Below, in pieces: positions 1 to 64,000 of a stretch of 64,000 nucleotides of DNA. Source of the stretch: Guillardia theta CCMP2712 (lineage: Eukaryota > Protista > Cryptophyta); contig NW_005434627.1 of assembly GCF_000315625.1 (NCBI RefSeq), forward strand, positions 512,592 through 576,591. Direction: 5' to 3'. A program made the translations under genes and the position numbers. Position 1 is the stretch's first letter, and each line of letters starts with the position of its first letter. A model generated the notes under the pieces. The model made no database searches. It was given only the letters and a program-made list of their open reading frames with translations, and was not told the DNA's origin.

Positions 1-156
1 GCTTGGAAAGACGCTCTAGACCCATTTTGCCATCATGACATGCTAACTTGAAACTTGCAGCAATTTCTGGCACTCTCAGCGGGGGAGGGCTGTAGAGGGA
101 GCTCTACGTGATCCGCCTGGCAGCTGCACCGGCTGCATTTCTAGTGTTGTAAAGAG

Positions 157-2779
157 ATGAAAGCAAGGACTGTCGTCGTCGTGTCCATCCTAGCAGGGAT
201 GGCCAGCGTGTTCAGCGTTTGGACGGAGTGGCGTACCAAGGCGATCAAGCTAGGAAGCCCGAACACTGATCTCCGAGTCATCTTTTCTCTTCAGTTCTGG
301 GAGATTCTTCTCGACTCCTATCCTCATAAGCTAATCATGTTGAACTTCGGCTGCAACCTTCTCTATCTCGTCGGCAAGGTTTTACAGCTCCTGCTCCTGG
401 GGCAGCTGAGGGAGCTGGAGGCCGCGAAGATCAGCGATCGCGTCAGGACATACGTCCTCGTCAAGTTCATCTTCATGGGAGCTATCCTGCAAGACCACGA
501 CGAGAAGGAGATGATGGTGTGGTTTGTGTGGCTGGCCCTGGTGGGTTTCTTGAAGCAGCTCGGGCTATTGGCGAGGGACCGTCTTGAGTTCATGATGTTG
601 TCGGTACAGACGAAGAGCGTCGACTATGCTCGTCTCGGGCTGCTCATCGCCTTTGTTCTCACCTGCGACGCTGTTCTCATGCGCTGCTGCCTCATGATCT
701 TCGGCTGCTGGCCGTCCAAGTGCGAGGCCGGAGGGTTCGGGGTCACGCTGCTGCTGCTTTTCGAGTGCGTCCTCATTATCGTCGACAGCGCGCAGACGAT
801 CATAAGATTCTGCATCCACATGATCAACTTGTCACGCGATGGGCACTGGGAGCAGCGGAGCCTCTACTCCTTCTACACGGAGGCTGCAGCGGAACTCATC
901 AACAACTTTCTGAGCCTGTTTCATTACGGTCATGTCTGGATGATCCATGGCATGTCAGTCACGTTCACAGACGCGATGCTGTTTCTCCTGACGCGGAGCA
1001 TCGTGAACAGCATCCGATCAAAGTTCTCTTCCCTCTCAGCGTTCCTCAACATTGACAAGCGCTTCCATGACGCCACTTCGGAGGAGTTGGCGCAGGTCGA
1101 CGACAAGTGTTCTATCTGCTGGGAGACGATGTCAAAGGCCAAGGTTCTGCCGTGCGGGCATGCTTTCCACCTGGTCTGTCTCAGGTGCTGAGCTGCTCCT
1201 CCGATCCTCTCCCAGCCTCCCACTCATGGTTCTGCAGGGGCTGGATCGAGCATTCAGCAACATGTCCAAATTGCAGGCGATCCATCTCGGGTGACAGCTC
1301 GGCAGAAGAACGACAGAACAATATGCAGGATGGAAGGGCAGAAGATGGTAACAATGCTGGACTGCAGGAAGAGGGATTCAGGTTCATCCCTGCCTCCCTC
1401 TCTCCTTCCATCCATCCATCCATCTCCCTCCCTCCCTCCCTCCCTCCCTCCCTCCCTCCCTCCCTCCCTCCCTCCCTCCCTCCCTCCCTCCCTCCCTCCC
1501 TCCCTCCCCATGTTTGTTCCTTCTCTCCCCTTCTCTCTCGCTTCCAACTTCCCGGGGGTCTCACGCTGCAGCAGAAACGGCGGTGCGAACCTTCCGGGGC
1601 AGAGAAGGCGGTGGAGCATTTTGAGATGGTGAGGCCGAGGAGGCTTGCCGGTTGTTTGATCCCAACGCTGCAGGTTGTCGATGAATGAGAATGGCAGACA
1701 AGGAGGAAATCAGCGGAGAGGTTTCCTCCCCTTTCTGAGAGATGTCTCTCTGCAGGCAGATGAAATCCCGCAGGTATTGTTTTGTTCACGCTCGAGAGTT
1801 TTCATGAGGATGATGCTTGCTGCGGCAGGAAATCGTGCAGTCTGTCCTTAACGTCATGCCGAATCTGTCGCCCAGGGCGGTGAGCAATGATTTGATGATC
1901 ATGATTTATCATGAATCATGATTACGAGGATAGAGTCCATGGTGGTGGTGGTGGTGGTGGTGGTGGTGGTGGTGGTGGTGGTGGATGATAGTGGAGAAAA
2001 GGATCGTGTGGTGGAGGAGGAGAGGATGGTGGTGGTGGTGATGAGGATGATGATGATGATGATCACGATGATTTTGATCACGATCACGATCAGGATCACG
2101 ATGATCATGATAGAAATATCTTGGCTCTGATCGGCCAACCCCCAGGTTCGACAGGATCTCATCAGAACCATGGACGTTCAAGTCACTGTCAACAGGTTTG
2201 ACCATCCTCCCAACTCTCTTCCCTTCTTACTCCTTTCCCCTTAAAGGGGCCTTGAAGGCCTGATCGCCGAGGCGAGCTCGCCCATGCCACCCCCCAGCCA
2301 GCAGAGGGTAAGCAGCAAGCTCTTGTGCTCCTGCTCCTCTGCTCACCAGTTGCTCCTCCAGCCTCGCCCACCGCAGGAAGCGGACGGGGAGCGTGACGCT
2401 GGTCCCCAGCGAAGTGAGGATGAAATCTCGCAAGAAGAAGACTTGCGGAGGCAAGGGAGTGAGAGTCAAGGGAGGGACGTCCGTGCGGCAGCAGCAGCGG
2501 CAGCAGCAGCGGCAGAAGCGGCAGCCGACGATGGAGCCAACCAGAGGTCGGAAGAGGGAGAAACAGCAGGCGAAGGTTGATTTTCTCGATTGAGGAGTCA
2601 GGGTTGACGACCCCGCAGAAATCTCGGAGGAGACGACTTGCGCGGCAGAGGGAGGAGAGATGGTACAGCGCAGAATGCTTCTCGCTCAGGCGGTTCGTTG
2701 CATGGAGTTGGGAGGGGCATGTCTGACTTGTGACGCCTCAGGCTATGAGAAGAGCCGCACCAAAGGAGCACCAGGAGTG
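157..2779 (+). CDS. ERAD E3 ubiquitin ligase, AMFR/gp78/HRD1-like (multi-TM, RING-H2, CUE); multi-exon
   Basis: HRD1-like TM region, then RING CSICWETM..LPCGHAFHLVCLR. An intron at ~1185-1237 joins it to GWIEHSATCPNCR. A CUE-like motif EIVQSVLNVMPNLSPRA|VRQDLIRTMDVQVTVN is split by an intron at ~1880-2145. The 3' exon boundaries are approximate. Confidence 0.85.
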
Positions 2780-3463
2780 ACTCGGATCAACTTCTTCTTC
2801 TCTTGTAACATACTCGACTCATGCTTTCATATCCTTCCCTGCGGCTCACTGAAGGCTCTCTCAACACCCAACACGCTCACCCTCACCCCGCAACAGTGCC
2901 CAGCCAGCCTGCTGACAGTGTGGCGTCTGGCGGGGGACCTTCATTGTCATGGCACAAACAGACTCAGTGCCGCAAGGTTGCCACTGTCCGGGCGATTCAA
3001 GTCGCCACGGCCGCGCCGCACTGAGCCCGCCCGGCACCGCCGGGCCCGGCGCACTCGGAAGGGGACTCAGTGAACGGTCAGTACCGAAGTCTTTTACTCA
3101 AAGTTAAGTCAGAGTGACGCACCTCACACCGTTGGGCTGTAGACTGATTATTTTACTCAAATATGCTAATCTTCACGTGCGAATGCTGCTAACGAAAGCG
3201 AGGGAGCGAAATATGGCGAGGGACGAGAAGGAGGGAGGGAGGGAAGATGAGAGGGAGGGAGGCATGGAGTGGGCAGAGATGGGCGAAGGAGCAAAGGGAG
3301 GAGCAAAGGGAGGAGCGAGCAAGTGGGAGGGAGAGGGCAGGCAATTCGCACACGTAACGTTACATGCACATGGCATCTCGTGGCTAAAGCAACACCAATG
3401 ATGATCGATGACATTCGATTGAGCAGGTAGACTGAAGGAGGTTCTTGTCATCTTTCATCAAAG

Positions 3464-5636
3464 ATGCAGAGCACGACTTCCATCGATCTGCAGCTGGTCA
3501 GTGTGTTGGTGTACTTTGATTCTGTTCCTGACATGCCGCTGACAGTTCTGGCAACTTTCTTCCAACAATGAGAGCGAAAGAACGAGCTCGTCATTTGTTC
3601 TGTGTAAAGATTTGATCAAATGTCAGAAAGACTTTACCGCAGCGAACAAGACAGGCCAGAAGGGCAAGCTGGAAGAGATGATGTGCAGCGATCTGAGCTA
3701 CACTGTGAAGCGACTTTTGCGGGGCATGGCTTCGTCAAGAGACGGGTCGAGACACGGGTTCTCCATGACGTTCAGTGTGCTGTTGAAGGCGTTCAGCTTC
3801 ATTGATGGTAACGAGATTTTTGACATGATGTTGGACCTGCTGAAGGTCAAGGGCGTGACCAGTCAAGAGGAGAAGGAGTCGAACTTTGGTAGGCTCTTCG
3901 GATGTTTTGCTATCATCAGGTCAAGGTTTGCTGGGCAGAAGGTGGAGATTGATGGGGAGGCGTTGGAGGACTCCCTTTTCTGGAAGTTGATGAGCGAGTT
4001 GAGGAGACTGTCTAAGACGAAGTTCTACATGGAAGAGAGCTGTACATCAGCGATGCTCACGCTCATGTCGTCGGTGAAGGGTGACGCTTTTCAGAAGCAT
4101 GTGGCTGGCAGGATGCGGGAGTGGCTCAAGGAGGTGGAGGTGGAGGAGATGACACCCAGTGATCTCGAGCTGCACCTTGCGATCGAGTGGTACGGCAAGT
4201 CTGACAGGAAGAAGCTGCTGAGCTCGGACATGGTCAGCAAGATGTGCGAGCCGCTCAAGAACAGCGCTACGTCCCATCCTCGCGTCCATGGCGTCTGGTT
4301 GCTGATCTTTGAGATGCTGGGGCTACAGACCGGCCGGAACGTGTTTGGGGAGACTGTAGGAAGGAAGGACAGTGAGGAGATCGAGCAGAGCAGCCGGCAG
4401 GCGCTGGAGAGGCTGTGGCAGACAGTGGTCGATGAAGGCTTGATGCTGTCGGGGCACGAGAGGAGGTTCTTGGGGCTGTCGTTGTGTGAGATGCTGGTGA
4501 AGGAGCTGCCCAGCAAGGAGTCGAAGATCGTCCTGTCGCCCAACGTGATGAGCTGCCTCGTCAACAACGCGGGGAGGAAGGGAACGCTGCTGAGAGACGT
4601 GTCGCTCAAGCTTGTTAACGCCATCATAGCGCGAGCCAAGACCAGCCCAGTCTTCTCCGAGAGCCTCCTGCAGGTTTTCGTCGCCCGCCATCGTGATTTT
4701 GACAAGATGACCAAGACGAGGACGATGGGGACGCTGGTGGAGAACTTGGACGCCAACAGCGCCATGGGTCACCTGCATCGTCTGCTCTCCATCTTCATGG
4801 ACAAGACTGGTGAGTCGCAAGCCAACGAGCGAGGTTCCCCCAAGATATGGGCGCTTGACAACATCCTCTCCCTCATCTCCCGGTCCTCCGACAAGTTCCC
4901 TCAGCCCGTCTTGCAGTACCTCCTCCTCTGGACCATGACCATGGCCTTCTTCACGCGTGAAGACGCCAAGGGCAAGCAGAAGATCGCGGATGCTCCTGCC
5001 TGTGACTTCGTCAAGTCAAAGTTTCTCAGCTTCGTTGAAGAACTTTCGCACCATCGGCAAGCTGACAAGGACGAGGCCATGGAGGTGGAAACGAGCGGAG
5101 GAGTCGAAAAGATCTCCAAACTCCTCAAGACTGACCTTCAGCCAGTGCTAGGTCGCTATCGTTCCTCCATCTTCCTGTCTTATTCTCCTTTCCTCTCCTC
5201 TTCTTCCCTGTTCCTCCTCTCTCTTCTTTCCTCCCCTCTCTTCTCTCACTCCTCCTCTTCTCACTCCTCTCACTCTTTCATTCTCAACTTCACCCTCACC
5301 CACTCCCTCAACATCCTTCACTTCTCCTCCGTTCTTTCTCCCTCCCTTCTCCTCCTCTTACTTCATGTCATAGATGTCGTCAACAAAGACGATCTGGTCG
5401 GAAAGGCACTTTCTCTCCTCTCCTCCCGTACATCGCTGACTAGCAGCAGGACGGCAAGCTCAAGCACGCCAAAGTTTTCTGGCTGCTGCAGGCCAACCTG
5501 ATGTAAAGTTGACCGTCTGAGCTGCAGCGACTGACATGTCCAGCAGGGCCGACGCGCTCGAGAAGGAATCATGGCAGCCGAACATCGCCACCCTTCCCGA
5601 GGTGAAGAAAGTGCTCAAGGATACCTGGTAAGGCTT

Positions 5637-5670
<34 letters not shown>

Positions 5671-8600
5671 CCGTCACTATCCTCCCTGGTCCTCCTCCTC
5701 CTCCTCCTCCTCCTCCTCCTCCTCCTCCTCCTCCTCCTCCCTCCTCCTCCTCCTCCTCACCCTCCTCCTCCTCCCCCTCCTCCTCCTCCTCCTCCTCCTC
5801 CTGCTCCCCGTCACTATCCTCCCTGCTCCTGCTCCTGCTCCTGCTCCTGCTTCTGCTCCTGCTCCTGCTCCTGCTTCTGCTCCTGCTCCTGCTCCTGCTC
5901 CCCGTTACTATCCTCCCTGCTCCTGCTCCTGCTCCTGCTCCTTCTCTTGTTCCTGCCTTCTGCCCCTTCCCTCATTTCTCCTCTCATCTCATTGCCCTCA
6001 CCTTGTATTGCTGTCTCTCCTTCCATCTTTGAGATCGATACAGGAAAGACGTCAAAACCATGACGTCTCATCTGAATCGTCAGGATATTTCCAGCAAGGT
6101 ATAGCACCTTGCTTCTCCTCCTCTTCCTCTTCTTCTTCCTCTTCCTCCTCTTCCTCCTGTCTCGTCTGTGACCTCCTCCTCCTCATCCTGTCACTTCCCC
6201 CTGCTCATCCTGTCGTGTTTCCCCCTTCCTTGTCCTAGTCGTCCATCTCCTGCCTCGTTCCTTCTTCTCTCTCGAACCTCTTCATCCTCCATCTCTCTTC
6301 TGACAACATTGCAGGCTCGCATTCAAATCGAGTCCTTGCTCGAGCTCTTTCTCACCAGTCGCCTGGAATTTCTTTCAGACTTCTCTCAGACTTCTGACGT
6401 TCTTGTTGAGCTCCAACAATGTTACAAGAAGATCGCAAAGTAAGAGCCTCCTTCATCTCTTCTCATCTGCTTCTCCTATTTCTTTTGCTATCTCCTTCTT
6501 CTCTTTCTTCTCTTTTCATCTTCTCCTCCTGTTTCTTGCGCTATCTTCTTTTGTTCCTTCTGTGTTGCTTCTACTCCTCTTCTTTATCTCCCGTATCTTC
6601 TCAGTCTTCCATCCTTCATCTCATTTTCTTTCAGAGTTCTTGGGCTGGAAAAGCCCCCGAAAGGAAAGAAGGTCAGTTGCAAGAGGAGGAAGAGGATGGA
6701 AAAGGAGGACGAGGACAAGGACGAGGACAAGGACGAGGACGACGAGGACGAGGAGGACGAGGAGGATGGAAAAGGAGGACGAGGACGAGGACGAGGACGA
6801 TGAGGATGGAAAGAGAGGAGAACGACGAGGAGAATGAGGAATAAAAAATATGAGAGTCAGATTAGGACAAAAGGGAAGAGGAGGAGGAGGAAGTAGTGGT
6901 AGTGGTGGTAGTGCAGATGATGGTGATAGTGACGGAGATTCGCTTCTAACTGGGAGGAACTTGGCAGGAAGCAGCTAAGGAGGAGGAGGAGGAGGAGGAG
7001 GTGATGACAGTCTTCGTGGAGCTCCTCCTCTCTCTCCTGGCACGACCGTCTGCTGCTCTTCGCTCGGTCGTCAAGAGAAACTTCCGTGCCTTCTGCGACT
7101 TTCTCACCCCCGGGGCTGTTGGCGTGTTGACCACCGTCCTCTCTCAGTCCGGTAAGGCCCTCCTCTTCCTCCTCTTCCCCCTCTTCCTTCTCCTCGTCCC
7201 CTTCCTCCCCTCTCTCCTCCTCCTCCCTTGCTCACATCCCTGCTATCCCTCGCCTTCCTCTTCTCACTCCTCTTCCCTCCGCCTCTCTTCCATCTTCTCC
7301 TCCTCTCCCTGCCTCGTTCCTTCGTCTCAGTTTCTATCCCTCGGCCCCTAATCTTACGTCTTTTGTCTTGCAGACAAGGATTTGTTCAATGAAGAAGCAG
7401 AAGAGGAGGAGGAGGAGGAGGAGGAGGACGATGACGATGACGACGACGACGACGAGGACGATGAAGATGAAGATGAAGATGAGGATGACGACGAAGATGA
7501 AGATGAGGATGACGACGAAGATGAAGATAAGGAGCCGAAAGCTTCAGCAGCAGACGTTCGAAAGGTGAGGAGGAAGAGAGGGAGGAGAGGATGAAACTGA
7601 GCAGAGCGCAGGTGAATGTGGAGGAGGATGACGATGATGAGGAGTGGGACGATGAGAAGATGTTTGCCATGGACAAGCTGATAGCCGAGGCGTTCAAGAG
7701 CAAGCAGGAGGAGAGGAGGCTCGCCAAGCAGAGCAGCAGCATGTCGCTGATCCTCAAGCTCCGCACCCTTGAGCTTGTTGAGATCTTTCTCTCGCGCTCT
7801 CCCTCCTCTCCTCTCGTCCTCGACCTCCTCGAGCCTCTCCTCGCCCTCGCCGTCAGCGGAGGGTCAGACGGTAGCGCAGGAGGAGAGTCGAGGGAGCAGC
7901 GGGTGGATTTCTTCGCCAAGGCTTCGATCGTGTACGCGGAGAGGCTGTGCAAGCTCAAGACTGTACCGCAGCTGAGCAGCGAGGAGGAGGAGGAGAAGGT
8001 TGCTTCTTCCCTGAAGATGCTCTTCGCTCGGATGGGGGCCCCGCACCAGGGGGAGCTAGTCGCTGCCGGCCTCTTCTTCCTCCTCCGCGTCATCTCGGCC
8101 AACAGAAGTCGCGAGGGGCTGGTGGAGGAGGCGACGAAGCAGCTGCGTGAGAGTCTCCTGCTGTGGACCTCTAAGAAGCACTCGAGTATCCGCCCGCTTG
8201 TCTTCCAGCAGCTCGTCCAGCGTCACCCCTGGCTCGGCTGGCGCGTTGCCGAGTCGCTCGCGTCCTCCCTGCCCTCGAGCAAGTCGGACTTCCTCGCCGG
8301 CGCCTGCATGGACATCCTCCTCTCCCTCCTGCGCGACCAGCAGGCCATGACCAAGGAGGAGAATCTGCCGCATGCTCGAGCTCTCTTCGCTTCTCTCCCT
8401 GCCCTGCTGGCTGCAGCTGTTGGCGACAACCTGGAGGAGGAGGGAGGGAAGAAGAAGTCTCGCCTCCTCTCCTCTGCCCTCGCCCTCTCCACCCGCCTCG
8501 TGCAGGCGGCAGGCAAGTTGCCTGAGCTGAAGCTTGAGCTCGCGCCCCTCCGGTCCCTCGCTGAGAAGATCTCGACGAGCAAGAGCAGCAGCAGCTCCAA

Positions 8601-8851
8601 GGCGATCAAGGACTCGACCAAACGGGTGAGCTCTTCCCTCCTCCTCCACCTTCCTCCTCCCTCCTCGTCCTCTTTCCCTCCAACCCGCCCTCCTCCTTTC
8701 ATCCTTTTCTCTTCTTCACGTCTCCTCTCCCCTCCTGCTCTTGATTGACTTGCTGCAGCTGGTGGCGTTGATGGATGCCAAGGAGCCCAAGGAGAAGAAG
8801 CGAGGAAGCGACTCGGCAGCAGCGACGCCGAGAAAGAAGTCGAAGAAGTGA
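3464..8851 (+). CDS. DNA polymerase V / MYB-binding protein 1A family nucleolar protein; multi-exon
   Basis: Family motif YTVKRLLRGMASSRDGSRHGFS, HEAT/ARM-like body, acidic tracts, WDDEKMFAMDKLIAEAFK and a basic C-terminus (PRKKSKK*). GT-AG introns are filled with CT-rich microsatellites. Confidence 0.85.
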
Positions 8852-9704
8852 GGGAGACAGAGAAAGGAGAGAGAAGGAGGGATGAACTAGAAATGTACAG
8901 AGTGAAACCAGGAAAGAGATGAACGACTTCGAAATAATGCAACAATAACAATCAGATGATCTTTTCTTCCTTCTTGCTTGTCCTCTCTCTTCTCTCCTCT
9001 TCCTCCTCATTTTCCTTGTGTTTGAAATCTCTGTGCTGTTCTCCATCATAGTTTTCTCCATTTTCTCCATCATCATTGTCTTCATCATAGTTTTCTCCAT
9101 CATCATTGTCTTCATCATAGTTTTCTTCACCGTTGTTTTCTTCTTCATATTCTTCATATTTACAACTTGCAATCTACGACCTCTCACTTCGAATCACCCC
9201 AGAACGCAAGTGAGCCCCATGACAAGATCATTCCTTCCTCCATCCTCCCTCCTATATCCCCCGACCTGCCGATCCCCGTCAGCTCTCCTCCTCCTCCCTC
9301 CCCCCCCCCAACGGTTCTTAAAACTTATCGCTCTCTCTCTCTCTCTCTCTCATAAAAGGCCGAAGATATTGGGCACCCCCGATGCCACTACAAAATACCA
9401 TGAATAATGGCTGGTGGCGCAGAGTGGTCTACGCTCCGTTCACTCTCAAAATCTATACCATGCCATGTTATATGCGGTGACTGTCCCCCACGTCTGTCGA
9501 TGAGATGTATCTGCATTATATGGTCTAGGAGTACGAGGAGATCTAGCATCTGCACACGTGACAAGATGCCCTTCCAGCCTACAAGAGAATCATAGCTTGG
9601 GAAGTTCGTGGACCCAGACGTCTTTCCCATTGCATTGTGTGAACTCCATAGCCAGTTCATTGCAATGAGCGCTGACGACTCGTTAGCATTCGATGGCTGA
9701 GCTG

Positions 9705-10188
9705 NNNNNNNNNNNNNNNNNNNNNNNNNNNNNNNNNNNNNNNNNNNNNNNNNNNNNNNNNNNNNNNNNNNNNNNNNNNNNNNNNNNNNNNNNNNNNNNN
9801 NNNNNNNNNNNNNNNNNNNNNNNNNNNNNNNNNNNNNNNNNNNNNNNNNNNNNNNNNNNNNNNNNNNNNNNNNNNNNNNNNNNNNNNNNNNNNNNNNNNN
9901 NNNNNNNNNNNNNNNNNNNNNNNNNNNNNNNNNNNNNNNNNNNNNNNNNNNNNNNNNNNNNNNNNNNNNNNNNNNNNNNNNNNNNNNNNNNNNNNNNNNN
10001 NNNNNNNNNNNNNNNNNNNNNNNNNNNNNNNNNNNNNNNNNNNNNNNNNNNNNNNNNNNNNNNNNNNNNNNNNNNNNNNNNNNNNNNNNNNNNNNNNNNN
10101 NNNNNNNNNNNNNNNNNNNNNNNNNNNNNNNNNNNNNNNNNNNNNNNNNNNNNNNNNNNNNNNNNNNNNNNNNNNNNNNNNNNNNNNN
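9705..10188. other. assembly gap
   Basis: Run of N. Confidence 1.
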
Positions 10189-10353
10189 CTCTCACCTCTT
10201 ACGTCCTCCATCTCTGTTCTCTCCTCCCTCCTCTCCTCCCTCCTCTCCTCCCTCCTCTCCTCCCTCCTCTCCTCCCTCCTCTCCTCCCTCCTCTCCTCCC
10301 TCCCCTTCCTCTTCCTCTTCCTCTTCCTTCTCCTCGTCCACGACCTTTGCTTA

Positions 10354-11727
10354 TCAATGTCCGGGCTGACTATGACCGGAGCGAACAGCTCGAAGAATTC
10401 TTCGCCCTTCTGCCAGGGGAACCTGATGACAGGCGTCAGCAGCTGACGGGCCCCCGACTTGCCTCCACCTCTTGGCCAGCAGCCGGTAGGTGAAGATGTA
10501 GGACAAGACCATGATCGCGAACCCTCCGACTGCGATGACGACGATGAGCCAGACAGGGAACGTGGAGCTCTTGACGTTGATCGTGCTGCCCAGGACTGAT
10601 GGAGGGGGAGAAGTTTGCGGGGTAGCGACCTCGGCCCCCCCCAGCACGATGAGGTTAGCGTAGGCCGAGAAGGAAAGCAGAGTCACGCTCGTCTCCTCCT
10701 TCGCTACCATGAAGGTCGAGTTCACTGCCGAGCTCCAGCGCCAGATTCCGTTCTCCAGCCGATGGACCTTGACGAGCTGGCCGGCTGCTGGAGGCGATCG
10801 GACCGGCATCGTCAGCTGGACTCCAGGAGCGTTCAAGAGGATGCCTGACGGCTCGAGGTAGACGACCAGGTTGTTGCCCAACTGCATGAGGGCTGGGTTG
10901 GGGACGATAGGAGGAAGGAGCAGCTGCGTGAGCTCGACCGTTCCTGGCCCCCCTGCTGGCCATGCGCCTTGAGGGATCTCAAGGGAGATGCCGGAGGAGA
11001 GGTTGAGAAGTAGCGGCTGATTCATGGCGCGCCGGGAGGAAGAGGAGGGAACGAAGGTGATGGGAGAGGATACAGACTCCACGGGGATGCGGCAACCGGA
11101 GAAGGCGGGAGAGGAGGCCATCTTGTTGAGCACGACGAAGTTGAGGGAGGAGTCGAAGTAGCCGACGTGCCACCAGGAGCCGTCGGAGGCGGCGGTGGGG
11201 CGGAGGAGGATGGAAGAGGAGGACGGGTGCAGGTGGTCTTCGATCTCAAAGTTGATGTCCTGACCCCGCAAGTTCTGGTTGTCCAGCGATCGAGCCCACA
11301 CGTCGATATGTCCTTGAGCAATCCCATCCAAGATCACCGCCTCCACGTCGTTGGCTGCCGAGAAGTATCGAACCTTTCCTGTCGTCCCCTTGAGCGTCGC
11401 AAACTTGCACGTCTGCCGGACAGACAGCGGAGTCTCGCAGGCTGCGTTGAAGGGCTCGTACGCTCCTGCGTCAGCACAAGGGAAGACCCAGAGGTCGAGG
11501 TTGGCGAAGACTTGCTGGTTCCAAGAGAGGATGATCCAGATGTTGTTGTCGGCAGGTGTAACGAAGGTGGACACAGTTTGGCTGTAGACCTCACCCGAGT
11601 ACTTGACCGTCACCAACTTGCTGATGTAGTTTTCTTTGTTCAGGCTCACAAGGTACTCTTGATAGTTCGATCCTTGCACTCCGAACAGCAAGTTGGAGAA
11701 GGAGATTCTGAGAAGACAATCAGTGCA

Positions 11728-11795
<68 letters not shown>

Positions 11796-14700
11796 GAGCT
11801 GGAGCTGGAGCAGGAGCAGGAGCAGGAGCAGGAAGAGCAGCATTCATGATCAGGGTCTACCTGGCGCCAGCAACGATTCCCTTGGAGACGAGGACGCGAG
11901 AGGCAGGAGGAGCAGAGTCACAAGGTCCCTTGCAACCGGTGATGTCGTACGTCACGCCCTCCACCCGCTGCCCCGTCGCTGCATCGCGTACAGTGAGCAG
12001 CAGCTCGAGTTTGTATCCTGCGATGTAAGGAATGGGGTCTTCTTTGATCTGATCGAAGTTGACTAGGTTCCAGGACGACGCTCCTCCTCTCTTCCGCACG
12101 TAGCCCACGTACCACCAGGACGCGATGAGAGCGTTGGGGGAGGTGTACATGCGGTAGACTTGACCGTTGTCAAGGTAGACCGTAAGTTCCTCCGCTCCCA
12201 CGAACGTGAGCTGCGAGTCAAGAGTTGGCTGGCGGACGTTGACGTAAACCTGATAGTCACCGTCGAGCGCGTTTGACAGTCGCAAGACCTGCGATCTCAG
12301 AGTCAGAGTCTCCCTCTCCTGCCTCTGCTGCCTCTTGATTCCTCCTCTTCCTACTCTTCCTCCTCTTCCTCCTCTTCCTCCTCTTCCTCCCTCACCTCAG
12401 GCCCGTTCCCGTCGACGTCCATCCTCTCCAGCAGCACTTGGTTGACCTTTGACGAGTCGCCCTGGGCATTCACGTACATCTCGCGGCAATCTCGGAAGAC
12501 TCCTCCGCCCGAGATGACAAGGCCAGACGAGCACGAGACGTTGTTGGAGGAGTAGGAGAGCGTCTGACCTACAAGCGGCTTGTAGACGAGGAAGAGGTCG
12601 AGGTTGGCAGGAACGTCTCCCCACCTGAGGACGAACCGAATGACCTGAGGAAGCTTCTTGAAGAGGAAGAGGTCAAGAGCGAAAGTCGGTCTCGACCACC
12701 AGCGACAGGTCTGGTACAAATTCCTCTCCTTGTATCCTCCACACGCCGTTCCTTCCTCGATGCTCTGCCGCACAAGCCCGTCTGCCGAGACGTTCAGGGC
12801 GGATCGCAGCTCGACCTGCTCGCTGAAGTATGCGGGGTTGTCAAAACTCAAGTACCAGCGGCCAGCTGGGAGAAGCAGCTCGCCGGTGAGGGGGTTGGAG
12901 ACTTGACAACCATAGAGAGAGACGGCGTCGGCGAGTGAGGTGATGGTGTAGTACAAGGACTGAGCGATGGAGCTGAAGAAAGGCGAGTTGCTTGCGATCT
13001 TGGCCTCTGCGTCCATTGTGCTGTCCGAGCTCTCAGTGTAGAAGCGGAAAAAGCTGAAGGTCGAAAAGGGTCGCGACCGCGTCGGGCATTGCGCGTCGTT
13101 GCCAACGATCATGACCGTCGTCTCCGGCTTCGCCAGCAGGTTTCTCAGCTGGAAGGCGAAGCGATAGAGCTGGATGGGGAGGAGGGTACCGGACACAAGC
13201 AGCGTCAGGCTCTTCTTGCTGTTGTCCCACCGCCCATAGCCCGCCTGGTGGGTCGAGGCCGACGAGAACCGCATGGGATGATCGCAAGACGCTGAGGCGG
13301 CGCAGTTGACGTCGGGCAAGAGCTTGACGTCCCCTGACGGGCCCGAGAAGCTCCGTAGGCCGTAGACGGTGATGGTGTGCTGCATGCGAGGAGTGATGAG
13401 GGAGTTGAAGCTCAGGGTCAGGGAGATGCTGTTGACAGCTCCGGGAAAGTTGGTGGAGGAGGCGATACGCTTCTCGTAGAGGGAGGCCGAGTAGACGTTG
13501 AGCGGGTTGACGTCAAGGTCCGGCAGGCTCTTAGCTCCCGGCTGAATGCCGCCCGTAGAGCATGCGCCGAGGCCGGAGAGGGGTCTAGAGGATCTGTCAG
13601 AGCGAGAGGAGAGGAGAGGAAGCAGGACAGAGGAGGAGGAGAAGAATGATGAGAAGGCGTGGGGGGGGGAGGAGGAGGGAGGAGGGAGAAGTGTAAGATG
13701 AGACCTTGTCACAGGTAAGGGAGGAATGACTATTCCTTCTGTAGACATGTTAATGTTGAGGGAGTAGCTCAGCTTGAACGTGTTGGTAACTTGAAAACTT
13801 TTTGACACGTCAGTACCAGTATCATCACACAAGATTCTGACCTGAAGGCATACTTTGTTGACGGCTTTGTGTCTTTTCTGATGTAAATGACGATCTTCTT
13901 TTTGGCATCATCCCATCGAGCCGTTCCCAACTTCAGTTCGCTTGTTGACATGCCGTTGCTCATGGCCTCGCTAACGCAGTTTCCGTCATCGTACGCGTAG
14001 TCCGCGCAGTTCCACAAGGCATGACAGACTCCGTCGCCCAGCGCAGGCAGCTCGTTTCTCCGACTGCAGACAAGGAAAATAGAGTCAGAGAGACAAGTGA
14101 AGCCGATCCACGTAGAGCAACAGCAGCGGCAGCATACGAACTCAAGTAACGTTAGCGTCAGAGAAGCATCAGCATTAGCTGATGTCAAGACTTAGATGTG
14201 CCCGTAGACAGCATGCTCATGGCATAGTTAACTTAGACAGCTAAGCTCAGTTAGGGCTAGGCTAATCCCACACATAGGAGATGTAACGTTAAGCTCGTAC
14301 AGGTAACGCAACGCTCAGCTATTGTTAACTCACGGATAGAAGGGGTTTGGCTGCTTCTGCCCTCGAAACCAGGACATGGTGGCCTCCTCCTTCTGCCAGA
14401 GGAGAGAAGAGTTGACGTCCTCCAAGCCCTTGCGGTACAGACACATCTTGCTCGTCGCCGAAGAGCTCTGACAAGTTTCCATGACAAGCCCACCAAGGCA
14501 GACGTCCGATGTCTCCACCTTCACCGTTCCGCTCCTAGCCAGCGCCATGCTGGTGTCAAGAGGCGAGTAGGCGGAGAAGAACGTCACGTCCTTGACCACC
14601 TCCTCGCTCGCTGCCGTTGGGCTCTCGAGCCGGAAGATGCTGCGCTGCCATGACGGACACATGTCGCTCCTCCAGTCGGAGCTGGCTGGACCAGGTTGAG

Positions 14701-17700
14701 CCAGCGGCTGCAGCTGAGGGTCGACAGTATCGAGGCCCTGGAGGACGAGGAGGACGTTGCACCTGACGACCAGCGGCACGTTGACCTCGAAAGTGACGGT
14801 CAGCACGTTGAGGGACCTCGGCCGTGAGGTGCTCTGCCGCATCTCTAGGGTGTTGAACTTGGGGGTGATGATGAAGAGCGGTTGGGCAGATCCAGCGACT
14901 GGAGTCAAGACAGACGTCAAACTTGAGCAGCCCGTCAACGGCGTCCAGTCAAAGTCAACCGAAGGGACCGACAAGTCAACTTGCACGCTCAAGGCTCTGA
15001 TAAGCAGAGGAGGCGCACTTTGACCTCTGGAAGGGTTGGTGACGAGGAAGGAAAGCTCGAAGGGTCGGCCGGGAGGGATCAGGACGTCGTTGCCGTAGCC
15101 GATGTCCCGGACCTTGAGGATGAACGTTGAGTTCACAGGCTGATATTCGATCAGCAAGATTTCTGTGACTCTCGCTTGTTGGCCGTTGGGTAGCTTGACG
15201 ACATACAAGGAGCTGTCGCTGTCCAGCAGCCGAAGGCTCGAGGTCGAGACAATGGCGTTGCTGAAGCCTTGCATGACGATCTGAGTTCCAAAGCGGATGG
15301 GAGCGTTCAAGGAGAGAGTGACCTGAGGGACGAGTTAGTCTCAGGAGCCCCACCCCTACCTCCTCCTCTCACTGTGATCGTGTTGTCCGAGCACGGGTAC
15401 GCGTCCGACTGCTTGGCAGCTGCGATCTCAAACCTGGCGTTGTCAACTTTGAGCGGCGGCCAGTCCGGGTCGTTCCTGAAGAGACTGCGAGAGACGAACT
15501 GGACGCCTCGAGACCTGGCGGAGATGTAGACGGTCCGAGCCTCCTGGGGGAGGTAGGGGTTGTCCAGGATGAAGGAGAAGGTGAAGTTGACCATGTCCTT
15601 GAGCTGAGCTGCCAGGGCGAAACTGACAGTTCCCAGCTGCTGGTCCCACAAGGTGTTGGAGAACCGCGAGACGTCGCAGCAGTCCGAGTTGGCGAGGACC
15701 TGCGGGGGTTCAGACGCGACAACGGAGGCTGCCATATCAGTCTTACGTTCGTGAAATCACAGCTCAGCAAACGGTCCTGGCAGAATCTCGTGCCGAGAGA
15801 GCAGGGCTCGAGGTCGCTTGCTCGGGTGCAACAGCCTCCGTTGCAGATTGTGCGCGAGCAGTCGGAGAACGGGTTGCATCCTGTGCCGCAACTGATCGCG
15901 ATGGGCCCGCTGGACGTGCGGGAGCCAGTCAGGCCCTCGATCAAGAAGTCCACCTGAAGGTCAGCTGAGACCACGAGGGAGGGAGCGAACGTGACGGTGA
16001 TGTGGTTTCTTGCTCCCGGAAACCTGCGATGACGTCATCAGATTAGACGAGAGACTCTGACTGACCTCGTGCTCTCCCCGATGTTTCTCTGCAGCAGCTC
16101 CATCTTGAGGATGCGCAAGGGCTCGTGGATGCCGTTCTCCGACTTGTCTGGGTCCATGGCAACAGCTGGGATCAGAACTACTGAAGTTGTCTGGATGAAG
16201 ATGGTGCGAGGACTCTGTTCTAGCGCCGGGTTGACGATGGAGAAGGAGAAGTCATAGGCAGTCTTCTCAACGAGGTCAGTGAGAAGGCAGAAGGCGATGC
16301 TGTTCCCGTCCCATGCTCCCTGTCCTGTCACCCCCGCATCCGCCGACTTCACCAGCGAGCCGAAGGAGTTTGACCCGTCGACATTCTTGTAGGTTTCCGT
16401 GCCGGCAGCAAGTCCGAAGCCGTAGATGGAGATACATGTGCCCTTGCGTAGAGGAGCGCTGACGGAGAAGGTGACGGTCAGCACGTTCTCAGCTGAGGGC
16501 AGCGCTGTCCTCTGCGAGATGAGCTTGACCTCGAAGCTGGGCTGCAGGATCAGCATGGGGCCGAGCCGGTTCGGGGCTGGGAGGAGGGTATTGGAAACGA
16601 GGACGGTGCCTGAGGCGGAGAAGATGCTGAGAGTGGTTTCAGCTGCCGGCTGAGGGGTGAGAGGGTTCGAGACCAGGAAGGAGATGGTGACTTCAATGCC
16701 TGCAAGGGGGTCAGAGGAGCAGCTGCAAAGGCGGAGGGGGGGCAGGAGCAAAAAGAGGAGGGGTGAGGTGGGGAGGAGGCGAGGAAGGAGAAAGCTACCC
16801 GGGCTCAAGTCTGTCAGGGGGTAGAGGGTCGCTGAGAGTGTCGACGCGTCCCACGCAAAGGTCCTGTCAGCTCCCAGCCGCGTGCCCGCAAACTTGGCGG
16901 CAGTGAAGTCACATGGAGTGCCGTCAAGGAAGCGGAAGCTGGGGGCAGTGCTGAGGTTGTACACCCCCGTGGGCTTGATAGCCCCGCGCAAACCGGAGAC
17001 GACGAGGTAAGCTTGAGAGGAGACAGAGATCGGAGTCGTCACGGCAAACGACACTGAGATCGTATTGACCACCTCTCCCGGAAACCCGTTGCTCTCCCAG
17101 ATAAGCCCACTGCAAGCCCCTCCGACCGGACAGACCGTGAAGGCTCCAAGGATGCAGTTGGCAGCTTCGAGGCAGAGGAAGGATGGGTTGACTAGCTTCA
17201 AGATCGCTGCGAAGTCCGGGGTGGCGGAGATCAAGCCCATGGTCCCGCCAGGCTTCTCGAAGCTCCACCTCCTCCAGCTTCTCCTCCAGGAGGGGCAGGT
17301 AGAACAAGTTTCTTTCACTGACCCCAAGTTGAGAGTGACGTCCTGGTCCAGCGAGACGCTCGAGAAGATAGGTATCTTGCCAGACATCGAGATCGAGACG
17401 GAGGGCGATGACGTGGACTGCGCTGGGTTCTGGATCACGAACTGGAAAGTGTACGTCCTCCCCTCCTGCATCTCCTGCACGAAGAACTTGATGCCGTACG
17501 TCGCCGCGTCCCATGTTGCTGAGCAGGTCTGAGCCCCGTCGTAGGAGAACACAGAGCAGCCTCTCTCGCTGGGGTCAAAGTCAGCGCAGGCAAGGTCGAC
17601 GTTCTCGATGAGAGGCATCACGGAGCTTGTCTGCGGGCTCTGCGCGCCGTAGAGGCCGGAGATTGAGATTTGATTGCTGGCTTGCTGAGGGATGGGAACA

Positions 17701-20700
17701 CTGCCGGCCAGACGGATGGTGATGTCGTTGAGAGCTCCGGGGTAGGGAACAGACTGACTGATCTTCTTGAGCACGAACTCGAAGCCTAGAGGCAGGGGAG
17801 GACGAGAGTCAGAGAGGGTAGAACAAGAGAGACGATAAGTTACCGAGGACTCGCAGGATGGGGTTGGCCGGGTCAAAGGAGGTCAGGATAATGCTGTTCA
17901 AGATGCTGTTCTCGACGTCGATCTGCAGCGCGACTTGAGGAGAGTCCTGCAGGAAGAGTGAGCGCGAGCGAGACTGAGAGCGTCGGCAACCTGTCGGATG
18001 GCAGGATTCATGAAGGCGAAAGAGAAGTTGAACACGTTGGAAGGCTCCGTGCAAAGATACGCTGCCACTTGGTAGGTCTCTGCCTTCCAACTGGCATAAC
18101 CAGCGTACGCTAGGGCTGTGGAAGTGTTGCAGGGGACGGGAGAGAGCGACAAGGCGGAGGGTCCTTGTAGCTTGACGAAGTTGAGGCCGGCGACGAAGTC
18201 AGGCATGCTCTCCATGGAGGCATGGAGGATCGGGGAGAGAGACATCTTGGTTGAGAGCTGAAGGAGCTTCTCGGTCTTGAACCAGACGGTGACAAGGTTC
18301 AGACTCATCGGGAACGAGGTCGTCTGCTTAGCCAGCGCGTACTGAAAGATAAGCCGGGAGATCTTCATGGGACCCACACCCGACGGGTCCACCACGACCG
18401 GGTCGATCAGAGTCCCGTAGGCTCCGATGGATACGAGCGGAGAGTCTTGAGGGGAGAAAGGATTCTTGACGTCAAACGCAAACGAGTAGTTGACGGCTGC
18501 CTGCAGCTCCTGTGCGACTTGCATAGTCAACGTCTTGGCAGTTGAGTCCCACAGTGCAAATCCGATCTGACTACCATCACTAAAGATCTGAACACCGTCA
18601 AGTAGCAGCTTGAAAGAACCTGTGATGACGTAAAATCATCATCCCCTCCCTCCCTCCCTCCCTCCCTCCCTCCCTCCCTCCCTCCCTCCCTCCCTCCCTC
18701 CCTCAACCTTCTTTCCCCTCTCCTGTCCTCTCCCTCATCTGCATACCTGTGGGATCTAAGGGGCCCAGCAGGTTGCTCAGCTGAATCTCGGTAGGGTAAA
18801 GACCGTCTTCGTGGCACAAGGTGGAAACGCAGTAGGGCACAGGGCCGTTGGTCGTTCCCGTGCCGCACTGGCTTGTGGCCTGACACGGTTGACCTTCCAA
18901 GGCCCCGACGTTGCAGACGCGGTCAAACTGGTGACCTCGCGTCAGGTCCTGCAGGCTCAGCTCGCCGAAGATCTTGGCGTCCTGGGGAAGTCCCGTGTAG
19001 AGGCTGGTGATGAAACCCTCCTCCCCCGGCAACCACCCGCGGAACGCTCGTCGCTTGCATCGCCTGACGGAGGGGAACAGCGGGGAGTTGAGGGAGAACC
19101 TGACGGTGAGCTGGTTGGTCTGAGCTGGTTCGCTGTTGGACTGGGAGATGGCCTTGAGCTCAAACTGCGCTTGCAGGACATACAGGGGGGCCGCCCAACC
19201 GCCTGTCGTCGCCCCGATGCTGGAGAGAACAGTCTCCAAGTCTGACTGCATGCTCGACACGTCGATGGTGATGCCGTCTACCTGAATCTGCAGCACCGGC
19301 GAGTTCTGGCCGAGGCCTGGGTTGGAGATGTTGAAGGCCAGGTAGTAGTTCTTACCGGCTACCACGTCTGCAATCACCGAGAACGTCAAGTTCTTGTACC
19401 CGTAACGACCACCATACAAGGCCCTGCTTGCCCTTGCGCTGTTGACATCGGCAGAGCCGTCGAAGAGGCCGAAGACTGAGCTCGGGCCCCCGGTCTTGAA
19501 GTCAGTGAGGTTGAACTCCGACTCCACTGACGGGCCGCCTTGGAGGTTGTCGATCAAAATCTTTACCTGCCTTTAAGAGATGTTAGGCGAGCACACAGAG
19601 AAGAGAGAAAGAGAATAGAAGGGAACACAAGAGAGGGCAGAGAAGAGACTGAGACGAAAAAACTTCTACCTGTAGAACTGAGTCGACGCTCGGATGTCGA
19701 CGTTGAACGACAAGGTCAAGAAGATAGTGTTGGTGGCACCGGGAAATGGATTGCTCTGTCCTACTTTCTTGATCTCAAAGGCAGGTGTGAAGATCAGCAA
19801 GGGCTCAGCGTCGCCTGGCCGAGCCTTCCAGATAGCAGGGAGAACCGTGACGTTGTCCTTGCGCATCAGCGACAAAGGCAGCGAGATGCCGAAGGAGGCG
19901 ATGGCGACACCGGGAGAGTCTTGAGGCAGGATTGAGTTCTCAACCCGCACAGAGATTATGATGTCCTTCTGGGGAATCGAGTTCCTCACAAACAGCTGCA
20001 GCGACTGCGATGTTTGGTCCCACGAGGCAGTCCCACTGACTCCTTGCGCAGAGGAGGAGAAGTACTGCTCATCGCCCTGCGGTGACTGCAGGGAGACGAC
20101 GGGAGTGGCATAAGCTCCGAGGAGGTTGGAGATCTGAATCATGGACTGCTCTGTGATGGTGCTGGATGAGTTGAGAAAGATGAAGTTGAACCTGATCGTG
20201 AAGGTCAGCGTGTTGACAGCGCCTGGGTAAGGGGTCGACTGTCCCACATTCTTGACCACGAAGGAAGGGCTGAGCACGTTCAACGGAGGTCCAGCTTGAC
20301 TATCGTCAACCTTGGGCAAGATGCAGACTCCGTTGCTGTAGCAGGAGGTCAAGGATGAGATGATCTGAACTCGCAGGCCCTCCGTCTGAAGCAGCACCGT
20401 CGGTGACGTCTGCTGGTCGGGGAAGTTGGTGACTTGGAATGAGAAGGCCAACTGTGTCAGTCTGCTCCAGTCCTTGCGCAGATGAAGCAACAGAGAGTTA
20501 GTCCCCTCGCTCCACGTCCCAGCTGAGAGGGTGCCTGTCGCAAGAGCTGAGAAATAATCTGGACCGGAGGGAGACAGAGGAGAGACCAAGAGACTGACTG
20601 TCTTGCCCTGGCTGTCGGCATAGACTGGCTGCCCTCCCGTCAGCCCGGAGATGTTGAGCGTCACAGCCGGGTAGGACAAGCTGGCGTTGCGAACGTCTAC

Positions 20701-23700
20701 GTTGACAGCAAGCAGAATAGTGACGTAGTTGACGGAGCCAGGGTTGTTGGAACTGTGACGGATGGAGGTAGGAGCGACGAAGTATGCAGGCTGAACGAAG
20801 AGGGGCTGAAGAAGCTCGAGGGCACTGCCTCCCTCCGCGCCTGAGAGCACAAAGTCCGAGAGCAGCAGCGTCTGGAGAACAATCGATTGCATCACCGTCA
20901 CCGAGACGTTGGGGGCATCTTGAGCGACCGGAGGGTTTTCGAGGACGAACTGGAGGGTCAAAGTTTGGTCAGCGGAGATCTCGCCTTTTGCCAGGTAGAA
21001 TTGAAGTTCTTTCGTCGCATCGTTCCACAGCGCCGAGGAGGAGGCAGGAACATTCCCATCGTAAGAGAACAAGTTGGAGCCTGAGGACACGAAAGGCAGC
21101 ACGCCTGACGGTCTCTTGGCTCCCAGCAAGTTAGAGATCTTGAACAAGCATGACGTGAAGTCGTAGAGATGGAAATTGAGCTGCAATGTCACCGTCAGTG
21201 TGTTGATGGCGCTCGGGTACGACGCTGATTGACCAGCCTTGGACGTGACGTATGCGGGGCTGTCAACTACCAGCGGCTTATCCTTCAAGGCGGCGGGCAG
21301 GAGCAGAGGAAGAGCAGCGACTTGGTAGCATCCCAAGATCGCGATCGTTGGCTGCGCGCTGGGACTGGAGCTCATCGGATTGAGGACGGTCAAGTTGAAC
21401 TGGAAGTGCTGGAAGGAGGAGAAGGAGGAGGGAGCAGGAAGGGCCAACATAAGGGAACCGCCAGGCGTTCTCTTCAGCTGGAAGGCTCCGGTGCTCCGTG
21501 TGACCAAGGGAAACTCTTCGATCCAGATGTGATTGCGAACCCTCCTGACCTCATTCTTCTGCCCGTTCCTCCAGTAGAAACAGTTGTAAATGTTGTTCTG
21601 AAAGTTCTGAGGCGTCCAGCCCCAGTAGTCTGAAGTGATCTGCGTGCTGCTAATAGTCCCTTCTCCTGCTCCCCACATGTTGCGCAGGATCCAAGCGCCC
21701 GACGAGCTCTGAAAGTTCGACACCTTCCACCTTCCCTTCTTCACTGCCAGCACGCTGCTGGGATTCTGCGGGTCAACCACGTACCACACAACAGTTTCTC
21801 CTCTTGCACTCTGCGCTCGAGCGATTCTCTCCTGCCAGGTCGTGGAGCTTTGGAAGGCCCAGATGATGGAGAGGACGTGCTTCTCTTCCGCGTAGATCTC
21901 CTGTCGCAACGATGAATGCTTGATGGCTGACGCGTCACTCCAGGAGGCTGTGAAAGAGCCTGTATCGCCCTCACAGTCCGAGACGTTGGCGAGCAGCATT
22001 GAGGGCGAGAACAGGCTGTCGACTATCACGGTGGATCCCGACAGAAGAGGAGGAGAAGCTGTGAAAGAGACGCTGAGACGATTCAAACCCCCCGGCAGGC
22101 TCGACGACTGTACTATCGTTTGATTCAGAAAGTTGCCTTCCTTCACCACAAGCGAGTCTTGGGGAAACTGAAACGAGAAGTTCTGAGCAGCTTGGCTGTC
22201 GCTAGGAGGGGCGAAAACTTGGAGGGTGACAAGGTTTGAGCTTACGGAACGAGAGTTTTTGATAGCGAAGGTGAAGGAGTAGGGAGAAGACTGTCCTCCT
22301 CCGTTCTGATCTTCCTTGACCTCTGTCGCGATTGTGCTGTCGAAGGAGAGGTACCAGTCAAAGCTGCTGGCCTGATTGCCCGATGGCTTCAGGAGCCCAC
22401 AAGTGTCATCACGAGTTGCCGTACTTGACACGGACGTGTCCTGACGGCTAAGACCGTAGGTGCAGACGTCTTGCAGGCACTGACAGGACTCGCAGGGGAC
22501 GAGGTACATCTCGTTTCTGATGCCCTCGGAGTAGATGGCTGTGTCTTTACCTCCCATGAAGTATGTGGGGCAGCAGGGTTTGATCGCAGCTCCCGTCACG
22601 TTGTTGTAGAGAGAGCCCGCCTGGCAACCGAAGTCGTTCTGCTGGTTGAAGTTGCCGTGCCCCCAGAAATCTCCTCCGCTTCCGATGGCAGGATTCTGCG
22701 ACGGGTCCGCGTTGGTCTGACTTACGACGTCCGTGATGTCCCAGGCACCGTCCACCAGGCTGTCTGCAGCCCCCCAAGCGCCATCGTCAGGTGAAAATCC
22801 TGTGCTGGAGGGCTGCTGGGAATCGAAGATGTTACTCAGTGTGAAGTCAGCTCCATCCTGCCTGTAGGGAAGGTTCCTTGAGAACCTCCAGGCCCCCCGG
22901 AGCGTCTTGACAAACCTTCCCTTCCCGTCTCTCACCGTCCACACCACAGCCTCGCCCTCCTTCCTCGTGGAGGCGTCGATCAACCTCTGCCGCAGAGTTT
23001 TCGACTCGTTGAACGACCAGAACACCTCGAACTTGAGCTCGTCGTAGTCGTAAAACCTCTGCTGGAACGAGAAATGTGCGGTGTCTCGATGTTCCGCACT
23101 GAAGTATCCACTTGCAGTCGAGAACCCAGGTTGTGCTTGCAAGGTCCTGGCATCGTATGCAGGGGCCGAGGAAGCAAGAAGCGGGGAGGGAAGGAGAGAG
23201 TCTTGAGGACCAAATGGCAAACTCTGTGCGCATTGAAATGAAGTAGTGACAGCAAACAACCGTGGGACCAACGCTGGAAAGACTCCTTCCAACGTGATTC
23301 TTGTCATGGCAACCAAAGTGAAAGAGGTGTAGAGACTGACGGTGATGGTGTTTTCAGTGCCTGCCACTACACTTGTCTGTGACAAGAAGGTGTTGGAGCA
23401 AATGCCAGCGCAATTGGCGAGAAGTCTGCGACGAGGCTGGTCGTCGTGCTGATGACTGCCTTCATGCCTCTCCTCCTCCAGATGGTCTGAAAGATCGACA
23501 GCAAGATTCGTCGAATCGTCCATTCTATCTTGGTCGGTGAATCTTCTGCTGCTTGGCTTGGGAAAAATCTCGAGAGGCATGGAAGTCCGTCCGTTAAGCA
23601 GGAGAGGCAACTTGAGCATAGGCTCGTCCGGGATCTCGATGCCTCTCATGCCTATCCGGATGTTTGGAGACACTTGCTGGTTCCCGTTCATGACGGTGAA

Positions 23701-25349
23701 TTGCAGAAATATGTCTTCGTTTTCTGAAACATCTTGCAACACAGAAAAGCTTACTTGTTTCAAAGTGTCGTCCCAGCGCCCGACACCATATCTCTCAGTA
23801 AATGTTCCATCAGGGTTTGATACGACTATCCCAAAGATTTCCGACGGCCTGCCCAATCAGTCAGCGCTTCTAGTATTTCTCGTCACTATGCTCACCTTGC
23901 TTCGCAGTCCATCTTTCCACTCGAACACCCTCGTCGTACAGAAATCAATCCTTCCTTGGCAAGTGCTGGATCATCTTCATTTGTTCCACCAAGCAAACCA
24001 GATATGACAATGGTTGCCTTGGACAAGGGGGTCTTACAGTCAGTTGTGGTTTCCTGCCAAACGTTCAACCACGGCTTATTCGTTACAGGTACAAGAATGG
24101 TGGATGTTTGTTGCAGACAACCCCAAACAGGGATGTTGAAACGCAATCTCATCATCAAAATGTTCAAAGAGCCAGCCAAGGGCTGAGAGTGGGATATTTC
24201 TTTGGCAAGAAACTGTCCTGCCACTATATCAAGTGCCCCAAGAGCGCCCTGACTCGAGTTAGACGTGGCTGGTGCTTGACTCGACATCAGATGCCACCCA
24301 CATGCCACGGGAATGCAGCTATCCTTCTGGCACTCTCCGTACCGGCGTCTAACATCCCCAGTTTCTTGGCAGCCTCCCAGGCACAAGAATCCTGACTCAA
24401 TGGTACATTGCTTAGAGCATCCGTCGCCATCAATGGTATTGCCATCATCACATTCTTCTGCACCGTTGCGCTTGCCATCTCCACAAACCGGCGCGTTCAC
24501 ATTCGTACCTTGACAGAGCGGCAAGCCAACACATTCTCCGCCTGAATTGCAATAGCCTTGACCGCTGCAAGTTATGGCGGCACTGCAAAACTTGGAGCAG
24601 TTTGATCCATAGTGATCGCAAATGCATCTATCGCAAGAGGGGCCAGTAAAATTACCGAAGCAAACGCACTGACCAGCAAAGTTGCAAAATCCATGTCCGT
24701 TACAGGATTGCTTCCAGTTGCACAGTTGTGCCTTGGAGCAAGTGCCGAAACTATCACATGTACAAGAGGAACAGCCGACTTGAGCACTCGCGCCAGCCTG
24801 ACCGAACGCATGAAATGATTGTAATGCTGGCGAATAAGCCACGAGCGAGGACATTGACTCCTCGTGTATGGAACAGTGGCATACATCCGCTAAGGAGGTT
24901 CGATAAAATACAGAAGAAGACACATCGGAGACACGATCGCACGCCCAACCATTTTCAACCGTGCAAACCCCAGGTGCTGATGACATGTTGCAATAACAGC
25001 CGTCGTTCCTCAAGAAGTTGCCATCATCGCACTGTTCAGAACCAACTCTTATTCCGTCTCCATGTACAACACTGCATGTTGTATTCAAGAAAACGTCACT
25101 CTGACTGCTCTTTGCAATAGCATCAACTCCATGAAGCCAAAAGTCAAAACAGCTGAAGCCTGCCTCAAGAGTGCAGAGGGAGCTGCAACCATCATGGCTT
25201 CGGTTGTTTTTGTCATCACAAGTTTCGTGACCTTCAATGATGCCATCGCCACATACGGAAGCCAAGGACTGCGAGCAACAGATGGAACACACAGCAAGCA
25301 AGAGCAGGTACACGTGTCCCACTTGACGTGCTCTTGCTGCCCTCAGCAT
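10354..25349 (-). CDS. giant (roughly 4,500 aa) type I membrane protein: signal peptide, Myxococcus-type Cys-rich repeats, EGF-like, many ~140-aa beta-rich repeats, LNR-like, two YfaP-like modules, ZU5-like domain, C-terminal TM
   Basis: Chain of minus-strand ORFs joined by GT-AG introns. Motifs: [27 protein letters not shown] x3; recurring QSxxxPGxxNxLTV; [22 protein letters not shown]; [18 protein letters not shown]; [14 protein letters not shown]; [22 protein letters not shown]. Confidence 0.8.
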
Positions 25350-26149
25350 CTCCCTCCTCTCTCACGTCCCAGGCACGACCTTTCTCCGCATCGCGTCAAC
25401 TCAGTGCTCACACATGTACTTGAGGACGAGGGGTCATGAAAAAAAAAGTCAAGGAATGAGAGGTTACTACACTCGTTTACTCAAAGTTAAGTTAACAACT
25501 AGTACTGCTACTACTACGTGACTACTTGAAACTACCAAGTCTCACTGAGTCACTTTACTCATCAAACTCAAACTACTTCTACTCCTCTCAAGGGAGGATT
25601 TCAAGTTGCAAGTTAGCTTACCGTAACTCAGTGAATCAACATCACCTGCGACATCCCACTGACTACGGTCAGCAATCTCACTCTACTACGTAACCCTCCC
25701 GATCGGTCCCCCGAAATGCAATTGAATTCATTGAGCCGTTGCCCTTCCCCTCCCCCTGACTTAAGCCTGGCAATATATCACAGCGGTATCACTGCCATCT
25801 ATTTGCTCAGCTCTGGGGATTGGCAGAGGCGAGCTTTCTTACAGGACAAGCCTCTCAAGCTCTTGATGCGAGTAGCTGCCCAAGACTCACTGGGAGGGCC
25901 ATGGAAGAGGAGTTGCCGTGAGTCAGTTTTGTGTTCGATTGAAAATGGACTTAGCTTCCGTTTGAGCACGATCAATCGGAATCATACAAACAGTGAGTAG
26001 CTCACCGATAACGGCCAACAGTTACTGTTATTCCATGAATTTGCTGTGGGCCAATCAAGGTAGTAGAAAAATGAAAATTCATCAGGATATAACAACCAAC
26101 GGTTTGTTCAGGCGCTCATTCTAACTATACCATCTCGAGGCTCGGAACT

Positions 26150-29100
26150 TCATCTGTTTTGTGACATGCTTCCTGCCATCAGAAGGTCATTGAGATGTTT
26201 TTGACCACGTTACAAGAAACCTTGAAGCCCCTCGGTCATGCACGTCAAGGAGCTTCTTCCATTGGAGTATCCTCCTCCTCAATCTTTCCTCTTCCACCCT
26301 GACCTAAAGCATGAACAAAGTCAGCCTCTTCTTTCATCGTCAGCAAACTAACCTTGAACTGTTCTTCATTTCTTTCTCGGTCTTCTACGCTGATTTTCAC
26401 CGAATTAGACCAAATTGAGATGATATCAGATATGCTCTGGAGGGTTTCCGATCCCTGCCTCAGTCGCTTGTAATTGCCGTTAGAATGCGTCGAGAGTTTC
26501 TGGCCTAACTTACCATATCTTGCTTGGCATAGATCAAGTCTGCCCAGCTCGAAAAAATATTCTTGACCTCAAATTGCCTCAAGTAGTGCCTGTGCAGTCT
26601 AGAGAAGGCCGCGCTCCAAACCCTGAACCGTTCGGAAGAGCCGTTAGACTTGATCATCAAATGAGATTGAATAACCTTCCACGATCTCTCCAAAAAGTAT
26701 AGCATCGATGAAAGTCATGCACTTCGTCCCTCCAAGAATAGAACGCGACGGTCTGCAAAAACTATCAGAACTAGCAATGCGGTTTTTTTTCTGAACCCGG
26801 CAAGCATCGTGGTAGTTGTTCGATAGAATATTGCTCAGTTGATCTTGTTTGCGACAAAGAGCGTCCTGTGTCTGACGTACTTGATCAAATCACAGACTGA
26901 AAGGCGCAGGGAAACACCTCCTCAAAAAGATCTTTCAATAGCCTGATCGTGGCGGTAGGCCCTTCTCTACTGGAATGATCTGAAGAGATCTGCTCTACTG
27001 CCAGCAGCAAGTGAGGTATTTGATCGCTCTCATGCCCAACGTGCTGATACCTCTTCTCAGCAACGAGCTTTTGCGCGTGATTGGAGATCCATCGAACACT
27101 GTCCTGGCCTTCACTTCTTTGTGACTTCAAATCATCATCTCACCAGATGGTGTCGTAGCAGCTTTATCTGAATTTGATGTTCTTCTTGGCGAATTCGAGA
27201 ATAGACGCCTGATGAAAAGGTAGAAATTAAATGGCACAAGGAATAAATCAAATGGCAATAACCCTCGAATTTTTGAATCGGCCACCACTTCGAAACTGTC
27301 TCCTAAGCGTTGAACTCGAGAAAAATGCCCATGCAAGCGCCCGGTGCCATGTGGCGACATTACAGTTACTGGATGCTTTTGTGATGGCAAAAAATCTTTG
27401 ATTTCTTCCTGCATCCCCCACATCAGGGTTCAATAAGTTTAAGTTTTAAAGACACCACTCAATTTACCCTTTCATATTCTTTGGGAGACCTCCTTGGCAC
27501 GGCGGATTTTGTTTCCCTTTTGTTGTTCTGTCTCAATTTTGCCCATTGCCTGCAGACGATCAGTGATCGATTCATCATGCCAACCTCATCATGTATCATC
27601 ACCGAATAGTTGAAGAACACTGTCGGAACTCTTTTAAATGTTTCATGCGCACGACACGAGAATCTTCTGGAAGCATCGTTTTGAACTCGACGAAATGATT
27701 CCAACTTTTCATGATGCATCTCAACAATCGCTTGTAGACAAAACTTGCAAATCTCTCAACGCAGCACCTGAAAAGATTTGATGAGATTTGGTCGTCTTAG
27801 GGAAACGAAAGCTGCGAGCACCTTTGTCCGTATTTCTTGCGACATTTCATCGTTAAGTCTCTTGCCGTGCTGAGATTTAACGCTAAAGGAACTTTCATGT
27901 TTCTGCATAATTCCTTGATTTTTTGATATGCAAGCCATTCCAACCAATTTTCGATTGTTTCCCTAAGGATGAGTGCCAACTGACAAGACATTACCTTGTA
28001 TACAGAGGCCTCCCTGTCATCAACTAGTTCTTGCGCAAGTTGACTCCAAAGATAGAATGCGTGTCGTTTGTGCTTTGCGCTTCCGAAAGAATGTTGCACG
28101 TGACCATCGCAATATATAGACCAGTTTCTCCACAGATGAATTGGGCTGCTCTTTCTGCATTTGAGAATTGAGTACTTGGAATTTACATCATCAAAAGAGC
28201 GGAAGCTTTGATCGTCCTTGTCCTCATCAAATTGCGAGCTTTCTCCCAATGTGAGCGAGTCAATAAATGCGATAGCATGCTCCACGCCGAAACCGCTGGA
28301 GGACCTAGCCTTCACTTGCGAGGATCTGAGACAACTACTAGTGAAAGAAAGCTCAAACGCTAACTGGTCTAATACCTGCTGAGCATGAAGATTTCATTTT
28401 CATCCGTCTGCATCAAGTCAAGTGAAAACCAAAAATTAACAATGAGATATTGATTACCTCATCGTTGTAGGAAAGGTTTTTCGACGACCCTCGTTGCGAA
28501 ATTTCGAGCTCAGGTGTAAATTCTTGTTGAACTTCTACAGAAACTTGGAGAGGTCACCAAACGAATTGTGTTGGATCAATCAATCAAGATATTTTGATAC
28601 CGCGGCTGTCGTCTGCAAATTGTGTGGAAAATAATACAGATAGCTCGTTTTTTGACGAATGTTCTATAATGATGCCACCGGATGATGTCAGATTACTTTT
28701 GACTCAAAGCAGTGACAAACACAGAGTTCACCAGCTTTCAACTCGTTGTCAACGCTGCAGACTTTTTGCGAAAACGAGAGCATCCAAGCTAGATATGTGG
28801 ATATGTCATTGGAATTACTGCTACCGTCATTCTGTCAACAGATCGCATCAAGAATCAAGCCACAAATGCTGTGAATTCCTTGACCTCTAACTCGGAATTT
28901 CTTCGTATGTCGTCGAGGAAAGCTACTTCCAAGGCCAGCAGATCAGGACGATCAAGAGCTAAACTTGCCAACTGATGTAGCAATCACTTATATTAGGCCG
29001 CAGACTACAACCTTACCTCCTCGTGCGTATGCAAAGGGAGACCTTGCCGTAACATCGCTTGAACGGTAGAAGAAACATCGACGTCCTTGGACTGAAGTTC

Positions 29101-29236
29101 AAACTCCTGCGAGGAAGTGAACATCGCCATGCCATCTCAGAGAAGCCATGAAAGTGACGCCAAGGTGACATCGGAAGGTCAGGGTGACAGACTCTGCGCA
29201 TCATCTCACATGCCACAACACTCGGCGATCCTCCAT
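26150..29236 (-). CDS. hypothetical multi-exon protein with Sfi1-like (AFxxW) segments and a C-terminal coiled coil
   Basis: Spliceable start MEDRRVLWH|EFELQSK. Minus-strand exons include KRHAFYLWSQL, IENWLEWL and AFYSWRDE. Boundaries are approximate. Confidence 0.5.
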
Positions 29237-29269
29237 GACAAGCTTTCAAAAATCAGATTCGAGGTCAAC

Positions 29270-30545
29270 TCGGCGGGATCGCACTGACAGCCGCCGGGGC
29301 GGCGCGGCGGCCCGGCCCGGGTACGGTCGGAGGGGCCTGGCCCCGGCCCCCGGGGGCGGCCGGGCTCAGCGGCTGGCGGCAGGTCCCCGGCCGCTATCCG
29401 CAATCACTAAGTTAGGCCCTAGTACTTCCATGATACTGACGCCGGTACGGTACTGCCTCACGGTACGCTGCCGGTACTGTACTTGAGCCTCCGACTCGGA
29501 TACTATGATACGGCGTGACCGGCGCCGTCTCACCCCGTACCGGCGTAGTACCCTGCCCGGGGCCGTTGAGTTTCCGGATCGAGTCGAGTCCGACGGGGGT
29601 ACCCGGCGGCTCGGACCGTGACTCGGTACTTCCGTACCTTACCGTCGGACGCCGCCGGGGCATTAGCCTGGTGACCGTCAGTGATCAAAGTCAGTTAGTG
29701 TCACGGCGTCATTCAATACCGTACTCACGGTCCCGGCGAGGTGTCTGGCACTGTGATCACGCCGTCGGCGGTCACCCGGCCCGGTCCGGGGAGTCCGGCG
29801 CCGCGGCCCGGCCGCCGTCGGAGCCCGGCCCCCGGCGGCGACTCGCGGCGGCCGCCGGGGCGACTGACTCAGTGAGCGCCGCGGGCCGTGGCGGGCCGCC
29901 GGGCCCGGGCTCGGGGCCCGGGCGCCGCACAGTGCACTGGCGGCAGCACAGGCAGGCTGCGGCGAGCGAGTCCGAGTGGCGGCCCGGGGCCGCCCGGCCA
30001 GGGGCCGCCCGCCGCCGGCCATTTGATCGGACCGTCCAACGCCGACCCGGCCGCGCGCCGCGGGACTCGGATGATTCAAGCCGCGGTGCCGGGCCGGGAC
30101 TCGGCCCTCTGAGTGCCGGCCGCCCGGGGTCGGGAGTCGAGTCCGCGACTCACTCCGAGTCAGCCCGGCTCAGACGGTGCCCAGTACCCAAGAGAGCGGC
30201 ACTGCGGCAAGTTCCGGCCGAAGTTCCGAAGTTGGAACTCGGAAGAGTCTAACGGCGGGTTCCGGAGCCTGCATGGTGTACCGTCGTACCGGGGGCCGGG
30301 CCCCCGGGCCGCCGGGCAGCGAGTGACTCATGAGTGCCTTGGGGCCGCGCTCAGCCGTGACCGTGGCGCGTACCGTCGTACGGGCCCACCGTCACACGGG
30401 CCCCGCCGGGGCATGCGGGCCGCGGCCACAGGCGGTACGGTAGCACTCAGTACTGAGTGGTGCCTCGGACGGCGGCAGTGGCCGGGCGTCACCCGAGTCC
30501 GGCGAGTCGGCGGGGCGGCGGGCCTTAGTTCTCAGGCGGGCCCGG
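29270..30545. other. very GC-rich, CpG-island-like noncoding tract
   Basis: Dense CCGG/GGCC/GTAC/GAGTC words with no credible protein in any frame. It lies upstream of the 29236(-) start. Confidence 0.6.
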
Positions 30546-31846
30546 TTTTGATTGCGTGGCTCAATTCCTCAATTCATCCTCCATCTTTCAAACTTGAAAG
30601 GGTTTTACTTAAGTTTCAAATATTCAGTATCGATTTTTAAAATCAAAATCTACCGTTTCATGAAAAAAAAAACCAACAAAGGCCACCCACCCCAGATACT
30701 ACCTACCCTCAGTTTACAAACTTGTCGATGACTACCCTACCACTTGCACATACACGAGTACTACTACCCCCCAACCATTCTTGCTACAACCATTTTCACC
30801 CCATATATCAAGGAGAACAACTAAATCAATTACGAGTATAATATATTTTCCACATGTCTCAATCTTCAAACATGGACAGTTGTTCTTTTACCCATCTAAC
30901 CTTATGTTGCACAGGAACCCCATGACTTACCATACCCGTGGTACAAAACATCTTTTATCACCCCTACCCCCTCTTTTCCGAGCTTGCAGAGTAGACTAAA
31001 TCGGAAGGAATTCAAAGCTGCCGCCGCCCCTCCCGCCTCCCTGCCTTATGCGCTCCGCGTGATTGATGTGGCTCTGAATCCATTCTTCTCTCCCTTCTCC
31101 TAACAATACCACATGCTTTTTCTGATACTGCATGCTATCCTTTCTATCTCTCCTTCTTTGGGATATTCTTCCTTTCAGGCCATGCATACTGCTTTCTAAA
31201 ATCCATCCTTCATCTCTTCCGCATGTCGATTTTTTCCAGTCTTGTTGCGTCGTTAGTTTCCATGCTCCCCGTTTCATCCTGTTCTTGACATGTTTGAATT
31301 GATGTTGTGCTGCAACTCCAAATATTCTTCTGCTTCCCCTGCTGGACTAAGTGTCGAAATGCTTCACCTCAACAAAAGCACGAAATCCAGATACCGCGTG
31401 TATATCCAACTCGCTATCAACTGTGTGCTGAATGACACTACCGGAATATCTGTGATAAAATCTGATTGTCTGTTGTGCTCAGCTTGCTCTCCTGCTAGTG
31501 TTGAATCATTTATGATGACCTGACAATGATGAAGTATCGGAGACACTTGGAAATGGAGCATCCCTGTTTTTGTCGTTCGCAAACCCTTTTCCGTTACTTG
31601 AGTGCTGTGTTTTCTGTGACCATTTTCTTCTTCGTATGACCATGGTGTGCTTTTGTATCACCTCTCATATCATTTTGGTATATGTGTTGTATGTAGAGTG
31701 GATATCTGGAACTCCAATTCTGTCCTTCAAGGTTGTTATGTTAATGTTTCTTAACCTAGATCTTGCGTAGTATCAACAGTTGTAGCATCATTGATGTTAT
31801 TTGAGTTTGAAAACTTGGCATGGAATAATCAATCAGTGCAGGTACG

Positions 31847-32287
31847 ATGCCAAGGACAATTCAATATAGTGAGAAGTATAATGACGATATGTATGAATAC
31901 AGGTTGGTTTAATGTTGGATGATACCGACTGTTTTTTGACTTCTGTTTCCTAGGCATGTGATTCTCCCTTCTGAAGTGGCAAGGATGTGTCCAAAGAACA
32001 AACTTCTGTCTGAGACAGAGTGGAGAAATCTTGGAGTTCAACAATCACGGGGATGGGAGCATTACGCGATCCACAAGTACAAGTTCTTTGGTGATGGCAA
32101 TGGATGATCTTTCCATTTCGCAGGCCGGAGCCGCACATCCTTTTGTTTCGTCGTCCCATTGGCACAGATCCGGTGAATCAAGATTCACTCTCAGTGAAAG
32201 TCCTGATACAGTCTTCAGCTCACTGGTAAAGTGCCCGAGAATTTTAAGCCTCGGTCAGCCAACGAACAAGTAGTCGAAGCGCACTGA
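31847..32287 (+). CDS. CKS1: cyclin-dependent kinase regulatory subunit CKS1 (4 exons, 98 aa)
   Basis: Exons 31847-31902, 31954-32076, 32124-32172 and 32219-32287 (all GT-AG) give [76 protein letters not shown]... Confidence 0.95.
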
Positions 32288-32429
32288 GAAGACTGACTCA
32301 AGAGGTTTCTGTTGTGAATGTTGGTGACGATTTGAATTGATTTTATCCTTTTTTTCAGGGATTTTAACTTTGTAACATTTGAACCATTCAACCTTGTATG
32401 ATCGAAATCCGAACGCCTAGTGCAAGCAT

Positions 32430-34170
32430 TGCAAATTACTAATTATGCATTGGTATCAATGCTCAATGCGGCACGGCGAGTAAGAGCATTGACTTGCTTC
32501 TGCCTTTTATCGAAAATGAACATTCCCTTCCTCATCCACCTGTCCCAAAAATCTTGTCAGAATGTCGTTGTGAAGGACTGTTTATGACATTTGCTTCTTC
32601 CTTGAACCATTCTCCCCTTTCCAAGGTGTTCCTCAGCTCTATAGTTTCTGTACTTGGTTGAATGCCTTTTGATTCCAGCGACCTTGCCAACTGAACCATC
32701 ATCGTCAGAATGTTGTGAAGACGTGAGTACTTGCCTGTAGAGCTCGGTCTGTTTCCCCTCCGTTGGCCAATGCTGTTATCAATGCATTGTAGGTGAGAAC
32801 GTCAGGTTGCAAACCCTTCCCTGCCCGACACTCAACATGAGGTAGTGTTTCCCGCACAATGAATACTCTTCATTGCTTCGTAATGTGTGACAGCCTGCAA
32901 GAATTGGTGTGAGCTGATGAGCTGAGCATGAAGAGCATCATCTCATTTCCTTGTCCCATTGTCGCAGCATTGCCTGCAAATCCAACATCAGCATTAACGA
33001 GCCAGCATTTCGTCACTATCACGTGAGCTATCATGATGCAATTGGCTGTTGTGATATCCGGATTCACACTTTTCGATGAACCTGTCATTTGAAAAATGTA
33101 GGCAGTGAACTCAAACCTTAGAGTGCTTTCAGCCTCTTCTATCACCTGCCATGTTTTATCAAAACCTGTACGAATGTTCCACAGATGTTCGCACCCGTTC
33201 CCATTCTCCTGCTGCGCAGTATGCAGACAGAAGCGCGTTGAAGCTTGGAATCCATTAATATACCAGATAGCGGATTCAATCATTTAAGCACCTTGTTGTA
33301 TCTGGCTTCACACCCGAAGCTTTTAGTTCCTCGAACAGCTTCTTTGCCTGGTAACATCGTTATTGACACAACTCTGCCTATTGCAAATGACCTTTGCAAG
33401 CTCGCCGGATGCTGCGCAGGCAGCCATGGCAGAATTGAAAGACAGGCTGTAATGAATCGACACATGCAACGGAGGTATATGTTAGCCAGCCTGAGCTATT
33501 TGTCAAATTCTTACCTGTCCGGTTTCAGGCCCTGAATTTTCATCTCATTCAGATATCGCAAAGCTGGCTCCCAGAGTCCACCTCTAGAGTTTCATGTTAA
33601 TGCTCAGATCGCAAGAGTCCATTAGATACTTGGCAAACGATCCTATGACTGCATTGTATGTGACTTCGTCTGGTTCTATTCCTTCATTTTGCATGTCGCG
33701 AATGAGACGAACGGCTTGCTCATATAGTCCCCCTTTTGCACACGATCCAATGACCTGTATCAAAAACTCACAGATGAAGTCATCTGATAAGATCCAACAG
33801 CGTTATAGGTATATTTGTCGGGTTTTAGTCCCTCCGCAAGAATCTCTTGGTACCTGTAGCGATGATCAAATTAGGGTGCGAGCATTCGATGACATACAGC
33901 TCCAGGCAATTTTTCCAGCTTCCTTTCTTCCAGCACTCATACAAGGCCTCATTGTATCTTGCGAGTGGGATGGGTTGACCGATCTGCCGTGCTTGGGCGA
34001 TCCGATGCAAAATGGAATCAGCGGTAGAGTGTTGTGCTTCTGAAGGCCCTCCTCCTCTCAAGTTTTCTCTTGGCAGCAGCAAGCTGTTGAGAGGAAATGA
34101 GTGTGAAGTTATTCCTGACTTTGATGATCAACCTGAACCGACACAGCAATCCAACCACAGCAACGCTCAT
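32430..34170 (-). CDS. pentatricopeptide repeat (PPR) protein; multi-exon
   Basis: Exons encode VIGSCAKGGLYEQAVRLIRDMQNEGIEPDEVTYNAVIGSFAK, GGLWEPALRYLNEMKIQGLKPD and GLQPDVLTYNALITALAN. The 3' end is approximate. Confidence 0.8.
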
Positions 34171-35374
34171 ATTGCGTCTCCTCGTTTCACCATAAAGCCT
34201 GAGCCAAGTAGAGCACGGTTCAGTGATGCGGCCCCCCGGAGCCGGTCGCCGGAGCCGTAATGTGGTGCCACACGGTGACCGGGTCACGGGCCCGTCCATC
34301 GACGGCCCGCCGGGCGGCAAATCGGGCCGCACCGGGTCACGCGTACTGAGCAAAGAATCCGGCGCATGTGACACAAGGCCCACCGACCGGTTGCAAGCTC
34401 GAAGCTATGGGTTTCAAGCTGAGCTCTCAGGATGAGGAGGAGAGTGAGGAGCAAGCCTAGGAGCCCCAGGGGGAGCAGCAAGACACTGGATGGCTGGAGC
34501 TCAGCGACATCGACAGGACCACCATGGAAGCTGACGGTCACCGTTAGGGCCAGTCGATCAACAGGTCTTGGTCGACCTCTCGACGATGCTCTTGGAGACA
34601 TCAGAGGAGGAGCTGAAGGGCGATATTGCGACCGTCCGTATCCAAGACCCACCAACAAGGACAAGATTGCAGCGTATATCGCTTGCAAACCACGCTCTGA
34701 TGCCTGAGCTGTCGTTTGAGCTTTAGACCGCCTCCATACGACCACTGCTTGCTGACTCTGAGATATGTTCCGACAAGTCATCGTACTAGAGCCGGGCGAT
34801 GAGCGAGGACCAACTGGGATCCGTGGTGGAGGAAGAGAAGGGTGGAGAAGACGAAGAAGCAGGAGAACCACGATCAAACGATCGAGGTTGAATATATCTA
34901 TCAAACAAAGAGTAATAATGTCAGCAAGAAGGAGTAATCAGAGTAAACCGTAAAACAAGTGTCTCTCAGATAGCACCTGGGTGTAGCAGTTGAGATAGTG
35001 CAGCAACTCTCTCGGCTATCTCGCGAGGCTCCTCTGGCCAAGGGGCTCAGTGAGATGGGGTGGTACAACATGAGTCAGAGAGTAGTCCCCTTGTTGGAAG
35101 TTTGCGTCTTCGAAGTACTGATGAGGGGTTGTATTCCCAGCACTTGGTCTGGAGAAGGTGAGGTCACCTCCCAGCTACTTGTGTTGTCTCTGCGGCTGCG
35201 CTATTGCTGCTGTTGCAAGCATTGCTTGGCGACCCTCTCTCCACCTAAGACCAGCATCAGGAAACTATCGCTGACTCATTTCCCTTTCTCTCGATCCGAT
35301 CTGAATGTTCCCCGCTTCCTTCTCATTTGCAACTCATTGGATTCAGAGGATCTCTCTCAGCATCTCTTGCTTTG

Positions 35375-35513
35375 TGTTGTATACACAACACAGAGATTGT
35401 TGACGTCACGAGGAAAGTAAGGATGAAGAAGATAGGGAAGCAGAAGATAGTAAGGAGTATCCAGCGGAGTATCTGACGAGTATCCGTGGTTCCAGTTCCT
35501 CATGGATACAACA
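35375..35513 (-). mobile_element. solo LTR (139 bp) with 5-bp TSD CTTTG
   Basis: TGTTGTAT...ATACAACA termini; CTTTG at 35370-35374 and 35514-35518. It is homologous to the LTR at 54802-54987. Confidence 0.85.
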
Positions 35514-37352
35514 CTTTGCCCCTTTCATTCGAGCGAGATGACTGAAGATACCATACCCTGGTACAGCAGTGATCGCCTTTGATCCATCAGCATTTAAGCA
35601 TGATACCTCAGCTCAGCTGTCAAGCTTGTTTCTCCTGCATCAAAGGTGCCTTTATCAAATATCACCTCAAGAGGATGACACCTGATGGCCGCCAATCTTC
35701 GTTGTCATGAGCAGCATACGTCACTGCTCTTGCTCCTGCCAGCCATCAATACCTGTGATACTAAGGGTGATCTAGGTCCACTGTCTCACCCATTGGCGAT
35801 CATTGATCTCTATGTATTTGGAGATCCATTGTCATCAACACATCAGTATGATGATGCGCTACACCTGACTACCAGTGCTCAGTGAGCTCGACTACCACTT
35901 GACTCCAAGTCCAGTTGGCGTGCACACCTCACTGACTCGGCAGGAGTCATAACGAACCGTTCTGGGTCCGGAGCCGCGTTCTGAGAGCAGTGCTGATGTG
36001 ACTGGCAGTGCTGAAGGAAGTTTCTACTTCGAACAAGCTTGATCTCGATCCATGGTGATGTGTTTGTGGCGGTGAGAGAGCCTCGGAGAGACAGACAGAC
36101 AGAGAGGGAGGAAGGAAGGGAGGGAGAGAGGGAGCTCCGGCGGTAGCTTGTAGAACCTGTAGGCGCAGGGAACTGAACTGCACTGCTTGCCCGGACATGA
36201 TGAGGTTTTATCTTGTTCTTGTCTGAAAAACATGATCGGCCGGGCTCCGTATTCCTACAAAGATGTTCAAATGCATCAGCCGTCCCTGGACAGACTCTTG
36301 GACTACCCCCTTGTCTACGAAATACCACCCCTGCTCCGAGTCAATATTGGAGTCTCTCCCATGAATAATGTCTCCTCATCTTCCTTCCTCTGTGTCTAAG
36401 CTTCGTGATTTGCATGTTGCTAGCTTATCAAAAAATAGTGTACTTCTCTGCTGCCTCCTCTTTGGGGCTTGTCTTCTACCCCCTGCTGATTTGTACCCCC
36501 TCCTTGTACACAGACCAGAGGTACCTACGTACAAAACAACCTACCCCCTGAACCTCCAGTCCTGAACACTTCCCGACTTCCTGATCGCCCTTGCCCCCCC
36601 CACGACTCTCGCGCACGCCTCCTCCCTGCTGCCCATGCCTGCCCCCAAGTCTCTCCATCCTCAGCGCGTCGTTATGAAGAAACGTAAGTATGAGTTCCTC
36701 CTCGAAGTCATTGGAGATGATGCCCCTCGGTGCGTATTCTTGTTTCGGAAGGAATGAACAGCACAGTGACTTACCTGTGCAGCATCTGGGATCTAACCCG
36801 TGGGAAGACAAGTAAGATTGTTGATGAGCTAAGTAAGCGTTTCGAATAGTTATTACCGTCGCACATCTGTTCAGGCCGCCCTGGCATCTTACGCGGCGGT
36901 CAATAAACCTCTCACAGATCTTCGTTCTCCTTCTTGCCGCCGTGGCAGTGCTCACTGGGCCTGGCTCCTGCTGGGCTTGAAGGCTTTTATTTAAGTGCTC
37001 CGCTCCAACCTTTCCCTTTTCCTCGTGCTATCCATTGCTGCCTGCTGGGCGATGATCCTCGTCGGTGGAAGTTCGCAGCCCATCTAACGAGGCCTCCTGC
37101 ACTTTGCCCTTCTGCTCGGCTTCTTCGACGCGTGCAGCGACCTGCTGCAGCAACTGTGTCCTCTCGTCCTGAGCGCTCATCTTCTCCCCCAGCAGCTTCA
37201 TGTCTCCCTCCAGGCCCGCAACTCACCCATGCAGCGCCTCCTCCAAGTTCTTCCCCTTCAGGCTCTGCAGGTTCGCCAAGTCGTCCAAACGTCGAGAAAT
37301 CTGTCCCCCTTGGTCCACGCGCGAGCCCTTGAGCTTTTCAATGTCCTTTGAT

Positions 37353-37575
37353 TCACGGGGATGGGAGCATTACGCGATCCACAAGTACAAGTTCTTTGGT
37401 GATGGCAATGGATGATCTTTCCATTTCGCAGGCCGGAGCCGCACATCCTTTTGTTTCGTCGTCCCATTGGCACAGATCCGGTGAATCAAGATTCACTCTC
37501 AGTGAAAGTCCTGATGCAGTCTTCAGCTCACTGGTAAAGTGCCCGAGAATTTTAAGCCTCGGTCAGCCAACGAAC
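37353..37575 (+). pseudogene. CKS1: partial, intron-retaining duplicate of CKS1
   Basis: 223-bp near-identical copy of 32045-32267 (one substitution seen), including two introns. Confidence 0.9.
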
Positions 37576-37792
37576 TAGCATCGCGAATATTGATTGGCGA
37601 GGGCTTCTTAGAGGGACCATTTGTGTTTAATGAATGGAAGTTTGAGGCAATAACAGGTCTGTGATGCCCTTAGATGTTCTGGGCCGCACGCGCGCTACAC
37701 TGATGAACGCAACGAGCTCGACCCTGAACCGAAAGGCCTGGGTAAACTTGTGAAAGTTCATCGTGATGGGGATAGATTATTGCAATTATTAA

Positions 37793-37840
<48 letters not shown>

Positions 37841-37841
37841 T

Positions 37842-37901
<60 letters not shown>

Positions 37902-37954
37902 ATCTTCGGATTGCTGGCCATTTGCCGCAAGGTGAGTGGTTGCGAGAAGTTGAT

Positions 37955-38025
<71 letters not shown>

Positions 38026-38026
38026 G
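37576..38026 (+). rRNA. 18S: 3' fragment of eukaryotic 18S rRNA (dispersed, truncated)
   Basis: GCAATAACAGGTCTGTGATGCCCTTAGA, GTACACACCGCCCGTC and TAACAAGGTTTCCGTAGGTGAACCTGCGGAAGGATCATT. Confidence 0.97.
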
Positions 38027-38150
38027 ACACCTAAGCATCCATACCAACCCGTGCGAACCACAGGCCGTGACGCGGGGAACGCGGCGAGACCCGGCCCGGA
38101 GGGGGAGGCCCGCGAGAGCGGGGGGAACCGGCCGGGGTCGCGGGCCCTTA
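38027..38150 (+). other. ITS1 fragment (no 5.8S follows)
   Basis: GC-rich sequence directly after the 18S 3' end, then an abrupt switch to AT-rich DNA. Confidence 0.75.
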
Positions 38151-38314
38151 GCGTGTGTTATATATTTTGCGGTTTCACCCCAGTGAAGTTTTTGGCATCA
38201 TAATGGTGAGCGTTTTAGAATATTTGATGTGTAACGTAAATATTCTAAAAAGCTTAATGTTATGGTGTGAAAAAATGAATTTTTTCTTTTCAAGAAAATG
38301 AATTTTTTCTTGAA

Positions 38315-38452
38315 TTTAGGGTTTAGGGTTTAGGGTTTAGGGTTTAGGTTTCAAGGCTTCTCAGAAATTTGGTTTGCTGCAAGCGACCTTGTTTAGGGTT
38401 TAGGGTTTAGGGTTTAGGGTTTAGGGTTTAGGGTTTAGGGTTTAGGGTTTAG
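38315..38452 (+). repeat. interstitial telomeric (TTTAGGG)n tracts
   Basis: About 5 units at 38315-38348 and about 9 units at 38391-38452. Confidence 0.95.
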
Positions 38453-38979
38453 AGGCACCATGGCTGCACGAAGGCACCATGGCTGCACGTAGGCACCATG
38501 GCTGCACACAGGCACCATGGCTGCACGAAGGCACCATGGCTGCACGCGTGGTGTAGGGGAAGCCGCCAGGGCGCCAAGGAAGCTGCAAGCGAGAGGTTTG
38601 TATACTTCAAATAGCTTTCTAAGTATGGTTCTTCAGTATGATGAAAATGTTCGCAACATGCTGTATCGGAGATCATGCCAATACACGCAGGGCGAGCTTG
38701 TGGATGCCGCGGTCCTCGAAGCTGATCTTGTCGAGAAAGTGAAGAGCTTCGCGAAGCGGTATCCGAACAGTAGGACAGCTCAGGCTTGCAAGGCTGTTGA
38801 GGGATGCACCCCCGACGCTATAGCAATGACTGGATGGAGTGACGAACGAGGTGACTTCCTTCATCTCCATGACTCTCCTGGGCATCTCCTCGGTGTATGT
38901 CAACCATGAAGAGAAGCTGAAGAACTTCGGAAATTCGAAGAGATCGGACTGATCGTTCTACTTCTGCTGTCTTCTCTTG

Positions 38980-39263
38980 GCTTCCTCAGCCTCAGTCAGG
39001 AGAGTTGCCTCTCCTCACCTTGGCCTTCGGTCGCCACCTACTCTACCTCCATTCAGCTTCCTCAGCCTCAGTCAGGAGAGTTGCCTCTCCTCACCTTGGC
39101 CTTCGGTCGCCACCTACTCTACCTCCATTCAGCTTCCTCAGCCTCAGTCAGGAGAGTTGCCTCTCCTCACCTTGGCCTTCGGTCGCCACCTACTCCTCCT
39201 CCATTCAGCTTCCTCAGCCTCAGTCAGGAGAGTTGCCTCTCCTCACCTTGGCCTTCGGTCGCC
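38980..39263 (-). repeat. 76-bp tandem repeat (~3.7 copies) of the retroelement 3' region
   Basis: The same unit occurs at 49553-49836 and 53243-53375 on the + strand. Confidence 0.9.
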
Positions 39264-39814
39264 TCCTACCTTCTCTCCTTACCTTGAGCTCAGCTCAAGC
39301 TCGGTACGGGCTCGCCCCGTCTTCTTCCTCGCCCTCGCCTTGCTCTTCCTCCATGTCTTCCTCTTCTTCGTCATCTTCCCTCATCTCCACCCGCAGTCGG
39401 TCCTTCTTGTCCACTGGGCCTTCAGCGAGCAGGCCAGCACATGCATCTCTGCGAATTTACTCAGTGCTATGAACAGGAAGCTAAGAGATCGACGCTCTAT
39501 GTCGTCGCTCTCCGCCTCCTGCTCAAGCTCAGCAGCTGCCGTTGCCCGTGGCGAGAACGCGCTGCCCCTCCTTGCCTTCTTGCTCTCTCCTTGCACGCGA
39601 GTCCAGCGCTTGCTCTGCAGCCACTTCCCCAGCTTCTCCTTGAGAACGTTGCGTCCCACTCCCTGCTCCTCTGGCGTCTTCGCCCACTCTCCCAGCGACA
39701 TGAACTCCCTTGTCCTGCCTCCATTGTGATCCTCTCCAGGTCTGTGAACTCCAGCCACTCTCCCTCGCTCTCCGCCTGTCGCTGCGCTGCGTCGCTGGTG
39801 CCCCGCTGACCAGC

Positions 39815-41918
39815 CATTCTGGGGTCAAACCGCGGTAGTCGAACTTAACGCAAAAGAGGAATGCGTATGCTGTTCTCATAGGATACCGGTGGTAGTGTAC
39901 CCCTTGGTTTTTGAGGGGTGTTGCTCGGTAATATCAGTGGTAGGGGTGCTTCATATTTTGAACTGGCGTGTCCATTTGTTTTAACGACAATGAATTGTTT
40001 ATTCGAATACATAGTACAAACAGTTGTACTGTGTAACGGTTCATAACTGCTAATTTGTATCATCTAAAACAATTTTGATGACCCACCCTCATCGACAGGG
40101 TGGGGAAACGCTCCCCATCATTCCCATCGTCAATCGCACACCGACATGCTGAGCCGCCGGGCGAGCACAGCAGCAAGGTCAACGAGCTGCCGCCATGAGC
40201 ACAGATGAAGGACCGCCGAGTAAGAAGATGATCGCAAGGTACACTTGGCATCAAGAATCCAGCACAAATTCTTACTTGGTGATCTTGCAGAAGTGGATCA
40301 ATCAGCATGAGTTCGTCATCCTACATTTCCGACGACTAAGTCAATCGTATCATCAATGTTCTCTTCAAGACTTCTGGGCTCTCAGAGTAATGTACTTTAT
40401 CTAAAGACTCTCATGAACTGAATGATAATATCTGTAAGATCATGACGAGTCCGCTTAATTAAGGCGCAATCACATCTCACTTGACCCCCTCCTTGGCACG
40501 TCTTCTGTACGCTTCGTTACATCGTTGCTTCACATCTTCAGAACTTGAAGTTTGATGATATTTGATTCTTTAAAATATGCCAATTAGTTGACTCTGAGTC
40601 ACGAAGCTCTTGTTGAAGTATCTTCCCTCCTCTCTCCAAACTCTCCTCACTCAGGTCCTTTGGATGTTTGCACATTTGCTGAAATGCATGAACTTTGCTT
40701 TGCTTCCCTAAAGGCGGAGCTTGACGTCCAATTAAGCCTCAGATCATATCAGGGATCAAGTCTTGAGCTTGTAAGCTGGCATGCAAGAATCTATTGTGCG
40801 TTGCAACCAGACTGACATGGCCGCGTTGAATGTAGAATCAAGGTTGGAGGTGTTATGTGATTTGACATTTCTTATTCATTAGAAGCATTTATCTCAGCAT
40901 GTCGAACTACCAGCAAATTGACACGGACTCCCAGTCAATGATAATGACAACCACAATAGCATATGGAATGTCTCCAACTGCGCGCACAACAGAATGGAAG
41001 CACATCATGCTGCAGGTGCACTGCCATCCAACACCGTGCCGTTGGATTTGCTGTCTTCAAGAGTTGTCTACATTGTTTGTCATAAAGCGGCAAGGCTTTG
41101 AGCATGTGGACATGGATATATACAAGACTATGCATCTTTACAAAGTGTTTTTAAGTCATGCAACAAGAGATGCATCATTCAAAGGCGGAGAAGTTCAAAC
41201 ATGATGTGAAAAAGTCATGTGGCACAGTGAAGCATCTCTCATAAATATGATATTCCATCCAGCACATGAAGATGAAGGTCTTCGTGGAATAAAGGTCTTG
41301 GAATCTTGTAATACGTTTCAGCTGCAACCATTCAGAACCTAGTTCTCAACATCGCCAAGCTTTTGCTACCTGTTCACAACGATTAGAAAATGAACAATCC
41401 ACAGAAGAACTCTCTACCTGTGTGATGGAATGGGTTCATTTTCACCTTCTTCTCTCACAAAATACTTTCGAGTCTCTTCATGCTCGTGTGTGTTCGTGGT
41501 ATACTCGTCCCCTTCCATAGAAACAGACAACCGGCACAGAGGTTTTGACGAAGAGAGATGTTGATGAGGCTCACCTGCTGCGAGTGACTGCAACTTGGGC
41601 AAACATGCTCGCACAAAACTCAAACACTGAAGACAAGGATCGGCAGAGAAGAGCTTCGCGACATGAGAGAGGTATGGTGAGGGGAGACGCGCTGGGGTAG
41701 TGGGTGAAGGCGTGTAGAATTAAAACATTTTAGAAGGTACCAGGAAACGATGAGCTAAACATCCAAAATCAATTTTAATCACGGTTTTGAATATGGTTTG
41801 AATTTGAACAGTACAAAATTTCAACCTGCGCGAATCACACACCGTGTACCCCCATTTTCCCATTCACCACCCCCTTGAGAATATAGGACGAAAACTACCG
41901 CGGTTTGACCCCAGAATG
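39815..41918. mobile_element. degenerate DNA transposon with 25-bp perfect TIRs and 3-bp TSD AGC
   Basis: CATTCTGGGGTCAAACCGCGGTAGT at both ends, inverted. AGC at 39812-39814 and 41919-41921. The empty site GAGGCGGCTGGTCAG is present in the copies at ~44233 and ~52584. Confidence 0.92.
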
Positions 41919-44488
41919 AGCCGCCTCAGGCTCCTTGTCGAAGCCGACTGCTTCGAGCTTGGTGGCTGCGCCTTCTAGAGAGAAGGGCAGCTCCTTCATC
42001 ATGCGTCGAGCATCCTCCGTGGAGCCGAGGAAGATGCATAGCTTGGACCCGTTCCAGGACTTAGTGTTCAAATCCTCCTCCATGTCGATGCCTTCCACTT
42101 TGATCTCGAGCCTGTTAGCGATTTCCAACAAGACTCTCTTGACTCTTGCGATGGACGTGTTGCCGCCGTTGCACAGCCCCTCCATCTCCTTCCTCGTGAA
42201 GCGACCAGATGCCGCCGTCGACTTGATGATGATCTTGATCGCCTTGTCGTCGCTGCGGCCTGCCTTCTTCTGCATCCTGGATGCCTTCTTCAACTTATTT
42301 CTGGACACAAAGCGATCAGCTGTCAACTCGACTGCGAGCGCCTCTCTGATCTTCGGGTCCTCGCTGAACAGAGTCAGGTGTACTCCCTCCATCGCTTCGC
42401 TCTCTCGGAAAGCTAGACTCAGTGCAAGAGAGTAAAGCAATCATGTGGAAGGCTCCGTATAGATCCGAGATAGCGAGTGCTGATGAGATCCCGGTGACTG
42501 TTTCCTTCCTCCGCAATGCACAAGCGGAGAAGCTCTGGCAGGGAAGAGAGGACTTCGCGATCGATGGTCGCAAGTTCACAGCTGTACATGTGAGCATCGT
42601 GCACGATCGATCTTTCAAGATTCGAGCCAAGAGAGGACCCTGGGGCAAAGAGGGCAGCTTGGCAGAGCTGACTCACCTGCTAACCTTGGGCGGCATGACA
42701 ACAGCCGAAATAGCTGACGTCTACCGCTATCAGCTGCTGCGCCAGTCCCTTGCAGCGGTCCAACTCCAGCCGCTGGCAGGCATGCTGGTCGCTGGGGCGC
42801 CAGGCCAGCAAGTCCACAAAGGCTTAGGTCAGAAAGGCTTCGTCGCTGTAGGGGCCAACGTCATCTGGAGACAGAGGGAGGTGGAGTGGATCGTCTCCTC
42901 GAGCTGCCCAGAGGCGAATGATACAGCATTTCGAAGTAGAAAGAGACCTCAGAAGCAGGGTTCGCATTGTAGGCCGTGTACTCCCAGTGCTCGCGCGCCT
43001 CTTTAGACTAGGATCAAATTGCAAAAGCCCACAAGGAGGCCGAGCAACATTCTAGCATTCTAATAAACTCACATAATAATAATAATAGGGTTTAGGGTTT
43101 AGCCGTCTCTCCACCCCAGCCACCTCCTCCGCCACAAGCAATGCACACAGCGCCAACCTCGAAGACCGACAAGGAGACTAGGGGGGAGGAGAGGGGAGAG
43201 CGCAAGGGCACCGGAGGAAGCTGCGAGCAAGAGGTTTGTGCAGTTCAAACAGCTTTCTAAGTATGGTACTACAGTATGATGAGAGCGTTCGCAACCTGCT
43301 GTATCGGAAATCATGCCAATACACGCAGGGTGAGCGCTCAGGAGGCCACGTCGAAGAGGCCGACCTCGTCGAGAGAGTGAAGAGCTTCACCAAGCGTTAT
43401 CCGAATAGTCGGACAGCTCATGCTTGCAGAGCTGAGGGGGGATGCACTCCCGACGCTATCGCAGAAGCCATCCGCTCGACATGTCGGCAGGCGAGACGCG
43501 ACCTGTTTGAAGACTCTCTGAGCGCATGGAGCCCAGAGTCGAAAGCATGGTTCATGCAACAGATGAAAGAGGCCAAACAGCAGAATGTCGAGACTTACAT
43601 CGGCACCGAAGACACCGAGGAGACCTCCTTCATCTCCATGACTCTCCTGGGCATCTCCTCGATGTATGTGCGACAAGAAGAAAAGTTGAAAATGAAGTTG
43701 ACGGAGCTGGGACTCATAGTAGACTCAGTCGATAGAGACGACAAGTCCATCATGTGGAAAGCACCTTACAGACCTGAGATAGCACGAGCAGACGACATCT
43801 CAGTCACCATCTCCTTCCTTCGGAATGAAGAAGCCATCGCACTCTGGCAAGGCAGCAGAGAGTACAGCATGGACGGGCGAGTTTTCAGAGCAACTGAAGT
43901 CAGCATTGCACACGACCGGTCGTTCAAGCTCCGAGCCAAGCGAGGACCTTGGGGCAAGGGAGGGAGCCTTGCCGAGCTATCGCAGCTCCTAGCTCTTGGA
44001 GGAATGTCGACGGCGGACATAGCTCGGATCTATCAATTCCAACTGATCTCGCAATGTCTCGCCGCAGCAGAGGTACAACCGCTGGCGGGCATGCTCCTGC
44101 AGGGTGCTGGGCAGAGAGGTCGCAAAGGGCCGAGCCCGAAGACGGATGGTCGACGCATGATGAAGGAGCTGCCCTTCTCTCTAGAAGGCGCAGCAACCAA
44201 GCTCGAAGCAGTCGGCTTCGACAAGGAGCCTGAGGCGGCTGGTCAGCGGGGCACCAGCGACGCAGCGCAGCGACAGGCGGAGAGCGAGGGAGAGTGGCTG
44301 GAGTTCACAGACCTGGAGAGGATCACACATATCGGTCGGGATCTTGCCGCGCTAGTGCCCCTTGACATTGTTGTCGAAGGGGGGTTATTTGTATCATGGG
44401 GTGGTTTTGGGGTTTGAATTTTTATATTGAGAAAAGTTAGTTATCAGGACTTGGTCTATTCATATATGTTGTTTTCACTGGATTTTAC

Positions 44489-45823
44489 ATGTTTTTAGTT
44501 TTTGATTATGGTACTAAATCGCAACCCCTACCCCATCTTTTTCCTTTTGTATCCATGACCCGTATTGTGGGTTGGGGTACCACGGGCATCATCTCTCCTC
44601 TTGCTTCTCTCTCCTCTTCACGCATACTCCATAAGTCTGTCGCTGATCACGGCTGTAACAGACTTGAGATGCGTTCTCCAAGTCTGTTACGACACTCAGC
44701 ATTAAAAGGACGAGAGAGAATCAGAATTTCTTGTAGCGTCGCCCAACCAGACGACGTGGACGACGAACATGGCAATGGTGTACCCCAGACTCTCAAGCTA
44801 CCATTCTTCTTTCAAAGGATGTTCGTTAACAATAGGCCACAGAAATCTAATCCCGGTGTGTTTTACGACGAAACAAGCCATTTGAGTTTTGCCTTGCAGC
44901 CATCCATGGGAATTTCCTTCTTGGACGTAAACAAGCAAAATCGGTACGGTTTGATCAAAGAGGTTTCAAATGATTTTGTATCAGTTTACATTCTGTACAC
45001 CAAGGATGTTTTGCACGAAGTTCAACAGAATATCAAATCTCCAACAAGGTTGATTCAGATCAGAGATCGCATGGATGATTTCCACTGCTTGCAAAGCAGT
45101 TACATGGATGAGGTTCCAATGCAAGACATTCAAGGAATAGTGTCCATCAATTGTGCGCAAGTTTCTCTTAAAGGAATCTCGATGAAAAGCTTGCTCATTG
45201 TCGGGTGGTTGTATTTTGGCGTATCTGAACGCAAAAGTCAGGAATGTCAAGTTTCTTTCTTCAAGTCTTTCAAACTAACGGCGGATCATCTGCAGAATTA
45301 TTTTAACGTTTTGAACCGACATGTCCATATCGTTGATTCATTGTATTGGGAATTGTCCAAAGTCAGGCACAGTCTGCATAAATGGTTGCAGCTCAGAGGA
45401 AAACCCAAGGTTCGAAGTTTGGAAGCAGCAAAAGAAGCTCCCTTACGGTTCAATGTCGAACTTGCGGATGTGAACGCAATCTTGTTTTTATTGAAGCTTT
45501 GTCAAGCAGAAAATCAACAGGCCAGTGAGATCCAATGTTCGTATGTAAGCTACAGTACACTCGTCACATGCTCTTGGATCATACCTGAGACATCTTTGAA
45601 GTCATCCATCGTGCAACGGTATTTGAATATACCATTTAAGGAGTGCCCTCTCGAGCTTGCAAACTCTTCAGGATCGCTTTACGTAGAGGGGCCGTTAACG
45701 ATTAGCCTAAAGCGCTACAAATTTAGTCCTGGTTCGTTAACGTTCAAATGGGCAAAAATTTTCAGGCATGGATGGAATGGCAAAGAGATTTGGAGGTTCC
45801 CACCAATTACACAGAACGTATGA
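44489..45823 (+). CDS. transposon accessory protein with a BAH-like domain
   Basis: Open 444-aa ORF. RYGLIKEV..FVSVYILYTKDVL..LQSSYMDEVPMQDIQGIVSI fits the BAH pattern. The true start may be a downstream ATG. Confidence 0.7.
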   Translation: MFLVFDYGTKSQPLPHLFPFVSMTRIVGWGTTGIISPLASLSSSRILHKSVADHGCNRLEMRSPSLLRHSALKGRERIRISCSVAQPDDVDDEHGNGVPQTLKLPFFFQRMFVNNRPQKSNPGVFYDETSHLSFALQPSMGISFLDVNKQNRYGLIKEVSNDFVSVYILYTKDVLHEVQQNIKSPTRLIQIRDRMDDFHCLQSSYMDEVPMQDIQGIVSINCAQVSLKGISMKSLLIVGWLYFGVSERKSQECQVSFFKSFKLTADHLQNYFNVLNRHVHIVDSLYWELSKVRHSLHKWLQLRGKPKVRSLEAAKEAPLRFNVELADVNAILFLLKLCQAENQQASEIQCSYVSYSTLVTCSWIIPETSLKSSIVQRYLNIPFKECPLELANSSGSLYVEGPLTISLKRYKFSPGSLTFKWAKIFRHGWNGKEIWRFPPITQNV

Positions 45824-45884
45824 AATTTGCAGATTACGGCTCCTTTCCGCCTTTGCGATATCTTAAACTTTAACATTTAATTTA

Positions 45885-48421
45885 TTACATACCGCCTAAA
45901 CCTCCCTCTAAAATTTTTTTGTACTCAATTCCCTTTTTCTCTAAATTGTGCCAACTGTTCATCAATAACAAAGAAATGGCATAATACGACCACGCTGCCT
46001 CGAATGTGCAGTCATCTTCTGCAATTGGCTGATGAACTCCATCTTCTCTGCGACGCTTTCCGCTCATGAAAGCATTGATTTCTGTTAAGGCTTGAGCAAA
46101 TGAAGGTCTACCTTGCCAGCGATGTCTGTTTTCAACGTTCGACATATTCAACAATCCTAAAGGAATTCCACATTCTTCCATGATGCTTTCGAACTGATCA
46201 CCGATATGGCCGACGCACAAGCTATGGAAGTAAAATGACTGTAACATCTTCACGTCCCCAACGACGTCTATATATTTCACACACCAACTTCGAATCCTGG
46301 CTGGGATTTGCTTTGCTACTTCTAGATCAATTTTGTCTCGATGCTGTGTCATGAGTACGCTACTCAAAAAGGACCATTCTTCAACGACTTCATGCCATTC
46401 TTGTCTCTTCTCTGAATCAGTCTCATACAAGTAGTCAATAATCATTGGAGAATTCTTCAAAAATCTGGTACATTGCTCTCCATTCAATTGCCTGCGACCA
46501 GATTTGTCGTTAAACTGAACTGAAACACCGCGAGATTGTAATTCATCGTTGATGAAGGCGAGCTTCCTCAATTGTACAGCTCTTTCCTGCAACGCACATA
46601 TCATCGAGTTCACTATCCTTCCATGCATGTGCATCGTGCAGTGAATAAAAAACAATGGATTCATGCCTTGAATATTCTGTCTGCAAATGGGAACACGGCG
46701 CAGCATAGGAAACTTTGTACCTGGGGGAATAACTTTGCTTGGGTCCATCAAAGATTCCATGACTCTTGCTTGATTGTGGGTATCCATCATTTCTTGGAAT
46801 TCAGCGTAATCCGTCTCGTGAAAGGACTTGAAACAGGCTGGGTTTTTGCAATCTTCATTCAGACTCTGGATACTATCCATCACAATCCGATGTTTCTCAC
46901 AAAAGGTGATCAGATTGTCAGATTCAGTGACTGTCACGATTTTAAACCATGAACCGGCTCTGTGATCTGTAAGTAGCTCGGTGCAACACATGCAAAACAT
47001 CTTTTCAACATCTCTCATTCCACCAATATCGAAAATGTACCAGTGACCTTGCATGTCTGATCTCATTATGAACAGAACACTGATCACTTTGTCTGGATGT
47101 CTACCTTCGCGGCGCTTCTGCATCCCACCAGCAGCCTTGCCATCGAAAATTTGAATCCCATAAGTTTGCAGCTCCCGCAGTGCTGGTCCAAAGGGTACCC
47201 AAAAGCTTCGCTTAAAAACCTCAGGGCTATCAGGATGAGGCATGTAAGCAATTGTAAGCAAACAAGAAGATTCGCGAGCAAGCTTCTCCCAAAAGTTCCA
47301 TTCTCCGTCAGTGCAGTCACTCTGAAATGGGAGGATCGTTATGGTTACATCAGTGGCTTTCTTGTTATTGCCAGCAGAAAACGTAATGGTGGCTCCATCA
47401 TAATTGATACAGATAGTAAGCCGGTCTTTTCCAATCAGATGCAACAAATCGACAAGTTCTTCGACAGTTGAGATCAGATCAAGGTAATGAGTTCCATCCT
47501 CTGTGCAATTAATTTTCAACTTCCTAGTAAGGTCATGCTTGACCTCCACTCGCACCTGAGATATTTTATCATAATCTGGAAAGCATCCCTTGAGGCCATC
47601 CATTGATCGAAACCCTTCGTATTGTCGCTTTGTTATCCCCAATGAACTGAGATTTACAGCAATTTCATGCGGTGTTGGTACTAGGTGTCTTGCAGCGTGC
47701 TTCAAACCGTTTAAAAGGCCCAGATCTGAACCCAAAGATGTTTCCAACACGTTATTCACAACATTGCTCCTCAAGAATCCTTCAACGAAGTTTCTGCTTC
47801 TTGTTTTCTGCCTTTTGGCTTGGGATCCGTCTTGCGATGGGGAATCCGAATCCCCTTCAGTTTCTTCCAACTGCTCATCTGAGTCTTGTTCTCCAAGAAT
47901 ATCAAAGAAATGCCTCCACTTCACCTTACAGTTTGCCTTGTGCAGGCCACACAACCGATCAACTTTGTGCAGCAAGTAATCACGGATTGCTTTGAATTCT
48001 CTATTTACCTTTTTCCGCACAACTTGTTTTAGGTTTGCGTTCTTGATGGAAATGGTACTTGAAGGCCTATCCATAGGGTCCATAGCCTCGGACAAATTGA
48101 GCTCGGCAATTCCTTCAGCCAACACTTCGTCGAAGCATTTGCCAGAATTAGGGAGCGATTGCTTAAATTTTTCATCACCTACTGAAGATTATCATGATTA
48201 CAAGCTAGCAATGAAAAACACTTAAATGTGAACTTACCAAGAGCCTGTATGAATGAATTGACATCACCTTGACCTTTCCAAACACCATTTGCGTATACGA
48301 AACCATTTTTGAGCGCCAGCTGCTCGTAGCTGCGGAGAATCTCTCCCTTGAGCCATATGCGCTGTTCATCTCGCAACTCCTTGTGTTGCAAGGATGTTCT
48401 TCCAGTCTTTCGCCTTCCCAT
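45885..48421 (-). CDS. RAG1/Transib-like DDE transposase (~825 aa, 1 intron) with a LysM-like insert
   Basis: Exons 48421-48238 and 48178-45885 (GTAAG..TAG intron) stay in frame. Ordered motifs: INYDG, RSDMQ, FCMCC, HCTMHMHGR, LNGEQCTRF, YFHSLCVGHI, SNVENRH. Confidence 0.85.
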
Positions 48422-49552
48422 GAGTAGTTCTTTGTCTATAGATCAAAATCTCTCTGAAATTTTCAAGTTTTAGGCATGTTTTGAAGCCTATATTTCAAGC
48501 TATGCGTGCCTCGGTGCCAAGGCGGGAAATTCAAATCTTTAAACTCGGGGGGAGGGGGGTCACTACCCTACCCCACAAAAAGCCCCCAAAAGCACCTACC
48601 CTGCCTTTGTAGTACCAGAAATAGAAAGACAGTACAGATTCAAATTTAGAAAATGAGTAAGTTTGTACCATAATCATTGTTTACAATGTATAAGTCCCCT
48701 TTAAAAAAGATCCTCTTCTATAAGTCTCAGAGGGGGACTGCAGGTTGCTATTGTGTACCACCTGAAGCAGAGCCCGTCCACTACCCACCCTTACACCAAC
48801 AAAGCCAGGGAATTGATGGGGTGCAAGCAAGCTCTGACCACCCCCGATATGATTGGAACGAAGACCGGTATCCTTCGGAAGCAAGGGTGCAAAAGGGACA
48901 AATGATACCAGACCCGGCGTGCGAGAAAAGACCAATATGATGGAGGCAGCATCTCCGTCAAGCCAAGAGGACATGCAGCTCGTCAGCGAGCTGTCAGCAG
49001 TCATCGAAGATGCAGCTTCTTTGAACGAGGCGGGGACGAGCGAGCCGATCAAGCTGGTCCTGGACAAGGCCGTTGGCAACCTCTACGACACCTTCTACTC
49101 TCCGGGGAGCCTGGAGTTCATGTCGCTGGGAGAGTGGGCGAAGACGCCAGAGGAGCAGGGAGTGGGACGCAACGTTCTCAAGGAGAAGCTGGGGAAGTGG
49201 CTGCAGAGCAAGCGCTGGACTCGCGTGCAAGGAGAGAGCAAGAAGGCAAGGAGGGGCAGCGCGTTCTCGCCACGGGCAACGGCAGCTGCTGAGCTTGAGC
49301 AGGAGGCGGAGAGCGACGACATAGAGCGTCGATCTCTTAGCTTCCTGTTCATAGCACTGAGTAAATTCGCAGAGATGCATGTGCTGGCCTGCTCGCTGAA
49401 GGTGGACAAGAAGGACCGACTGCGGGTGGAGATGAGGGAAGATGACGAAGAAGAGGAAGACATGGAGGAAGAGCAAGGCGAGGGCGAGGAAGAAGACGGG
49501 GCGAGCCCGTACCGAGCTTGAGCTGAGCTCAAGGTAAGGAGAGAAGGTAGGA

Positions 49553-49836
49553 GGCGACCGAAGGCCAAGGTGAGGAGAGGCAACTCTCCTGACTGAGGCT
49601 GAGGAAGCTGAATGGAGGTAGAGTAGGTGGCGACCGAAGGCCAAGGTGAGGAGAGGCAACTCTCCTGACTGAGGCTGAGGAAGCTGAATGGAGGAGGAGT
49701 AGGTGGCGACCGAAGGCCAAGGTGAGGAGAGGCAACTCTCCTGACTGAGGCTGAGGAAGCTGAACGGAGGTAGAGTAGGTGGCGACCGAAGGCCAAGGTG
49801 AGGAGAGGCAACTCTCCTGACTGAGGCTGAGGAAGC
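49553..49836 (+). repeat. 76-bp tandem repeat with a GCAA-loop hairpin
   Basis: Unit GGCGACCGAAGGCCAAGGTGAGGAGAGGCAACTCTCCTGACTGAGGCTGAGGAAGCTGAATGGAGG(T/-)AG(A/G)GTAGGT. Confidence 0.9.
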
Positions 49837-49899
49837 CAAGAGAAGACAGCAGAAGTAGAAAGTAGAAAGAGACCTCAGAAGCAGGGTTTAGGGTTTAGG

Positions 49900-50104
49900 A
49901 GGCGCCGTTATTTTCGGCAGCATGGCTCCTCGTCAGGTGTTCAAATAGCTTTCTAAGTATGGTTCTTCAGTATGATGAAAATGTTCGCAACCTGCTGTAT
50001 CGGAGATCATGCCAATACACGCAGAGCGGACTTGTGGATGCCTCTGTCCTCGAAGCTGATCTCGTCGAGAGGGTGAAGAGCTTCGCGAAGCGTTATCCGA
50101 ACAG
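49900..50104 (+). mobile_element. 5' fragment of the telomere-associated retroelement ORF1
   Basis: MVLQYDENVRNLLYRRSCQYTQ...KRYPN follows a telomeric spacer; unrelated AT-rich DNA comes next. Confidence 0.75.
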
Positions 50105-51890
50105 AAATACAAGAAGAATCTCAACTTGTGAACGGAGTGCAAATATTAAAACTGCAGCATGACATCATGACTGCTGACTGTAAGGAAGTCTCAGAAACCT
50201 TGGTGGTGCCGAAAACTTGTTTTCAAAAAACAGAAATCTACAATCCTGTGAATAGAATTCGACGGAAGATGCTTATTGAACGCAGGTGAGGAATTCTGTG
50301 ATAATTACCTTCTATCTGTTGATTCGCATGTCAGGCTCTTGGAAACCTCGTTGCCTGCCAAAGCGAAGGGTGCAGTGCTGTGTTTTCCTATTTTCGAATG
50401 TAACTCAAATGAACCAGAAGTGCAAACACCAGGGTATATTGCTTCAGTTCTCATTTCAATTTTGACGAGTGATTTCAGAACGAATCTCCATTTTGACTCT
50501 GAAGATTGTGAGACGGCACATTGCTTTGACCTAATGACCAGGTATGACAAGTAATCATCAATGATCATGTTGAGTTTTAAAGTTTTTGTGCAGATCCAAT
50601 CGAGTTTCTCAGGTTATTGATGTAGAAATGGGTTGGCTGGTAACTCTTCCAGAGGATGACTCTCAAACATGAACAGAGAGGGGGTCAGGGGTTGGACGGA
50701 GAGGTATGCAGAAGCACCAAAATGTCTGGCAGCCTTCATCGTAGTGTCTTTGAACTAGAACATGTCATGGATTAACAAATGGCATTTCCATATGGCGGTC
50801 TTATGGAATCCAAAGGACATGCCATGCCTAACGATAGTGTCACTTGCCTGGTTTTCTCAATGATTTTGGATCTCAATAGTATTTGAATAGCAAATCTTGT
50901 GTTTATTAGCGATTCAACCGTTTCTAATCCTATCTTGTTCTCTCATATGGGACTTAAATTTACCGTGTAAAGATAATTTGAACTTCTTGGTTCTCTTGAC
51001 TTTTCCTTGCTAAATCTACCATGTTGCTTACAGTCGACACAGGTTCTTTGATAGAAGACAGTGTCAAATGCTATCACTGACTTGGAAGGCAACCGAGAAT
51101 GATTGAAACTTGAAATCATTGAGCATCTACTGAGTCAGATAGATGGACTCTCACAGGAGCAAAAGCCTTTAGGAGAGAGAGAGAACCCTAAACCCTAAAG
51201 GCAAGAGAAGAAGCTTGGCAGAGCTGACCCAGCTTTAATTCTTGGCTGAGAAACGTGATCATGACTGCAACATTCAGATACTCTTGCATACTGGTCGACT
51301 GGAGGAGGAAAGACCTGAACGACTTGGACAGCTTGTGCAACTTCAGAACTTTCGCTAGAAGAGCTGATCCGAAGACTGGAACACGAGGCCGCCAACGGCG
51401 GGCCGAACTGCCAGGTCACGAGATCCCTGTTAGACTAGAATAGGGCAAGGTGATAACAAGCCATGCAACCTACCTAGCATTCTAATAAACTCAACTACTA
51501 CCACGCATCATGGCTGCGCGCCAGGTGTAGGGGAAGCCGCCCGGGCGCCCTTCTACTCTGCGGGGAGCCTGAAGTTCATGTCGCTGGGAGAGGAACAAGA
51601 CATCAAAGAAGCAGAACCTTCCCTTCCCTCGGCGCCGTTTGCGAGGAAAGAAGATGACGATGAAGCCAAATAGAGATCCTACTGCAAATCGCTCAACATA
51701 TCAGCAAAACGCATAACAGCCCCCTCAACTCGCAAGCTTGGTGGGAGCATCTGACCACCGCCATGGCTGACATCCAAGATATACAGGAAGGCCTTCCGCT
51801 GTCATACGAATTCCTAGAACATTTAGGGATGCTCGCTGAAACAAAACAGTTCAGCAACTGGCCCATAGGGTATAGGGTTTAGGGTTTAGG

Positions 51891-51946
51891 ACCCGATGCG
51901 ACTACTCTAGCATTCTAATAAAATCGACTACTACTACTACTACTAC
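51891..51946 (+). mobile_element. 56-bp extreme 5'-truncated retroelement copy
   Basis: CTAGCATTCTAATAAA plus a (CTA)n tail, between identical 18-nt TAGGGTTTAGGGTTTAGG repeats at 51873-51890 and 51947-51964. Confidence 0.8.
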
Positions 51947-51964
51947 TAGGGTTTAGGGTTTAGG

Positions 51965-53550
51965 CATGCTGGTCGCTGGGGCGCCAGGACAGCACCACAA
52001 AGGCTTAGGTCGGAAAGGCTTCGTCGCTGTAGGGGCCAACGTCATCTGGAGACAGAGGGAGGTGGAGTGGATCGTCTCCTCGAGCTGCCCAGAGGCGAAT
52101 GATACAGCATTTCGAGCTTTCCGAGAGAGCGAAGCGATGGAGGGAGTACACCTGACTCTGTTCAGCGAGGACCCGAAGATCAGAGAGGCGCTCGCAGTCG
52201 AGTTGACAGCTGATCGCTTTGTGTCCAGAAATAAGTTGAAGAAGGCATCAAGGATGCAGAAGAAGGCAGGCGGCAAGGACGGCAAGGAGATCAAGATCAT
52301 CATCAAGTCGACGGCGGCATCTGGTCGCTTCACGAGGAAGGAGATGGAGGGGCTGTGCAACGGCGGCAACACGTCCATCGCAAGAGTCAAGAGAGTCTTG
52401 TTGGAGATCGCTAACAGGCTCGAGATCAAAGTTGAAGGCATCGACATGGAGGAGGATTTGAACACCAAGTCCTGGAACGGGTCCAAGCTCACGGAGGATG
52501 CTCGATGCATGATGAAGGAGCTGCCCTTCTATCTCGAAGGCGCAGCAACCAAGCTCGAAGCAGTCGGCTTCGACAAGGAGCCTGAGGCGGCTGGTCAGCG
52601 GGGCACCAGCGACGCAGCGCAGCGACAGGAGGAGAGCGAGGGAGAGTGGCTGGAGTTTACAGACCTGGAGAGGATCACAATGGAGGCAGCATCTCCGTCA
52701 AGCCAAGAGGACATGCAGCTCGTCAGCGAGCTGTCAGCAGTCATCGAAGATGCAACTTCTTTGAACGAGGCGGGGACGAGCGAGCCGATCAAGCTGGTCC
52801 TGGACAAGGCCGTTGGCAACCTCCACGACACCTTCTACTCTCCGGGGAGCCTGGAGTTCATGTCGCTGGGAGAGTGGGCGAAGACGCCAGAGGAGCAGGG
52901 AGTGGGCTGGACTCGCGTGCAAGGAGAGAGCAAGAAGGCAAGGAGGGGCAGCGCGTTCTCGCCACGGGCAACGGCAGCTGCTGAGCTTGAGCAGGAGGCG
53001 GAGAGCGACGACATAGAGCGTCGATCTCTTAGCTTCCTGTTCATAGCACTGAGTAAATTCGCAGAGATGCATGTGCTGGCCTGCTCGCTGAAGGTGGACA
53101 AGAAGGACCGACTGCGGGTGGAGATGAGGGAAGATGGCGAAGAAGAGGAAGACATGGAGGAAGAGCAAGGCGAGGGCGAGGAAGAAGACGGGGCGAGCCC
53201 GTACCGAGCTTGAGCTGAGCTCAAGGTAAGTAGAGAAGGTGGAGGCGACCGAAGGCCAAGGTGAGGAGAGGCAACTCTCCTGACTGAGGCTGAGGAAGCT
53301 GAATGGAGGAGGAGTAGGTGGCGACCGAAGGCCAAGGTGAGGAGAGGCAACTCTCCTGACTGAGGCTGAGGAAGCCAAGAGAAGACAGCAGAAGTAGAAA
53401 GTAGAAAGAGACCTCAGAAGCAGGGTTCGCATTGTAGGCCGTGTACTCCCAGTGCTCGAGCGCCTCTTTAGACTAGGATCAAATTGCAAAAGCCCACAAG
53501 GAGGCCGAGCAACATTCTAGCATTCTAATAAACTCACATGATAATAAAAA
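51965..53550 (+). mobile_element. 5'-truncated telomere-associated retroelement copy (ORF1 C-half 51966-53213, repeats, 3' UTR, tail)
   Basis: Starts mid-ORF1 directly after a telomeric spacer and ends CTAGCATTCTAATAAA..ATAATAAAAA. The 18-nt spacer is on both sides. Confidence 0.85.
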
Positions 53551-53657
53551 TAGGGTTTAGGGTTTAGGAGGCTCGCTTTCTTGGGGCAGGCTCGCTTTCT
53601 TGGGGCAGGCTCGCTTTCTTGGGGCAGGGGTTTAGGGTTTAGGGTTTAGGGTTTAGG

Positions 53658-54350
53658 AGGCCGCCGGACTCAAAAGCAGGCCGCCGGACTCAAAAGCAGG
53701 CCGCCGGACTCAAAAGCAGGCCGCCGGACTCAAAAGCATGCAGTCCTCCCCCACAGTTTGAGGGGGATCCTTGCGAGCTAGGGTGCTGAACAGGATATTT
53801 TTCTGTGCAGAAACGGTTGTTTGATCATGTGGTATCTATCCAAAGAGGAAAGGAAACAGATTGCTCGTGTCCGAGTTTCCCAGTTCCTAAACAAGGACAC
53901 GACACCTTCAGCACCTTCGCTAGGAGAGCTGATCCGAAGATTGGAACACTTCGTCAGGCAGTACCCTCAGAGCAGGACAGGCAGAGCCTTGCAGTCCAAG
54001 GAAGTCTCGATGAACGCCTTAGCCGAAGCCATTCGACAGACCTGCAAACATGCTGAAGTCAGGAGCCAGGAGGATGCCATCAAAGAATGGGGGGAAGAAG
54101 GACAGTCGTGGTATGTCTCTGCATGGAACGCAGACAAACAGGAGGTACTAGACAAGAGTGCCTCCATCGATGCTTCAGGAGCGTCTCCCGAGAATGGTAA
54201 ACTGATAACTATGGCTATCCTCGGAGTACCTGCTCAGTACATAAAACAAGTAGAAGTACTGTGCGCCAAGTTGAAGGACCAAGGACTCATGGTGCACGAG
54301 GAGCAGGGCAAGAAATGCATCTCGTGGAGAGCCCCGATCAAGAAAGATTT
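53658..54350 (+). mobile_element. diverged subfamily of the same retroelement (5' end and ORF1 N-part)
   Basis: 4x 20-bp leader. ORF 53821 aligns by eye with ORF1 43236: YPQSRT/YPNSRT, AEAIRQTC/AEAIRSTC, ISWRAP/IMWKAP. Confidence 0.75.
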
Positions 54351-54529
54351 AATCCCATGGGCTTCGCGAGCAGGGAGGGCGGTGGGCTGTGATAGAACCG
54401 CCAAAAAAACAGGCGCCGGGGAGACCGGGGGAGCCGGGGCAAGGCGGGGAGGGAGGGAGGAGGATGGCGATACGCGACGTCGTGGTTCGGGCATTCTACT
54501 GCCTGAGCTCGCTAAGCCATTTCGTGCTG

Positions 54530-54987
54530 CCGCTTGATCGGAACGCGTCGTGCTCCAAATGGACAGGCTATGATCAAGTCAGTGAGAACAATTGGCTCCC
54601 TGCTCGTGAATTGCAGAAGAAATCAGGTCTTCGCGACCTCATCCGTCAATTTGAAGAACGTGAAGCTCTTCAAGCTTTACCCTCCAACGCCTTGGACTCC
54701 TCCGACTCGTCTGAAGTGGAACTTTGAATCCTGTCGTTCATCTCCTCATGGTAAGAGCGAAGGACAAGTTGGTACTAAGTTGTCAAGCGCAGATGGAGCG
54801 ATGTTGTATCCATGAGGATCCGGAACCTCGGATACTCGTCGGATACTCTGCCGGATATTCCCTATATAGGCGGACGCATCTCGTGCGGACGGCCTCCTGA
54901 ATTTCCCCCACTTGCATGCGCAGTGAGTGTGGTGGTTGTGCGTAGTTTACTCGTGTCGTTGACTATCTCTGTGTTGTGTATACAACA
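54530..54987 (+). mobile_element. 3' relic of a chromodomain-bearing LTR retrotransposon with its 3' LTR (54802-54987)
   Basis: KWTGYDQVSENNWLPARELQ..LIRQFE chromodomain C-half, followed by a TGTTGTAT..ATACAACA LTR homologous to 35375-35513. Confidence 0.75.
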
Positions 54988-55555
54988 GCCTTACTTTGCT
55001 CTTGAGGCAGCCTGTACCGAAGTGAACCTGTATTAGCACATGGAGCACTACAAGGCTGTGGAGATTGACAAGTATGAGGCGACAAAGGATTGATATCGAT
55101 GCGGAAGAATGAGAGAAAGAGAGTCGAAGAGAAACGGCGGGGCTTTGAAAGCAGTGGCAACTGAGGTAGGAGGTTTGGAAAGGTGTGGAGATATGCACCA
55201 GATGTTGAAGAGCTCGGATATTATCTCGCCGCATGTAAATGTTGAATTGAACATCCTGCTAGGCTTCAGAGAAGTCCCGAATAGACCGGAGCATCTCGCT
55301 GTGTAGGGGAACCACCATGTGCGAAGTTGATTCATAGAGTAATCAGTGACGTGAGATGAACCTGCTCTTGGTCGAGCTTCGGATTGGAATCTCCATGGCA
55401 GAACAAACACAGGGCAGGGCGAGCGGCGACGGCTACAAAATGGGGAAGGGGACCGCGATGGACCAAAAGTAACCTTTTCAATGCATCAAGGGAAATCAGA
55501 AGTAATCTTTTCATAGAATAAAAAAAATACTTCTCAGAAGCGAAAACGTCTGCTT

Positions 55556-56923
55556 TCAGTGCTTGGGGATGAGGGTCATGACGTGGCTTTCGAGCTTCCA
55601 GCAGTTGCCGAGTTCGAGCGTGATGCTCTTCCCCTTGAAGGGCGGCGTCGCGCAGGAGAGGCTCGTGTTGTAGCCCATCTCGAAGTCCGCAGAGACGGTC
55701 GCTATCTCGGCTCCCGCGGGGTTGTAGGTCTTTGTCACCTGACCCCGGACGCACTCGACGGTGGGCTCCCTGCGCTTGTAGGCCTTGGCCACGAAGGCAT
55801 CGGCCTCGGCGAGCTCCTCCTTGGTCATCTCCTTCCTCAGTTCGCCGTTCAGTGTCTGCATCAGCGACTCGGACTTGATGTAGCGCCCCTTGTGCTGCGC
55901 CGTCAGCCTCCTCGCCTCGTCGGAGAGGGGCTCGGGACGCATCCTCAGGATCTCCCTCATCACCTGGTTGCTGACGTGGATCTTGGTGATCTTCCTGGCG
56001 TGGCTGTGAAGGGCGTGGGCCTGCCCGCACACCAGGTCGCACCTGTTAGTCCCGTGCTTGTCGTCAATAAACCGTTCTGCTGCAAGGCGTGGATCCCATT
56101 GCTCCACCCCACGGGGACGTCGCTCCCCACCATCTTCACCACGCTGGCCGCCAGGGCCTGCGACGATCCCTCCGGGGAGGGCATGTAGAGCAGGTCCAGC
56201 ACGTAGGTACCGTCCTTGCCCTCGTGGAGAGGCCGGACTCCTCCATGCTCTTCGAGACGGCCTTGACGGCCCGTGCCTGCGTCGTCCACTCGAGCTCGGG
56301 GGAGCGGCGTTGCACCTCACCATGTCCCTGGCCGAGAGCAAGACGCTGCCGAAGCGGGAGGTGATCTGGTAACCCCCGACCTTGTCACTCACCTTGCTCA
56401 AGCCGTGGAAGACCGAGCAGGGGAGGAGAGTGCTGGAGATCCGCTCGTCCACCGGCGAGTGATCCTCCGGCCTCTCGGCTTTGCTGTCCTTGGCGTGCAG
56501 GGCTCGAACGTGGGTCAGCATCGCCTCCCTGAGCTGCTGGAGGTCCTCGAAGAGTGTGTTGCAGGGGGATAGAACGATGGAAGCGCTGGAACCGTAGGCA
56601 CACCAGTCCCCGCCCTTTGGTAGGCCCTTCGGGATCTTCACCATCGCGGTGCCGATGAGCGCCGCCTCGGGCTCCTCCTTGCTCAGGACGCACTTGATGA
56701 GGGTTTGGCACTCCGAGGGCTTCAACGACCTCATGGGCGTCAGCAGGCCGTCCTTCAGCACCGCGTTGATCGTGGTCGCGACCGCCTCATTCTGGAAGGT
56801 CTGCAGGTTGTGATAGCTGTGTGTGCTGTTGGGGCCGGTGCTGGCAGCTTGCGAGCTGTCCTTGGCAATCACGGGGCGCTGCGCCGACGGTCGGTTCGAA
56901 GACATGTATCCCAGTGCTACCAT
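55556..56923 (-). pseudogene. intronless hypothetical protein, probably with compensating frameshifts (virus-like block)
   Basis: Long GC-rich ORF. The middle (~56070-56290) reads more plausibly in the alternative frame (ORF 55960-56289). Confidence 0.5.
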
Positions 56924-57060
56924 GCCGTCCCGTCTCGGTTCCGACCTAAATAGAGATGATGCGGCACACCACAGCGCTGGGGCGGGAGTGGCCGGGCAGG
57001 GTCTGAATCTTTTACTTTCCACATTTCCACACATACACATACACACACACACACAGGCCC

Positions 57061-58748
57061 TCAGATGGCAAGCTCCTCGATGACGTGCCCCGTCTGGGTG
57101 ATGTCCGCGTACCCCCCGGAGCTGGCCGGCACCACGAAGGCCTGGATCAGCAGCCCACACACGAGACAGCCGGCGAAGATCATGCAGGCGAGAAGCAGGA
57201 GGAAGGCGGAGCTGAAGCCGGGCCCGACGTTCTGCACCCTCACCGTCATGTCACGGATGAAGATGTCCGCCCCCCACACACCCTTCACCGAGGTGCTGTT
57301 GACTAGGGACACAGTAGACTCGAAGATCGCGTTCACAACGTCCGTGAGCGTCAGGCCCTGCGCGTCAAGGTACGAAACCACCTCCAGGGCCACCGCGTCC
57401 ACCGGCGGCGGGGCCATCTGCCTTCTCGAGTCCATCGGCACCCTGACCCTGCCCCCCGACCTCCTGAGTCACGACGGGGTAGGCGGCGACGTCGATCACC
57501 CCCTCCTGATTGAACACCCCCAGGCGCTGCAGCCACTCGGGAAAGCGGTAGGGGGTAGAGACCTGCTGCCGGAGGAAGGTAGATCGACCGGAGAGTCTGC
57601 ATGTAGACCCTCCACTCCCTCGCGTACTGGCTGTTGTGGAGCTGGGCCACCGTCCGCACGGGTGTCCTGCTCCCATGGATCACAACGAGGCTGTTGCCCA
57701 GAGCCAGGCTCAGGTTGGACGACAGGCTGCCACGGTCCACCCAGGCCCCCACCCCGGGGGCGGACTGGAGCGTCAGGTTCTGCGGCACCACCGGAACCCC
57801 AAACTGCTGCGAGAGCTCCGTCGTGTTGAGGATCAGCCAGAAGGTGTACCCGACAGCGACGCCGAGGGAGGGAGGGGGGAGGCAGGTGGCGCCCTCCGAC
57901 CCGGGCCCCCCGCTCTGGTCGGCATGCATGGGGAAGGAGTAGTAGCCCTGCCTGCAGAACCACTGGCAAACCTTGGCGGTGGATTCCGGGCTCTCGTACC
58001 TCGCGAGCCAGAAGCTGTTGGCAGGGCTGTAGAGCCCCGAGACCGAGCACTGCTGCACGTCCGAGTAGCTCCTCGCATAGAGGTCGTTGATGTCACGGAG
58101 GAGCACCGCCTGGTACGGCACGAAGACGAGGTCGAGCACCCCTCCGCTGAACTGCTGGTACACGACCAGGAACCGGAAGTCTATCACGTAGTTCTTCTTC
58201 TCGTCGAGGTACTCGAAGCCGTAGAGCTGGGCCGAGGTGTGGGGAACGAAGAGGGTGCCGGAGGGGTAATCGAAGCGGATGCCCTCCGAGCCCCGCACCT
58301 GACCGAAGGCGGTGAGGTTGGACAGCGCAAGGGCCCAGCCGTCCATGTTCGAGGCACCGCCCCCCAGCCCTGCGACGGCCCCGGAGAGCGCGTCGTTGAA
58401 GTAGTGGGTACGGTTCAGAAGGTCCGCGTAGCAGCAGTAGGACATCGTGATCCCGCACCACGGCGCCTGCTCAGTCAGGAAGTTGTAGCTCGGACCGGTG
58501 GGCTGCCGCTGGTCCAGCACGAAGGCGGCATAGACCTCCCCCGGCTGCATCGCCGGGACCGTGAACTTCATCGACCAGAGCTGGCCGGCGTAGTCGAAAG
58601 TCACCGACGAGGCCGAGTGCAGCGTGGCGGTGGTCATGACGTTCACATTATCATACACGGGGATGAAGCCCTGGCCCGCGCACACGGGCAGGCAACAGAC
58701 AGAGGCAAGGCCCACCGCCAGGGTCAGCGGAAGCCAGGATCTCACCAT
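57061..58748 (-). pseudogene. intronless type I membrane glycoprotein, frameshifted near 57.5 kb
   Basis: Signal peptide MVRSWLPLTLAVGLASVCC and Cys motif PANSFW..CQWFCRQGYY. The C-terminal TM lies in the overlapping ORF 57061-57441. Confidence 0.6.
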
Positions 58749-58797
58749 GCCCCCCTTCCCGTTCCGAAGTTCGGGAAAGACGGCGTTTGATGCTGCT

Positions 58798-59955
58798 TTA
58801 TAGAGTGCTCGACGCTGGGAGGGGCGACCCCTTCTCTGGATCCTCCCAGTCTCTCCTCCTCTTCAAACCGCATTGCCTTTCCGTAATGGCTTGATACAGT
58901 GACTCTTTCGAGAGGTTACGGTGACTCAGGCATCGGGTCTTGCTCAGTACCCTGGTTAGTCTTGACGCCAGCCTCTGCACAGCCGAAGTTACAGGCTCTC
59001 CCTTGCAGGCGTCGTGCTTGGTCACGTACTCGGTCAGGATTGCTATTTCCGCCGCACAGTCGAAGCAGTGGTCGTACCCAGGGTAGGCAGGATTGGTCTC
59101 TTGTTCATGCCGGTAGCGCGCAACCCTCCGCACTGTGTTGAACCAGAACAGCTGCTCCTCATACTCTCGGTTATCATAAAGGCGAAGGCCCGCATCCTTC
59201 CTCACCACAAGCCTACACTCCGTGGTGCTGCAGGGCCCCCATATGGGTAGCATCAAGTATCCATCCAGGTACTTGGTCTTTCCATCCGACCATGGCAGCT
59301 GAAACTTCAGTATGGCAGCAGCTGGATTGATAATCTTGACAAAGACCGCCTGTAGCGCCATATCGCGGTGTATTTTCAACTCGTTCTCATCGGTCGACTC
59401 CCTCCTGTAGTTTGCCGAGCGGATATCGGATATGACCAGAAGGTCAGTCCTCCCCTTGTACTCCTCCGCCATGGACTCATCGAAAAGCCTGTTGATGACC
59501 CTGAATCTTGCATTCATGGCCAGTATGCCACTGTGAAACGGTGAAGGGTCAATGAGGGTGAAATGAAGATCAGGAAATAGATCAGCAATCACGAGGAGGT
59601 GCGCTCCGATGTAGAGCACCTCACGGATGCCAGGGTTGCAGTGATCTAGAATAAACTTGATCTCACACATCAGAAGCTTTCTCTGCCCCCAGTGCCTTGT
59701 CGTCTTCTCCGAGCTGTCGCGAGGGAAGTAGACACGCCTGGGTGCATCCCTCTGTAGGAACAGTTGTAGATCAAGGTCAGTCCGGCTACCCATATCCGAA
59801 AGAGCCTGCAACACGTGAGGGTTAGTTTCTGCCTCTTCGAACCTCGTCTCACCCCTGACCATAGGACCAGCATGTGACATGCACGGAAAGCGGTCATTTA
59901 TACTCTGACTTTGACAGATGTCTTTCTTACAAAGAGGTTTATTCATGCTTACCAA
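58798..59955 (-). CDS. poxvirus VP39-like cap-specific mRNA 2'-O-methyltransferase / poly(A) polymerase regulatory subunit
   Basis: HWGQRKLL, LIDPSPF, ISDIRS, LKFQLPW and TECRL give the K-D-K-E tetrad. The gene is intronless. Confidence 0.9.
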   Translation of the reverse strand: MVSMNKPLCKKDICQSQSINDRFPCMSHAGPMVRGETRFEEAETNPHVLQALSDMGSRTDLDLQLFLQRDAPRRVYFPRDSSEKTTRHWGQRKLLMCEIKFILDHCNPGIREVLYIGAHLLVIADLFPDLHFTLIDPSPFHSGILAMNARFRVINRLFDESMAEEYKGRTDLLVISDIRSANYRRESTDENELKIHRDMALQAVFVKIINPAAAILKFQLPWSDGKTKYLDGYLMLPIWGPCSTTECRLVVRKDAGLRLYDNREYEEQLFWFNTVRRVARYRHEQETNPAYPGYDHCFDCAAEIAILTEYVTKHDACKGEPVTSAVQRLASRLTRVLSKTRCLSHRNLSKESLYQAITERQCGLKRRRDWEDPEKGSPLPASSTL

Positions 59956-60139
59956 GAGCTGGTCTTCTCTAAAAGCTCGTCAATCATCAGGCTGTTCTGA
60001 TGGTTGATAGTCCCGGTCGAGAAGCGGACGGTGCGAGCGCCGCGGGTTCCGCGCTGACCCGCCCTGAGGAGGCGGGTGCCGCTCAGGCACCATTCCATGG
60101 CATTTACTAATGCCCAATTATAAACTTATATCCTTTTAA

Positions 60140-63100
60140 CAAACACTTGTACCTGTTAATTTGATCATAAGCATACAGTTTTTAGTCAATTTTGTACCAG
60201 AATGATTTGTACCACTCAGTACTCTTTTATATTTGTTTTAAGCATTTGAGTTCCGGCTTACACGCCTCTTGGCTGCTCTCTACCCTGTGTACCGGTATGT
60301 TTGTCTGATATGGAGGGGGTTAGGTTATTCGTATATTTCGATACACGCTCATGAAATCTTATTAGTGTCAGCCATTGACGAGTGTAGTAAATCCAGCCAA
60401 TAAGTATTTTTGTTTTCAAATCAAGGAGTCGTATGCCAGCTAGCAACGGAAACCTTTTTTTTCTACACCGGTTGTTTTGTATGGATACCTACGGGTGCCA
60501 CCGAAACACAGGTCCCCTTGCCCCCGATCAAAAGGCAATTATTATAATAATAATTTTCAAGTGTGAAAATTCCAAAACAGGAGATTACAGGAGATTACAG
60601 TTCTTACAGGAGATTACAGGAGATTACAGACCAAAACAGGAGATTACAGTTCTTTATTGTCGGTTTTTCCATTTACTATAGAAGTAACATAAAAATTGTT
60701 CGGAAATGGACCCCACCCCTCCAAATCTATCATTTAGTACCCACCCCTGCATGTCGAACCCCCATCCCCACCCTCCGCTTTGTGTGGCCACCCGCCTCAG
60801 AGTGTCCAACACTTAGCCAAATTTTCACAGTTCGAGTCAACACACAACTTGAACGCATCGTTGCATCTTTACGGCCATGATTTTGTTGCATAGATACCTC
60901 AAGCTGTTGTAGCAATAGCAGGCGATTTTCCTCATTCTTTCCCTGAGACTGTTTAAAATAGTTGACAATCTCCTTGAATTCCACCTCCATCTTTTGCATC
61001 ATGCTGTCTTGCTTCAGTCTCAGCTGTTCATTGGCTGCCACCAGCTGTTCATTGGCTGCCACCAGCTGTTCATTGCCTGCCACCACTTGATCAAGCTTCT
61101 CTTGCAAAAGTTGTGTCTTCATCATCCACTGCTTTTCGTGAACCAGTGATGTGACATGAGGCGGACATCCAGTACTACGATAAATGGGAACCTGCACAGT
61201 GCACATCATGTTCTCGGAACTTTCATTCATCTCTATGGGTACGTCTGTAGGAAGCAGAACTAAAACTTGCTCTTTCAGCTGTTCATAAATTCCAGTATCC
61301 CGAAACAATGCGCAGCTCCATAATGGATGACTGGGGTCCAACTCCTTTCTCAAGTAATCGAAATGATACACAATGCTTGCTAAGCAATGTATCAGAATCC
61401 CATTCATATTCCCTGGCAATGTAGGAAAACATAACTGAATCGTACTCTGTACTAATTCATCATTTCCCTTCTTGAACTGTGGAGGTAATGACGCAAACAT
61501 CGCCGAATGAATGGGTAATCCACAGGCCGTACGACCAACAAACAGATCTGATGCAGCCTCGTACTTGAAGTAAGTCTTGGGAATTGTTCCGTTGTTCCAA
61601 CTGGCTCGGTCAGAAACCGCGGTAACTGATGGACAGTGAGTAGAACCACTTGTACAATACGTCGCTGCACCCTACACGTAGGGTTCAAACAATCTTCACA
61701 TCATCAATCAATATCTCACCTTTCGAATGGAGTGGGTGCCTAAATCCTCCTTGTTCATCCCAAGTCTTTGCAGCTCCTGACAGACAGCTTTCCGAATGGC
61801 TCGGTAATCATACGGAGCATCCTGTGCGTTAGAAGATTCATCACACTCACCCCGTTCGGGCAGTGTCATGACTTTCTGCAGACAATTGACAAAACGATGG
61901 TATTGACTGCCACCTATCATGCCCAAAAAATGCATCATTATCAACCACATTTCATGCCAAGTACACCTGGAAACAACTTCCTGGTGTCTGGAGAATGACT
62001 CATAAGGTACACACCCATAGCAAGAATGGGGCAAATTGCAGGACAGATCGGATTGGCATATATTGATTTCGGCTCGTTCCGTTCTCCAACTTGATCTGTC
62101 TTGCTATGAGGAAAACATATCCACATGTGATCGTCTTTCCATCCCATGTGTTGAAACAGAATCTCAGCCGTATTGACAGATCTGCAGATCAGATTCCAAC
62201 TTAGTATCAGGAAGGTACGACCAACTATTAAATCCATCTTCTTACATTTCAGCAACTCTCCACCCATTATGACATACAAACTAAAGGGTAATGGATCCTT
62301 GCCAGATGACAATTTCGTTCCACTCACGGCTCTCTCATCTGCGATGGTGTTCTGAAGACCTTTATAGAAATCGGCTATCTGAACGTCGAACTTTCTCCTG
62401 TACGTTTTGGTCTTGTGGTGCCTTCTATAGAAATGCCTAACACCTGATCTCAAAGCTACGTATGACGAGAATTTCAACTTTTTTTTCATCATGACATTTA
62501 CCACATAGCTGGTCCATTGCTTGTATGAGAACCTTCTCGTGTTGAATGGTAACAATTCTCTTCTCTTCAACAATTCTTTGATCTTCTTGGTAATTGGACC
62601 ACGATTTCTGGGTTCGTTGTCTAAACAACTCTTGAATTCGTGATTCAAACAAAATGGTTTGGTTTCATACAACCATGCAATCAGCTGACTTACAGAACTG
62701 AAGTAACATGCCTTCGAATTGTCCGAGAGCATCCTGTCTTTGACAGACTCGATTTTTTCTCTTGTTTCTTGTTCGTCCTCGCCTTCCATTTCCTCCACTT
62801 CCTCGTTATCGTCCTCGTCGTCGTCTTCTTCTGTGATCGTTCTCCTTGTTGCATACCCGTCTAGTTCTGTTAGTCCCTGAAACGTATTCTGTGATCGTTC
62901 TCCTTGTTGCATACCCGTCTAGTTCTGTTAGTCCCTGAAACGTATTCCACAATTGATTCCGCGATTTGTTCTTCAGAGATGGAAGGAACAACTTTTGGGG
63001 TTTGCTGCTGCGCTGAAGTTTTTGGTCCCTTTGTTCCTTTTGGGTTGCGAGTCGAGCAACCACAATCACTCCACTCTTCACTCCATTCACTAGCACAAAG

Positions 63101-63960
63101 ATGATGAAACATGTTTGAGCAGACAGTACATTGATACAGTTGAGCTGCGTCGTCCCTAACCTTGCATCGTGAACCGAACAAGCATTTCTGACGGCTACCT
63201 TGTGATCCAGCGGCTGTGGCCATGCTGAGCGATTTGCGCGGGTTGCAGGTATGAAAGGGGGGGTGGGGGGTGGAGGGGGCCGGGGGCTGCAATAAACTAC
63301 TACGCAGGAGGCTCAGGATTTAGGGGGTAGGAGCAATTAGAGGTCCAGAGTTGAGTGAAAAAAAATCTCTAATTGAAATTTCCTGTTTTGGTCATGATGT
63401 TTTTCAATAAATTTTTACAAATAAGACATCCCCTCTGTCAACCCGTAAAAGTAGGGGTACTCAGATTCCGCACCCCTAAAATAGTTTTAATAAAGTTTGG
63501 GATTTCAGGAAATCCGGCGGACAGGAATTTGAACTAGGAAAAATCCTGAAAACGCTAGCTAATTGCCTTTTGATCGGGGGCAAGGGGACCTGTGTTTCGG
63601 TGGCACCCGTAGGTATCCATACAAAACAACCGGTGTAGAAAAAAAAGGTTTCCGTTGCTAGCTGGCATACGACTCCTTGATTTGAAAACAAAAATACTTA
63701 TTGGCTGGATTTACTACACTCGTCAATGGCTGACACTAATAAGATTTCATGAGCGTGTATCGAAATATACGAATAACCCTACCCCCTCCATATCAGACAA
63801 CTTACCGGTACACAGGGTAGAGAGCAGCCAAGAGGCGTGTAAGCCGGAACTCAAATGCTTAAAACAAATATAAAAGAGTACTGAGTGGTACAAATCATTC
63901 TGGTACAAAATTGACTAAAAACTGTATGCTTATGATCAAATTAACAGGTACAAGTGTTTG
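60140..63960. mobile_element. tyrosine-recombinase element with ~400-bp TIRs and flanking TTTAA direct repeats
   Basis: 60140-60541 is a near-perfect inverted copy of 63560-63960. TTTAA occurs at 60135-60139 and 63961-63965. Confidence 0.9.
60730..63223 (-). CDS. Crypton-type tyrosine recombinase with an N-terminal PHD-like finger and a C-terminal coiled coil
   Basis: WNLICRS, HSKTDQ, ANPICPAICP, LFPG|GSQY (intron 61914-61966), THSIRK|GAATY (intron 61672-61719), RASW..TYFKY, FASLPPQF. PHD-like CTVCSNMFHHLC. Confidence 0.85.
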
Positions 63961-64000
63961 TTTAAGTAGAGATAGACAGATGGGCTGCGAGTGAAAATCG

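Follow-up and report, generated by a model that had tools for sequence, protein, structure and literature searches.

A recently mobile two-gene element in Guillardia theta pairs a transposase of predicted RAG1/Transib-type fold with a partner of predicted BAH fold

A question in RAG evolution is by what route a transposase encoded by one gene came to have RAG2, a partner linked to chromatin. ProtoRAG and other RAG-like (RAGL) elements are among the closest described systems, and one of them, AanRAGL, is an earlier case of microalgal occurrence (PMC10629977, PMC9435367). Transib belongs to the CMCT clade (CACTA/Mirage/Chapaev/Transib/Plavaka/ESTA/Lanisha), which is defined by a DDE triad, a C(2)C motif and an H(3-4)H motif in the interval from second D to E, 5′-CA..TG-3′ termini, and a 2–5-bp target-site duplication (PMC12730594). 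Within this clade, Plavaka is marked by PF18759 and by TGT..ACA or CATCA..TGATG ends. The window analyzed here, a 64,000-nucleotide stretch of the Guillardia theta CCMP2712 genome (contig NW_005434627.1), contains an element that a first-pass annotation read as ProtoRAG-like, and which we interpret as related to the RAG transposons at the level of a cousin lineage, outside the RAG group itself. We found no paper on Guillardia and RAG1, or on BAH with Transib, Plavaka, or CACTA, and neither Guillardia nor cryptophytes nor BAH is named in the supplementary material of PMC9435367.

The element occupies positions 44328–48939 (4,612 bp, no strand assigned), and three lines of evidence agree on its limits. 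Empty copies of the host repeat (n = 23) read GGATCACA|ATGGAGG with zero bases between and so bound the element exactly; a joint in the reads (44327>48940) leaves out exactly 4,612 bp, CA..TG; and copies from other strains align to the element over exactly 44328–48939. The extent originally proposed was therefore exact, and the proposed 10-bp terminal inverted repeats (TIRs) are present. The left TIR, CATATCGGTC (44328–44337, plus strand), recurs identically at an element end on contig C113, where the insertion site is an independent one, and the right TIR, the reverse complement CATATTGGTC (48930–48939, minus strand), recurs identically with new flanks in two other-strain copies (L090 and L091). 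The two match at 9/10 positions, which at two fixed ends has a chance of ~3e-5, and the inverted repeat stops at 10 bp. CAT…ATG termini are found in all families with intact ends.

The insertion interrupts an open reading frame (43236–44327 and 48940–49521, both plus strand) of a multi-copy, telomere-repeat-associated host element. Where the site is empty, the two parts of this frame are continuous, and a Pfam search with it gave no match. Site-specific targeting of this host repeat was considered and rejected because other element copies sit in other flanks. Compared with the empty host sites, the insertion at 44328–48939 has zero target-site duplication. Exact 3-bp duplications (gtt, cac, tca) flank three of seven genomic elements (C154, C19a, and C19b; chance 1e-4), three relatives show a 2-bp duplication match or none, and cross-paired flanks of L090/L091 give CGC and CCG. 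Neither a 5-bp duplication nor a CAC end occurs in any of the ~10 elements examined. The element has been recently mobile, and RNA over it is very low. At one empty site (L019) there is a palindromic 4-nt insertion, which is suggestive with regard to nick-hairpin cleavage.

The transposase gene lies on the minus strand and consists of exon 1 (48238–48421; 61 codons with a basic N-terminus), a predicted GT..AG intron (48179–48237; 59 nt, or 56 nt if the acceptor chosen in the public gene model is used), and exon 2 (45885–48178), which holds the RNase H DDE core and the zinc motifs. Removing the predicted 59-nt intron preserves the frame and gives 825 aa, against 826 aa in the public model, whose acceptor is 3 nt away; exon 1 divergence is 3.3%, similar to that of the coding parts. 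A 1-bp deletion in another sample sits within the predicted intron, and no RNA read, spliced or otherwise, was seen over it. The 746-aa open reading frame contains all of the motifs named in the first-pass annotation (YDG, SDM, CMCC, CTMH, LNG, YFHSLCVGH, and VENRH) in that order, and residues D243, D357, C378, C381, H499, G549, Y632, H634, H640, E665, and H668 are invariant among 24 homologues with identity down to 16%. The putative catalytic residues are D243 in YDG (47397–47399), D357 in SDM (47055–47057), and E665 in VENRH (46131–46133), and the zinc motifs are C(2)C (C378, C381; 46983–46994) and H..H (H634, H640; 46206–46226), the latter with a spacing of 5 in G. theta copies versus 4 in distant relatives. 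After the C(2)C motif the model places a LysM-like insert (46701–46946) with a strand-helix-helix, 40-aa loop, strand arrangement, in which N423 is invariant and G469 near-invariant. Inserts of relatives match Pfam LysM weakly (E 9e-4 to 0.1), under the cut-off (19.6 vs. 20.9 bits), the transposase family profile matches the LysM protein LytE (E 0.0016), and the window's own insert segment has no match in a Pfam LysM search.

Structural comparison supports a RAG1/Transib-type fold for the modeled transposase, as first proposed, and this fold is common to other CMCT lineages. Among solved structures RAG1 is the best match (Z 17.4–17.8; Foldseek E 9e-9), with Z-scores of 12.5 for HzTransib, 11.0 for the P element, and 7.6 for Hermes. 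It is nevertheless unlikely that the element is a very diverged Transib or RAGL proper in which RAG2L was replaced or never present and a BAH gene stands instead. All 49 Foldseek matches at E ≤ 1e-3 are to RAG1, BbRAG1L, or HzTransib, RAG1 clusters head the language-model feature search (0.95, level with one unnamed cluster), and the genes converge as in ProtoRAG, but the PDB match lists contain no CACTA, Plavaka, or Chapaev structure as a competitor, and predicted structures of CACTA (TMq 0.56) and Plavaka (0.50) tie with the RAG1 RNase-H cluster (0.49). RAG1 Pfam and PDB sequences likewise give no HMM match, even with a 24-sequence profile, and the end sequences and duplications described above fit neither group. 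The motif order, described earlier as that of RAG1/Transib cores, characterizes the entire CMCT clade (PMC12730594). The ProtoRAG-like label was thus overstated, since the ends are CAT, duplications are of 3 bp or lacking and never of 5 bp, there is no RAG2, predicted CACTA and Plavaka structures fit equally well, and the motifs are clade-wide.

Membership in the broader clade accords with the observations: the DDE triad and the C(2)C and H..H motifs are invariant in the 24 homologues, the CAT…ATG ends agree with CA..TG termini, and a duplication within the 2–5-bp range is found in C154, C19a, C19b, and cross-paired L090/L091, though absent at the studied insertion. We see only a small chance that the element is a diverged member of a named CMCT lineage (PlavakaB, EnSpm, ESTA, or Lanisha), perhaps one already in Repbase. 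PlavakaB has CATCA..TGATG ends and 2–3-bp duplications (PMC12730594), and the structural match has a TMq of 0.50–0.56 for the Plavaka and CACTA models; however, 13 family members have no match to PF18759 or PF02992, the transposase has none to DUF4218 or, in Pfam, to any described lineage, only CAT is common to the ends, ESTA gives TA duplications, and the tree of PMC12730594 contains no recognizable cryptophyte element. A Spy-like element that makes no duplication, or a chance inverted repeat flanking two host genes, would suit the lack of a duplication at the studied insertion, but this is largely refuted and very improbable because relatives make 3-bp duplications; the RAG1/CMCT-type fold and several independent insertion sites also oppose it. 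The best reading is an undescribed CMCT lineage with a BAH-fold accessory gene and, within the zinc region of the transposase, a LysM-like insert.

As originally described, two intact open genes converge within the element, their stop codons separated by a 61-bp gap (45824–45884, no strand assigned). The partner gene (44669–45823, plus strand) probably encodes 384 aa from the ATG at 44669; the frame is open from 44489, but six small indels that lie within 44538–44638 in the copy of another strain led us to reject a start there. A 41-nt splice (44944–44984) was rejected as a productive form, as it deletes invariant residues and shifts the frame. The AF2 model of the partner (pLDDT 80) indicates that its N-terminal half is a BAH fold (44831–45265, plus strand), with matches to the Sir3 BAH domain by Foldseek (E 2e-6) and to the ORC1b BAH domain by VIA (Z 11.0, rmsd 3.3 Å, 119 aligned). 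The best 50 Foldseek and best 19 VIA matches all contain BAH, and the next fold has Z 5.1. The earlier view of the partner as BAH-like rather than a kelch/PHD RAG2 is borne out: the model consists of a BAH and an alpha/beta part, and its structure matches include no kelch propeller. The remainder is a helix and beta domain conserved across the family (45266–45820, plus strand). Neither a Pfam search for BAH nor a feature-based (Atlas) search returned a match for the partner. Two of its residues, at what we take to be methyl-lysine cage positions of the BAH motif, are Arg and Ile, which makes methyl-mark reading doubtful.

The gene pair is a conserved two-gene family, co-inherited and under selection. 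The partner lies beside the transposase in 14/15 long open transposase copies (22–100% identity), the exception being truncated; this recurrence rejects a one-off capture and upholds the suggestion of a two-gene family. Transposase and partner trees are compatible (Mantel P = 3e-4), and dN/dS is 0.27 and 0.21 for the pair (partner 0.21). Partner homologues also adjoin ~18%-identical metagenomic transposases (hhalign 93%, E 2e-7), and the lineage is best read as spanning cryptophytes and green algae. The convergent layout holds in the studied element but not throughout, as one distant relative carries the partner in tandem; beside several distant transposases no partner was detected. Pfam and PDB sequence searches gave no match for either protein, singly or as profiles, a word-index protein search gave only near-identical or cryptophyte-level matches, and neither viral contigs nor a library of viral folds yielded any.

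What we observe is an intact DDE and C2H2-zinc enzyme, CAT…ATG ends, many insertion sites, and 3-bp duplications in relatives. The element is probably a DNA transposon that moves autonomously by cut-and-paste and represents an undescribed CMCT lineage; its selected, co-inherited BAH-fold partner may serve as accessory subunit. By analogy with RAG/Transib biochemistry, a transposase dimer would bind the two ends, the ends would be nicked and the flanks sealed as hairpins, and insertion would follow with a 3-nt stagger. The weakest step concerns the partner, which may bind the transposase as an accessory subunit that it requires, may contact a nucleosome surface or chromatin protein through its BAH domain, and may license excision or pick targets, a role that would be analogous to that of the RAG2 PHD and independently acquired. 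A rather less likely role is that of an anti-silencing passenger acting on element chromatin or a host silencing protein, outside the cutting complex. TET/JBP genes, which are thought to help escape silencing, occur in related CMCT elements of fungi (PMC12730594), ~15 intact partner-like open reading frames have no transposase match nearby, and the BAH matches include the silencing proteins Sir3, ASI1, and DNMT1, but the tight and very deep co-divergence with the cognate transposase better suits a physical partner. More tentatively, the accessory-subunit reading could extend to a new superfamily-level branch of the RAG1 fold in cryptophytes and green algae, with a LysM-like module and a transposase that works only with a nucleosome-reading BAH-fold subunit.

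The G. theta family offers an independent, parallel case for RAG evolution: a culturable alga carries numerous intact pairs that have diverged from one another, which makes partner dependence, specificity, and targeting directly testable by partner swaps. If true, the superfamily-level reading with an obligate nucleosome-reading subunit would represent a second independent invention of a RAG1-type enzyme with a chromatin-reader subunit. The CMCT clade gains an algal lineage unrecognizable by sequence search, and a RAG1 fold with convergent genes is insufficient for calling an element ProtoRAG.

Compared with ProtoRAG/RAGL (BbeRAGL, AanRAGL), the G. theta element shares the fold, the D-D-C(2)C-LH-H..H-E order, and two convergent genes within TIRs. 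It differs in having a BAH-fold rather than a kelch/PHD RAG2L partner, 10-bp CAT ends without heptamer/nonamer rather than CAC-starting, RSS-like ends, family duplications of 3, possibly 2, or 0 bp rather than 5, a LysM-like insert, and ~10% structural-alignment identity. Transib (HzTransib) is similar in fold (Z 12.5) and motif order, but has one gene, CAC ends, and 5-bp duplications, and the G. theta element differs in all three. PlavakaB resembles it in CAT…ATG ends, duplications of 2–3 bp, the C(2)C and H..H motifs, and predicted structure (TMq 0.50), whereas the G. theta element lacks PF18759 and CATCA at its ends; PlavakaB is fungal, and PMC12730594 mentions no BAH partner for it. The TA duplications of ESTA do not occur in the G. 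theta family. The BAH domains of Sir3, ORC1, ASI1, EBS/SHL, and DNMT1 share the fold of partner residues 22–166 (Z 8–11), with identity of only 7–17%. EnSpm/CACTA shares 3-bp duplications, the same motif series, and a matching predicted structure (TMq 0.56), but the G. theta element lacks CACTA/CAC ends, matches neither PF02992 nor DUF4218, and has a separate convergent BAH gene. EnSpm/CACTA makes two proteins, TnpA and TnpD, and in this it resembles the two-gene element of G. theta.

The element at 44328-48939 is real. Searched against the assembly that the window comes from (87.1 Mb, 669 contigs), both of its flanks proved to be parts of a multi-copy host repeat, of which 23 copies read GGATCACA directly followed by ATGGAGG with no bases between the halves, so the insert is exactly 44328-48939, as the first-pass annotation had placed it; the 4,612-bp skip is identical in public reads. 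Against these empty sites the junction cannot slide and the target-site duplication is 0. The 10-bp terminal inverted repeats described earlier lie where reported; they match at 9/10 bases, and the match ends there. The 61 bp between the stop codons of the two convergent genes were reproduced, and the proposed transposase intron (48179-48237) is used by a public 826-aa model, albeit with an acceptor that differs by 3 nt. Transposase searches used exon 2 only (45885-48178, minus strand; residues numbered from GTG 48125), and exons 1 (48238-48421) and 2 were joined solely for a local frame check.

The insertion lies in a host array (38315-54350) of a multi-copy element whose junctions carry TTTAGGG repeats and which often occurs close to contig ends. 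The host element's ORF of ~750 aa had no Pfam match, its tail carries 76-bp tandem repeats (49471-49912 and 38956-39269), and it is represented in RNA far above the transposon. Elsewhere in the window, a 3.8-kb block (60135-63965) is bounded by 407-bp inverted repeats (98.8%). A second element copy (L032, G000:C497), with a host junction identical to that of the window copy, is read as a segmental or assembly duplicate.

The two genes form a family. Members of the transposase's protein cluster are annotated as Guillardia theta CCMP2712. The G. theta genome holds 15 long open transposase relatives (22-100% identity), 14 with a convergent partner homologue alongside and the 15th a truncated copy, which rules out the one-off capture that the first-pass annotation had considered; partner sequence is also retained at ten broken transposase copies. 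Across nine pairs the transposase and partner trees are compatible and pairwise identities correlated (rho 0.82, Mantel p 3e-4), indicating co-inheritance rather than interaction, since linked genes share history anyway. Copies from another sample show 95% identity over exactly the same 4,612 bases within different flanks. They diverge by about 3% within coding parts and by 7-10% elsewhere, dN/dS against them is 0.27 (transposase) and 0.21 (partner), and frame-breaking indels fall outside 44669-45823 and both transposase exons. That near-identical copies occupy different sites, and occur in more than one sample, supports recent mobility. Independent DNA reads (depth 154 over the left part, 101 over the right) fit about three copies, of which one is truncated. 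RNA over the element is scant, with a 2026 run nearly blank there; a probable RNA assembly gave low-depth contigs covering both genes, one spliced GT..AG at 44944-44984 (+, 41 nt) in the partner's sense. This cryptic, non-productive splice would destroy the BAH domain; it nevertheless suggests transcription.

A profile search of 1.8 billion proteins returned 140 transposase relatives, in Hanusia, Cryptomonas, Cymbomonas, Klebsormidium, Mesostigma and many metagenomic proteins. Three metagenomic transposases (about 18% identity) each adjoin a gene from a family homologous to the partner, convergent at two loci and tandem at one; the neighbour at L085 matches the partner with hhalign 93%, E 2e-7, that at L083 weakly when taken alone. 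No partner was detected at Cymbomonas, Klebsormidium and four other loci, some spliced or reaching a contig edge. About 15 open partner-like ORFs (BAH plus helix part) in the G. theta assembly G000 have no transposase match nearby (C28:676429, C183:84452, C2:38506, C4:961952, C169:60710, C12:579045, C113:93080, C75:295557, C41:498169, C30:413882, C307:14695, C103:95950, C191:60972, C106:152864); these may represent non-autonomous elements with a retained partner gene, or may act with a different enzyme.

Termini are CAT…ATG in every family with intact ends. Three of seven elements have exact 3-bp target duplications (gtt, cac, tca; chance 1e-4 for 3/7), one reads cct/ctt, one ggc/gcg, and two, including the window element, have none. 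The two other-strain copies (L090/L091) show CGC and CCG duplications when flanks are cross-paired, a pairing seen in one contig, the assemblies being collapsed. From this tally a 3-nt cutting stagger is most likely for the family; the window insertion would then have lost its duplication or never filled it. The C113 copy has an identical left end at an unrelated site. In one empty host copy (L019, G000:C89:349521-349525) the exact insertion point holds 4 additional bases, which create the palindrome CACAA-C-TTGTG, a single case compatible with a hairpin-opening excision footprint. Another copy (L073/L074, G000:C56) lacks the last 38 bp of its right end, after which the left flank is repeated over ~33 bp; we read it as the product of an aberrant one-ended insertion or of repair. 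An element of 9.7 kb (L088:98-9829), whose CATTGCATTTCC… ends are perfect over 14 bp and whose flanks are ct/ct, surrounds a distant (16%) transposase relative; no partner was detected. Near the C19b element lies a 414-bp fragment of another family's right end (L080:1437-1850).

The partner (probably 44669-45823, plus strand) had been called BAH-like rather than a kelch RAG2, and its predicted model (pLDDT 80) agrees: a clear BAH fold covers the first ~145 aligned residues, and BAH proteins account for all of the first 50 Foldseek rows and the first 19 VIA rows (next fold Z 5.1). The protein is not a kelch propeller. Conservation extends to its C-terminal half. Two positions that we take to be those of the BAH aromatic cage are Arg and Ile, which would make binding to a nucleosome surface or a protein more likely than methyl-lysine reading. 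Most likely, a RAG1/Transib-type dimer would move the element by cut-and-paste, sealing flanks as hairpins and inserting with a 3-nt stagger, assisted by the BAH-fold protein as an accessory subunit linking it to chromatin. The main alternative makes the partner a passenger with an anti-silencing role.

The transposase model (pLDDT 78) matches only RAG1, BbRAG1L and HzTransib among structures at E<=1e-3. Structural Z-scores are 17.8 (RAG1), 12.5 (Transib), 11.0 (P element) and 7.6 (Hermes), and D243, D357, E665, C378/C381, H499 and H634/H640 are invariant in the family alignment down to 16% identity. The RAG1/Transib-type fold and the motif order given by the first-pass annotation stand, but predicted CACTA and Plavaka structures (TMq 0.56 and 0.50) match no worse than a RAG1 RNase-H cluster (0.49), the best predicted matches being unnamed clusters, and the motif series marks the entire CACTA/Mirage/Chapaev/Transib/Plavaka/ESTA/Lanisha clade (CMCT; PMC12730594). 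This CMCT-wide comparison weakens the ProtoRAG label. Directly after C(2)C, family transposases carry a LysM-like insert, which may be a lineage marker: in relatives it matches Pfam LysM just below cut-off, the family profile matches a LysM protein, and UniRef names green-algal members 'LysM domain-containing'. Our literature search, with Repbase and the original Plavaka paper outside it, turned up no account of this family or of any CMCT element with a BAH partner; the CMCT-wide comparison, duplication tally, LysM-like insert and distant partner homologues are additions to the earlier annotation. As to placement, the main alternatives would be a CMCT lineage that already has a name and a deep Transib branch, the latter favoured by a feature search that ranked RAG1 first. 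Neither the 5-bp duplications nor the RSS-like ends of RAGL and Transib elements (PMC10629977, PMC9435367) are seen in this family.
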